A model generated the notes under the pieces. The model did no database searches. It saw nothing but the letters and a program-made list of their open reading frames with translations, and was not told where the DNA came from. A DNA stretch of 63,580 nt, filler included, from Reticulomyxa filosa (taxonomy: Eukaryota; Protista; Foraminifera): the NCBI GenBank assembly GCA_000512085.1. It is 16 parts of 16 records of this genome, joined end to end, with 100 filler letters (N's around TTAATTAATTAA, not from the genome) between each part and the next. Parts side by side here need not be neighbours in the genome. Positions count along the whole stretch, not along the records: positions 22,018 to 24,767 come from ASPP01012037.1; 15 more parts are not named here. One strand, written 5' to 3'. The translations under genes were made by a program, and so were the position numbers. Position 1 is the stretch's first letter. The number at the start of each line of letters is the position of its first letter. Shown one piece after another: positions 1-63,580 of this stretch.

Positions 1-239
1 AATATAAATATTTTTGAAAAAAGGGGGGCTTTCTACAAAAACCGTAGCACGTGCTCTCAAAAAAAGTAGTCTTTCCTTTTTTCGACAGACATTTTTCAAA
101 GTAATTCCACTGGCTGTTAAATAAAGTTTTAAAAATTTTGAGAATCTTGAACTTTGTTTTCTTCTCTAATTTCTTTCCTCGAGATTCAATCAAGGACAAG
201 AAGAGGGGGCCGTTTTTTTTTTGTTGAAAATCATCAGCA

Positions 240-1253
240 TGGAGACCGAGAACAACATGTCTGGCATATATCCCAATGATACTAACGTGCCACATGTTGA
301 ATTACCGGTCACAAAAGAAGGAGAACAAGCCCCCTTAAATCCGTTGGAGCTGGCGTCAACAGCAGGGGAGCAACCGAAAGCAAATGAGGTTGTGACAGAG
401 GAAGCAAATGGTACTGCGATGCAAGAGGACGCCGAAGAAGGAGACGTCGAAGTTCTGGAAGATGATGACGAGGAATATGTCCAAAGTGAAAGTGGTAGTG
501 ATGATGTTAATAGTGAGGCATTTATTCCACCTGGTGTGAATTGAGCTCAATGCACAATTATTTTTGAACTTTTTTTTTTCCCCTTTTTTTTTTTTGTTTT
601 TTTTTTTTAAAAAAAAAAAAAAACTCAGATCCATTCATCCTGGTGCAAACAACCAAAAACATGTGAAATATAAAATTATGAAATAAAATAAAGGGAGTTA
701 TGACTTGACACATCCAGCTTTGCGTTACTTGGTGGACTTGGACGACGTGTCGGACACGGACTTGGGATATCCCGTGGTCGATTTTGAGAGACAATTTTGG
801 CGCAGTGAATTTGAAGAGTACCGACGAGAACTGTTGGAAAACGCCCTTTCGGAAGGGGAAGAGGAAGAAGAAGAGGATGAAGAAAGAAACAAAGACAAAG
901 ATAAAGATAAAGATAAAGAGGAGGAAAAAAAAGAAAAAGTCGGGGAAGAGGGGAAAGAAGAACGCGAAGAAGCGGAGCCTTCAGTGATTGTAGACATGAA
1001 TGCCTTTATGGATCGTATAATGTCGAAATATGGCCGCGAAAAGGCCAGTCGCTTGCGGAGACGCCATAAGCAAATACTTGTCGGGAATGACGTGGACAAG
1101 GAGGGAACCAATCACAACGAGGACGTGCACGAAGATGCAATGGCCGATAAAGTGCAAGCCAATAAAGACGACACAAGCCAAGTGACTGGACAAATCGACG
1201 GTGCGGATAATGTCAATACTAACAATAACAATAACAATAACAATAACAATAAC

Positions 1254-1330
<77 letters not shown>

Positions 1331-3819
1331 CAATAATAACCGACCACTTGATATAATTGATGAGCTGTTTGGCGAGCATGAACCCAATGAACCGCCATTG
1401 AACGAATATGACTTCAAGGACCCGTTTATAGACGACAGTGATGTCAAAGACAACGCCGACGAGGCCAATGTAGCCCTTGCTGTCTCCAACGTCCAAACTA
1501 AAATTTTGGGGTTTTTCATTTCCAAGGGGACTGTTGAACTCGATGAAAAGTACTTTTTTAAAAAAAAAAAAAAAATATATATATATACATACATATATGT
1601 ATATAACAATTACAAAAAAAAACAAAAACAAAAAACATTGCACTATTAATATCAAATCAAAACAAACAAAAAAAAAGGAAGGAAGCCATCGAGAACGTTC
1701 CGGCCAAGTCCGTCTCAAACAACGCCGAGGTACACACTTATATAAATATATACATAGATACATATATATTGCATATATATGTGTATATATATATGTTTAT
1801 ATTTAATGAAATGGCCAGTAGAATAAGAGAGGATGGGAACATGGGCGGGGAGGACAAAAAACATCATACAGTACAGCTGCCATCAGACGTAATGAGCAAA
1901 TTGAATACAATTCGGTCGATAATCCAAAGCAGCCGCCTTGAAAAGGTGATGAAAGTAATCCGCACCAATCCCTATCAAAACACATTGATCAACATTGACC
2001 ACAGCTCATCTTCTATCCCACATAGCATTCCCTCGTCCAAGCTATACTTTGATGAGACGGAGCAAATCTACCTGTCGTCGAGTGACTTGGACTTGTACAA
2101 GCAGCTGCTCAACGCATTGGTCGAGTTCGATACCTTGTGTTTGGATCAAAAAAGTACCATTCGAAAGCAAGCCCATTGTGCGTTACAAGAATCTTTGCAA
2201 TTGCCAACTGGTATTGGCGTAAGCATCATTCGGGTTATATACATAAAAAAAAAAAAATAAATAAATATATATATATATATTTGTTATGTAAATGTTGATA
2301 TAACATTGTGAGAATAAACACCAAAACAGATGCAAAAGGGAATAGACCAATGGTTTGAATGGTTTTGCCACGATTACTTGGATGAAGACAACGAAGCGTA
2401 TCGAAACACCAAAGTCCAGTGGCGCAAGAAATACGTCAACTCGCAAATCGATCGCACAAAAGGCCGCTTTGTTAAAAAAATCAAAATTGAGGCCAAAAAG
2501 CTCAAGCAAGATTCGTCCGATGCAGTCCACTCGTTTCAAGACCTGCCCATTGACTGGTCCAAACTAGGGCCGGACCTTGTCAACTTTGTCGATATGGAAA
2601 CAGAAGATCTGCTCCTCGAAAGGTAAAATAATATAGACACTATTTTGTTTTTTGCAAATTAAAGGTTTTTGTATTGATAATAATAATAATATAAGTAATG
2701 TTATTTGTTATTATTATGTGTACGTATACACAATGCATGCACATACATCACATACAAAATGTGTATACATTTGAAATGAACGCAAACAGAGCCGACAGAG
2801 ATGTAAATGGCGACGTTGCAAAGAAAAAAATTGCGACGATGATGGGTCCATTAATTCCGTGGAACATTGTCACTGCGGTGTATGACCATTACAGCACGCA
2901 CACGTTCACAATCGAAAAGAAGATTTTGAGACGATGGAAAGAGCTGCAGATGCAAGCCAAGTCGAAAGACAGTGCAGCTCAAACAAAACTGGATCGAATA
3001 CCGTTACATTTCCATGGTTCGGATATCAATGCCGACTCCTCGAAAGCAAACAAAAAGCAAAAAAACAAAGATAAGGACAAAAACAAAGAGAAAGAAAAGG
3101 AAAGAGAAAAAGATGGAGCCATTTCTGTTCCAAAGGCCAAGGATTCGTCCAAATCCAAAACAGCGAGTATGTCCAATCAAGCCAGTCAATCTACAGACCT
3201 GCCAAGCACGCAAGCCGTGATTGAGACAATGAGCAAAGCAAAAGAAAATACTTCTTCAGGCATGATCGATCTCACATTGCCATTGTTGCACCCTCCAGAG
3301 CCAAATGCACAACAAGACAAAAGAGGAGAGAAGCGATCTTTCAGTACAATGAATTCTGAAGCTTTGTCAACACAAACTATCTCTGTTGGTGATACTCTTA
3401 CACAAATGTCCCAAGATACGTCGCACATGGTCTTCAATCCTCTTATCAGTCCCCTTGTTGGTGTCCATGTCGCGAAAAAACAAAAAATCGACCATCCTAA
3501 CGGAAACACTGTGCATAGTCATGATCCCAATATCAATACCAATACCAATACCAGTACCAATACCAGTACCAATATCAATGCCAATGCCAATATCAATACC
3601 AGTACCAATGCCAATGCCAATGCCAATGCCAATGTTAATATCAATCCAAATCCTCATTCTTTGTTGGCTACTCAAAGTGCATCCTCATCTCTGGAAACAT
3701 GGGTGCGCTCGTTCAAAGAGTTCCATCATTCAGAACGAGTTCCGCTTTGGTCCAATCGCTTTGTGGAACCCATTCCATGGTTCTCCATGAATGTCAAACC
3801 TACCACACCAAAACGCTAG
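240..3819 (+). CDS. Ubinuclein/HPC2-like histone H3.3 chaperone subunit (multi-exon)
   Basis: HRD/HUN-like motif 'NEYDFKDPFIDDSD...ILGFFISKGTVE', preceded by 'AFMDRIMSKYG'. Acidic N-terminus and a poly-Asn tract. ORFs 221-544, 705-1649, 1769-2260, 2330-2626 and 2698-3819 can be joined through GT-AG introns. Some internal junctions are approximate. Confidence 0.7.
1218..1340 (+). repeat. (AAT/AAC)n microsatellite encoding poly-Asn
   Basis: About 40 consecutive AAT/AAC codons, in frame within ORF 705-1649. Confidence 0.95.
3528..3652 (+). repeat. Hexamer repeat (AATACC/AATGCC) encoding NT/NA dipeptides
   Basis: Visible tandem hexamers; translation NINTNTNTSTNTS...NANANANAN. Confidence 0.85.
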
Positions 3820-4320
3820 CGATACCAAATGTATCTGGCTTTGCTACTGTTTGATCAAACTGCAAAAAAAAAAAAAAATAGATAAATGCATTGTTCGGTT
3901 GTAGCCGATTTCTTTTCTATCTTAAAAAAAAAAAAAAAAAATGTTTTTTTTTGCTATGCTGTTTTACCACAAAACATTGGAACTCTCCACGGCTTGTTTT
4001 TGTTTTTTATATCATTATTTCCATTCACACTTATTTTAACAACTGACAACAATTAGTTCATACTCATTAATCATGTGTTAATTAAGTTATCTTCTTTGAC
4101 AAACCAAGAAATACCGCACAAGGTGAATTTTTTTGGTGTTTAGATATTTGCCATTATATGTTCGGAAGATGGTAATAATACTAAACTTCTACCGTTCATA
4201 TGTTATGTGGTCTTTATTAGTTTGTTTACTAAAAAAAAAGCAAAGAAATTTAGTTTTCTAGTCGTGTGGGTCCAGTTTTTTTTAGCGAGGAAAAAAATCT
4301 CAAATTCTACTGAAAGTATC

Positions 4321-6644
4321 ATGGATAATGCACCAGCCCCATCTGTTTATATTAAAACAAGTCCAAGAGATTCCGAAGTAGAAAAGGCACAAAATATAAA
4401 TAGCGCAACGCCATTTGTAACATTACCGTCCTTACCAGTCCCAATTTCTCGTGGCCAGTGTGTGGTTTATGATCAGGAAGTTCTCATTTGTGGGGGTTTA
4501 TATACAAGAGATTGCTATTCCTATCACGTACTCGAAAAAAAGTATAAAAAAATTTGCAGTTATCCAAAGGATGTTAAATTACGTGGACATAGTGTGGTAA
4601 AGCGCGTGAACAGCAATACAAATGACACGATGTTGCTCTCTTTTGGTGGATATAAAAATGAGAAAAAGCATACATTGACGATGAAATATGTAAGTGTCTG
4701 GAATGGTGAAAAGCAAACAAGCAATTGTAATCAATGGCTTCCTTTGATGGATAAAAACGAAGACAAGCCTATTATCATTGGTGGAGATGAGGATGATTAT
4801 GATGGAATGCGTTCGGTAATTGGTGGAAGCAATAACCATTTATTGTTCATTACGTATCGACCAAAGAATATTGACGTGTTTAACTTGGACACGTTCCAAT
4901 ATGTCAACCGCGGTATCTTGCCAAGTGATAATTGGATATATTTCCATGGTTTTGTGTCAAAGACAAAAAGTGAGTTGACATCAACATCAACGGAGGCAAA
5001 TGAAAAAAAGAGTGAAATGATATTGTTCCAAAGGAAAACTGGATTGGCCATTGAGTATGACGAGGACAGCAAATCATTCGACTTTCGTAAATTGTCTGTT
5101 TTTGATGATATGGCACCGCTTAGCGAATATGCACATGTTTGTATCAACGACACGATTTTGTTTTTTGGTGGACATGGTGGTCCTAAGCTTGGCGTTTCAA
5201 AGGCAATACATAAGTATTCGCTAAAAGAAAATACATGGGTCAAATTTGAACATAATTTGTCTACCCCGTTGAGTGACTGTGTTTCAGTGTTGAGCGAAGA
5301 CAACACGTATGTGCACATTCTTGGCGGCTTTAATGATCATCGTGACGAAATGACAATACATGTGAAGACAAAGGCAACTGATTGGATGGATGAAAAGGAA
5401 AAAGAAAAAATGCAAATCTACAACAGAGAAAAAGAACTTGAAAAAGAAAAAAACAGAAAAAAACTTCAGGCGAGTCATTTTTTTTGCTGCTGTTTGTTTT
5501 TTTATTTATGTTGTTTATGATTATTATTTGAACAGAACATAGAACAAAATAAACAACTGTGCAACCAAGTCATGGTGTATTTTTTTTTCATATTTTTAAA
5601 ACATATACGCTATGATCTAAGCAAATTATATTATTTACTAAAAAAAAAAAAAAAAAGGTTAACGGCATATGTTACAATCAATGATAAAGAAATGCCTATC
5701 TTTTTGATACGTTGACTTCTGAAGAGCTGCTTCACCGAAGTTATCAATGTTTAGGATTAAAAGATTTGGAAAACATGCGAACAATGAATCTGAAATTGGA
5801 ATTGTTCAATACGGATAACCAAATTGTGCAAACCGATGGAGATGTCCTTAAAGCTTTCGAAAAACGACAATTAAAGTTCAAAGCCATTTGGAAAAATGAA
5901 GGCAAAAAAAAATTGGTTAAAAATGCATTGGTGGTAATGATTGCCATTAGCGAATACAATGAAACTACTCCATGGCCCAATTTAAAAAATGTAAAAGTAG
6001 AGACTTGAAAAATTTTCAAGAATTGTTTGAAAAAAGAAATGAAATTTACATTTGTGTATAATAAATCACCAAAAATGAATAAAGAAGACGTGGAAGAATT
6101 TTTGGATGGGCTGGCTTTCAATTACAAGCTCCGAAAAAATACAAATCAATATGATGGATTTATTGTTATTCTTTGTGGACACGGCGATGACGGTAATGTA
6201 TTGGTGACAAGTGAAGGAAGCTCAGTTTCAATTGATAAAATTCGTTCTTCTTTTAATTGTCATGAAATGGAATCATTACAAGATTGTCCCAAAATATTTA
6301 TTATTGATGCCTGTCGTGGTCGTAATAAGCCTATTTCTTATCCAGTTGTGTTCAGAGGTTTTGAAACTTCTACCAAAGCGTTCCAAATGCACGGACATAA
6401 CGACGATGGCTTTTTGACTATTTGGTCAACTACCAAAGGTCATGTCGTAAGTGACTCTTCATTATTGAGTGAACACATGAAAGGAGTTATTACTGAATTC
6501 CACAAGAAAAACTATACATTTAATCAAATGCTGCACCAAATTCGTGACCGAATTCGAAAAAGTAAGTCAGGTGAATGGTATTGTGTAGAAAGTCAAGATA
6601 CCACAAATTACGATATTATTTTTGCTGCAAATAGTAGCACGTAA
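4321..6644 (+). CDS. Kelch-repeat protein fused to a C-terminal caspase-like (peptidase C14) domain; frame broken at homopolymers
   Basis: Kelch blades with GG motifs (VLICGG, LLSFGG, SVIGGS, ILFFGG, VHILGG), a coiled coil, two short introns (~5470-5657), then a caspase fold 'NALVVMIAISEY...ILCGHG...PKIFIIDACRG' with His/Cys dyad. Three single-base indels (~5703, ~5995, ~6033) must be corrected to obtain one reading frame. Confidence 0.75.
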
Positions 6645-7181
6645 TACCAACGCTTATACGTTGTTTTTTTCAAATAGTTTATCTATCTTCAGGCAAGCAA
6701 ACGTTATCTCAAATAACTAAGTCGTTTGAAATCAAAATACCATTTTGAAGATATATTTTTTCAATGAAAAACAAACATTTAATACCAGTTTTTTTACAAC
6801 AATATTTCCAAAAGTAAACTTGTGAAAACTTACAAAACAGTGAACTTTCGTATTACACTTGTTCTTGACTAGTGTTTTTCCTAAATCATATATTGCCAAA
6901 TTATTGTGTATAATTTTTTTGTACATTTGCTTTTTTTTATGAGTTAAAGCATAAAATAAGATATTAAAATTCTTGCAGTATTGAAATTGCTTTATGAAAT
7001 ATTTCCCACATAAACTTCATTGGTAAGCAATATAAATTTCATTCGCAAAATGAAAACACATGTGTCATTATTTAAAAAGAAAAACGTTTATTGATTTTAT
7101 TGTTTAGTCGAGAAATAGTCAATCCAGAAGACGAAAGAGATAGCAACTGAATCCCAGACTCACACAACAGTACAAAAAAAT

Positions 7182-8774
7182 TCATGGAAGCTCTGAAAGA
7201 CTTCCCATGATATTTTCATTACCATCATTTCGAGAAATACTGTTTGGTTCTTCAGTTGCATCTGGGTTACTATTGTCGGCCTGGGCTGACGTCTTGGCCG
7301 GAATCTTTTTGAGTGTATGTGAATGGGTGTAGAGAGAAAGAAAAAAAATTGCCACAACAAAATATGAACAACAAGGAATACATTAAAAAAAAAAATAAAT
7401 AACAAAACGGCATTGTCTTGAGCTGAGATTTGTTGAGTCAAAGTTTCAAAATATTGCTCAGTATCCGAATCAACTTCAATGTTGTCAAGATCTAACCCAT
7501 GAGCATACTTTTCTAATTCATCCATAACATTATTTTTGGATGAGTATTCTGACTCTACCGGTTCGAATAATTCTGTCAGTTCTTCTTTGGAAGGCATTGA
7601 TTGAAGATCTATTGATCCACAGTGATTTTCACAATGCACTCGAAAACAGACAAAAAAAAAAAGAATTAACTCTGGTTTTCAGTGAGAACAGCGGAAGGAG
7701 TGGGCTTTGAAGTCGTTTTATTTGCGTTTTTAGTATGAGTTTTGGATTTGGAGCGTTGCTTGGTCGTTGGAAGCGATTGCGACTGATCATGTGTGGTTGC
7801 GACTGTGTCAGTTGCAAGTGCACTTGCAGTTGCTGTGGAAGTTTGGGATTTCTTACGTGTTTTGTCCTTTCCAGCATTTTGCTTTTTGAAAGGCAAAGCC
7901 CCAAACGCTGGAACAAGCGAACGCTTTTGCATTTCATCCCAAAACTGATCAAACGATTGTGACTGGGATTGTGGTTGCAGCGAGTCCGATTGCTTTTCGC
8001 TGCTCACGACCATATCTATAATAAAGTCAGGAGGAATTCTGTGAGAAAGATTATATTTGTTTATTCGCTTACTTTTTTGTTTGTTTGTTTGTAAAGAGAG
8101 CTAAATAACAATAAAGAGAAGGGAGGAAAAATATATATATATGTAAATGTATATTTATATATTGTATAAAAATAAGATTTACAATTTATTGTTCCAAGCC
8201 CCATCCAACTGTCCTTTGACAAAACGGACAATCCCGTCATCTTCCAAATATCCTGTGTGAAAGGCCTACGACCAGCAAATGCATTAGTATGTAATAGACA
8301 ACGTACAAACAAACAAAAAAATAAATAAATAAACAAATAAAGGTAGACAATGAATACGAAACGAATCTGCAAACAGAGATTTTCGTTTTGTTGTCGGAAC
8401 ACAAATGTGTCAATCGAATCACAATATCTCCTTCGACTTGCACTCCCAGTACAAATTTGATTGATCTCTCCGATTTCGGATAAAAATTGCAATGGTTTCT
8501 TTTTTTGCCGCGACGACCAAATGGACTTGCCATTTTTGCATATTTGGATGTATGGACGTATCCCTACATTTTTTTTACTCAACCGACGTTTGGTTTTGTT
8601 TTCATATACATATACACACATATACATGTATATATATGTATATATTGCGTTTTTGTTCCAATAACACATTTATTAAAATATAACACGAACAAAACTTGGT
8701 GTTGTAACGCCAGTCACAATTGTTGTCGACAGCGCGAGTTCCTCCGATGTGGTTTTTGTCTCATGTTCATTTGC
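7182..8774 (-). CDS. PTEN/tensin-type C2 domain protein, 3' part (5'-truncated by contig end)
   Basis: 'GIRPYIQICKNGKSIWSS...SIKFVLGVQVEGDIVIRLTH...ISVCRF...LHTNAF' fits the PTEN_C2 pattern. It is followed by Ser/Thr/Lys-rich and acidic exons and a TGA at 7182-7184. One indel is needed at the T7 run 8500-8506. Confidence 0.6.
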
Positions 8775-8874
8775 NNNNNNNNNNNNNNNNNNNNNNNNNN
8801 NNNNNNNNNNNNNNNNNNTTAATTAATTAANNNNNNNNNNNNNNNNNNNNNNNNNNNNNNNNNNNNNNNNNNNN
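8775..8874. other. Artificial contig spacer (N44-TTAATTAATTAA-N44), first of 15
   Basis: Identical 100-nt spacers with stops in all six frames also start at 10134, 14472, 15968, 18266, 21918, 24768, 28110, 39668, 43568, 44863, 50897, 54370, 56173 and 59222. Adjacency across them is not biological. Confidence 0.98.
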
Positions 8875-10233
8875 TACATACAAATGTACATCCTTCATTC
8901 CATTAACAGAATTATAATCGCGTGTTTGTTTTTTTACACACTCAGTTTTTTAGTTAAATTTTTGCCTTGTTCATTCGTGTTTGTTTTTTTTTATCTTGCT
9001 TCATGCAAGTCTCTGTTGTTTTATGGTCGTTGTCTAAAACAAGTAATTGAAAAAAATATAATTTTTTTCAAAATTAGTAATTGACCACAGTTTTTTAGAG
9101 TTGATTCCAAGTTTAAAACAAATTAATCAATGCAATATCAATGGATGCATTGCATTACATTATATGTGTTCTTTACGTGATATAAATAGTATTATTGCTT
9201 GACATTGAATAATTGTGATGAGATTGTTGAATTGATGAAATTGATATTATAATTAAAACAAAAACAGAAAAGACAACATTGTATATTTAAAAATCTTAAA
9301 TTGTCGCTGTTCAGAAATTGCTTGGTGCCAAACAAACAGATAATAATGAAACAACTGAGAAAAAAGAAACTGCCTACAAAGAAAGCGGGTAATAGCTTAA
9401 CAAAAAAAGGCAGCACTTTAGAAATGCAAACATACTTGGAGACGTCAACTATCAACAAAAATATCGAGTCAAAATCATTTAATAGGCTCTACAAAAATTT
9501 CTTTTTTAATCGGTTGGAGCAAGATTTTTATAAAACTAATCTAACTCATTTCAAATTGCATTTATTGATCAAAATAACTGTTCTTACTTTGCTTCCTGCC
9601 TTTCAAATGTAAAACAACTTTTTTATATTTGTTGTATTCTTTGAAAAAATTCAACGACAACAACAATATTTTAAGTTTTTAAATAATATTCCGATTCGAA
9701 ATAGGATTTATGACATCAATTATTACAAAAATAATCTTGTTCAATGCTATAAGAAAACATACTTAAAATATTTTGCAATTATTTCATATTTGGATACAAT
9801 TTTTATTTATTATGCTTTTAAATTCTTCAAAAAACATTGAATACAAATTTTTTAATTTTTTAAGCAAAGTAAGATAAAACACATCTTTCAATACTTGCAT
9901 TCAACAAATCAAACAAATTTAATATCACATTACTTTTCTTTTGATTAAACCCTTTAAACAAAAAACATTTTCATTTCTTATTCAACAAAAAAGTAAATTA
10001 TCCCCAAATACGAATGGGACCTTTATCTGAACCATAACACAAATTCAAATCATGTGCGCCATTCTTAGTCTTATCTTTCTTTTTCAATTCAATAAATTTA
10101 AGACAAAATATTCCACCATCTTCTTTATCATCTNNNNNNNNNNNNNNNNNNNNNNNNNNNNNNNNNNNNNNNNNNNNTTAATTAATTAANNNNNNNNNNN
10201 NNNNNNNNNNNNNNNNNNNNNNNNNNNNNNNNN

Positions 10234-11660
10234 CTTCACTTCTTCCGATAATAAAAGTCTAGTTGTGCTCTAACTTTGGCTGCTTGATGATCGGACAATA
10301 GAAACTCAATGAATCCATGGCATACATATGATGCTGGCGGTTCGCCCTTTATGCAATCCCCATGTTTATTTGTATGCAATATTGTATAGTTAATTTTTTT
10401 TTCTTTTTTTTGCGGACTGTTCCCGACGACGATTTATGAACATCACAGTCAAAGAGTTCAAACATTTGGCGGACATACCGGATGAACACGGGCAGAAAGA
10501 ACAATTCCTGGGCGTAATAATTGACAATCTTCGTCGTCAACTGTATTGAAATATAAATTAGCTTTTTTTCTTTTCTTTTTTTTTTTTAGGCCCTTCACAA
10601 AACTGTGTTCTTCAATTCGCAGACAATCTACCCTTCTTTGCTGTATACTTCGACACAACAGCTCTTTCTTCACAAAAGAGAGATTGAGTGACTCTATTTC
10701 ATGCAAAAATTTCTGTAGGTAGGTATACCTAAGCAAATATCAAAACAGGTATCTTAGACATTAATGGCCATAGAACCAAAATTAACCATAGTTACAATAT
10801 ATGAAAAATGTGTCTTTTTTCTCCTTAACGTGTACGGATATGCATATGCAAAAAAATATTCCTCGTTATCAGCCTCAATAACAAAAGAAAAATTGAAGCA
10901 ATATTTTTTGTGTCGATCACATCGGAACGACAAGACACAGTATGGAGGCAGTCTGACCCATACTGGTTTTGCTTTCGATCTCACAACTGGAGCAAATCCA
11001 TCATTAAATAGACCATTTTGCTTGGAATAGGTGGAGACATGAAACGTTATTTTCTGTCCCTTAAGTCCACCACGAGCCCGAAAATAATACCAAACCCTTT
11101 TTTTTAGAAACCAAACTAACACTTTTTTGCTTTCGTTTAGTTTTGTTCAAATAATTTATTTTTGTGATGAAAATTGCAATAAATGCTCAAAAAAAATGAC
11201 AGATAGGAAATATCCTTTAAAGAAAAGAAGCTGTACACAAATAGACAAACTTGTGCTTTTGATTGTTTGTGTCACTACGAATCGTTAAATCAAATTCACC
11301 AAGACCATAATAACTCACTTCCCCGTTTCCACTCTCAAATTGACAGTCGAACGTCAACAAAGAATAGTGGGAATCATTATTGTCGGAGGAATAATTGTTG
11401 TTGGATGTGTTTGGTTCCATTTGCTCTTCACAAGGTAATTGCACTGTGAACTTTTCCAAGTCCGTATTGATAGAATGATCAGCGCATAGTAGATTCCTGT
11501 ATTTGTCTGTAATTGATTGTGGTCTTAAGTCTAAATCGGGCAACAGTATGTTATTTTTTGATACTGTTGCGGTCATTTGCTCTAATATGTGGCCACTCCA
11601 CTCTTCTAGTTTTTGAGTATTGTCATATTGTTTTCAATTATGAGTCTGCATGACCCAACT
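10234..11660 (-). CDS. Cytosolic carboxypeptidase (M14D, CCP6/AGBL4-like tubulin deglutamylase), partial
   Basis: FDCQFESGN (FESGNL motif), WYYFR, 'GFAPVVRSKAKPVWVRLPP', FAYAYPYT|Y and the Zn-ligand motif SARVHP|GEPPASY split by an intron. Truncated at the spacer; the N-terminus probably extends further upstream. Confidence 0.85.
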
Positions 11661-12837
11661 TCCAAGAAGAAGCGTAAAGTAACAATATTTTTTTACTCAT
11701 TTTTGTTTTTTTAAACAAACAAAATATAAGTAGTTTTTCATTTGAGATTAGATAGTGTATTATCATCATTTGGCTGGGAAGTTAAAGTTTTCTTGAAGAC
11801 ACAGACAAATCCTTACTTTTGGTTTTGTGTTAATTGTCTATTCTCTTGAATTTTGTGATGCAAATGATTCACTATTTTTGCAATTGCTTCACAGACTTCC
11901 TTATTTATGTTTCTCTTATAACGAACGTTTTTTTATATAAAGTCTGCAATTGTTCTAAAAAAAAAAAATTATGCACATATTTTAGTTTGCTATTCCATTC
12001 TTTATTGTTACTCAATCCAAATTATCTACAATCGATTGATTTTAAAAAATTAACTATTGAAAACTCTAGATAAGCTTTTTGTTGTGAGCTGTTGCCTTAT
12101 CATTTTTTTTGTAAAATAAAAAATTCTCCACACTTGCTAACATATGCCATATAGCATAGCACAATTTTTGCTTAACTCAATTTCTTAGCAACAACAAATA
12201 CACAACAATACCCTGATGAGTAATTAGATATATTTTCTAAAAAAGTCCAACGCTATATCTTCTGAGTGCCCTTCTAATTTTTGCATTTCTGCATTTACTG
12301 TTACATCGCACAATTACATTGAATTAACAAGAGCTTGTCCAATTTTGCAAATGTTTTTATTGCGTGTTGATTTGTATTCCAACCCGTTTTTCTGTACTTA
12401 TCAAAGTTAAATTTAGTTGAATATTTAATTTGGCCGATGGTATTTTTTTGTGAACCAAGAAATACCAATTAGCACAAATTAACTCCTCGCTCATATGAGA
12501 ATCTGTCACTTGGCAAAAAAAAAAGCACAAGAAAACGAACCTAGTTTCAAATGAAACACGATACATCTAGGAAAAAGTGAAACAAGAAATAAAAAAAAAA
12601 TGAAAAAAGATACAATTTGATTGAAAGTGATATGAGTGAGTATCAGGAGAGGGAAGAAAAGAGGAGAACCAATGTAAAAAGAAAAAAATAAAAAAAGATT
12701 GAGTTTTTCAAAGAAGGTTTCAGTCCCTTTGGGCAATGTTACAAAAAAGTTAATTGTTGCACAATTAACGATTCTCTTTTTTTTCTCTCTCTCTCTCTGA
12801 TATATTTATTTATTTATTTTTCCGCCCCTCCCCCCCT

Positions 12838-14358
12838 TCATAAACACACAAACACAATCCAAAAAAAAAAAAAAAGAGCGACAAGAAAATTATTTTTCTT
12901 GACATCCTCATCGAGTTTATGAAAGCCACACAAAGTGAGAATGACCTGAGCATAGACTTGGTTTTTGGTCTGAAGATGTTTGAGCACCCATTGACGAAAC
13001 TCCTCCCTGCCATAGGCCTGCAGAATGTTGCAGAGATCGACTTCAGCACGACTGACAATGATACGCGTGAGCATTTCGTAATGTTTGCCAGGAGTGACGA
13101 CAGCTTTGCGCAAGAGATCGGCCAAGAGTTCATATCTGCGCGTGGCATAATAAAGGGTGATATTGCACGCGTAGCCAGTTTCGCTTTGTTCTTTGAATGA
13201 CTGTTTGATGACTTGAATCAGGTCTTTTCCCTGAGAAATTTGTTGAAAGGCCACGGCCATGGCAGCCAAATGTTCATAGCTACGTAGACTAAAGATTTCC
13301 ACAAATGGGGATTTGTCGAGTTTATCAGACTGCGACGCTTTGACAAGCATATGTGCATCTTGCAACACAATCTGTTCATCGATGGGTACGACATCACTGA
13401 CACGACCTTTTTCAAGCAGATTGCTAAAGAAGCCATAAATGGTACGTTTATGGAAGAACCAACCCGATGTCTGATCCAACACACTTTTCACTAAAGGGGT
13501 CTTTGGATACAGACGGTCGTACGCGGCATGTGCGAGACGTACGTGCTCCGCCGACGGCATGGTACATAAGATCGTTAGCAATAGGTTCACCGACTTCTTA
13601 CGCAGTGCAACATGCAACCAATGTGCATCGTAGTCGAACCTCGTCATCGTCAATGCCGAAAGGATGTCTTGTAACTTATTCTTTGTGTTGCCACGGATTA
13701 ACTTATGCAAATGATGCGACTTGTGCTTCGTACCGTATGCCAACACCACTTGCATACGCTGATCCTCGTTTAGCACGCACAGCTCGTGGATCAATACATC
13801 CACTATGTTCGCCTTCTTTTGAAACCATTTGCTTGCTACTTGATGTATACGTTTCGCAGTCGCTTCAGCATCAAACTCATCCTTATGCACACCCAACAAT
13901 GTCGGAATCGCTGGCACTGTCGATGGTAATGCCAATTTCCCTTCCGGTTCCAAATATGCCTCACTCACGTCAATACCCAAATCTTCACTCAATAACATTG
14001 CTTGCATTGGTATATAAGCCACACTCTCGGCGCGCTGTTGCACTACTTCAGTATCTATTTCATTCTTCTCATTGCTATTGCTATTGCTATTGCTATTGCT
14101 ATTCATACTTTTGCCATTGCTATTCTCGTGTTCTTCTTTCTGATCGCTTGCCAAGTGCGGCATTGCCCCCGGCTCTAGTAGGTAACTTTCGTCGTCCAAC
14201 GCCTCTTGTGGAGGCGCGCTTGGCTCGTTACTCACCATGCTTGCTATGCTTCCTATGTTCCTTTCGTCCGTTGACACGCCGCCTGGCTCCACGCTTTCCT
14301 TCTTATTTAATAGCGCTTTCAGGTCTGGGTACGATGGAGCGTCAAGCTCAAGGTCCAT
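12838..14358 (-). CDS. Divergent annexin with long acidic N-terminal extension
   Basis: Four annexin-like repeats ('FDAEATAKRIHQ', 'FDYDAHWLHVAL..LLLTILCT', 'QDAHMLVKA..FVEIFSLRSYEHL', 'LADLLRKAV..LTRIIVSRAEVDLCNI'). The last ~20 aa of the ORF are probably intron, so the true 3' end is uncertain. Confidence 0.8.
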   Translation of the reverse strand: MDLELDAPSYPDLKALLNKKESVEPGGVSTDERNIGSIASMVSNEPSAPPQEALDDESYLLEPGAMPHLASDQKEEHENSNGKSMNSNSNSNSNSNEKNEIDTEVVQQRAESVAYIPMQAMLLSEDLGIDVSEAYLEPEGKLALPSTVPAIPTLLGVHKDEFDAEATAKRIHQVASKWFQKKANIVDVLIHELCVLNEDQRMQVVLAYGTKHKSHHLHKLIRGNTKNKLQDILSALTMTRFDYDAHWLHVALRKKSVNLLLTILCTMPSAEHVRLAHAAYDRLYPKTPLVKSVLDQTSGWFFHKRTIYGFFSNLLEKGRVSDVVPIDEQIVLQDAHMLVKASQSDKLDKSPFVEIFSLRSYEHLAAMAVAFQQISQGKDLIQVIKQSFKEQSETGYACNITLYYATRRYELLADLLRKAVVTPGKHYEMLTRIIVSRAEVDLCNILQAYGREEFRQWVLKHLQTKNQVYAQVILTLCGFHKLDEDVKKNNFLVALFFFFWIVFVCL

Positions 14359-14571
14359 GTTGCCTTTTTGCAGTAGTGCACGGAAGATGGATGACGGAAA
14401 AGAAAATAAAGCTATTCATATATATATATATATATATCTACCTTGTGTCATTCTAGCTCAATTGATTTCGANNNNNNNNNNNNNNNNNNNNNNNNNNNNN
14501 NNNNNNNNNNNNNNNTTAATTAATTAANNNNNNNNNNNNNNNNNNNNNNNNNNNNNNNNNNNNNNNNNNNN

Positions 14572-15256
14572 TGTTTCACATTCCATAAATTAGTTGTTTT
14601 ATCACTTGATGATGATACAACCATTTTACTATTTGATGAAAATTGTTTTATTCATCTTCACTATCCATATAATTTGTTGTTTATGTGTTTTTTCATCTGC
14701 AAGTAAAAAACATTTTTGAATAATTAATTAAACATTTCTCGATTTATTTTTAATTCATTTTCTTCTTTCAGCCTATCATATATTATATTTGTATTTGTTA
14801 ATTTTATTGTATATTTTATTCATATTTAACTCATTCAAGTTGAAAGTTGCACAAAATTCTATTAATTTCTCCAAGTTGATTACCAAAATTCTGGGATAAC
14901 ACCATTAAATAATGCTGGTGTTGTAAATTTGTACTGTATTAAAAAATATGAAGCAATACGATGTTTTTGTGTATTAAAAAAAAGAAAAAAATGTATTATT
15001 ACGTATTTTCTGTTATCCAAGTTAAGATAACCTTTGTCTTTTCAACATTTCTGTTATACCCATTCCATGCTTTTAAGATAATATCTTTATCTAGCTTGGG
15101 AAATGTATAGGGGAAGTTTTCAAAAGGAAATTTTATTTTATTTTGGCAACTTCTTGAGCTCGCTAATACCTTTTTTGAAAGCATAAGCATGACTCGCGGC
15201 ATCAAAAGTGATCTAAAAGATTTTTGTCCTTGAATAATTTTTGTAGATTCTAACAT
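14572..15256 (-). pseudogene. Degraded paralog of the CUE-like/PUB-like family gene at 21274, ending in a WD40-like fragment
   Basis: 'TFPKLDKDIILKAWNGYN' and 'QHQHYLMVLSQNFGNQL' parallel 'SFPKIKSEMISTIWKYC' and 'QQQELLIKLFEDFNERI'. Multiple stops. 'VSSSSDKTTNLWNV' lies at the contig edge. Confidence 0.5.
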
Positions 15257-16067
15257 AAAAATGACTTTTTTGGCATGTGCAAAAGTTGAACTAAACGAAA
15301 AAAATGGCTAGACTATTTCCACCTTTGAATTTTTTGCTCATGCATAAGAAATTTTTACTAAACATTAGTCTAAAAAAAAGTCGTCAAAACTTTTGCAATG
15401 CTTTTATGTTTATGCAACCATGCATAAAAAAAAGTCACTACGTGGAAAGTAGAACTTCCAGTGAAGAGCTTTTATGATCATAAAAGATTATTTTGAGCAC
15501 ATACATCAATTAAAAAAAATGATGTAGAAAAAGGATACAAATGAACATAAGGAAATAAACATTGCACGAAATGGATTTATTCCAAAGAAAATCCGTCCAG
15601 TAAATTAAGTACAGTTAAAAAAAGAAAGAATATTATAATGTTCTAACGTCATCCTAAAATTTTATCGATACTTAAGCTTTAGCACAATTTCGCTACAACT
15701 ACCAAAGGTAAAAAACTGGAGTGAGGACAATGGTTCCTATTTAATTTTTTTTCTTAGACTCCTCCAAGCTCAAATTATTTCGGCAAATAATTATAATTTA
15801 TATATAGCAAAAAAGAAAAAAACAAATATGATAGTCTCATCATCTTCATTTTAAATCATATTCAAGCTCAATGCAACACTCTGAAACAGGAATTGTTAAT
15901 TTTCGATGCCTCTACCAACCAATGCAGATAGGTATGCAAGTTACCAGAAGACTATGCGGCATGCGAANNNNNNNNNNNNNNNNNNNNNNNNNNNNNNNNN
16001 NNNNNNNNNNNTTAATTAATTAANNNNNNNNNNNNNNNNNNNNNNNNNNNNNNNNNNNNNNNNNNNN

Positions 16068-16503
16068 AAAAAAAAAAATACACACAGAAACGAATAAATA
16101 AAACAAAATACGATATAACAATTGATGCCAATGGCAACAATAAAAACCTGTATGTAAAAACGCACCACATGCTAATTTTGTAAAGCGTGTAAAAAAAAAA
16201 ATTGGCAGCATAGGGTAAATGGCATATCCATTTGAGATGGAATTGAGGCCCAGGTATGAAAATATTAGTTAGAAATATCCCGTAGTAACAGCCTACAAGT
16301 CCCGCACTTATCATTGTGATAATAGTACAACCCACCATTAACCACCATGCCGATTCGTGTTTTGCTCTCGACTCGTTCATTTTCTTCGTGAAGAAGTTGC
16401 AAGTCATCGCTCCCAACACAAATGACACGAGCATGCCCAATAAACCAAATGCGACACCCACCAACAACCAGCTTGATGGAAGTCCGTCATCAGGAATCGT
16501 CAT
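16068..16503 (-). CDS. Multi-pass membrane protein (7TM-receptor-like), first exon only
   Basis: Three hydrophobic helices, with a Cys at the start of the third and 'FTYR' after it, then an intron and the contig end. Confidence 0.5.
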
Positions 16504-17300
16504 TCTTTGATATTTTTTTTGGGTTTACTTACGGTCAAGAAGTCAAGATTTGATCTATATTCTTTGATTGCGTTTTACAATATCTTTTTACGTTATTTGA
16601 AAAGATCTCTGCTGTGAATAAAGATATAAACACTGAAACGTTGTCTTTTGTTGATGCATTTGTGCAATGCTGAAAACATCCGAGCATATGTTCATATGAT
16701 GTAAAATTTCGACATGAAGTTACCATTACACAAACGCACTCTAAAAGATCCAATGTATGGACTTACAAAGAAAAAACAACAACAAAAACACACAATGATC
16801 TCAAACATCAACAGTTTTTAAAAACCGCTCTAAACAATTCCAATACCAAAAATGGTTCGAGTAAGCCAGTCTTTAAATTAATTTTTTGGATTTGCAATGA
16901 GACCATTCAAAGCAAATTTCCAAAATTGAAAATCTAAAATAATAATAAAAAATTCAACTTCTTCCAACCACGCAAAGAGCCGCTAGTCATGGACAAATAT
17001 TACGTCTTCTCAGCAATGGCACAAAAATAAAAGTAAATAAATAAACAAAAGAAGAATAAAACAGATCAAAACAAAAAACCAAAAAAAAAATCTCTGCTAT
17101 GGGTTACGCAACTGAATGACAATATAAAAAAAACAAACAAAAGATCAATGATTTTGAAACGTGCAAGTTACAAAGGGCAAGAGATGAATGGATGAAGAAA
17201 AGTAAAGTAGGAAGAGAGAGAGGAAAAAATTGAGTTTTCTTAAAACAACGAACAATAAAAAAACATTTACATTTAATAAAGCCATGAAAATCCTCTTTTC

Positions 17301-17336
<36 letters not shown>

Positions 17337-17342
<6 letters not shown>

Positions 17343-18233
17343 TTTGCATCCAGGACACGGACAAATATCTTGTTGCTGATAAGAAGTAAAGATGCTCGAT
17401 TGAGTACCATCATGAACCTGATTAATAACATTGGACGAATCTTTATTTTGGCTACACACTTTAGCAAAAACATTTGTGCAGGTCATTAATGTAGGTACTC
17501 TCAAAAAAACATGTTTTCTTTTTTTCTCTTTTTCTTTGTGTGACGTGTTCCCATTTTCTTGTTCTTCATTGTTCCCGATATCTTCTTTAGCCACATTTCC
17601 TTTTTTGTCATGTATTTGACAAGATTCATTCGATTCATATTTTGTTTCATCGCAAGCGCGATTGCAATCACAAACACAAACGTTGTTGCAATCATTGTCG
17701 TTGTCACAGCAATGAGAATTATCATATTTCTTTTCCTCATCGCATTGGGCGTGGTGAGTGGATTGTGAAGATATGAAATGACACTGATGTTGCTGATGAT
17801 GATGTTGATGATGTTGATGATGTTGATGACGATGATGATGAGAAGAAGAAGAGGGATCAGGATAAATTTTTTGTGAATAAGTGTGAATATTATTATTGTC
17901 ATTATTATGATCGTCATAATTATGGTTTTGAAAAAGACGATTTTTTTTGTGAACATTTTTTTTAGGATTGGAATGTGCGCAATGATAATCCTGTTGAATA
18001 TGTTGTTCCAGACTCTTCAACACCTGATCCAACCAAAATCTCCTTTCGCGACGAATGATTCCAAGCTTTTTCTTCATTTTCATTTGGAATTCTCGACAGC
18101 CACTTTTCGAGCATGACTCACTGCCCAAATCCAAGTCGTCGTCGTCATGGCCATCATTGGCATTGCGCGCTTTGCTGTTGGGATGTTGCAGATGAGCAGA
18201 GCTCACTACTTCAATTTTGTTTTCCTCTTCATC

Positions 18234-18265
<32 letters not shown>
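17337..18265 (-). CDS. Low-complexity His/Gln/Asn/Cys-rich hypothetical protein, partial
   Basis: 289-aa ORF, open to the contig edge, with HHQ repeats and 'CCDNDNDCNNVCVCDC'. It ends at 'CPCPGCK' followed by a GT donor. No family recognised. Confidence 0.45.
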
Positions 18266-21200
18266 NNNNNNNNNNNNNNNNNNNNNNNNNNNNNNNNNNN
18301 NNNNNNNNNTTAATTAATTAANNNNNNNNNNNNNNNNNNNNNNNNNNNNNNNNNNNNNNNNNNNNGGAAAGTGAGTAGTGCTAAGAAGAGGGTTTTAACC
18401 CACTGGGGGGTCCCAACATTCCGTTAGTAATGTAGTGACTTTCCCTACAATATATTGAAGAAATTACAATCGATAGATCCAATTATTGAATGAACGAAAA
18501 TGTATTGTTTTTGTAGTTGATATTGGGCCAAATTGACAAGCTGAACGGCTTTTTTTCCAAATTGAATTTGTGAGAATTCGTTTTGAATAAACATTCAATG
18601 GAAACACAATGTTGTGATGACCAAAATATTTTTTTCAATAAGTGCAAAAGGACAAATTTTTACTTTCTACAAATTTTGTCACAGAATAGAGGGTGATTTG
18701 CTCGTGCATTTTCATCTTCAAACAAACAAAATGAATACAACTTTAAAAATGCTACAATACTTAAACATACGACGCACGAGAATGAATCATATGCATAATG
18801 TAAGGATTAACCATTTACTGTTGCAAGTCGGCTTGCCATCTAAGAACTAAATCCAAAGTTTCAATTGGCCAATTTCTTGAGCAAGATGCCAAAACTAGAT
18901 TTCAATCTATTTGTTTGCCGCGGATGTTACTATTTATCATATTGTCAATTGCATTCATATCGTTTCCCGTAGTGCCTTTATCGGCGACGACATCAACGAA
19001 TTGGAAGCTATGTTAATAATTTTCCTGGTCACGTTCGATATTGGGCTACTCGTGGCAATACGATTTGGAGAAGCAGATCAATCGCATACAAATAGTCTAA
19101 CTACCATCTGTTGCCGAGGATAAAAACGTTCAATACTTTCAACAAATCATTCAAACAATCAAGGCAATAGCCTGCAAATAGAATACGTGTTATATCAACA
19201 TCACTTTGAATAAATTGTTCATAACTTTCACTTGACACAATATTCTTTTTGAATAAAATCTTTTGTATTATTGTCTTGTTGTTTGAAGTCCACAACCATA
19301 TGAGGAAGACACAAATAATAGAGTATAAATTGAAAATGATTGAGTGGATGATGTTGGAGAAGAGAAAAATATTTCAACTGGCTTTTACGTACGTGTTAAA
19401 GATACTTTCTGCTAGGTCGATAGACAAACTGCATGAATTGTATTGGTTCAAATAAAAAACAGATAGTCACAAAAATACCATTGACTTTAAAGTTTATTTT
19501 CAAAATACTATCATTGTCGCTATAGTCATTTTTGCGATACAAGGTAACGATTATGTTTATATGGAAATCTTCTTTTTGATGGCGAGATGAACGATACGGA
19601 ATTTGGTCTTGTTATTCCCAATAATGACAAAGATTGTCCATCTTTTGCGAATGTATATGGAGGCAATGTTCGATTTATATTTTAATAATTTTTTTTATTC
19701 TTTATTCTTTTTTTTCTTTTTTTCATTAACACAAATTTCTTTTTTCATTATATTTTCCTTTTTTTTTCTAATAAAATATTTTCATTTTCTTTTTATACTT
19801 TTTTTCTTTTTTATTATCCTTTTTTTTTCAATTATTATCACACTTTTTTTTATCTTTTTCAATACACACTCTATCACCACTTACTTTTTTTTCAAATCAT
19901 TCTTAAAAATATATACATTCTGGACACTACAAGGCCATATATACGTTCAAACAAAGTTATATTTTTAATTTTTCAAGAACAAATTAAAATAAATAAATAC
20001 ATAGACGATATAGCTCTAGCTCCAATTAAAATTTTTTTTATCCTTTTAAAAAAAACACTAACTTTTTTTTTTTAGTGACAAATAAAAAAAACAATAATAA
20101 ATAAAAAAAATATTTTTCATTAAAGGAGAAATTCATATTTTATCACAAACTATATAACAAAGGAAAAAATAGATATATAAATATACAAACCTTTTTTCCT
20201 TTTCGAATGCGTTGTAGAATTTAACAACAATTATCTTTTTTGGTGTGTGTTGGGAAAGTGTATATAGAGTGATGGGCAATATCTTCGGTGACTGGTGAAT
20301 TACTGTATCACAAAACACAACAAGTTAATATATTTGTTTTTTTAAAAAAAGATAAACAAACTAATTTCTCTACTTTCGGATGTGGTGTAGTCTTATACAG
20401 CAAATATTCTTTTTGTTGTATATGTGCTCTCTATGGTGAAAAAAACATACAAGCAAACATCTTTATTTTTTGAACAAGATAAAAAATAAACTTAGTTTGT
20501 TGTAGTTGGGGCGTTGATTTAGAACTATATCTTGAAGCATCGATAATAATGCAATATAATTTTTTTAAATAATATAAATCACAACATAATTTGTAAATGT
20601 GATGTTATCAGTATTGGCAGGCAGTGATTACAATATGTGGTTGCTGGCTGCATGTCATAGTAGTTAGTGGTAATAGTGTGCGATGTTAGTAGATGGCTGT
20701 TGTACATCTCTTGCAATGATATTGAGCATCATGAAGTGTTGTTAAGAAGACGGATGATGATAGTCACTTAATAATGCAGGCATTGACAATGCATAAAGAA
20801 AATACAATGTGTTCTTCAAGCCTGTTGCAATTGATATGTATAACGATGACAGCATTTCCACTCCCAACATGCACACAAGTCATTTCCTCATCTATCCAAA
20901 TACTGAATGCTTTCACGTTCAAAATTAAAAAGGCTACTTTTCTCATTTCTTAAAAAGAAACGTCACAAACGCAGTAAATTGGGTAAACTTGAATTGAACT
21001 TCAAAATTGAATTTTATAAACAGTTTTCAATTTGCAATACTGTTAAAAAAAAGAAGATTATTTTACCGTCTTTTCTTTGGCACGAAAGGGAAAAGAAAAA
21101 AAAAAGTAGCCGAATTCTCATATTTCTCTTTCATGATATAAAATGAGCGTACTTTAAATAGTAAAAATTTGTGGAACTTTAAAGTTCAAAAAACAAAGCA

Positions 21201-21273
21201 ACAAGGGTAAACATTTTGTTTTTTTTAAGGCCTTTATTTCATCTAATAAAAAGCAATAATAGCTAATAGACAA

Positions 21274-21917
21274 ATGGAACAACTTCAACAATCTTTTCCT
21301 AAGATCAAAAGCGAAATGATTTCAACTATTTGGAAATATTGCAGCGAGGACATCTCTGAGGAACTGCGGTTTTGCGTTTCATTACCGAGAAAAAGTTCAC
21401 AAAAAAAAAATAAACTAGACACAGATTAATTTGAAATTTTTTAAAAATTTTAGCCTATGCCACCAACAACAAGAATTATTGATAAAATTATTCGAAGATT
21501 TTAATGAGCGAATTAATAAACAAACAATCTTGAAAATATTTGATGAATGTAAGCACAATTACGCTAATGCATTTGCAAAATTGGAACAGATTTCTTACAT
21601 TCCCAAGATTGACGAGTTTAAATCTGTGTGTATAAATATAAATACACAAATATTTGTTGAATAATTTTTTTTGGCTTTGATAAAATAGAAAAGAATTAGG
21701 AATACTACGAGAAATGTGTTTGCAAATATTGTGGAACCTTTTGAATTATCCCAAAGAAACTAAATATCGTCAAATTAGTGATCGTAATTTATATGACAAT
21801 TTAAAAAGTAAATGTTTTCGATTAAAGATTAATGAAAAAATTATGTTAGAAAAAATGGAATACCTTTTAAAGGGATTTGGATTTCAAAAAGGAAATGATG
21901 AAAATTGGTATTATCAA
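21274..21917 (+). CDS. CUE-like plus PUB-like domain protein (expanded family), 5' part, possibly a pseudogene
   Basis: 'LREMCLQILWNLLNYPKETKYRQI...LLKGFGF' matches the PUB pattern (N..P...KYR.I ... L...GF). Upstream exons contain '(S)FPKI' CUE-like helices. Truncated by the spacer. Confidence 0.6.
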
Positions 21918-22125
21918 NNNNNNNNNNNNNNNNNNNNNNNNNNNNNNNNNNNNNNNNNNNNTTAATTAATTAANNNNNNNNNNNNNNNNNNNNNNNNNNN
22001 NNNNNNNNNNNNNNNNNTTTTTTTTTTCAATTGAAAGAGATTTAAAAAAAAAAAAAAAGAGTTTGTTTGTTTAAATATACGTACTCTCTTTTTTTTTTTT
22101 TCCCCCTTTTTTTTTTCTTAATTAG

Positions 22126-24710
22126 TGAGAACGAAAAGAGGGGTTTTGAGCTACCGCCTACAGAATGGAGCCTGGGATATGGTTGCACTTGGCAGGAGGA
22201 GAGTTCTCAAGACATTGGGGAAGGTGGTATAAAGGCAAAGAATGTGACATTGAATGTGCAAAACAAAGTGGACATGGCGAAAGGATTTGCTCCGGAGCTA
22301 TTGGATGCAAATGGAATATTAAAAATTAAAGCACGAGACGTTAAAATGCAAGGATATCAATTACAGAGCGACACAAAAAGTTCGTCGCTATCCGCAAGTG
22401 TTGCTACTGACATGACAAAAATAACTCCCTCTGCGTGTTTTTCAAAATCGACAAAGTCGGAAATAAAAGCAGTTCACACGACACTTAACCCAAAGAATAC
22501 CCACATAGAAGCAGACAATGTAAATCTGATCGGCGTGAACGTGAATGCTCGCATGACAGGCCGTGTAAAAAAAATGGAGGCTGTAGCTATGCAGAGCACT
22601 ACGACCGAGTGCACCAATGGAGGTAAAGTCTCGGGAGAATATAGGGGACAATGGACTGGAGGGGAAATAGGTTATCAGCAAAAGCAATTGCGCAATGTAA
22701 CCACCGAAAAGATGGATCTTGTTGCCCTACATGGAAGTACTTTGGAAATTGACAGTGCACGTCTCACCTCGGTGCAAGATAGTGGGATAGTGGCGAATGA
22801 CGTAGCTCGAAACGAACTCAAGGACGTAGCGGAAAAGATGGAAATGGAATTTGGTCTTGGTGTCCACGCGAATGGATTTGAGGCTTCTGCACAAATAGAT
22901 AAAAGTGGATTTGATGCAGAGCATGGTAATTTTAGCTTGAAAGCGAAAATCAGGAATAGAGGACTCGATATGCATGTCAAAGATGGCGAACGCGAAGCTG
23001 GTGTTCAGCTCAGTACCAATGGATTTAATGCGCATATCAAAGATGGCGAACGCGGAGCTGGTGTTCAACTCAATACCAATGGATTTGATGCGCATATCAA
23101 AGATGGCAAACACGGAGCCAGTGTTCAACTCAATGCCAAGGGGTTTGGAGTGCATGTCAAAGATGGCGAACGCGAAGCCGGTGTTCAAATCAATACCAAC
23201 GGATTTGATGCACATATCAAAGATGGCGAACGCGAAGCTGGTGTTCAACTTAATACCAATGGATTTAATGCGCATATCAAAGATGGCAAACACGGAGCCG
23301 GTGTTCAATTCAATGCCAATGGATTTGATGCACATATCAAAGATGGCGAACGCGAAGCTGGTGTTCAAATCAATACCAATGGATTTGATGCACATATCAA
23401 AGATGGCAAACACGGAGCCGGTGTTCAACTCAATGCCAAGGGATTTGGGGTACATGTCAAAGATGGAGAACACAAAGCCGGTATTTACATCAATGACAGT
23501 GGGCTCGATAGTTCTTTCAATGAGCAACATATGAGTATACGTTTTGATCCATGCTACAACGGATATCAAGTTGGTGCAGGAATGAGGGATATGGAATTTA
23601 ATGCAATGTTCAATGGACACACTGTGGGCGCTGAGTTATGCGATCAACAATGTAGTGCGCATTTTGATGACAATGCACTCAACTTGCAAATGAAAGACAA
23701 AAAATTTGATGCCAAAATCAATCAACACAATTTTGGCGCGCAAAAACTAGAAAACGGATTTCATGCGTATTGTGATGACTACAAACTTGGTTTGCAGATG
23801 AAAGACAAAGGATTTGATGCCGAAATTAATCAACATAATTTTGGCGTGCAAAAACTAGAAAAAGGATTTCATGCGTATTGTGATGACTACAAACTTGGTT
23901 TGCAGATGAAAGACAAAGGGTTTGATGCCGAAATTAATCAACATAATTTTGGCGCGCAAAAAATAGAAAATGGATTCGCTGGCCATTATAACGATCACAA
24001 CGTCACGTTGCAAAAAGAAGATAAAGGAGTGAAGGGGACGTATAACGAAAACCAGTTTGGCGCAAGCAGAACAGAAAACGGAGTCGCTGGATATTATAAT
24101 GATCACAAAGTCACGCTGCAAAAAGAAGATGAAGGAGTGAAGGGAACGTATAACGAACATCAGTTTGGTGCACACAGGACAGAAAACGGAGTCGCTGCAT
24201 ACGTCGATAAGCACAAGGCTGGAGCCAGATTAGATAGTGATGGGTTTACTGCATACATTGATCAAAAAAATGTACACATCACCGCCAAGCAAGCAGCAAT
24301 AGCGACGTGTGTCACTGCTACTGTTGCTGTTGCTTATGGCTTATATAGAGTACTAAAGCTGAACAACTTGGAAGATGCCATTCAGAGTGCAAACAAAGAA
24401 AAGCGTATGCTAGAAGTACTAAAAAAAAAATTGGACAATCCGAACGATGTGATCAAGGTTATTTACGAAAAATGTTTGATCAACCCATTGAAAGAGACCT
24501 GCACAACTGCATTACCGCAGCTGTTTATTGAATTTTTCTGCAAATTTTGTGTGGACCAAACACTCAACATAACCACTCAAGACTATCTCAATCTACCCTT
24601 TTGCTACGCTCACCCGTTTCAAAAGAGTGGATTGAAGCTATTGTCAATAATGATCATTCTGCCATTATTCAATATACTCATAGCTTTGTTATTGCAAATA
24701 TCATCCCTTG
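22126..24710 (+). CDS. Large internal exon of a haemagglutinin-repeat (FHA-2-like), beta-repeat membrane protein
   Basis: About 860 open codons between a T-rich acceptor (ttaattag) and a GTTTGT donor. The N-part resembles TpsA haemagglutinin repeats, followed by 20-aa and 36-aa tandem repeats, a TM helix 'AAIATCVTATVAVAYGLY' and a second hydrophobic segment. Confidence 0.7.
22960..23490 (+). repeat. 60-bp coding tandem repeat, about 8.5 copies (GFDAHIKDGEREAGVQLNTN)
   Basis: Successive 60-nt lines 22981-23461 all begin 'agatgg' and are nearly identical. Confidence 0.95.
23680..24200 (+). repeat. 108-bp (36-aa) coding repeats, two sub-families
   Basis: LQMKDKxFDAxINQHNFGxQKLExGFHAYCDDYKLG occurs ~2.5 times, then GxAGxYNDHxVTLQKEDxGVKGTYNExQFGAxRTEN twice. 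Confidence 0.9.
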
Positions 24711-24724
24711 GTTTGTACCAAACT

Positions 24725-24767
<43 letters not shown>

Positions 24768-24867
24768 NNNNNNNNNNNNNNNNNNNNNNNNNNNNNNNNN
24801 NNNNNNNNNNNTTAATTAATTAANNNNNNNNNNNNNNNNNNNNNNNNNNNNNNNNNNNNNNNNNNNN

Positions 24868-24912
<45 letters not shown>

Positions 24913-25081
24913 CAGATTGATGAGAAGAACACGTACGTATACACATACATATATGTACATATATATATATATATATATACGTATATGCATATGTATACGT
25001 ACATATGTATATGCATATGTATACGTATATTGTTAAAAATTGATACCAAGAGACGGGTTGATGTGGTCCCACGTGGCAATA

Positions 25082-25534
25082 CTATAATTGGAACTGAAGA
25101 TTGTGTACTCCCACTTCCTTCACTGCTGTGATGCTTGAATCCTTGTGTGGCAAAGTAACGCGCAAAAAAAAATTGACAAAGGCATTTGCTGGCATTCCCG
25201 GATTCTCCTTGGCTGCGCTCACTAAATCCACCACCAAATCGGGGTATTTGATGTGTGCTGTGTTGTTCGACAATATGCTAAACAGAAATCTTGAATCATT
25301 CTCGCTTAAATGATCCAGGGCCACATCGCTACTGTTGCGAATCAACTCCGTCCATTCGCTGAAATCAATCAGTCCGTCCCCGTTCGTGTCGTATTCCGTA
25401 AACAATGTCTCAAACTTTTGTGCTACTGCCAAGGGGCTATTGGGCCGCTTCTCCGTCTTTCCGACTTGATCTGTTGTTGGGTCAAGCGCAACTTTATCTT
25501 CTCCTTCCTTTTCATTGCTCAATTCAGCAGACAT
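25082..25534 (-). CDS. EF-hand calcium-binding protein, first exon
   Basis: Canonical EF loop 'DTNGDGLIDFSE' plus a degenerate second hand. It continues through an intron towards the contig end. Confidence 0.75.
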   Translation of the reverse strand: MSAELSNEKEGEDKVALDPTTDQVGKTEKRPNSPLAVAQKFETLFTEYDTNGDGLIDFSEWTELIRNSSDVALDHLSENDSRFLFSILSNNTAHIKYPDLVVDLVSAAKENPGMPANAFVNFFLRVTLPHKDSSITAVKEVGVHNLQFQL

Positions 25535-25888
25535 GTTATTCTATCTTCATTATTTTATCAAGATTATCAAAAAAAAATTAAAGGACCATATAGAGTGAAA
25601 AATTTAGCAACTCATTGTCCGATTATGGAATTTTGCAATTAACAGATTCACAAGTCAGGAAAGAAATTTTTGGTATTTTGTTACCACGGCCTACAGTAAC
25701 ATTTTTTTTTTTTGTGTGACAAAAAACTTGTAAATAATGTTGTACGAGTTTTGCCGTACACTGAACTTTTCGGTCCTCGTAAGCTGTAGGTAGCTAGAAA
25801 AATCTTGTGTATCTGCAGTTGCATTTCAATAGAATTCATTTTGCAATAGGCATCTACTTCCATAAAAGAATTACAATAGAGATCAATT

Positions 25889-26778
25889 ATGGGGAACAAA
25901 ACTTCTCAGTCTGACAGTGAAAAAGACCGAAAAGCGTTGGTGGAATACTTGGAAGGAAAAGCAAATCTGGACAAAATATGGAAAAGATTTGACAAAGACG
26001 GCAATGTTGCGTAGAAAGTTTGTTTGTTGTTGTGACATTTACTTTTGTTTGATTTTAATTATACATGACCACCATGAACGACACTAAAAAAAAATTTTTT
26101 GGCACATCAATTGCAATCAAAATCGAAACAAAATGTCAAAAAATTTGTTCCCCTCCTCTTTCCTCGTACTTTTCTATGATTATTTATTTTTGCTTTTTTT
26201 TTTTCATTATTTTCTTTTTGCTCTCATTTGCTATTCTCTTTCTCTTCTTCCATTTTGTATGACAAACATTTATTGAAGGAAGGGAAGTTTTTGAAATAAG
26301 TGTACGTACACTTTGACAAAAAAAAAAAATGAATCCCACAAAAAGATTCTTTCTTGTCTGTTGAAAGTTTAAAATTTTAGGGAACATTATTATTTATGTG
26401 TGCATGCTGTGTGCCATTGAGTTTGAAGAGGAGAGAGAGGACAGAAAAATAAAAATAAAGATAAAAATGGACAATGTTGGTATCTCTTGGAATGAATAGG
26501 GTTATATAGATGAAAAAGAATTAGAAGATCTAATATATGTGGCCTTGTGCTTTTTTTGTACTGAGAGAGACCCAGACATGCCTCAACCCCCACGCGAACA
26601 GTGCGAACCATTTGTCAAAAAAATACTTCAAGACTTAAAACCGAATTTGGATGAAAATGATGATGGTGTCATCAGTAGAGAAGAATTTGAACTGTTTGGT
26701 AAATATCTTAATCAAGAGTACAGCAAATTAAAAAGCGAGATCAATGAAGACAAAAAAAATAAAGGAAGCGGGAAATAA
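25889..26778 (+). CDS. N-myristoylated two-EF-hand protein (2 exons)
   Basis: Starts MGNKTS (MGxxxS). EF1 'DKDGN|GYIDEKE' is reconstituted exactly across a GTTGCG...AATAG intron; EF2 is 'DENDDGVISREE'. Stop TAA at 26778. Confidence 0.85.
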
Positions 26779-28439
26779 TTAGATTTTTTGGTTTGTTTTA
26801 ACTTTTTTCCGCGGAAGGCGCTTGAATAGGGAACATATAAAAGTTCATATATTGACGGCAAATTTGTGATTTTTTTGTTTGGTACTGTACAAAGATGTGG
26901 CACCATTCAAAATTGTAGCAAATCACCCCAACCCTTTTGCGCTGACGTCTTTTTGTCTGAAAGTTATACCAACAAAGTAATTGTTTGAAATAAATGATTA
27001 AACACGAATGTTATAGCTCTTAGCAGAAAAGGAGAGAAAGGGGGGGGGGACCAACTTAAAAAAAAACTAGAGTGCAAACAAACACTCAAACAAAAAAATA
27101 CTCTGGATATCTCTAAATGCTGTTTTCGTATCCTGTTGTGGGATGGAAATCAAACAGAGATGGAAGAAAGTCCTAATCAAAAGAAAATTACGCAAAGGTC
27201 TAATGACAAAAGTCACTTTGTAAATGGTATTGAAAAACAAAACCAACAAATTAAGAACATTTGATAACTGCTTATTATCCAAAATTAATGAAAAATAAAA
27301 CAAAGTATTTTCTGAAATTTAATTTATCTTTTTTTTTGAAAGAGCAAAAAAAAGTGTTGCATGAAATTTGCACACAAATCAAATAATTATATATATATTC
27401 AAGTAGTCAAAGACACTAATCTTAGTTGTTCTCAAATACGCTACGCACACAATACAATTATTGATTCAAAATAATAATGTGAAATTAATCATTATAAAAT
27501 CTTAAATTTTATAATTATAGAAACAAAAGAGTAATTGCAGATATGATGTCTTATTTGTTCTATTCAGGAGGTAATGCTTTTCTTAGTAATGTGACATACA
27601 CTTTCACCTCCTTTTAATTGTTCAACATTTGTCATATGGCTATTTCCTTCATATAGAGTTGATCCAAATTGGAGATAAAAAATATTTTTTTCAATCAAAA
27701 AGGCATTTGTATGCAAATACAACACAAACACTTTTTGTAAAAGATATTTCACAAAAAATATGTACATGATTCTGATCAAAGGTGGTTATGTAACCAAACA
27801 GAAATAGGTTGATCATACAATTATATAGCGATTCATTTCTGATTGGTATAATTTTAGTGGAACTACGATTTTATTGTAAACTTAACATATTGGAAAACAA
27901 AAATGATTATATAAATACAGTAGGTTGCAAAGAAAACTGAACGCCTAAAACATATCTTATGATGATAATTGATTTTCTCAATGAAAAATCAACATTTAGA
28001 CCTAATTTTTTTTAAAAAAATATCTACAAGTCTTGTAGTTTTTAAATATGTGGGGAGTCTACAGTGAGCTTTACTAAATGTAATACGAAAGAGTGTTACT
28101 CTCAACGAGNNNNNNNNNNNNNNNNNNNNNNNNNNNNNNNNNNNNNNNNNNNNTTAATTAATTAANNNNNNNNNNNNNNNNNNNNNNNNNNNNNNNNNNN
28201 NNNNNNNNNCCTTTGAATAGAAATCGCTTAGACATACATATTTCTGATCCATTTGCCTTTCAAATATCTTTGTTGAAGTTGTTGCCTGTGTTGTTCTTTT
28301 CTTACAGCTATCTTTCTCAAGTTGTTTTTTTCCCTTAAAAATATTGAGATTACTTTAGCCTCAAAATACATTAATCATGATGCTGAATTAAATACACATA
28401 TTCCAAATTTTCCTTTTTCATGTGCAGTGATCAAGAGAC

Positions 28440-28790
28440 AAATACGATAGAACTTCTCTTGTTTGAAATAAAACCAGATTTTTCTTAAACAACCAAGATC
28501 AAACACAAGAGCAATGTAGATGCTTTTGTAATTGCTATTACTTCTAAATGTTTAAACATTTACTTCATTGCCACTTGCTTTACAGCACCATGACAAAAAT
28601 AAAAAATAAAAAAAACTGGAACTAAGTTCCCTCTTGTCACTTGTTGATTTAATTAATATATATTTTTGGATTTGACAAAAACAGATAAATAATATAATAC
28701 CTGACTTAAGTATTTAATATTTGATTAAAAAAATATTTTGGTAAAAAATATATTCTTTTTTTTTTAATTGTAGGTCATTTTTATTTTTTT
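28440..28790 (-). repeat. Diverged dispersed repeat, copy 1 (inverted relative to 37740-38130)
   Basis: Its reverse complement shares colinear blocks with copy 2: ttttgtcaaatc, caacaagtgacaag, ggaac.tagttcca, tgtcatg, gtaaagcaagtgg, aaaagcat, tcttggt, atttcaaa.aagaga. Confidence 0.8.
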
Positions 28791-30050
28791 TCTTTTGCAA
28801 TTGCGCATTCAAATGGAATAATTATGCAATGAATTAAACTGGAAAAAGACTACGTGTACCACATATCGATTATTTTTACAAAAAGTTGTCTTCGTTTAAA
28901 AAAATGCATATTTTTTGAAGAATTTTTATTTTCTACAATTTCTTTCAACACTTTTTTTGTTGAACGTATGAAAGTTTGAACACACTTTCAAATAATCCAA
29001 TTATTTGCAAAGATTCTGCCTCTTCCGCGTATTTCGAAAGAGTTTTTAGTCGGATACTGAGCCAGAGATTCTAAAGCAAATCCGACTTCACCCTTTTTTG
29101 TTTTTATTTCAAAAATATTTTAAAATCTACAACCTAAATAAATAACAAAAAAAAGTCCCGCTTAAAAAAAAGGGACAACAAATTCTTTAAAAAGTTGTTT
29201 CTCCACCTTTCAGTTTCTTTTTTTGTTACATAACGATGGAAAAACTAAAAAGTTAAGCAAAATAATATCAACGAAAAAAAAACAACAAGATGACTCTTTC
29301 TACTAGAACGTCAGGACAGAAAGTTGTGATGTTGAAACAAAAGAGAACTCCTTGAGCTGATTTTTTAATTGTTGTTGTTAATAACAAATTACCGTTTCTT
29401 TTTCATCTTTAATTTTTTGATTGTGTATGTTATACAGATTTGCGCCATTGCGTCATTGCGCTTTTTTTTTCGCAATGTGAATTTTTTTTTCGAAATAAAA
29501 GTTAATGTCTGTTTTGTTTATTTTTTTTTAATGATGACAACACTGCCTCTGTAAAACTTTAATGATGAATCGGCAGTGACTCCTCCGCTGATCATTTTTA
29601 TTTATTAAATTATGAATCTTTTTTTTTTCATTTTTAATGAAGTTGTTTTTTTTAATAGATTATCTCCATGTAATTTGGTTGTGGGAGAATCATTCAATAG
29701 GATTGGTGAAATTCAAGCGCCAATTTGTTTTCAAAAAATCGGTGGGGGGCTTTAAAAATTGTTTTTTGTACAATTTTATTGTTGATATTATTTATTTTGA
29801 ACCAATGAAAATTAAAATTTTCAAATCTGAGCATTCACAATATTTTCAGCAGAAGAAGAAATCACGTAAAATCGTAAAAAATTTCTTAAATAGCACTCCG
29901 ACAGTATACAATTTGGTTACTAATATTCACAGCACAAAAGAATGCGAAAGTTGCGAAGGGGTAGCTAGGTAGTAGATAAAGAAATAGTTCAGAAATTTTA
30001 ATGTTAATTTAAAATAGAATTTCCCCCTTACCCCAAAAAAAGATTCAAGA

Positions 30051-31462
30051 TCAAGCATCTTGTAATTTCCCTTCTTTTGCCAAGCACATCTTACCAATTA
30101 AACCTGTTAATTGAAGTGGTGAATCGAGACCATCTGCAATTCTTGCATGAATGAACCCCATTTCCTGTAATGTTCCGTTATGTGCTTTAATTAAGAAAAA
30201 TCCCAGAACAACAAAAAGAAACAAAACTCGGATCCACTTGAGTCTCAGATTGTCATCCATTTTATGTGTCTTTGTGACTCGAAATAAGGTGCTAATGAAA
30301 TCCAACGTCGAATGTCCTTGGGCCAATAGATGCTGCACACAATTAATAGCATTTATGACATCTCCATCTTTACAGTGATCTAAAATGGTGGCCATTGCTT
30401 TAGGATGTGGTACGTCACATACTTTGTACACATTTTCTGCTGTTATCGTTTTAAAACCGGCATAAGTTGCCTGCAAACCGTTAATTCCATTTCGCATATC
30501 CCCATCACTCACAAATAATAGTGCTTCTAAGCCTCCATTAGTGTAACTTTGCACCTTTTTTTTTTTGAATATTGAATTTAACACAATTTTTAAAAAAAAA
30601 CAAACATACACGCAAACTCACTTAGTTTTGTCATTTAATATTTTTGAACCTTCCCCCTTTTTTTTTTACAACCAAATATGACCACTATTCGAAAACTACA
30701 TTTTTTTAAAAAAAAAAGCATTAACATTTTCTTCTTTCAAAATTTCTAAAATTCTTTGCAAAATTTGTTGATCTGTCAATCGAGTGTAGCGCAAAATCGC
30801 GCAGCGTGATTGAACAGGTTCGATAATCTTGGAGGAAATATTACACGCCAGAGCAAATCTTGTGGTGTTGCTATAAAGTTCCATTGTTCGTCGCAAAGCT
30901 TGTTGTGCTGCTGGTGTCATGCTAATTGTGTAAATTAATATTTTTTTGAATTGCATTTGTCTAGCTAAGATTTTATCTCCAATATTTTAATAAAAAAAAA
31001 TACCTGTCAGCTTCATCGAGAATGATAATCTTATGTCTGCCAGGGGGGAGTGTAATCTTTTGCTGTGCAAACATTTTAATTTTGTTTCGCACGACATCAA
31101 TACCTCTATCATCACTAGCGTTCAATTCTAACACCCCTTGTTTGTAATGCTGCCCCAATAACTCAAAGGCCAGACAATGGATGGAAGTTGTCTTCCCTGT
31201 TCCTGGAGGGCCACTGATCAATAAATTGGGCATATTGCCATTTTTTGCTATTACTTTTAAACGGGATATTGTCTCCTCGTTCCCTACCACGTCTTTCAAT
31301 ACTCGGGGACGATACTTTTCCAACCACGGCATTTCTAATTGCACTTTTATACACAACAAAACCAGTTTTGTTCTAACACTCCATGAATGTGTAGAATAAA
31401 CTTTGCGATTAATTAAGACGAAAAAATTTAAAACCTGATTTCGTTTCATTCGCATCTTTCAT
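30051..31462 (-). CDS. RFC2: Replication factor C small subunit (human RFC2 / yeast RFC4), 5 exons
   Basis: PWLEKYRP, Walker [32 protein letters not shown], Walker B ILDEAD|SMT, SRC motif, GDMR. Four GT-AG introns restore the frame; the first exon is MKDANETKS. Confidence 0.95.
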
Positions 31463-31676
31463 CTCACAATCTTCTGTCATTTTTTATTCAATTTATCTTA
31501 AGTTAATAAAAAATTGTGAGCGCTTTTTTCTTTTCCCCTTTGAAAAAATACTTTTGTTTTACCACATGCAGTCTTGTTCGCTGTTTTACAAAGAGACAAT
31601 AACTCAAAGACGCTTTCGTTAGGACGGGCTACCTGTTCGGCTGAGTTTTGTGCTTAAAAAAATTTTGTTCTTAATA

Positions 31677-32330
31677 ATGAGTCGCATAATAATTGGACTT
31701 GTTCTCTTGCAACTGTTAATAGTGAGTTGCCTTAGCGTGACTGTGCAAAATACATCTATAATAAATGATTTCTGCCTGAGAAAGAAAAAATGGCCAAGTG
31801 AAGAGGAAAAGAGCACATGGAGCGAAGGAGAACAAATAAAGAGATGGGAGAATAAAGCCGAGCAAATAAAAACATGGGAAGACAAAAAAAGGGCAAATAA
31901 AGAAACAGGAGGACGAAGGAGAGCACATAGAAACACGAAAAGACAAAGAAGAACAAATAAAAGGATGGGAAGATAAAAAAGAACAAACGAAAGAATGGGA
32001 AGACAAAGAAGATCAAACAAATGAATGGGAGGATGAAGAAGAAGAACAACAAGAACAAGAAGAAGAACAACAAGAACAAGAAGAACAACACGAACAAGAA
32101 GAACAACACGAACAAGAAGAACAACACGAACAACACGAACAACACGAACAACACGAACAACAAGAACAAAAGAATACATGGAGTGAGCGGCCTCCAGTAA
32201 TGCAATGTGACGATAGTTGGAAAAATGAACAACAAAAGTATAAAGACGAAATACATGAACTACGTCAACAAGTCACCACCATGGAACAACAACTTTTACA
32301 AAATAAAAGTGAACCGAGGGATCGACACAA
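31677..32330 (+). CDS. Putative secreted or membrane acidic protein with 10-aa Trp repeats and an E/Q/H tract
   Basis: Signal-peptide-like MSRIIIGLVLLQLLIVSCLS, then (E/D)QIKxWE(D/N)K repeats, EQ/EQH repeats and a coiled coil. One indel is needed at A7 31884-31890. The 3' end is uncertain. Confidence 0.55.
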
Positions 32331-33117
32331 GAAATTGTTTTTAGTGTGCGTTTTTATACTTTGTGATGTTTTTATATGCTCCACTTTTGCACCGACGCAA
32401 AATATCCCAATGAAATGTATTTGGATTGCGACATTTGCAATGATGAGTATCTTTGCATTTCAAACTAATAAACGGATGCTCACTGTTGTATTTATTGTCG
32501 ACACCATTTTTCCCTTGCTACCTAAACAAATTCAACTGAAACTGCGCTGAGAAGGGTCATTTTTTTTAACATGCTCGAGTTGAACTTGAAATTTCCTCAC
32601 ATTTCCTCTGCCTGTTTATGTTGCGATCGTATCTCATATTTGCTTTCTTCTTCTTTTGTGTTTTGTGGGGATCCATGGTCGAGATTTATCCCAACAACAA
32701 AACAAAATGAAGGGAGAATCTCAAAAACGTTGATAATGTTCATGTTCTGTTTGTGTAGGAATAATAAAACAACACGAGAAATAAGAAAGTCAAATAAAAG
32801 TTGGACATAAAGTGAAACCATTTTTTTGTACTTTCTTTTATTTTTAGCCATTTCTTCGAACTGTTCAATGCCGCAAACTTTGGTATTTTAGATTCAAAGG
32901 AACTATTGGCAGCTCTAAGAATTTTCTTCTTGTTTGTAATATAATTATTTAAGTAACTTGCAACATCATGTACAAATTTATTTACTTTCACGCATTGAAC
33001 TTGTCGCAAATGGAAATTTGAAAAACACAAAGTGTATCTCTGTTTTCTTTTTTTTTAGGTCTGTGTTTCAAAAGGTTCAATTAGAATCAATTCCGTTTCA
33101 ACTTCACTCAAGACATC

Positions 33118-34547
33118 ATGGTTTAGTATATTGCACTGCATCGCATTTGTGTTTTAATATTTTTGAAAGACAACTTGGTAGCTGGCTAATAAAAATAAAA
33201 ATAAAATGATTAGGCCAGCCGTTACGACCGCAAGACAACAACATTTTCACCAGACGGACGTTTATTTCAAGTAGAATATGCAATGGAAGCAATTCAAAAA
33301 GCAGGAGCATGTCTGGGGATCGTCTTCAAAGACGGGATCATAATGGTAGGTGAAAAGAATATTCAATCCAAGCTGTGGATCCCAGAGCGCTCTGAGAAAT
33401 TTGCCAAAATCGACTCACATATTGTGTTAAGCGTCATCTATTTTTTGCGATACAAATACGACCACAGCAAAGTGAGCACACTGTCAATAAAAAAAAAACA
33501 AATTACTCTAAAGTTACAATTTTTTTTTTTTCTTTTTTAAATAGAGTGGCCATTGCAGGTGTGACATCAGATGCGAACATATTAGTGGACAATGCTCAAT
33601 TAAATGCCGCCCGTTACAAATACAAATATCAAGTTTATTAAAAAAAAAAAATTTTTTGTTAGAAAAAAAAAAATTGGTTTGTAACCTCATTCTCAAGCAA
33701 AACATATGTCCACAAAGCAAATATGATCATACAACATAATAACTGTGTCCAAATGACTTTAGGAATCCATCCCAGTGGAAATGTGTGTTCATGACACATG
33801 CAACTACACGCAATCTTTCACGCAATTTGGTGGACTGCGACCTTTTGGGGTGTCTATGTTATGGGCCGGGTATGACACTGAAGAAGGCTTCCAATTGTTC
33901 CATTCCGATCCTTCTGGAAATTATGGTATGTTTAAACAAATTCACTTTTTTATTTGTGTATATATAATATATATTATATGTGTTATATATGTATATGTTT
34001 GTATGTATGTGTATATCTTTTTAATAAATATTAGACCAAATATAATTCTTGCTATCAATAATTTAATGATTGCTTTTTTTTTTGTTTGTTTGATAATATT
34101 ATTGGACACAGCCGAATGGCAGGCAACTGCTATTGGATCGAATGCTAAATCTGCACAATCGATATTGAAAGAAGATTATAACGAAAAGTTGACAAAAGAT
34201 GTTAAGTGTGTGTCATTTTTTTTTTTTTTTCAACTGCTTGGATTTTTTATTTTCTTCACAGGATGCAATTGAATTGTGCATCAAGATATTGACAAAAACC
34301 ATGGATTCTCCTTCTTTGGATTCAGAAAAATGTTATGTATTTTTTTTTAAACCACTTAAAAAAAATTTGTTGAATAATTTTTATAAAATTTGATTGGTGT
34401 AATTTCCTCCCCCCCTTTTTAGTGGAGATATGCTTACTGTACAAGGAAGAAGAAAGGGTTGTTTATCGTCAAATGCAGCCAAAGGAACTGGATGAACGCA
34501 TCAAAAAATACAAAGAGACACACAAAGATGAAAAACCAGAAGAATAA
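33118..34547 (+). CDS. PSMA4: 20S proteasome subunit alpha-3 (7 exons)
   Basis: M|ASRYDRKTTTFSPDGRLFQVEYAMEAI, AIAGVTSDAN, TQFGGLRPFGVS, SDPSGNY, WQATAIG. Six GT-AG introns; the first directly follows the ATG. Confidence 0.95.
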
Positions 34548-37500
34548 AAAAATTTGAAGGGTGATGAGTTTTCAATGGGGGTTTTGAAAAGTCACACTTC
34601 TTGATTTCAGCGTTATCAATACCAAATTTAAAACGTGTTGTTTTTTTTGGTGACTTTCAAATTCAGCTCCTTCTTTTGGATGCCAGCAAATGCTCACTGA
34701 AACTTATTCGCCAAAAAAGTTCTTAAAATATACGCCTTATTGAATACAACTTTTTATGGGCCTTAGATCCATTATTTTCCCTATTGATAATTGTAATACA
34801 ATGTTCGATTTTGAGCAAAATTAAAAAGAATCAAACAAAAGAAAATGAAGAAATTTTTGTTTTACAAAAAAACTAATTTCGTTCATGATAAAGAAGTTGA
34901 ATAAGTTACAAAATGTCACTAATTTATCCAAAATAAATTTCAAAGGAATTATTTACAAATTTAACAGCAGGGCCTTATGTAAAAAACATTGTCTCACATA
35001 TACTTGAGATGCTTGCGCATTGGCAAATGCTTTTTATCAATATCTCTTAAACTTTGGGCTGTTTTTTCCTCCCTTTTTTAAAAACATAACACGTATACAA
35101 AAAAAATGTATAGGAAAATCCAATTCAAATATGATCTCGAAACGCTACTTCGTCTTTACATCAGATCGTGCAGATACTGCATTTCCAACAACTATTGGTC
35201 CAACGCACATTGTTCCGTCGTCAAAATATTCACGTGGCAATCGAAACAAAAATATTGCTTCAATTAAAGTTTTTTGTTCATTGCAAAAAAATAGATAACA
35301 TTTTTACCTTTTTTCGATTTGGACATTGTTTTTGGTTCGTTCAAGTAGAGTTGCACAAATTGAGGCTTTACTGTAATGGAAATTGGCGATATTATAAGCA
35401 TGAAAGAAATAACTTTCACACACGAAATAAAACAGACAAATTATTCAATGTATTATAAGTGACTTATTGTCCAATTGTCTCCAGTGGTGTCATAAAGCTA
35501 ATATTAATTGATGAAAAGATCGTTTGACTTAAGTTGAGTTGTTGCAGTTGGAACTATAAACTTAAGCTGAAGACTGAAGTTTGTTTGCAAACAGCATACA
35601 TCGTAATCACAGATTAAACAAAGCCGATCTTGGCATACTTTTTGAAAATATGACGAATAAAAAAATCAAAAAAACGGAACTAGACCCTTTTTGACAAACT
35701 TTTCGTCAACAATTTTATAATCTGTTTTACTTTGTATGATTGTTAGTCTTCTATTTAGTGTTTTTTTTAATAATATGAGTTTTATTCACAAGTGCTGATC
35801 TTTTTTTGACGATTTGAAAAAAACGGGAGCTGAACGAATTTGTCAAAACATGACCTACTTCTTATATTGAGAGATTGCAAATATCACTGTAAGTATGCTA
35901 AGATAAAGTTGCGTTGATTGTGGTGGGGCGACATCTTAAAAAACCAAACAAAATCACAGTAGTCTTACGTAACCGTTTTGTCTTTTCGGTCTAGCTTTTT
36001 TTCCTGTTATCATGACAAAACAAATAACTTGGTTAAATATTTACTTTTTATTGGAAATTAATGAAGAAAATCAATCAAAAAATTTCAGAAGTGTTGAATC
36101 ATATGTATTGTCCATCCAAATTATTTTAACAGCATGTGTAAGTGCAAACAATGCAATTTTTCAGGACAGATTGCACGGTAACAAAAAAAAGAGAATACAA
36201 CAATGCTCAAACCTTTTTCAACAGTTTGCATTTGTCCTCAATGAGCAAAAAATTTTGTTCCTGTACAAGACGCCTGAGATTTAAATTGGATGGAGTCATG
36301 TAAATCATTTTTGACAAATATTCTTTTAGAAATAATAATTATTCACAAAATACAAAATACGATTTATTATTATTGGCTGTGATGCCAGACAATATCTTGT
36401 CGAACTCGAATGAACTTTGTTGGTATGTGAAAATTGTAAAATTTATGATATCAAAGTCATTGTGATAAGATCTCTCAAAATGATTTGAGCAACAGTGATA
36501 GCATTGTTGAATGAATCCGTGCAAGAAAGGGAACAGATAATCACTGTCAAATGAAGTTGCCAAAAAACAATGAATAAAAATCATCATATGTAATAAAAAA
36601 GCTTGTGTTTGTTACATAGCAATTATTTTTCTTGTATTATGAATTAGTGTAGCAATATCACTTTTTTCCTTTTTGGCGGTAACTTTCTTAGCTAGTTGTT
36701 TTGTGCTTGTTTTCATTCAAAATATAACTTTTTTTTCAAAAGTTTATATCGATGAATGATGTTTAAATGAATTTTATTTTTTATTTTTTTCAATACTACA
36801 ACAGCTTTGCACTTATCTTCCACTATGTGCCATGAACAAAAAACGGGGAGTAACATAATTACTGGATTCCTTTAATCAAATCGCTGCATACCAAATGAGG
36901 TAAAAGCACATTACATTCTAAATTTTGTATTCGATATTTTTACGAAACACAAAATCTTATAAAAATACAACCCAATTCAACGCCGATCAAAAGCAACAAT
37001 CTCTGATTGAGATAAATTTTTTAATCTATTCGAAAATAACCAAACGCTGATTTGACATAATTCAAAAACCAACTAATGACAGTTTTTATTTTTTTATGCA
37101 AAACCTAAAAACGATCATATCAATGAATATTGACATTTTCTAGCAAAGAAAAAAAGATATAACTTGTAAATGTGATGAAATCAACTGAAATTGAATTTCG
37201 AATATTAATCTTGTTCATGTCCAAGAGATCCTTTTGTCAGACGTTGAGTTGAGAACTTGGCTTATGTGCTCTTGTAAAGATATCTTGGTACGTAGCTGTA
37301 TGTAGTATATATGTACTTATTTTTTAAATAATTACTGATTGTACGTATTTTTTTTGAAAAATTTTTGGATATGGAGTAAAAAAACAAAGCAAAACACAAA
37401 TTAGTTATGCTTTCTCTTTGATGTTATATGCAGTATCTATCGCCAATGAGAATTTGTAGAAAAGGAAACAAGTAAGCAAAAAGATAATATCTTGTTATTA

Positions 37501-37739
37501 AAGCTCACATGAGCATTTTGTTGTTTTTTCGCTTGTCGGATTTTATACAAGCAAAAAAATTATTTATGTACTGAATGCTGTGTTTCATATTAACACCAAA
37601 GCCTTGCCTGGCAACAAAATAATTAATAAATATGAAAGAATAACTATTTATTATTTTTTTATGTAATCTTTTTCTATTGCATAATTGTTCCACTTAGAAA
37701 CACAATTGTAAAAGGAAAAAATGAATATTTTGTTTTTTT

Positions 37740-38130
37740 TAATTGTGGGTCATTTTTTATTTTTTTTGAACTTGTTTTTAAAAATGACCCAGTTTTATTC
37801 AAAGAAATCAAAAATGTTTTTTTTTAATCAAGTATTGACCAAGTAAATCAGTTATTGTATTATTTATTTGTTTTGTCAAATCAAAAATATATTTAAAAAT
37901 GAATTAAACCAACAAGTGACAAGGGGGAACGTAGTTCCATTTTTTTTATTTTTTTTTCTGTCATGAAGCTTTACAACAAAGTAAAGCAAGTGGTGGTAAA
38001 GTCAATGCTCACAACTTTTAGAAGAAGGAGAAATTATAAAAGCATTTGTGTTGTTTTTATCGAGTTTGGTCTTGGTCAACTAAGAAAAGTTCGAATATAT
38101 TTCAAATAAGAGAGATCTATTATTTGTCAA
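37740..38130 (+). repeat. Diverged dispersed repeat, copy 2
   Basis: Colinear inverted similarity to 28440-28790. Confidence 0.8.
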
Positions 38131-39553
38131 TTGATTATTGCAACTTTGTTGATCAATGAAAGAATCTATAATATAAGAAATATTTCATTAATGTTGCTCA
38201 TTGCTAAGTATTTTTTAAAATGAGAAATTCGGTATAATGTCGATCAGGACAAATATTTCAAGCATACGTATTGTACAAACAATCAACATAATGAAATCAC
38301 TTCAAATATGCTGAAAGTACATTGATTATACATTGGGAAACAAAAAATCAAAGTTGATTTGTTATTTGATAGAGAATAATATATCTTTTTTTTCTTAAAG
38401 GATACAAGACAACTTTTTTTTCAATCTGACTATATCTTATCATAGATCATCTATTTCACAGTGATAATTTGAAAAAAAGGCAATCACGTAATGTTGGTAT
38501 CTATCCAATATTTTTGATAATCTAGATTGTTGTGGAACATACGCATACGATTCAAACTACTCGGACAAAGACAAGCCGAAACTGCAATAGTTGCTTATCA
38601 CTCGCAATGTTGAAAGTGTAACAATTTCTGATAAAAGCCAATCTGAAACTGCCAGTACTTTTCAAACAGTGACTTTCTAAGTTTTTGATGATGGTAAAAT
38701 CAAAAAGAATATGCTCTTTGGCAATGGAAATGTTTTTTTGTGGGTAAGATAGTAACGTTTTATGAACAAACGTCGTAAACAAGCTTGCAGAACAAAAAAA
38801 AAATCGGCATTTGTGGTAAATAGGTTACTTGTTATGGTGCTTCTAAAGAAAACACTAAACATGTGAAAGAAACAGTATTGGTTGCAGTTTTGTGGAAAGA
38901 GAAAAAATGAGAAGATAAGCATTACTCAAAACTAATTTTTTTTAATAAAAAAAACTTTTTGATTTATGCTTTTTGCAGTACATATGTTGCAACTGCCGCA
39001 AGGTCAGTTATTAGAAGATGGTTTGTAAAGCATAATAACAAGAAGCCTGGCCGATCTTTTATTTTTTTCTTCATTTTGGACTTTGTTCAAAAATTAGTGT
39101 CAAAAAAATTTCTTTTTGTTGGAAATATCTAATCTATCAATCTTGTGTTCGCCCAAAAAAATGTTTTTGTGGATCGACGTTGTAATGATCTTGGAACTAT
39201 TTTCTGCAAAATTTCGTATCACAACCATCATATCCAAGCATCTGTAATAACATTCACAATAAAAAGATCTGTTGACGCAATTACACACAAAATAGACACA
39301 AAAAAGATAACACATCTCTTGGCATAATATCACTACTCGTATACATAAATATAAGCAAAAATTCTCTTCATGTAGAATTTTCTAAAAAAAAAGTATGCTA
39401 AATGAAATTTTGTAAAGGTAAGGGACCAGGACCATAATAGGGTTTGTAACTACATCAAAAGGGTAGTTACAAAATTAAGAGTATTGTTTAATTGCTGGCC
39501 TTCATCCACTAACCGCAATGCCCTCCTAATTGAGAGGGGTCGTCGACCTGTGA

Positions 39554-39620
39554 GATATTGGTTGGATAAGCATATATATCTTTTTGATATTGGTTGGATA
39601 AGCATATATATCTTTTTTTT
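39554..39620. repeat. 32-bp exact tandem duplication
   Basis: gatattggttggataagcatatatatcttttt occurs twice (39554 and 39586). Confidence 0.9.
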
Positions 39621-40044
39621 TGCCAGGACGTTTTAACAATGCTTTTTTTTTCAGCATCTTTCTTATTNNNNNNNNNNNNNNNNNNNNNNNNNNNNNNNNN
39701 NNNNNNNNNNNTTAATTAATTAANNNNNNNNNNNNNNNNNNNNNNNNNNNNNNNNNNNNNNNNNNNNTTTCTACATTTTTTTCTTTTTTTATTGTTTGTT
39801 TTTTTTAAATGTGAGAATGCACTTGCTTTTTAAAAAGAAAAAAATTGTTGTGAACAACAAAAAAGTCTAGTAAGCAACATTGTCGATTGTGTGGTACTTG
39901 TAATTTTTTTTTGGTAATGGGGAAAAAAGGGAGAGGGGACGATATATATATTTGCTTTGATACTTTAAAATTTTAAAACCGTTTTTATTTCATAATTTTT
40001 TTCATTGTGGCATCAAAGTACTTTTATCTATTTTTTAAAAACAA

Positions 40045-41800
40045 ATGCCGGAAAGCGTAATGACAGAGAGTTTGCCAACAATTTTGGAAAATGAAGTTAC
40101 CACAAACCAAACTCCAGTGGAACAATTATTACCACTACAGACTTTGGCGGAAGGGGAACACAAAGAACAGCTCTTGTCTAACACCAAATCGGAGTCTGTT
40201 CGTCCCAATGAATCTAAACAAAAAGTCCCTTACAAAGTACAGAGACTGGATGATATTTGTGTTTCTCAAATCTCAAAAATAGTAAATATATGTCCACATT
40301 TAATGGACGAGTTGCCTCCAGAATATATTGATAGCGTGGTTTCTGAAATTGACTTGCAAACCTTGCAAGTCAACGAATGTGCACCATCAATTAAATGTGA
40401 AACACTATGGAAAAGAATGGCACGTGAAAGATGGAAAAATTGTCAGTTGGAAAACCATGGGTATTCTTGGAAGAGGCTCTATCTAGAAAAGCATGTTCAA
40501 GTATTATAATTTATTATTATCCGTTCCCTTTTTTTTTAAAAAAAGCAAACTGAAACTATCAATTTGTTAATTGTGTCAACAAAAGGAACTTTTGGAAGCT
40601 TATTTTCCCTCAAAAGAAAAGTCCAATTGGAATTTTTTGACAAAATTAATTGAAAGTATAGCTCCATTCATAATAACGCTGCAACTCGTGAATTGCCATC
40701 ACGAGTTGATTTATCACCACTTTTGCCTTTTTTCAGCAATTTAACCAGTTTAGATCTCACATATAAAACTCTTTATGCTGGAATGACGTACCAATTCAGT
40801 GATGACGGTATCACAAAAAATGATGCATTGAACTTAGTAAAATATCTGCAAGAAACCAAAACGTTAACAACTCTTAGGTGCTGACAATTTATGGTATTTT
40901 TCTTATTTTTATATCGAATTGTGTTTATTTATTTTTTAAAAGTTTTATTCAAGTAACTAAGAATATTTTGTTTCAATCTGTTGATCAGACTTTCGGAGTG
41001 TCTCATTGACGATGAAATTGTTCATATTCTTGTGAACAGTTTTGAAAAAAATAAAAGTTTAACGTACATTGACTTATCACACAATCGAATTGGTGACATT
41101 GGAGCAAAAAGAATTGGTGAGTGGCTGCTGTCAAAACCAAAGGGAAACACTCTGCTGACGTTAAAATTGAACGACAACGTGATATCTGTACAAGGGGCCA
41201 TTCATTTCAGCGAGATGATAAAAGTATCAGAACAGTTATCAGAATTACATTTGGGATTGAATAGATTGCAAAGTGAAGGGGGAGTTCATTTGTTGACTGC
41301 CATTGCTCTGAACAAAAGCTTGGTGAAGGTAGATCTTTCAACAAACGGTAAGATTATATGCAATCTCTAATGAAAATCTAGTTTGTAAAAATATAATACT
41401 ACTATTAAAAAAATATTTTTTTGCTATTATTGTTTTACTACTTAAAATATTGAGAGTAATGGCATGCGTATTTGGGGGATGCACATTAATAGAAATGAAT
41501 GGTCCCATTGTTGAGCCTCTGCTTTGTGTTCTTCGGGGCAATAGCCATTTAAATGAATTAGACCTCTCAGGGAATGTGTTAATTGACAAAGAGGCCAAAA
41601 GCACAAGCGGTTACATCATGTCACAAATAAAACAAGGCTTAAATGACAAGGCCAATTCGCTTATTCTTTTAGACCTAAGGTTTTGTGGGTTTGATCAAAC
41701 TGATCTCTCAGATGTCAAAAAACTCTTACTTGCTAAACAAGCAAAACATAAGCAAACTCTTCGCAAACAATTGCATCAAATATTTATCAGCAACAATTGA
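40045..41800 (+). CDS. TCTE1: Dynein regulatory complex subunit 5 (TCTE1/DRC5)-like LRR protein
   Basis: 'LWKRMARERW...HGYSWKRLYLEKHVQ|ELLEAYFP' is the TCTE1 N-terminal signature, followed by RI-type LRRs (LTYIDLSHNRIGDIGA). One indel is needed near 40686. Confidence 0.8.
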
Positions 41801-43667
41801 AACATATTTAAAACTGTTGAACCTTTTTTTATCAATTATTTCACAGATTTTCATTCTATATGAATAAGTTTCCTCCAAAAAATGAAATCGCCTTGGCCAG
41901 TACAATTATTCCAAAAAGTCAACTGACAATTTTTTTTAAACAATAAAAAACTATGCCTCAAAAGAACAGAAAAAAAAAGAAAAGAACGAAAATCCTTAAA
42001 CATTACAATTGTAGGATTGAATCAAAAAGAAAAATTTTGGATTGATGGCAAAACTGTACAAAAGTTATCTTAATGTCACCCAATTGTACATTTGGTTGTT
42101 CTAATCTATTATGAGAAGTATTTGTGCATATCATTGTTGTCAGCAAGTGTTTGTGTTTGAATTGGATCAATGTGTCGATGAATAAAATATTGTAATGCCG
42201 GCCAGTTTGTCCAAATGTTGTATTGATGGCTAAGTGCATTATGAGATCAAGACTTTGACAATGATCAGTTCGACCAAGTGAGCAAGTTCTTTCTTGGAAA
42301 GATGCTTCAACTGGCCGTAATCATAGGCCAAAGATGCCCATTGACCGTGAGCAAGGTGCTATCAGGATGAGTGTTTCTATTGAATCCACCCGTTTTGAAG
42401 ATTTGACACTCGTACACCAAAAGCGTCTTAAGAAAAAGCACCACATTGGGCACCAAGAGCCCACAATACGAGAGATAGGACACTGACGCTGACAGGCTGT
42501 CAGGCCACGTTAGCTGGATAAACAGCAAGGTAAGCATGTAATTGAGTAAAGTGTCAGTACGTTATGCAAATCGCTCAGCTTCTTTATTGTATAAGAGAAA
42601 AGCTTCTCATGCAACAAATATGAAAGGGGAGAAGTTCGTAAAAGATACAAAAGTGTGTTTATGTGTATGGAAGCATAAATTGTAACATATGAATTTAAAC
42701 AATTTTAAAAAATAAATAAATAAAAAGTTTAGTATTTTTAGGGAATAAAAATTGAAAAATCAGTTTTTTTTATATAGTGAGTCAAACAAACACAACCGAA
42801 TAGATCGTGAGAACAAAAAAAAGTTTTTGTTGTTGTAACCAATGATCTTTAAAGCGCAGACAGCTGTTCAAGAGCCAAGCAAACCAATACAACGTGGACA
42901 CTCATGATAAGAGGTTAGTAGAGAATGAACTGAAAGACTTATGAGCATGGCCACATTCACACATCGCGTGTTGGGGCTCATTTGTTTATTTTTTAAAAAT
43001 GTTTTTGAATTAATTGAATTATATTAAAGAAGAGCTAATGTCCCTTTATCTTTTTACTTTTGTTATTTTAAAAAAAGAAAAGGATTTTGTCTTTTTTTAA
43101 GTAGTATCATTCATCGCAAAATTTTGTTGAGATAAAAAAAATGAACTCACTTGGAGATTAAAGATTTTCTCAACTGTAGAAACAGAGAAGAATGCAAGAA
43201 AAGATGGAAATCAAATTTATGTTGTGGGTCATAAAGATTGTCTTATTTGTCTGTTTATCCCACTTGTGTCCATCTCATTTGCATTTAATATCACAATGAA
43301 TACATTTAACACCAATAATGATCTCATTCTGCTTAAATAACCAAAGCTTTTTACTCAATATTTTATCTCTCCCTTCTATTTGATACATTAAATGTATTTC
43401 CACTTTTACTTTGTTCGCACCTCCACTCATTATACTTTCATTGTTATCCTTTTCTTCATCAATGACAGTATTGTAATCAGTTTTATTGAAAACAAAATTT
43501 TTGCATTCCTGATTACGAAACCATTGATAAACAACACTACCTAAACGAATTCGATATCCAACATTGTNNNNNNNNNNNNNNNNNNNNNNNNNNNNNNNNN
43601 NNNNNNNNNNNTTAATTAATTAANNNNNNNNNNNNNNNNNNNNNNNNNNNNNNNNNNNNNNNNNNNN

Positions 43668-44155
43668 TTACGGATTGCCAAAAGATATTGAAATCATTTA
43701 ATGAGGATAATGTACCAGAGATCTGTTGGATTAAAGATCATTCTGGGATTCCTGGAAATGATAAAGTGGATCTTGTTGCAAATAATGCTCGCATCAGGTT
43801 AGATAAGAAATATCGTGGCATAATATGTCTTGGATTATCCACTCATTCAATCCATAATTATTCAGAAATGCAGCTGATCTGTGTTGTGGAATCAAATCTG
43901 GTTGCAATTGCAACGCTTTCCTGGAAGCGCAATCATTTGAGAAGATTGACATTTAGTGAACGCAAGATCATGTCGGCTGAAGTTGGATTGAATGACATTT
44001 GTTTAACATCCAAAGATCTGATTGTATTTAGTGTGAAGAAGAAGACCTTTGAGCATTTCCTGATGGAATGTTTGTGGTGCCAAGATTTACGTAGCAGTTG
44101 GTGGACAAATGTCCAGACATTGCTTCCAGATATAATTTATTGTCACTGTCGATGA
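43668..44155 (+). mobile_element. Degenerate non-LTR retrotransposon ORF2 3' fragment (RNase H C-terminus plus CCHC knuckle)
   Basis: 'ICWIKDHSGIPGNDKVDLVA' matches the WVPGHxGIxGNExAD motif. The downstream 'DCI*CEE..TFEHFLMEC' zinc knuckle is broken by a stop and a frameshift. Confidence 0.8.
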
Positions 44156-44962
44156 AATATTTCATTGTTGGAGAAAAAAAAAAATTAATTTAAACATCCT
44201 TCATCGAGATAAACTTTTGGAAAAAAAGTTGTATTAGGAAGACAAGCAAAGAACAACTAAAGTCAGATATCTGATATTGCGATTTTGCGCGAGATCAGAT
44301 ATACACAAGATAACAAAAGAAACACAGTCAAAACAAATAATATCAACGAGAAAGAATAGCGCTACTTTTTTATTAAATAAGCCGAAATGGCAATATCAAC
44401 ACCATTCATATGCTTTTCTTTAATAATAAGTGTTAAGGTATAATAGTATACTTTATGACTTAGCCTACCCTACGATTAAATTTTATTTTTTGTTTAGTTT
44501 GCTTTAATTTGTTAAAAGAGGTGAATTGAATCTCAATATTTCATTTAGACTTCAACACTTCGAAAACAAGGCTCAGATGACTCAGTTGAGCATTAGCATT
44601 GCTCCTGTAATTCCCCTGACCATTCCACAGGAGGGAGGGCGTGAAGGTGTCAGACTACTCGTTACTTCATCTTTCACTCATCACTGATTTTGGCCCTTGC
44701 CATACCCCAAAGTGCAAACAAAAGCAAGTTCAAGTGCCTGGACCAAAATAGTTCATGGCACAAATATTAAGAGAAAACAAAATAATTACAGTTTGTCAAA
44801 CAAAACGGAAAAACAAATTAAAAAAAAATTGTCAATCAAAATTTGTATTTAGATTGTGAAAANNNNNNNNNNNNNNNNNNNNNNNNNNNNNNNNNNNNNN
44901 NNNNNNTTAATTAATTAANNNNNNNNNNNNNNNNNNNNNNNNNNNNNNNNNNNNNNNNNNNN

Positions 44963-45800
44963 AAAAGAGCCGCGAAGAACTGGAATTGCTTTTCGTTCAG
45001 ATCGTTTGCTTGGACGACGCTATCGTCGACGAGATCAAATCGTCAATGGAAGGGGACACCAAACAAGCCATCGATGATTTTGACGGTGCAATCGTGGCAG
45101 GCGAATTAGACGATTTGTTGGATAACACAAAAGTTACTTTTTTTTTTTCCCCCTAAAAAAAAAAAAAAAAAACTAAAAAATAAATAAATAAATATTTATA
45201 TTTATTTATTTATTTTTTAATTTTTAATTTTGTTTTTTTTTTTTAAATAGCTCTGTTTTGATTTGTTGTGTAGGAAGTATTCGAAGTTGTTCAATCTATG
45301 ATTCAGTTATTGCATTTGGATTTATGTCTGCAGACGCTCACACATGTGACGAATGGACTACTAAAATTTTTGAAAATGTGTATCGATGAAGAAGACATGT
45401 CCACTGCGACGGCGACAACGGGTGGTAAAGCGATTGAAAAGTTTAGCAAGGACGAGTTGCAACATAATGGCAAACTCAGCTTTGTCTTGCAACAATTGGA
45501 ACAAATGTGGGAAAAATTTTGCCAAGCTTACAATACGCAAACCTCTCGCGATAGACACAACACGGAAACTGTTTTGATTGATATCTGGCAAAACATGAAT
45601 CAATGGCAAAAAGATGTTTACGACATTGTCGGACCTTTGTTCAGTGATTGTGTCCGATCTTTGAAAACTACTGTTCATCTTATTGAAAGAAATGAACACG
45701 CTTCCAACTCTGAACTTGAAACAAACCAAAAAGAAACAAAAGAGAATGGAATAAATGCCAATTGTTTAGATTTATTTTATCTTCGACTCTTCAATTTTTT
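44963..45800 (+). CDS. Hypothetical helical protein, 3' exons
   Basis: Two open exons (44963-45132 and ~45274-45760) with coding-like composition, separated by a GT-AG intron. No family recognised. Confidence 0.5.
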
Positions 45801-46329
45801 TTTTTTTTTTTTTTTGTAAACAAAAAGTAATTTTGATTTATGAAACATTTTTATTGAAGTCACATTATTGATTATTATTATTATGAAAAAAAAAAAAATT
45901 TTCTTCTGTAACACTTTCGGCTGATAACAACCAAATGCAAAAAATGTACAAGTTTGAAGTACTCCTTGTTGAAACATATCCATTGATTTGAAAGTTTGGA
46001 GTGAGTTGAAACATGTCAGTTGACAGTACAAAGAATTTCGGTTCTGTCTTCTTACAAACAAAATTTTTATTTACTTTTTTGTATGTAGGCCCGAGCCGGC
46101 AAATGCTTGCTCTTTAAAATTTTTGTTCATCTTGGTTATGTAATTCCAGTCAACAAATATTCTGGTAACAAAATATTTCTGTCGAAATGTTTTAGCACAT
46201 TGATATTCAGCAAACCAATGTGTCAGATAATTTGCCATTCGGTAGCGATGAATTTCTTTTGTGTTTTGACACTAATAACATGGCAATTCAAAGTTAAAAA
46301 AAAGGGGGAAGTAACAAGAAAAAAAGTGA

Positions 46330-49300
46330 ACACTTACCCATAAATCTTTCTTTTGTATGTTGATTTTATGGTGATTCTTCCACAGCTTAAAGTAGTAACG
46401 GATACTGTCATCATTGTGAAATGTGCTGGCTTCACTTTCATATTTTTTTAGACGTTGAAGTCTTTCGTACTGTGTACAACAGCCAGTGCGTTTACTAAAA
46501 AAAAAATTGCTTGTAAAATAATTAACCTCATTACGGCATTGTAACAATGGATTGATTCCAAATTTGCACACTTTTAACATTTGCCAAAGCTTGTGCTGTC
46601 CAAGTTTTCATAAATTTGTGTTTGTTTGTCCCTTGTGGTAAGAACATACAAAAAGTCAGTAGTTTTTGCCAACCTTGTTGTTGTTGGGATCATGTTTCCA
46701 TTGTTCAAATAATACATCTTTGAGCTGCTCTTCAAATTTTTGTCGGACGACATTAACATTTTGTGTTTGTCTAATTTTTTTTTTACTGTACTTGCGCCAA
46801 CGGTGGACAAACTTTTGCAAACCCTTGTTTCTGTTGAACCGTATCATTAATGCATGCACGCGAGCTTTTTCGCATGAGCATTGTTTCCACCATTTAATTT
46901 TTTTTTCTTTAATTTTTTTTTTGTGCGTGCACGTTTTATTGTTTTAAACAACTGTATTTCTTTTTTTAAAATTATATAACTCAATTCGGATGTTGCATGC
47001 ATCATTTTGGAGCAACTCATCATTCTCTCATGGCTCCAACATTTTACCCAATGATAAAAAATAACCTCACAAAGCTTTTTACGTCTATCAATAAACAAAA
47101 CAAAGAATTGTTTTGTTTATTGTTAATAATTAAAAAAAAAAAACAGCACCAAAGTGCAATACGTGTAACCGTGCAGCAGAACAGGCTTCGGTTTTTCTCT
47201 TGTGTTTCTCGCACGTGACGACAGACGCAAATTGGAGTGTCAGATTTCTGACTTTGGAGGCTCGTGCTTGCGCTATGTTTGCATTTATTTCTGTTTTGGC
47301 ATTTTTCCAACACTTCATGATCGTCCACATAAGCTCTTTATCATGGTGACGCTTGTTGATTTTGCCAAGACTCTCGATCATGCACTCGAACCTCCAACAC
47401 ATCCAGTAGTCTTGCACCAAGTTTCGTGTACGTGCTTTTTTAAGCTTTTTGCCTCCAGTTAACATCTTCTTGCGAAACATGGAGTACGTATTCCACCAGG
47501 TGACTACGTATCGCAGCTGCAAACATGCCTTCGCATGTTGTTTCCAACGCACAATGCTTTTTGCAGCAACTCTATAAAAACCCGCATATAAACAACAATT
47601 TTTCTTTCCTTTTTTTTTTTTTTTTTTTTTTTTTTGAAAATAATGAGATGCAACTAAAATGTAAAAAAAAAAAAAAAATCAAACTTATTGAGATGGAATA
47701 AAACTACTTTTTGGTTCAATTTATTGTGGTTAAGCACGTTGTACCAACGGCAGAGACATTGGTGAATATCATTGATCGCTTTTCTCCTTCTCACAATTTT
47801 GGACGTACGAGAGACCCAGCACGTATACTTCCAAGTCCGAAAATGCTGTCGGAGTAGATCTTTGCTTGGAAGCATTATGCTTTGCGACACACGTATTTGC
47901 AAAAACGATCGTTGTAGCTTTTGTTCCAATTGCATTTTAATATACTCCTTTTTCCATGTTTTCAGTGCACTGTACACCAAACTTTTTTTTTTTCTTAATA
48001 TTTGGACTCCTTTTTTATTTTATATTGTCGAGCGGGAGAAAAGCAACAAACAAAGCAAGTACTTTCCTCAAAAGCAACGCGCCATATTTTCTTTTGTGAT
48101 TTTGAAACTGAGTTGCACTTTCAACCAGTTTGGCAAGTGCTTTTTTTGATTCATAGAATCTATATTTTGCAATTTTTTTAAAAAAGATTGACGAAATACG
48201 TACAAAAAAAAAAAATAAAAAAAAATCAAACATTAGCCATTGTTGGAGGCCTCTCTTCTTTGCTTTTTCCTTTGCAAAGGCAGATGCCAGCAATATTTTT
48301 TTTTCTTTTTCTTTTTCCTGCCTTACGTTGTATGCTAAACGTTTTATTACATCCCTCCGTAATTTGCGCACGTGGAATGTCTTTATTTTTTTTTATCACA
48401 TGTTTCTTTACACTGGTTTTTTTTCTTTTCTAATGTTTGAACAAATAATAAGATTAATAAATACGTATACTTTAATCCAAAATTGTATACGTTTTTTTTT
48501 TTTTTTGAAACAATAAAAAAAAAGATTTATTTTTTTTGAACTGTTGCAGTTTTTCTAGACGCTTGCAGACAACGTACAAAGTGTTTCCATGAACCAAACG
48601 TTTGAATTAGTTGAATATGATTTTTATATTGGATTTGCCTTCTCATACGTTGTAGTCTTTGTTTTTGCTGGCTCCGCTCTTTGGAATGTCCCAAAAGAGT
48701 CGGATGCAATATTGGATCTTTCCATTGGTCCATTTTTTTGCCTTGCAGCTGGGCTTGTTTAACGTACGAATGCCAGTGATATAGCATTCGCCTGAAGTAG
48801 TGTAAATCAAGGAAAATTCTTGCACGTTCCATGTGCTTTCGAAACTGTGCAGAAAGAAGGTACTCCTTTTTCCACACACTCCAACTTTCTTGATGGAGTC
48901 TGTGGCGCTCACGAAGTGAGTGCACTCGAATTAATGACATCAATTTTGCTTGAGTGTCTTGGGTACTTTGATTCCACTGATGAAATACTTTTCCTTGCAG
49001 TTGTAAGACATAGTGCTCGTTGGCGTAGGTATTTAATTGAATGCTTTGGTACAGTATATTCCAACAATGAAAAGAATGTCTTAGTCTCACCTTGGCATTA
49101 TGCTCAAGAAAGGTTATAATGCTATTCAAATTTATTGAAGTGTCTTACACATCAAAAACAAAAGTGCAAAAAAAAAAAAAGGGGTAACTCCATTGTTTGA
49201 CGAGTGTTTGTAACAACGTAGTTATGCCACCACTCAATCGTCCATAATTTCACTTTTTTTCTGAAAAGAGCTGGTCAGGTAGTTACATTTTTGATGGTAT

Positions 49301-49896
49301 CGCTGCGCTGTAAGAAGTTGGCGCAGTCGGAGCAAGAAAGCGGAAACTGCTGTATTTTTAAAGTGGTAACTTGCCAGTTCATCACTGTCGGCTACATTCT
49401 GCAAAACACAATCCAAATTAGTTGTACTCAAAGAATATGTTCACCATTAAAATATATTTAGGGAGTTTTTAAAAAATTTGTGCACTTGCTCGGGCAATGT
49501 TGTCTGAAAAAATCCCGTTTTTTAAGTTATTGACGGACAAAAACACAACTTTACGCAAGTGATCCAAAAATGCCATTGCGCGAAATATTTTTTGATACAA
49601 TGGATATCTTTTTGTCTCTTCCATTCATTTATTTGTCTCTGTTGATTTGTGTGTTTTCTGAAAGAGTTGTGCCAAATATGTAAATGCCGTTTAAGTTGAT
49701 ATCGATGATTCATTGAAATTGCAATTACTCTTTTACTTCTCTGCTTCTTCCTTTGCTGAAGCAATAGCAACCACTTTTTCAAACCAAATCTTAATTGAAA
49801 ATAACAATAATATGTTAGTGCTGTTAGATCCCAATGTTCAGTTGTCTTGTCACTTGTTGTATCACTTTCCCAATTTTGCATTGTGATTTTTTCCAT
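46330..49896 (-). CDS. Sfi1-like centrin-binding repeat protein (multi-exon)
   Basis: Many L/F-x3-F/L-x2-W-K/R/H repeats across 10 or more exons: LRFGLKKWL, LKRHLHIWH, IKKYFAQWH, LRHSFHCWN, QGKVFHQWN, FRRMLYHWH, LIQTFGSWK, LRQHFRTWK, LQKFVHRWR, IRYYFKLWK. The 3' end is approximate. Confidence 0.75.
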
Positions 49897-50996
49897 TTCT
49901 CAAAAGACAAGAAAAAAAAATTGCATAGGTTTTTTGTTTGAACGATTTATTGACGTTAGTATGTTGAATGATGAACAATTTTTTTAGTGTCCCCTTGCGC
50001 AAGGAAAGTAGTAAGTTTCGTTAAACAAGCTAAAAAACCAAAAAACGTGACAGTTACTAGTTCATAAACAAGTAAAGGATGGTCAACGAATTTCCGTTGT
50101 TAAAACTCAATTGACAAACGTAAAAGCCTAGAGACAACTGTAGCTGTTTTAAAAAGTTAGCTTAAACTTTTGGGGGGTTACGTTGGAAAGCAACACGAAC
50201 CTTTAAGTCTTTTTTTCGTCAACTCTTTCCTTTTTTTTTGCATAAAGGGAATTGAAAACTCAGATGGCAACAATTTGGAAAGAAAGTATATTGTTTAACA
50301 CACAATAAATGAACTTTGAAAGAAATAAACTTGAATTGTAAGTAAAGTAATGAAAAAGAGTAATTTCAAAAGCTTAAGCTAACACGTTTTGCAAATTATA
50401 AGTCCTATTAACTTTATTTTCTAACTATGTAATTTCTTTTGTTTTTTGGGAGAGTCTCACAAAAAAGTAATTGGAAAGAGATGCGAAAATCGAGTGAAAG
50501 AGAAATTTCACAAAAACCACTACCTACAAAAAATACGCACAATCCACATACATTTTACATAAAATCTGTTACAAATTTAATCAAGACACACCAAAAGCTA
50601 AGCCTCACCGTTTATTCCAAACCGCAAATGAAAACAGTCAAAATAAAAAACACAAGCTAGCATTATTCCAGTCTTTTTTTTTTTTTACTCCATTGCAACA
50701 ACTTTTTTTTATTTTGGAAAACACACAATTTTCACGCAAGTGAGACAGCAAAGACTCAAAAAAAACGTACTACTTCGAATGAAATATTTTCTTTGGTGGT
50801 GTCATATGTCCCACAAAAAACAGACAAAACAAACAAAAAAACGAAGCAAAGCAAAAAATGAAAACAGTAATAAAAAATAAAATAATAATAAAAAAANNNN
50901 NNNNNNNNNNNNNNNNNNNNNNNNNNNNNNNNNNNNNNNNTTAATTAATTAANNNNNNNNNNNNNNNNNNNNNNNNNNNNNNNNNNNNNNNNNNNN

Positions 50997-51176
50997 GTTT
51001 TTGAGTATATGATAAGAATAACAAGCTCTTTGTTCATAACTTCCACAAATGAGTATTTCATGTTTGTGTAATATACATTGAGTTTGACGAAGTGGATTGG
51101 GTAAATCTTTCAACCTTTGAAAGGGAATTGAGGTATTAAGATGTTGACGTTGTTTAATTGTAGTTCGATTAGCCAT
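50997..51176 (-). CDS. Kelch-repeat family paralog, N-terminal fragment
   Basis: 'PFQRLKDLPNPLRQTQCILHKHEILICGSYEQRACYSYHILKN' aligns with 'PFVTLPSLPVPISRGQCVVYDQEVLICGGLYTRDCYSYHVLEK' of the gene at 4321. Confidence 0.75.
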
Positions 51177-52884
51177 GTTGCTAATGTTACTGAATCTTTT
51201 TAAGTTTTTTTTGAAAAAAGGTTTGACACAGCATGACAAAAACAAAAGTGTTTTATATTTCAATAAATTATTCCAAAAAACTTGTTTTTAAATAAAATTA
51301 AAATTCTGTCTTTTCAAATGCTATCTCTCATTGGTAAACAATTTCAAATACTAATTTTCCAAAGATAATCCGTCAGACTCATTTCAATAATATCAATTAT
51401 TTTATTAATGCGTAATCAACATATACATCCACAAGTTTTTGAGTGTTGAGGAACAAGCATTTTTTCCAAACAAAAAAATCACACCAGGACGCAACAAGTA
51501 CTCGTAGTCATATTTCCCAAGTACCATGCGTTATTCTTTCGAAAGTATAATAATGGGAATACTTTTGGAATCAAAAGGGATCGTTTTTTTTTTTGCTAAA
51601 ACACAAAAATATACCTTATTCAGCCCAGTAACAATAGAAAAATCTCTCCGGACTTCTCTTTTCATACTCAAATCATTTAACATTACTTTTTTTGTTCAAG
51701 CGTGTTTTATCTATTTTATGGTAAATGTCCTAGTTACAATTGAAAATTTTTGCAGCGCAAAAAAAGTTTTTTTAAACTGCTTCATTGTATTTTATTGTAC
51801 GGAAAAAATATTCTTCTGAAATTTTTAACTGGTAGATCAAGCAAAATGTTAGATTTTGTGAATGCATTTAAACATGAAAATGAAGTTACTGTTGTGGAGG
51901 CGAAAAACTTGCAAGGATCAGAAGTGAATCGATTTATCACTTGGGTGGCAGCAACTATAACTACAAAACGGTGATATTGGAGGAAGACGACATTGTGGTA
52001 GCAGGGAAATATGTTGGTTTCTCAAAGTAGATAGGCCCCTATGTTTTTATTTATTATTTATTTACAGTGAGGGCCAAGAAAAGAGAACAAGATATGAGGA
52101 CAAATTGTTATATGGTCGTACTGGTTTGCTACCAATAGTTGGAAATTGAAAAACCAATTACGCCAGTTTGTTTGTTTGTTTTTTTTTGTTTCGATAAGTT
52201 TCTGTCAAAAAAAAAATAAAGGTATGAGGCAATTATTGCACTATTGGGACAAAAAAAATCAAGACATACAAGCTCGAAAAATATCAATATCCAGCTCTTC
52301 TATTTCCCAGAGGTCTATCATGAGTCATTCTTCCCAACTTTCTTATTCCAGTTTCATCCCCCTTTATTCTAACAACACACTGCTCACTTTCACGGCTTGT
52401 CTTTCTTCTTTCACTTGATTGAATCTTGTCATTTGTTTTTCTTTTATTTAATTAATTGTTCTTTCGTTTTAAATTGCTCAGAAGAGCGAAATCTTTCGTA
52501 TTACATTTTGTGCACCTCTTTCAGTAGCAGAAAGTCCACAGTAGTAATTTTAATTTTTTGAAAGCTGATATCTGTGCTTATTAAGAGGGGTCGAGTTATT
52601 TTTGAATCGTTAATACTAACATTTAAAGAATTTTTAAAAGTGGATAATGGGGTTTTGAACGAAGTGATTTTTTCAAAGAATCAAAAATAAAACTGGATTA
52701 TTATACTAATTAGAAAGAAGATCTACACTTTCTTCTGGCAATTTACACTGGTTTTTAAAAATTTATGCATCTTAAGTAATAATTTAGTTACGTATCAAAA
52801 GACGGTTGCTCCAGGTAAAAAATAATAGTTTAAAAAAGAAAGATATTGCCAAATAGGGATATCAAACAAGATAAAAAAATAATA

Positions 52885-53760
52885 ATGTCTTCTATTGTCG
52901 GAACAGAAGTGCCAAATGCAACGGTTTGTGTTTGCATGAATGATGCTTTTTAATTTTATAGCGTTCAAAAGAAAAATGTGCTTGTAAAACAAACTCGACA
53001 GTTATTTGTTTGGTCGAACGGCCCAAAGAAAGTAAATTCCAAAGACTTTTTTAAAAACCGAAAAATTGCCCTGTTTGCAATTCCAGGTGCATTTACAACG
53101 ACTTGCCAATTGAAGCATGTTCCAGGATATGTGGAACATGCCGATAAATTTAAAGTTAAGGCTGGGAGTTTTGCTGTTTTTAATGTTTTTTAATATGGAT
53201 TATTACACAATAGGCGGCCGGGTATGACATCGTTTGTTTGGCAGTGAATGACCCATTTGTATTGAAAGCATTTGCGGACCATACCAAAGCGAAAGACGTT
53301 TAGAAACAAGCAATTACTCACATTAATATTTTTCTTTTGTATAATTTTTTTTTGGTGTGCAATAAAAAAAAGGGGGGGTGAACAGTCCCTTGCGCAAACA
53401 CGCAATAAAATAAAATAACAGATTGAAATGCTAAGTGACACAACTGCGTCGTTTGTAAAAGCGCTGGGAAAAACAATTGATGCCTCTGGGCTTGGTTTAG
53501 GTGTTCGAGCATCAGTTTAGTAAATTTCTTTTGATTTTTGAAATGTGTTTGTGAGCAAATAAAATCAATACACAAGTTTGTTTGTTTTTTTTTTTGAAAA
53601 TTTTTTTAAATGTTGTGGCCGTCTATAATAGAGATTTGCTTTGTTGGCACATAACGGAGTTATTCAGTACATTACCGAAGAAAAGGACCCTGGAAAGGTA
53701 AGTTCTTCTGGTGCTGAGAAGTTGCTTGAAAGTATCAAGTCTTTGAAACCTAAATTGTGA
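52885..53760 (+). CDS. PRDX5: Type II (PRDX5-like) peroxiredoxin, 5 exons, PTS1-like C-terminus
   Basis: FAIPGAFTTTC (PxxxTxxC), HVPGY, CLAVNDPFV, GLGVRAS|RFA. Ends ...KPKL-stop. All four introns restore the frame. Confidence 0.9.
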
Positions 53761-54469
53761 GTTTTGTGTTCACACCATAATCAAATTTAATCCTACCAGC
53801 AATTACACAATTACCACTGGCATTTTTCATGAAAACAGTACAAATGTCAAAATAAAACCTTATTCTTCTGGTGTTGGTTTTGTAGCATAAATTTTGCTTT
53901 TTCTTTATTTCTTTAATTTGAAAAACAAAATAACTATGATTTAGCCATGATAATTGTTCGAGACCAACTATTGTGTTTTCTGCATTTCCTTTTTTTTTTC
54001 TCCCCAAGAAAGTTAAATCCTCCTTCTAAATTTTTGGTGTCTTATCAAAGCGGTTGTTGATGAAATTGTTCTAATGTACTGTGTCACACAGCACAAGTAT
54101 TTAATGTAGAAAATGAATGAAACTTGTCAATAATTTACATTTTTGCGGCTTTCTTACACTTTGACATGAGCTACTTATTGTATCAATAGAATTCTGATGT
54201 TCAGTATTTGCTTCAAAAACTAAATTCAATGTAACAAAAAACAACCCCCCAAATATTCGCACATCATAGTGTGACATTAATTCTCAAGGTTAAAACTATG
54301 AGAGCGCATGTTTTTTTTTCCCCTCCCTCCCCAAGAAGTGTTGTGACACAACAAAAGAGTCACAACGTANNNNNNNNNNNNNNNNNNNNNNNNNNNNNNN
54401 NNNNNNNNNNNNNTTAATTAATTAANNNNNNNNNNNNNNNNNNNNNNNNNNNNNNNNNNNNNNNNNNNN

Positions 54470-56172
54470 CAACGATTACATGGGAGTCAAGGCCAAAAAA
54501 TGTCCTGAAATTATCCAATTGTTGAATCAATTAAAAGTTATTATACTATTGACTTACTCTTTTTTTTTTTTTTTTTTCTTACACTTTGTATTTTCTATAA
54601 AAACAAAAATTTTTAAAAAAAACGTGGACGATAACATAAAAACATATGAACGACAACATAGGACAATACACCCAATTGCAAAATTGCACTAGTCGTTAAG
54701 GACGTCGACAGCAAAAAAATCTCACAAAAAATTTTAGAAAACGTCTTTTATGCTCCGGAAAAAGAACAACAAAATGGTTTGCAACAGTGTATCAACGAAT
54801 TGAAAGAGTGGTTGGGTAAGCATACAGACACATTGACGCCAGCACCAAATGACCAACCATGGTGGGAAAAAATTGAGTCTTTGCATTTGGCTCTACCTTT
54901 CGAATGTGTGGAGTTATTTGACACGAATGTTGCTGGACAGTCAATGTCCCAAGTTTAACTTGATCAAATTAAACAAAATTACATTTTTTTTTTATTTTAT
55001 TAAACATGATTGCCGCTGTAACTTGGGGGATGGGGGGAAAAAGCACGAGTTTAACAGCCGTTATGCTTTGATGGCAAAATTTCGTAATGAAGCAAACAGG
55101 GTCTTAGGCACTATTCGCAATGACACCAAACAACAATTGCTGCCTTTTGAACAATGGAAAAGGCAATATGACGAACTGGAAAAAAAAGGAGGTCAGTACA
55201 GAGTTTTAAAACAACTAAAACAAGTCGTCATGAGTGCGGTGAAAGCAAAGACTAGTCCTCTATTTGATTTGTATCAAAAGTATTGTCTATTACCGTTGTA
55301 TTGTGATAAAAATCCTGCAGAAGGAAACAAAGATGAAAAACTTGCTTATAAAGCATGGCAACAAGAAGAAATGTTATATGTATTAGAAAATGTTTTACAC
55401 GAGAGAAATCAAGTATGCTTTGCCAAAGAAAGGGAAGAATGTAAACATTTGAAAAGACAATATGAAACAGAAGGTAACAAAGATAAAAAAGAAAGACTTT
55501 GAAAAAATATTGAAAAACTAACAAAAGAGATCCAAGAAAAGCAAATTACTGCTTACAATCTTTTCAAAGACGCAATGGCAATGATTGATTTTATTGAAAA
55601 ATACAAAGTTTTTTTTTTTGTTAAACTGGGGTTTTTAATGTACTGAAAAAATAGTAAAATAAATAATGTTTATTAAAAAAAAAAGGAGCTTCCAGATAAT
55701 CAATGGTATAAGATTCCACTTGAAACACGGATAATACTTACTGAGTTTTCTCAACGAGCGTATAACTTCGGAAAAAGGTTGTTCGAAATAGGGACCCCAG
55801 TCGAATTTTGTGATGGAAATGAAGGTCGAATGAATGATACAATGATTGATAATGTATTCATGTGTAAAACGAAAGCAAATAAACAAGTGGTATCTGTGGC
55901 TGTGGCAGGTCCTCAGTCTTCTGGAAAATCGACACTGCTACGACGTTTGTTTGGAATTGATGCAAGAGCATCTGCAGGACGAACGACGAAAGGAATAAAT
56001 TGTTGTCGAATAGATTGTGATGACAAAGAAATTATATTGGTGGACTCAGAAGGAGTAGGAGCCACTGAGGTGCTTTCCGAACAAAAGGAAGCGGATAGTG
56101 GAACGAAAAAAGATAACAAAATAATTTTGGGTGCATTGGCGAGCAGTCGTGTGTTCATCTTAAATTTTATGA
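54470..56172 (+). CDS. Very large inducible GTPase (VLIG/GVIN, GB1/RHD3 class)-like protein, internal fragment
   Basis: G1 'VAGPQSSGKSTLL..LFG', G2 'SAGRTTKG', G3 'LVDSEG', then 'DNKIILGALASSRVFILN'. Helical exons lie upstream. Truncated on both sides. Confidence 0.7.
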
Positions 56173-56379
56173 NNNNNNNNNNNNNNNNNNNNNNNNNNNN
56201 NNNNNNNNNNNNNNNNTTAATTAATTAANNNNNNNNNNNNNNNNNNNNNNNNNNNNNNNNNNNNNNNNNNNNGTAAAGAAAAAAACAAATGTCAACTATG
56301 GCATGTATACGTATTTATTGTAAACACATTGTAATAACAAAAAAAAAAAAAATCTATACACGTGTAGTAAACAGAAATA

Positions 56380-56750
56380 TAACATATATGGATGATATGA
56401 GGATTGGAAAACTGGTAGTGGAGGAGCGTATTCTTCTTGTGATGGTCCGGTAGCTGCTTGTTCTTCCTCTTCTTCTTGTTGCTCGACAACATGATAGTTC
56501 TTTGGTGGTTTCATTGGCTACGTTATTGTTTTTTTTTTTTTTTTGGTTTAGAGGTAAACTTTTTTTTTAATTGTTGTAGACGTAACTTTTTCAGTTTTCA
56601 CACTGAAATGATCTGAGTCATTTTCCAACCAACGAAAATCGTTACCATTAAATATGACTGATATCAATTGCTTAGTAATGGAAACGACTTGACCTGCTGC
56701 CCATTCTCCTTTTTCTGTGGTCCATACCCACACATTCATGCCGACGTAAA
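56380..56750 (-). CDS. Protein with SH3/Tudor-like beta domain and Pro/Glu-rich linker, partial
   Basis: 'VGMNVWVWTTEKGEWAAGQVVSITKQLISVIFNGNDFRWL' has the pattern of a small Tudor/SH3-like barrel. The next exon contains EEYAPPLP. Confidence 0.4.
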
Positions 56751-59659
56751 ACTTTTTTTTGTTGTATTGTTGTAGGTTATTCCGAGTAATTTATAGTTCA
56801 TGTTTATTTATTTAGTTCGGTTTTAATTTTTTTGTATACGTGAGACATTTTTTGTAACTCTTTGGCCATTTTTAGACTGTACAACAGGTTCTGCTTCTAT
56901 CGCCTTTGTATTGCGTGTCGGAAAGTTGTAGTACTGTTGAAAAAAGTAGAGATGACATAAAGCCTTTAAACTATGTTATACCTCTTCTTCTTCATAGTCC
57001 ATATCTGGCCAAATCTGTTAATTGGATTTTCCCTTTTGTTTGTCCTTTTTTTTTCTGGAAAAAAGAGACAGATAAAAAATTGTCATCATAAACCAACCAA
57101 TCTTCGTTATAAAAAATATTATATTCACAAACGTGGCAAAATTACAATTTTCGTTGATTGTACATACTATGCTATTTTAAAAAATCTCTCATTACGTAAT
57201 TAAATGTATATTGAAATTATTATCTAGCCGTAATAAACAAAATTGTCTTTTTTGTTTTTGAATAATTTAATAAATGAATTACAACTATTCTTCATTGTAT
57301 TTGTAGAATTACATAATGATTTCAAACATTTTGAAGACAAACAACTGAAATATATCATTCACTTTCGCTTAGAAACAAAGATTGCTTATGCATTGATGAC
57401 CAGGAATGTAAAACAGAAATTGGTACATATGGCAACTGTGTGTCCATCTGGTAAGTTGTATCAACAGACATTAAATAATAGTTTGTACAGTAGAATGCAA
57501 AGTAAAGTTGGCACATTATAGAAATGATTGATTTTCTACATGAAAAACAACATTCAGACCTAATTTTTTTTTTTAAATATACAAATCGTAGCATTTTGTT
57601 CAAGCTATTTTTTTGCTATAAAGAGCCTGATTGGATATACACATTGTAAAAAATTATACGAACTTCATCAGCACTTGGAACATGGAATTATAATTCTTTT
57701 TTTGGTACGTATGTACAGTAATTATTTAAAAACGCTTATGTATGTACGTAATTTTTTGTTTGTCTGATCGTGAATAGGAAATTATTGTCAAAGACTAGTC
57801 AATGCAATAACAAAAAATTTAGTTATGAAGTGATTTGTTGCAATATGAAGTGCAGCATTGCAAAAAAAGTTTGTCTGATTTATTGTTTGCAATCTTCATT
57901 ATCTATGGATATATGCTGTTTTTTGCTGTGGTGTTTAATGTTGATGTGTGTTCCTTTTTGTATTTTTTCAAATTGAATATTTTGAAAATAAATGAAAAAG
58001 TAAAAAAAATGAACATTATTGGCCAAATCACATAATGGTCAAATCTCATAATTTTTTTTCTCTAAGAAATAAAAAATGAAAGCTATTGACTAGCACGAAG
58101 TGTTCTTGAATTTGTTTGATTTGGGTCATTTTTTGTGATTTGTGGATCATTTTTATTTTTTTTTGAACCAATTTTTAAAAAATTAACTAGTTTTTTTTAA
58201 AAAAAGTGTCAGACGGGGGGATGAGGTTCAAGTTTTTTATTTTTTAACTTTGTAATGTTTGTGTTTAGTAACAAACAACAAAGAGTTCGCTGCCGCTTGT
58301 CTGTAGAACTGAAATGGAGATTGATGTCTTGCAGTCCTGACTTTTTTAAAAAGATTTTCAAACGGCTTGTCCTTTGACATATCATATTATTAATTATAAT
58401 TAAAGACAATGAAAGATAATTATGGAACGCATTGTCAAACATGTGAATATCTTCGTCATGATATTTGCTTATTGGAATGTGATCATGCAAATGGAGAATT
58501 ATGGCAATGGGACCAACTCAGACAGAAAATGCACCAAAGTCAGATCAAAGACTATCTTGGAGTGGAACTGGACGAATGGACTGCTAACGCTACGGCGGGA
58601 TATTCAAAGTACGCAAATGCTTTGATGTAAATTTCAATCGATTAGCATTTATCCATCAATATCAAGTGATTGAAAATTTGGGTGGCACAGAAACAATTGA
58701 AAAAGACATTTCGCGAGCAAAAGTACGAATAACCATGCTGGCATTTGAAATACTCTTTGCCATCTACAGTTCCATTACTTCCATTGGGTTACCAATGTCG
58801 CAATTCCAATCCAATGATTTCGCCGTTGATGAGACTGCCAAATCAAATGTTTACAATACTATTAATTTTGTTACGAGTTGTTTTTATTTAGTTAATTTTT
58901 TTATTGTAATTTTTTTTCATGTTTGTTATAGGAGTAATATCTCATTCGTCGTATTCTCTTTTTTTTTTTGAAAACTTCCAGAGGATACTAATCCTTTTTT
59001 TACAAATTGATTTTTATATTATTGCTTTCAAATATTGAGAACAATAACAAAGAGCAGGCTATCAACAAAAAAAAAGCAAAACGAATCAATTTTTCCACAT
59101 ATGTTTTTCTATTATCTATTACCACGAAAAAAGTTGATTCAACAATGAAACGGAGAGATACTCACAACAAATTAACGAAAGAGCAAAATATTTCATAAAG
59201 CAATTCCCTCCAAATATCTGANNNNNNNNNNNNNNNNNNNNNNNNNNNNNNNNNNNNNNNNNNNNTTAATTAATTAANNNNNNNNNNNNNNNNNNNNNNN
59301 NNNNNNNNNNNNNNNNNNNNNATACCGTTTTATGCGTTCAGTTTTCTTTGCAACATACTGTATTTAACTTGTATATCTTTATTGAAAAGAGCTAAAGTAA
59401 AAATAATTTTGTATGTACATAGAACAAATCACATACTATCTTCAATATATGTTGTACTATCTTATCTCTTGGATTTATTTGAAAGGTTATACATGCATTT
59501 TTTTTTAATAAATTTTTTTATTAAATATATCAACTGTAACGAAAAAATAACATATCTAACAAACGTTTATACTTGTGTTTAAAAGAAATTTTTATGTGTG
59601 ACGCAAGGATATGCTGTCAGTTTTTTCCAGTTTTATTTTTATGTCATTTGCAGCTTCAT

Positions 59660-59870
59660 ACTTCTTAGTTAATAACCACCCACTAGACTGCGCATTTTAT
59701 CACTCAAAATAGATTTTTTTCCTGATCTATGCTTTCTGTTGATATTTCCGTTTGTTTGAAACGTTTTTTCCAATTTTGGACAGTCGTCATGCCAACATTG
59801 ATTTGTTTTGCTACTTTTAGCATATACTTTCCGTCCAAAAGTGTTCGCAAATCTATTCCCTTGTAAACTT
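59660..59870 (-). mobile_element. Tc1/mariner-type transposase N-terminal HTH remnant
   Basis: Joining two frames gives 'GKYMLKVAKQINVGMTTVQNWKKRF...TNGNINRKHRSGKKSILS', matching the Tc1 HTH plus R-S-G-R-P-R linker pattern. No DDE domain or TIR was found. Confidence 0.55.
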
Positions 59871-60711
59871 ATACATTGCTTCCCCATCATGATTTTACTT
59901 TCTTTTGTGTTTATTGTGCATTAAATACTTTAATATTAGTCAGTATATGAGAAAGAATGATGTAGAACTTTTCAAATAAACACAAGAGATAAGATAGTGT
60001 TCTATGTATCCACAAAATTATTTTTACTTTAGCTCTTTTCAATAAAGATATATAAATTAAATGAATAAAAGTATATAATAATATACATTTTTAAAAAAAA
60101 ATCTAATGATATTTGCCAGAGAAAATACAAGCAGTATACAATGCAAAAAGTGATTTAACTAAATGGCAATTTTCAATCTTACTACAAAAAAAAATTTTAG
60201 TTCTTATACTTTTGAATTAACTGACTTATTTAGCATTCCTTCAAAGTTTGAAAGATTTGGTTAATGTTGATTAACTATGAAATAGTTTAAATTTTTTTAA
60301 AAGGGAGAATAGAAAAACGAAACAGCATCTTTTGTATAAATGAATGCGTTGAATGCTCAGAAATAAGTACACAACTGACACATTTTTTCCTTTGAAACTA
60401 ATAAACTTATCATTAAAATGTCGTAAATACATTATTATAATTGATGAAAATTGATATCAATATCAGGGAATGCTTCATACAGTAATTCCGGAAAGCAAAA
60501 CACTTTGGAAACTAGTTTAAATTTTTTTAAAATAATTATTGCTGAATTTCTGATTTATGTAATAGCTATAGAACTTGTTGCAAGACAAAGTTATTGCCAT
60601 TATTGAAATCATCACAAATAAAAACAATTTGTTTGGAAAAAATTATATTGGTGCCACAGGCCGTTGAGACCTTTTTTGATAACGAACATTTCTAAGTTGC
60701 ATTTTTGTAAG

Positions 60712-62423
60712 ATGTCAGTTCATGCTGTGTTTGTAACAGACAAAACAGGCAAGCCCTTGATCTCTAGGAATTTTCGAAGAAAGATTCCTCTTTCCATTCC
60801 TAAAGATTTCCAGCGCTTTTTAGCGGAAGGAGAAGCTTTTGATCGTCGTCCAGTGTTCGTGAAGAACGACATTTCATTTGTTTACATTGAACACAGTGAT
60901 CTTTTCAGTTTTGAGTATTTACTCAATCAAAAAAAATAAAGTAAATGTGGATCAAAAAGAGAGTAATGATATTATGTATTTGAAAATTGACCACAGTATT
61001 AAGCATAACTCAAGGGAATGCCAATGTAGTGTTGATATTGAGTTTTTTGAATAAAATTGTGGAGGTTTGTAGCAAAGACTGCTCTTGGGTAATTGATCAT
61101 TTGATGTGTCTATTTTTTTGTTTTTTAAAAATGGAATAATTTGCACGAAAAGGTGTTTGAGAATTATTTTGGCCAGTTGGAACAAAGATCAGTCCGAGAT
61201 AATTTTGTGCTGATATATGAACTCTTTGATGAAATGTGTGATTTTGGATATCCCCAGTGTACAGATCCAAAAATGTTCAAGGATTACATTTGTGTGCAAG
61301 AGATACACAAGTTGGAAAGACCGAATAATATCATTGATTTGGCAGGCATAATCGGTATGGCATCACCATGGAAAGACGAAAGAATTGTTTATAAAAATAA
61401 TGAAGCATTTTTGGATGTTGTCGAAAAATTGAATTTATTAGTTTTGATCAATTTTGCTTTGCTTTTCCTCTGCATTTTTTTATTCCTTTTTTTCTTTCGT
61501 AAAGATTGAGAATTTAGTATCTTTTGTTGGAAAGACAACATGGAAAGAGAACATATGCCGTGTGTATATGTGGGGACCATTGACAAGGTGGCTCCAAATG
61601 GCAATGTGTTGCACAGTGAAATATCAGGAACATTGAAAATGAGAATATTTTTGAGTGGCAAGCCCGAAATGAGATTAGGATTGAATGACAAGATCGTAAT
61701 GAAGCAATGCAGTTTTGAAAACTTGACCACGCATAAACACACATAATACGCTTTCCACCTTTTTTTTTTGTGTTCAATTCGGAACAATAACACACACATG
61801 CCACAGATAGTCGGATCAGTCCAACTAAAATGCATGATATTCGATTCCATCAATGTGCTCGTTTGCAAGCCTTTGAATCGAAAAATATAATCACATTTAT
61901 TCCTCCCGATGGAGAATTTGAATTGATGAGTTATCGATTGGATACCAAAGTTCTTCCATTGATTTCAATCAAGTGCCTCCAAAATATCAAATCTCATTCC
62001 CACGTGGAATGTATCATCAGAGCCAAATCCGAATTTAAACATAGATTTATTGCAAACAATGTGGAAATCTTTGTCCCAGTCCTAGTCCCTCTGGATGCGG
62101 GTTCATTGAAATTTAGAGTATCTCTTGGCTCTGCTGAATACGTTCCTCAGCACAATTACATTTGCTGGACTATTAAACAGTTGTACGGGCAAAAGGAATG
62201 TTTGATGCACGTCCATTTTGATTTGCCTAGAGTCAGTGCCGTCAATACTGGCCAGAAAAAAAGTGTGGAAAAAATCCCAATTCGTGTCAATTTTGAAATT
62301 CCATATCTCACTGCTTCTGGAATTCAAGTTCGACGCTTGAAGATTGTAGAAAAGAGTGGCTATCAACCGTTGTCCTGGATCAGATACACCACACAAAGTG
62401 GAGATTATCAAATTCGAATGTAA
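60712..62423 (+). CDS. AP1M1: Clathrin adaptor AP-1 mu subunit (5 exons)
   Basis: GKPLISRNFR, SVRDNFVLIYELFDEMCDFGYPQ, YKNNEAFLDVVE, LSGKPEMRLGLNDK, DIRFHQC, FIPPDGEFELMSYR, FEIPYLTASGIQVR, WIRYTTQSGDYQIR. Confidence 0.93.
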
Positions 62424-63152
62424 AATGATTCTACATCAGGACACGGGGATACAACAAATAATATTATTACTACAAACGAAAAGAACATTTAATATAAATT
62501 CAAAAAAATAGGAAAATTCTTTTTCGTCAGTAATTAAAACATCTTTTACAAAATTTTTAAATTATGTATAAATGCAATGTTCATATTTATTTGCTATTTA
62601 CTTTCTTTATGCTAGCAATTTTTTTACATTTATTGTCAAACTCGATCTTATGAATACATTGATTTTTTATGAATAAAAGTTTTTTTAAATTTCTCACTTT
62701 GTTTTCAGCTTAGAAATTATTGAACACAGTTACTGAAATGTGTTTGACAAGTAAAAAACTGAACAATCTTTTGCAACTTTTTTGTGTAAAAAAAAAAAAA
62801 GTTGAACTGAACATTTCCTTCCCTTTTTCCAAACGGTTCGTTTCGTCGTTTGCGTCCAGTGTTCGTGGTGGCGAGATTAATATTGCTATTTTCGTCGCCT
62901 TCGTTCGAAAGCAGTTAAATAAACACATTTTCTCTTGTTTTTTGAACTTGAAAGTTTGGAGTTGAAACATTACTACAAATCGAAATAGGAGTCAACGATT
63001 CGTTTGTTGGAAGATCGTGGTTGTCGATTCGTAATCGTAATATCGTCGTGTTTGTGGTGGAATTGGCGATTGTATGGCAGATAATGAGATTATTGGATCT
63101 GGGTTATTTGGTTGCAGATGGATGGTATTGGTGGTTTTTGGTGGATTCCCGC

Positions 63153-63389
63153 AAAAAGGAGCCAGTCAGCCGCCAGCGCATTAATGCGCTAATTATGATA
63201 GCGATGTATCATCGCAATGACGCGTGCAGGGCGCGTCGGTAGATTGCGGCAAACCACGGCCACCATAAAGGTTTGCCTGGATGCATCACCGACAGTTGAC
63301 AGTTTGCAGGATCGGTATGGTAGTGTCAACAGAGGGTGAAGAGAGACGATGCTATTACATTGCGCCCATTTATTCGGCTGACGACGGCC
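63153..63389 (-). ncRNA. Candidate structured non-coding RNA (~235 nt), family unassigned
   Basis: GC-rich island with a terminal stem (63165-72/63375-82) enclosing five hairpins. On the minus strand a T5 run follows the closing stem. The strand is inferred from that run only. Confidence 0.5.
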
Positions 63390-63580
63390 GTTATACAATA
63401 TCACACCGTATTTGCAGGTTATTTCTACAGTCAATGTTTATTCTATGCAAATATTAAATTACTTGTATGTTTTGTGAAAATAGGTTGGTATTTTGCTATT
63501 AATGGATTCATTGGATTGATTGAGGTGGAATGGATCGATCCAAATTCGAGTTGTTCCAGTCATCTTTTTTTTTTTTTTTT

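Follow-up and report, generated by a model that had tools for sequence, protein, structure and literature searches.

The RFI_16211 gene of Reticulomyxa filosa probably encodes, in residues 1-258 of its product, a remote homologue of bacterial FHA-2 (Fil_haemagg_2) repeats, as judged from sequence comparisons and their controls. This region is followed by a long stalk of amphipathic repeats, a moderately hydrophobic helix and a helical tail. As a tentative explanation, we propose that an FHA-2 module of bacterial derivation is reused on a membrane-anchored surface stalk, gripping or inserting into contacted membranes.

The gene is alone on its own contig (22018-24767, 2,750 bp, GC 0.40) in the window, i.e. 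the whole stretch of 63,580 nucleotides analysed here. The window consists of 16 contigs, each join having the form N44-TTAATTAATTAA-N44 (stop-codon linkers). Since the contigs were joined artificially, neighbouring genes across the linkers do not represent the genomic context of RFI_16211. The database match is hypothetical protein RFI_16211, partial, which is identical over the shared part. The contig starts within an intron, and the 5' end of the gene and its upstream exon(s) are located off the contig. A frame of 867 codons is open from 22127, and all peptides quoted in an initial annotation of this DNA, which had proposed a spliced host gene with haemagglutinin repeats of CdiA/TpsA type, lie in it. 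Features of the contig are listed in Table 1.

Table 1. Features of the RFI_16211 contig, in window coordinates
Feature	Position	Strand	Basis or remarks
Upstream intron, 3' part (predicted splicing)	22018..22125	+	A15, T13 and T10 runs; AG at 22124-22125
Long exon	22126..24522	+	Entered in phase 2, frame from 22127; exon-like by Markov model
FHA-2-like region, aa 1-258 (probable)	22127..22900	+	Profile alignments, language-model neighbours, alignment-assisted model
Unit 0, long beta-hairpin and beta-helix rungs	22127-22372	+	
Unit 1, long beta-hairpin and beta-helix rungs	22373-22597	+	
Unit 2, long beta-hairpin and beta-helix rungs	22598-22825	+	
Fourth hairpin	22826-22900	+	
20-aa hairpin repeats, about 20 strands	22901..23506	+	Period 60, 8.5 copies; one hydrophobic and one polar face
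18/36-aa hairpin repeats	23507..24271	+	Hydrophobic/polar alternation kept; pLDDT under 50
Moderately hydrophobic helix, aa 725-743	24299..24355	+	Kyte-Doolittle 1.53; helix in model; ends YGLYRVL, then basic residues
Alpha-helical C-terminal domain, first half, no known family	24356..24522	+	Model, family searches
Predicted 59-nt intron, frame-shifting, GTTTAT...TCAAG	24523-24581	+	NCBI model; Markov score
Last predicted exon	24582..24726	+	Ends with TGA 24724-24726

Relationship to bacterial FHA-2 repeats

Standard searches do not recover the relationship. In Pfam, PF13332 gave no match to residues 1-258 at E up to 1, and none to P0002 up to E 10; the gathering cut-off of this family (22 bits) is not reached by RFI_16211. 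NCBIfam gave no match for the same residues, hhalign assigned a probability of about 1% to the FHA-2 match, and local hmmsearch with the best-aligning profile returned -0.8 bits after bias correction. Search with phmmer over 1.84 billion proteins retrieved, apart from the query, only two artefacts of repeat sequence (P0003, P0004), which were rejected as homologues since they represent summed weak repeats. Identity to bacterial FHA-2 is 12-19%, too low for a tree.

Neither a paralog nor an ortholog was found in the collections searched. The region 1-260 was not detected in any of 1,128 longer candidate proteins, and among 7,993 scored proteins of similar length RFI_16211 alone matched. Plasmids, metagenome contigs and viral contigs yielded no homologue, none of five CdiA-bearing genomes had a match, and no real match was obtained in 401 genomes, 40 of them with PF13332. 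Seven genome matches at E up to 0.1 were discarded: the three free of stop codons are unrelated proteins and the other four contain stops. Nor was any solved FHA-2 relative found by sequence.

The language-model search (Atlas) pointed to FHA-2, with PF13332 present in 29 of 30 matches and a top score of 0.92 with 186 shared features; by this method's own figures, 4-10 of 100 shuffled proteins also score at 0.9. Bacterial FHA-2 regions were gathered and profiles were built without the query, PF13332 being confirmed on three of the regions. Six of nine motif-scan loci were left out as not FHA-2, and so was alignment A3, which is out of register. One PF13332 protein, P0010, comes from a 1,188-bp contig assigned to the weevil Rhynchophorus ferrugineus. 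Its score is that of an ordinary bacterial member, and it is probably a contaminant.

A profile of the last FHA-2 repeats (127 sequences) aligned residues 58-154 in register with 5.8 bits. The one-unit profile matched three to four stretches, in order, and scored 9.0 bits for the best domain. None of 2,000 shuffles and none of 629 natural decoys reached that score, and 11 and 31 of 2,000 block shuffles did; the margin narrowed on further iteration, with 15 of 2,000 shuffles in the final round. Pairwise alignment favoured the first three FHA-2 repeats, with a mean of 102.7 versus 85.6 ± 4.2 for 60 shuffles.

The profile of these first three repeats (50 sequences) aligned end to end over residues 22-255, collinear for ~235 residues. 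Scored glocally over the whole region, the query stood at z 6.3 relative to shuffles and z 5.0 relative to 10-residue block shuffles, with 0/500 reaching it in each case. The best of ten model windows gave z 5.35 (0/400 shuffles, 3/300 block shuffles), and in the query's best model window none of 250 bacterial decoys matched its score. Leaving out Pseudomonas-like rows, so that 27 of the 50 sequences remained, did not abolish the match (z 4.5-5.4, 0/400). Scored separately, units 0, 1 and 2 reached z 3.1, 5.1 and 4.3, unequalled by 500 shuffles each. When every protein was compared with its own shuffles, the query had z 5.7, as opposed to a maximum of 3.5 among 209 decoys, none of which reached z 4. 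On the raw scale the query, at -25.3, lies at the low end of ten divergent true members (-26.8 to 65.3), and one bacterial decoy scored -24.0 in a different model window, above the query's best.

The terminal-repeat profile was weaker: with z 2.4-3.8 for shuffles as the control and 0.9-2.9 for block shuffles, it fell short of the profile built from the first three repeats. The pairing of units 2 and 3 with the terminal f/g repeats did not hold up (z 1.5, 36/500 shuffles). The exact register proposed in the initial annotation is thus not established. The FHA-2 cadence described there rises above chance by shuffle and decoy controls and stays under every curated threshold, that of PF13332 included. 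Because some templates and windows for the profile tests were picked after the data had been seen, we rate homology as probable and not higher.

The single-sequence structure model had a pLDDT of 34.8, and fold search from it was discarded as meaningless. With 46 bacterial alignment rows, the P0002 model acquires a beta-helix-like N-terminus, a result that is circular to the extent that it depends on the bacterial alignment; pLDDT is 55-83 over much of residues 35-131 and under 50 over 81-95 and 132-244. With the same circularity, this N-terminus matches right-handed beta-helices, such as 4wa0 (Z 10.2, rmsd 2.5 over 124) and 1rwr (Z 8.2, rmsd 2.5 over 116), a set that includes the FHA secretion domain. 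Foldseek with the full model returned generic beta-rich matches only.

The closest known counterparts are PF13332 regions of CdiA/TpsA proteins (TpsA is defined in PMC5422565): a viral-contig record (L007) that equals a Thorsellia locus (L010), a Pseudomonas locus (L069) and a Sporomusa locus (L019). Tandem units of hairpin plus rungs, collinear and scoring above the controls as given above, are shared with them. RFI_16211 differs in that its units 1 and 2 are shorter, 75-76 aa versus about 90 in bacteria, and in its intron-like gene structure. From the domain distribution we infer a bacterial origin of the FHA-2-like region.

Stalk, hydrophobic helix and tail

The repeat stalk noted at first reading was confirmed. 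It comprises 455 residues with about 46 amphipathic beta-strands. Its 20-aa repeats, in which hydrophobic and polar residues strictly alternate, are predicted, with pLDDT about 90 and no alignment rows, to form a 20-strand antiparallel single-layer meander, and the 18/36-aa repeats likely continue this amphipathic sheet. The predicted fold of residues 259-460 resembles CPAP TCP10 (4bxp; Z 12.2, rmsd 8.6 over 160), MORN1 (6t4r; Z 11.2, rmsd 6.0 over 184) and OspA (6kk9; Z 10.3, rmsd 6.3 over 152). With no sequence family match and rmsd of 6-8.6, this likeness concerns shared arrangement only, and Pfam gave no MORN repeat match at E up to 10. The Atlas search gave no usable match for the stalk. 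A trimeric beta-prism was considered as an alternative for the stalk; the top viral match in Foldseek was a baseplate hub/tail lysozyme.

The hydrophobic helix that had been noticed after the stalk is present, with borderline hydrophobicity, and is a candidate membrane anchor. Flanking charges indicate the orientation of a membrane helix (positive-inside rule). Since aromatic and then basic residues follow the helix, a type I topology is suggested, which would place the tail in the amoeba cytosol. The tail contributes about 100 helical residues, and the view that it belongs to no known family holds for Pfam, NCBIfam, PHROG and PDB sequences, where no match was obtained.

We considered whether the FHA-2-like part might be a structural beta-helix rod in a surface-coat or scaffold protein, involved in no membrane attack and being either an old degenerate homologue or a convergent beta-solenoid. 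Such a rod is in line with the failure of every standard search, with the weak and uneven face alternation in the hairpins, with the presence of only three and a half units and with the resemblance of the stalk fold to scaffold sheets of MORN, TCP10 and OspA. Against it, three units preserve the order of hairpin plus rungs, and this pattern scores above block shuffles as well as beta-rich decoys, FHA-1-like regions among them. We regard the rod, with either origin, as unlikely.

Toxin delivery, suggested in the initial annotation, is weakened by our analysis. In CdiA, FHA-2 associates with the outer membrane of the target. According to PMC13625785, the domain is predicted to fold into a large sheet that stands out from a beta-helix, and the toxin is released at VENN after the FHA-2 step. 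By analogy, a missing N-terminus of RFI_16211 would secrete or tether the protein, FHA-2 would insert, the helix would serve entry and the tail would be novel cargo for prey or symbionts. The order of FHA-2, spacer and helical C-terminus does parallel CdiA and FhaB; the Ala/Val/Thr-rich helix is only borderline as a transmembrane anchor, and the gene may extend beyond 24711. However, RFI_16211 has a long beta-meander and a candidate anchor in place of the pre-toxin region, VENN and toxin of CdiA, and the 455-aa stalk would itself need to cross the target membrane. PT-VENN has no match in RFI_16211, whereas the bacterial L007 protein has one; a regular expression for VENN/ELYN-type motifs found LNNL only. 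Pfam, NCBIfam, PHROG and PDB sequences revealed no known toxin domain, and paralogs with variable C-termini were not found in the protein collections searched. No TpsB/CdiB, CdiI or other partner gene is present on the contig, but 2,750 bp is too little sequence to exclude one. Any counterpart of the signal peptide, TPS domain, FHA-1 filament and receptor-binding domain found at the N-terminus of CdiA/TpsA proteins would be encoded off the contig. Given that neither a VENN motif nor a known toxin domain was found, RFI_16211 is, on the sequence features tested here, not a CdiA family member; at most it would act as the FHA-2 portion of CdiA does. Delivery of the tail as cargo appears rather improbable.

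Bordetella FhaB is another possible parallel, likened by description. It likewise has an FHA-2-like domain, then an extended spacer and a small C-terminal domain with no classical toxin, which it delivers into eukaryotic cells (bioRxiv 10.1101/2025.06.17.660209), and it differs in being bacterial and in having an unstructured proline-rich spacer.

Predicted splicing and host origin

The remaining contigs of the window carry ordinary intron-rich eukaryotic genes. Those for a proteasome alpha subunit (33300-34520, plus strand), an adaptor mu subunit (61300-62423, plus strand) and an RFC small subunit (30054-31003, minus strand) supplied ten introns, delimited by eye, of 61-186 nt and nearly all with GTT(A/T) donors. 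One contig carries a gene with caspase/metacaspase domain (PF00656; 6009-6641, plus strand) together with Kelch (4144-5517) and HUN-domain (687-1646) genes. A GC-rich long exon with four annexin repeats (12841-14415, minus strand) is a second long exon in this intron-dense genome. Further, there is an intron-split gene truncated at its contig end (21250-21917, plus strand), with a weak, sub-cut-off PUB-domain match (E 1e-4), and a URGCP/GBP-like GTPase fragment (55677-56171, plus strand).

A small Markov model was trained on ten host introns and 13 coding stretches within the window; in leave-one-out mode, 9/10 introns and 13/13 exons were correctly separated. The model scores the flank 22018..22125 as intron-like (+0.32 per base, GC 0.19). 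Its AG acceptor is preceded by a polypyrimidine tract, and the last five bases, ATTAG, are those of one of the ten host introns. The 5' flank looks host-like, as stated in the initial annotation, and its splicing is predicted. The NCBI model of RFI_16211 starts with a spurious short exon and leaves out 22126-22234, by which the first FHA-2 hairpin is lost; contrary to that model, the skipped segment is exon-like (score -0.20, GC 0.50).

Beyond about 24620 the host codon model favours a different frame. The predicted 59-nt intron is one of ten frame-compatible GT-AG pairs, and its intron-likeness was matched by none of 234 59-nt windows of the exon. The NCBI gene model also uses this intron, entering the frame preferred by the host codon model. 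The frame change could instead come from a homopolymer sequencing error near 24625; the intron is preferred because it requires no error. The resulting predicted protein has 846 residues, from 22127 to TGA 24724-24726. Since the frame switches through the intron and ends at this stop, the hydrophobic stretch LLSIMIILPLF..., which had been read as the terminus in the uncorrected frame, is probably an off-frame artefact and not protein. The splice donor first placed at 24710 is uncertain. The preferred model ends at the TGA; a GT at 24711, after which the gene would continue off the contig, is a possible alternative donor because a T27 run comes next (T runs of 4-15 follow known donors, compared with 3-7 after three known stops).

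Several further observations concern the source of the contig. It contains seven T/A runs of at least 10 nt in 2,750 bp, whereas 116 bacterial loci, 633,514 bp in all, have none. GC3 is 0.377, versus 0.405 in host genes. Synonymous codon usage is as compatible with AT-rich bacteria as with the host (0.030 versus 0.028 bits per codon), so it is uninformative in this respect. Between copies of the 36-aa repeat pN/pS is 0.30 and 0.40; between copies of the 20-aa repeat it is 0.80, indicating little constraint.

The contig is very probably of host origin, in accordance with the initial claim that it is not a contaminant: homopolymer runs, intron-like flanks with a predicted internal intron, and the pN/pS of the 36-aa repeats support host location. 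We consider it improbable that the contig is a bacterial insertion, recent or dead, a chimera, or DNA from the Midichloriaceae symbiont co-sequenced with R. filosa (PMC10847448): the contig is isolated and its codon usage uninformative, and large haemagglutinin-like toxins are described in some protist Midichloriaceae (PMC11077975), but host-type homopolymer flanks occur at both ends, the frame switch is internal and intron-like, the exon is open for 2.4 kb with a purifying signal in the 36-aa repeats, and a close bacterial relative is absent from every collection searched.

The same toxins make this symbiont lineage a possible donor of the FHA-2 module. Crown Rickettsiales seldom carry FhaBC homologs. 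In Rhizaria, prokaryote-derived genes are reported to be enriched in extracellular proteins, and 69% of such genes in R. filosa to contain introns (bioRxiv 10.1101/2023.01.27.525846).

Possible function and meaning

According to the explanation that we tentatively prefer, a likely host gene probably acquired its FHA-2 module, of CdiA/TpsA type, from a bacterium. The long amphipathic beta-sheet stalk, which would be held by the single likely membrane helix, is predicted to present the module at its tip on the cell surface. RFI_16211 would then be secreted, its signal peptide being encoded off the contig. The FHA-2 tip might grip or insert into membranes of contacted cells, e.g. bacterial prey, and the helical tail might provide a cytosolic signalling or cytoskeletal link and not delivered cargo. 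Membrane insertion is proposed by analogy with CdiA and FhaB, and the target is a guess, be it prey to be captured or self in the self/non-self recognition suggested by the initial annotation.

Published descriptions bear on the grip itself. Bacterial FHA-2 penetrates membranes and is required for delivery, not adhesion (PMC13625785; bioRxiv 10.1101/2025.06.17.660209). Delivery into mammalian cells by FhaB requires FHA-2, whose loss affects adhesion modestly or barely (bioRxiv 10.1101/2025.06.17.660209), which argues against surface grip and means that a delivery role fits better. A bolder version, in which a domesticated FHA-2 harpoon on the surface of the pseudopod network grips, punctures or injects prey and represents the first eukaryote-encoded CdiA-type delivery device, seems doubtful to us.

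Reuse of bacterial toxin-system parts has precedents. The teneurin RHS/YD shell is a bacterial polymorphic-toxin part taken up by eukaryotes. Transfer of toxin-system domains to eukaryotes, likewise reused as modules of eukaryotic genes, is described in PMC3482391, where the relevant part lists toxin domains and not FilH/FHA-2 repeats. Titles and abstract openings from targeted literature searches did not mention FHA-2 repeats in a eukaryote, which is weak evidence, and transfer of genes from bacteria to Rhizaria is itself common (bioRxiv 10.1101/2023.01.27.525846).

The finding rests on one truncated gene without relatives. In CdiA and FhaB, penetration of the target membrane is the task of FHA-2 (PMC13625785; bioRxiv 10.1101/2025.06.17.660209). 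If a copy functions within a eukaryotic gene and no TPS transporter is involved, the module would be portable. If the preferred explanation is true, RFI_16211 would be a concrete candidate for prey capture by reticulopodia.
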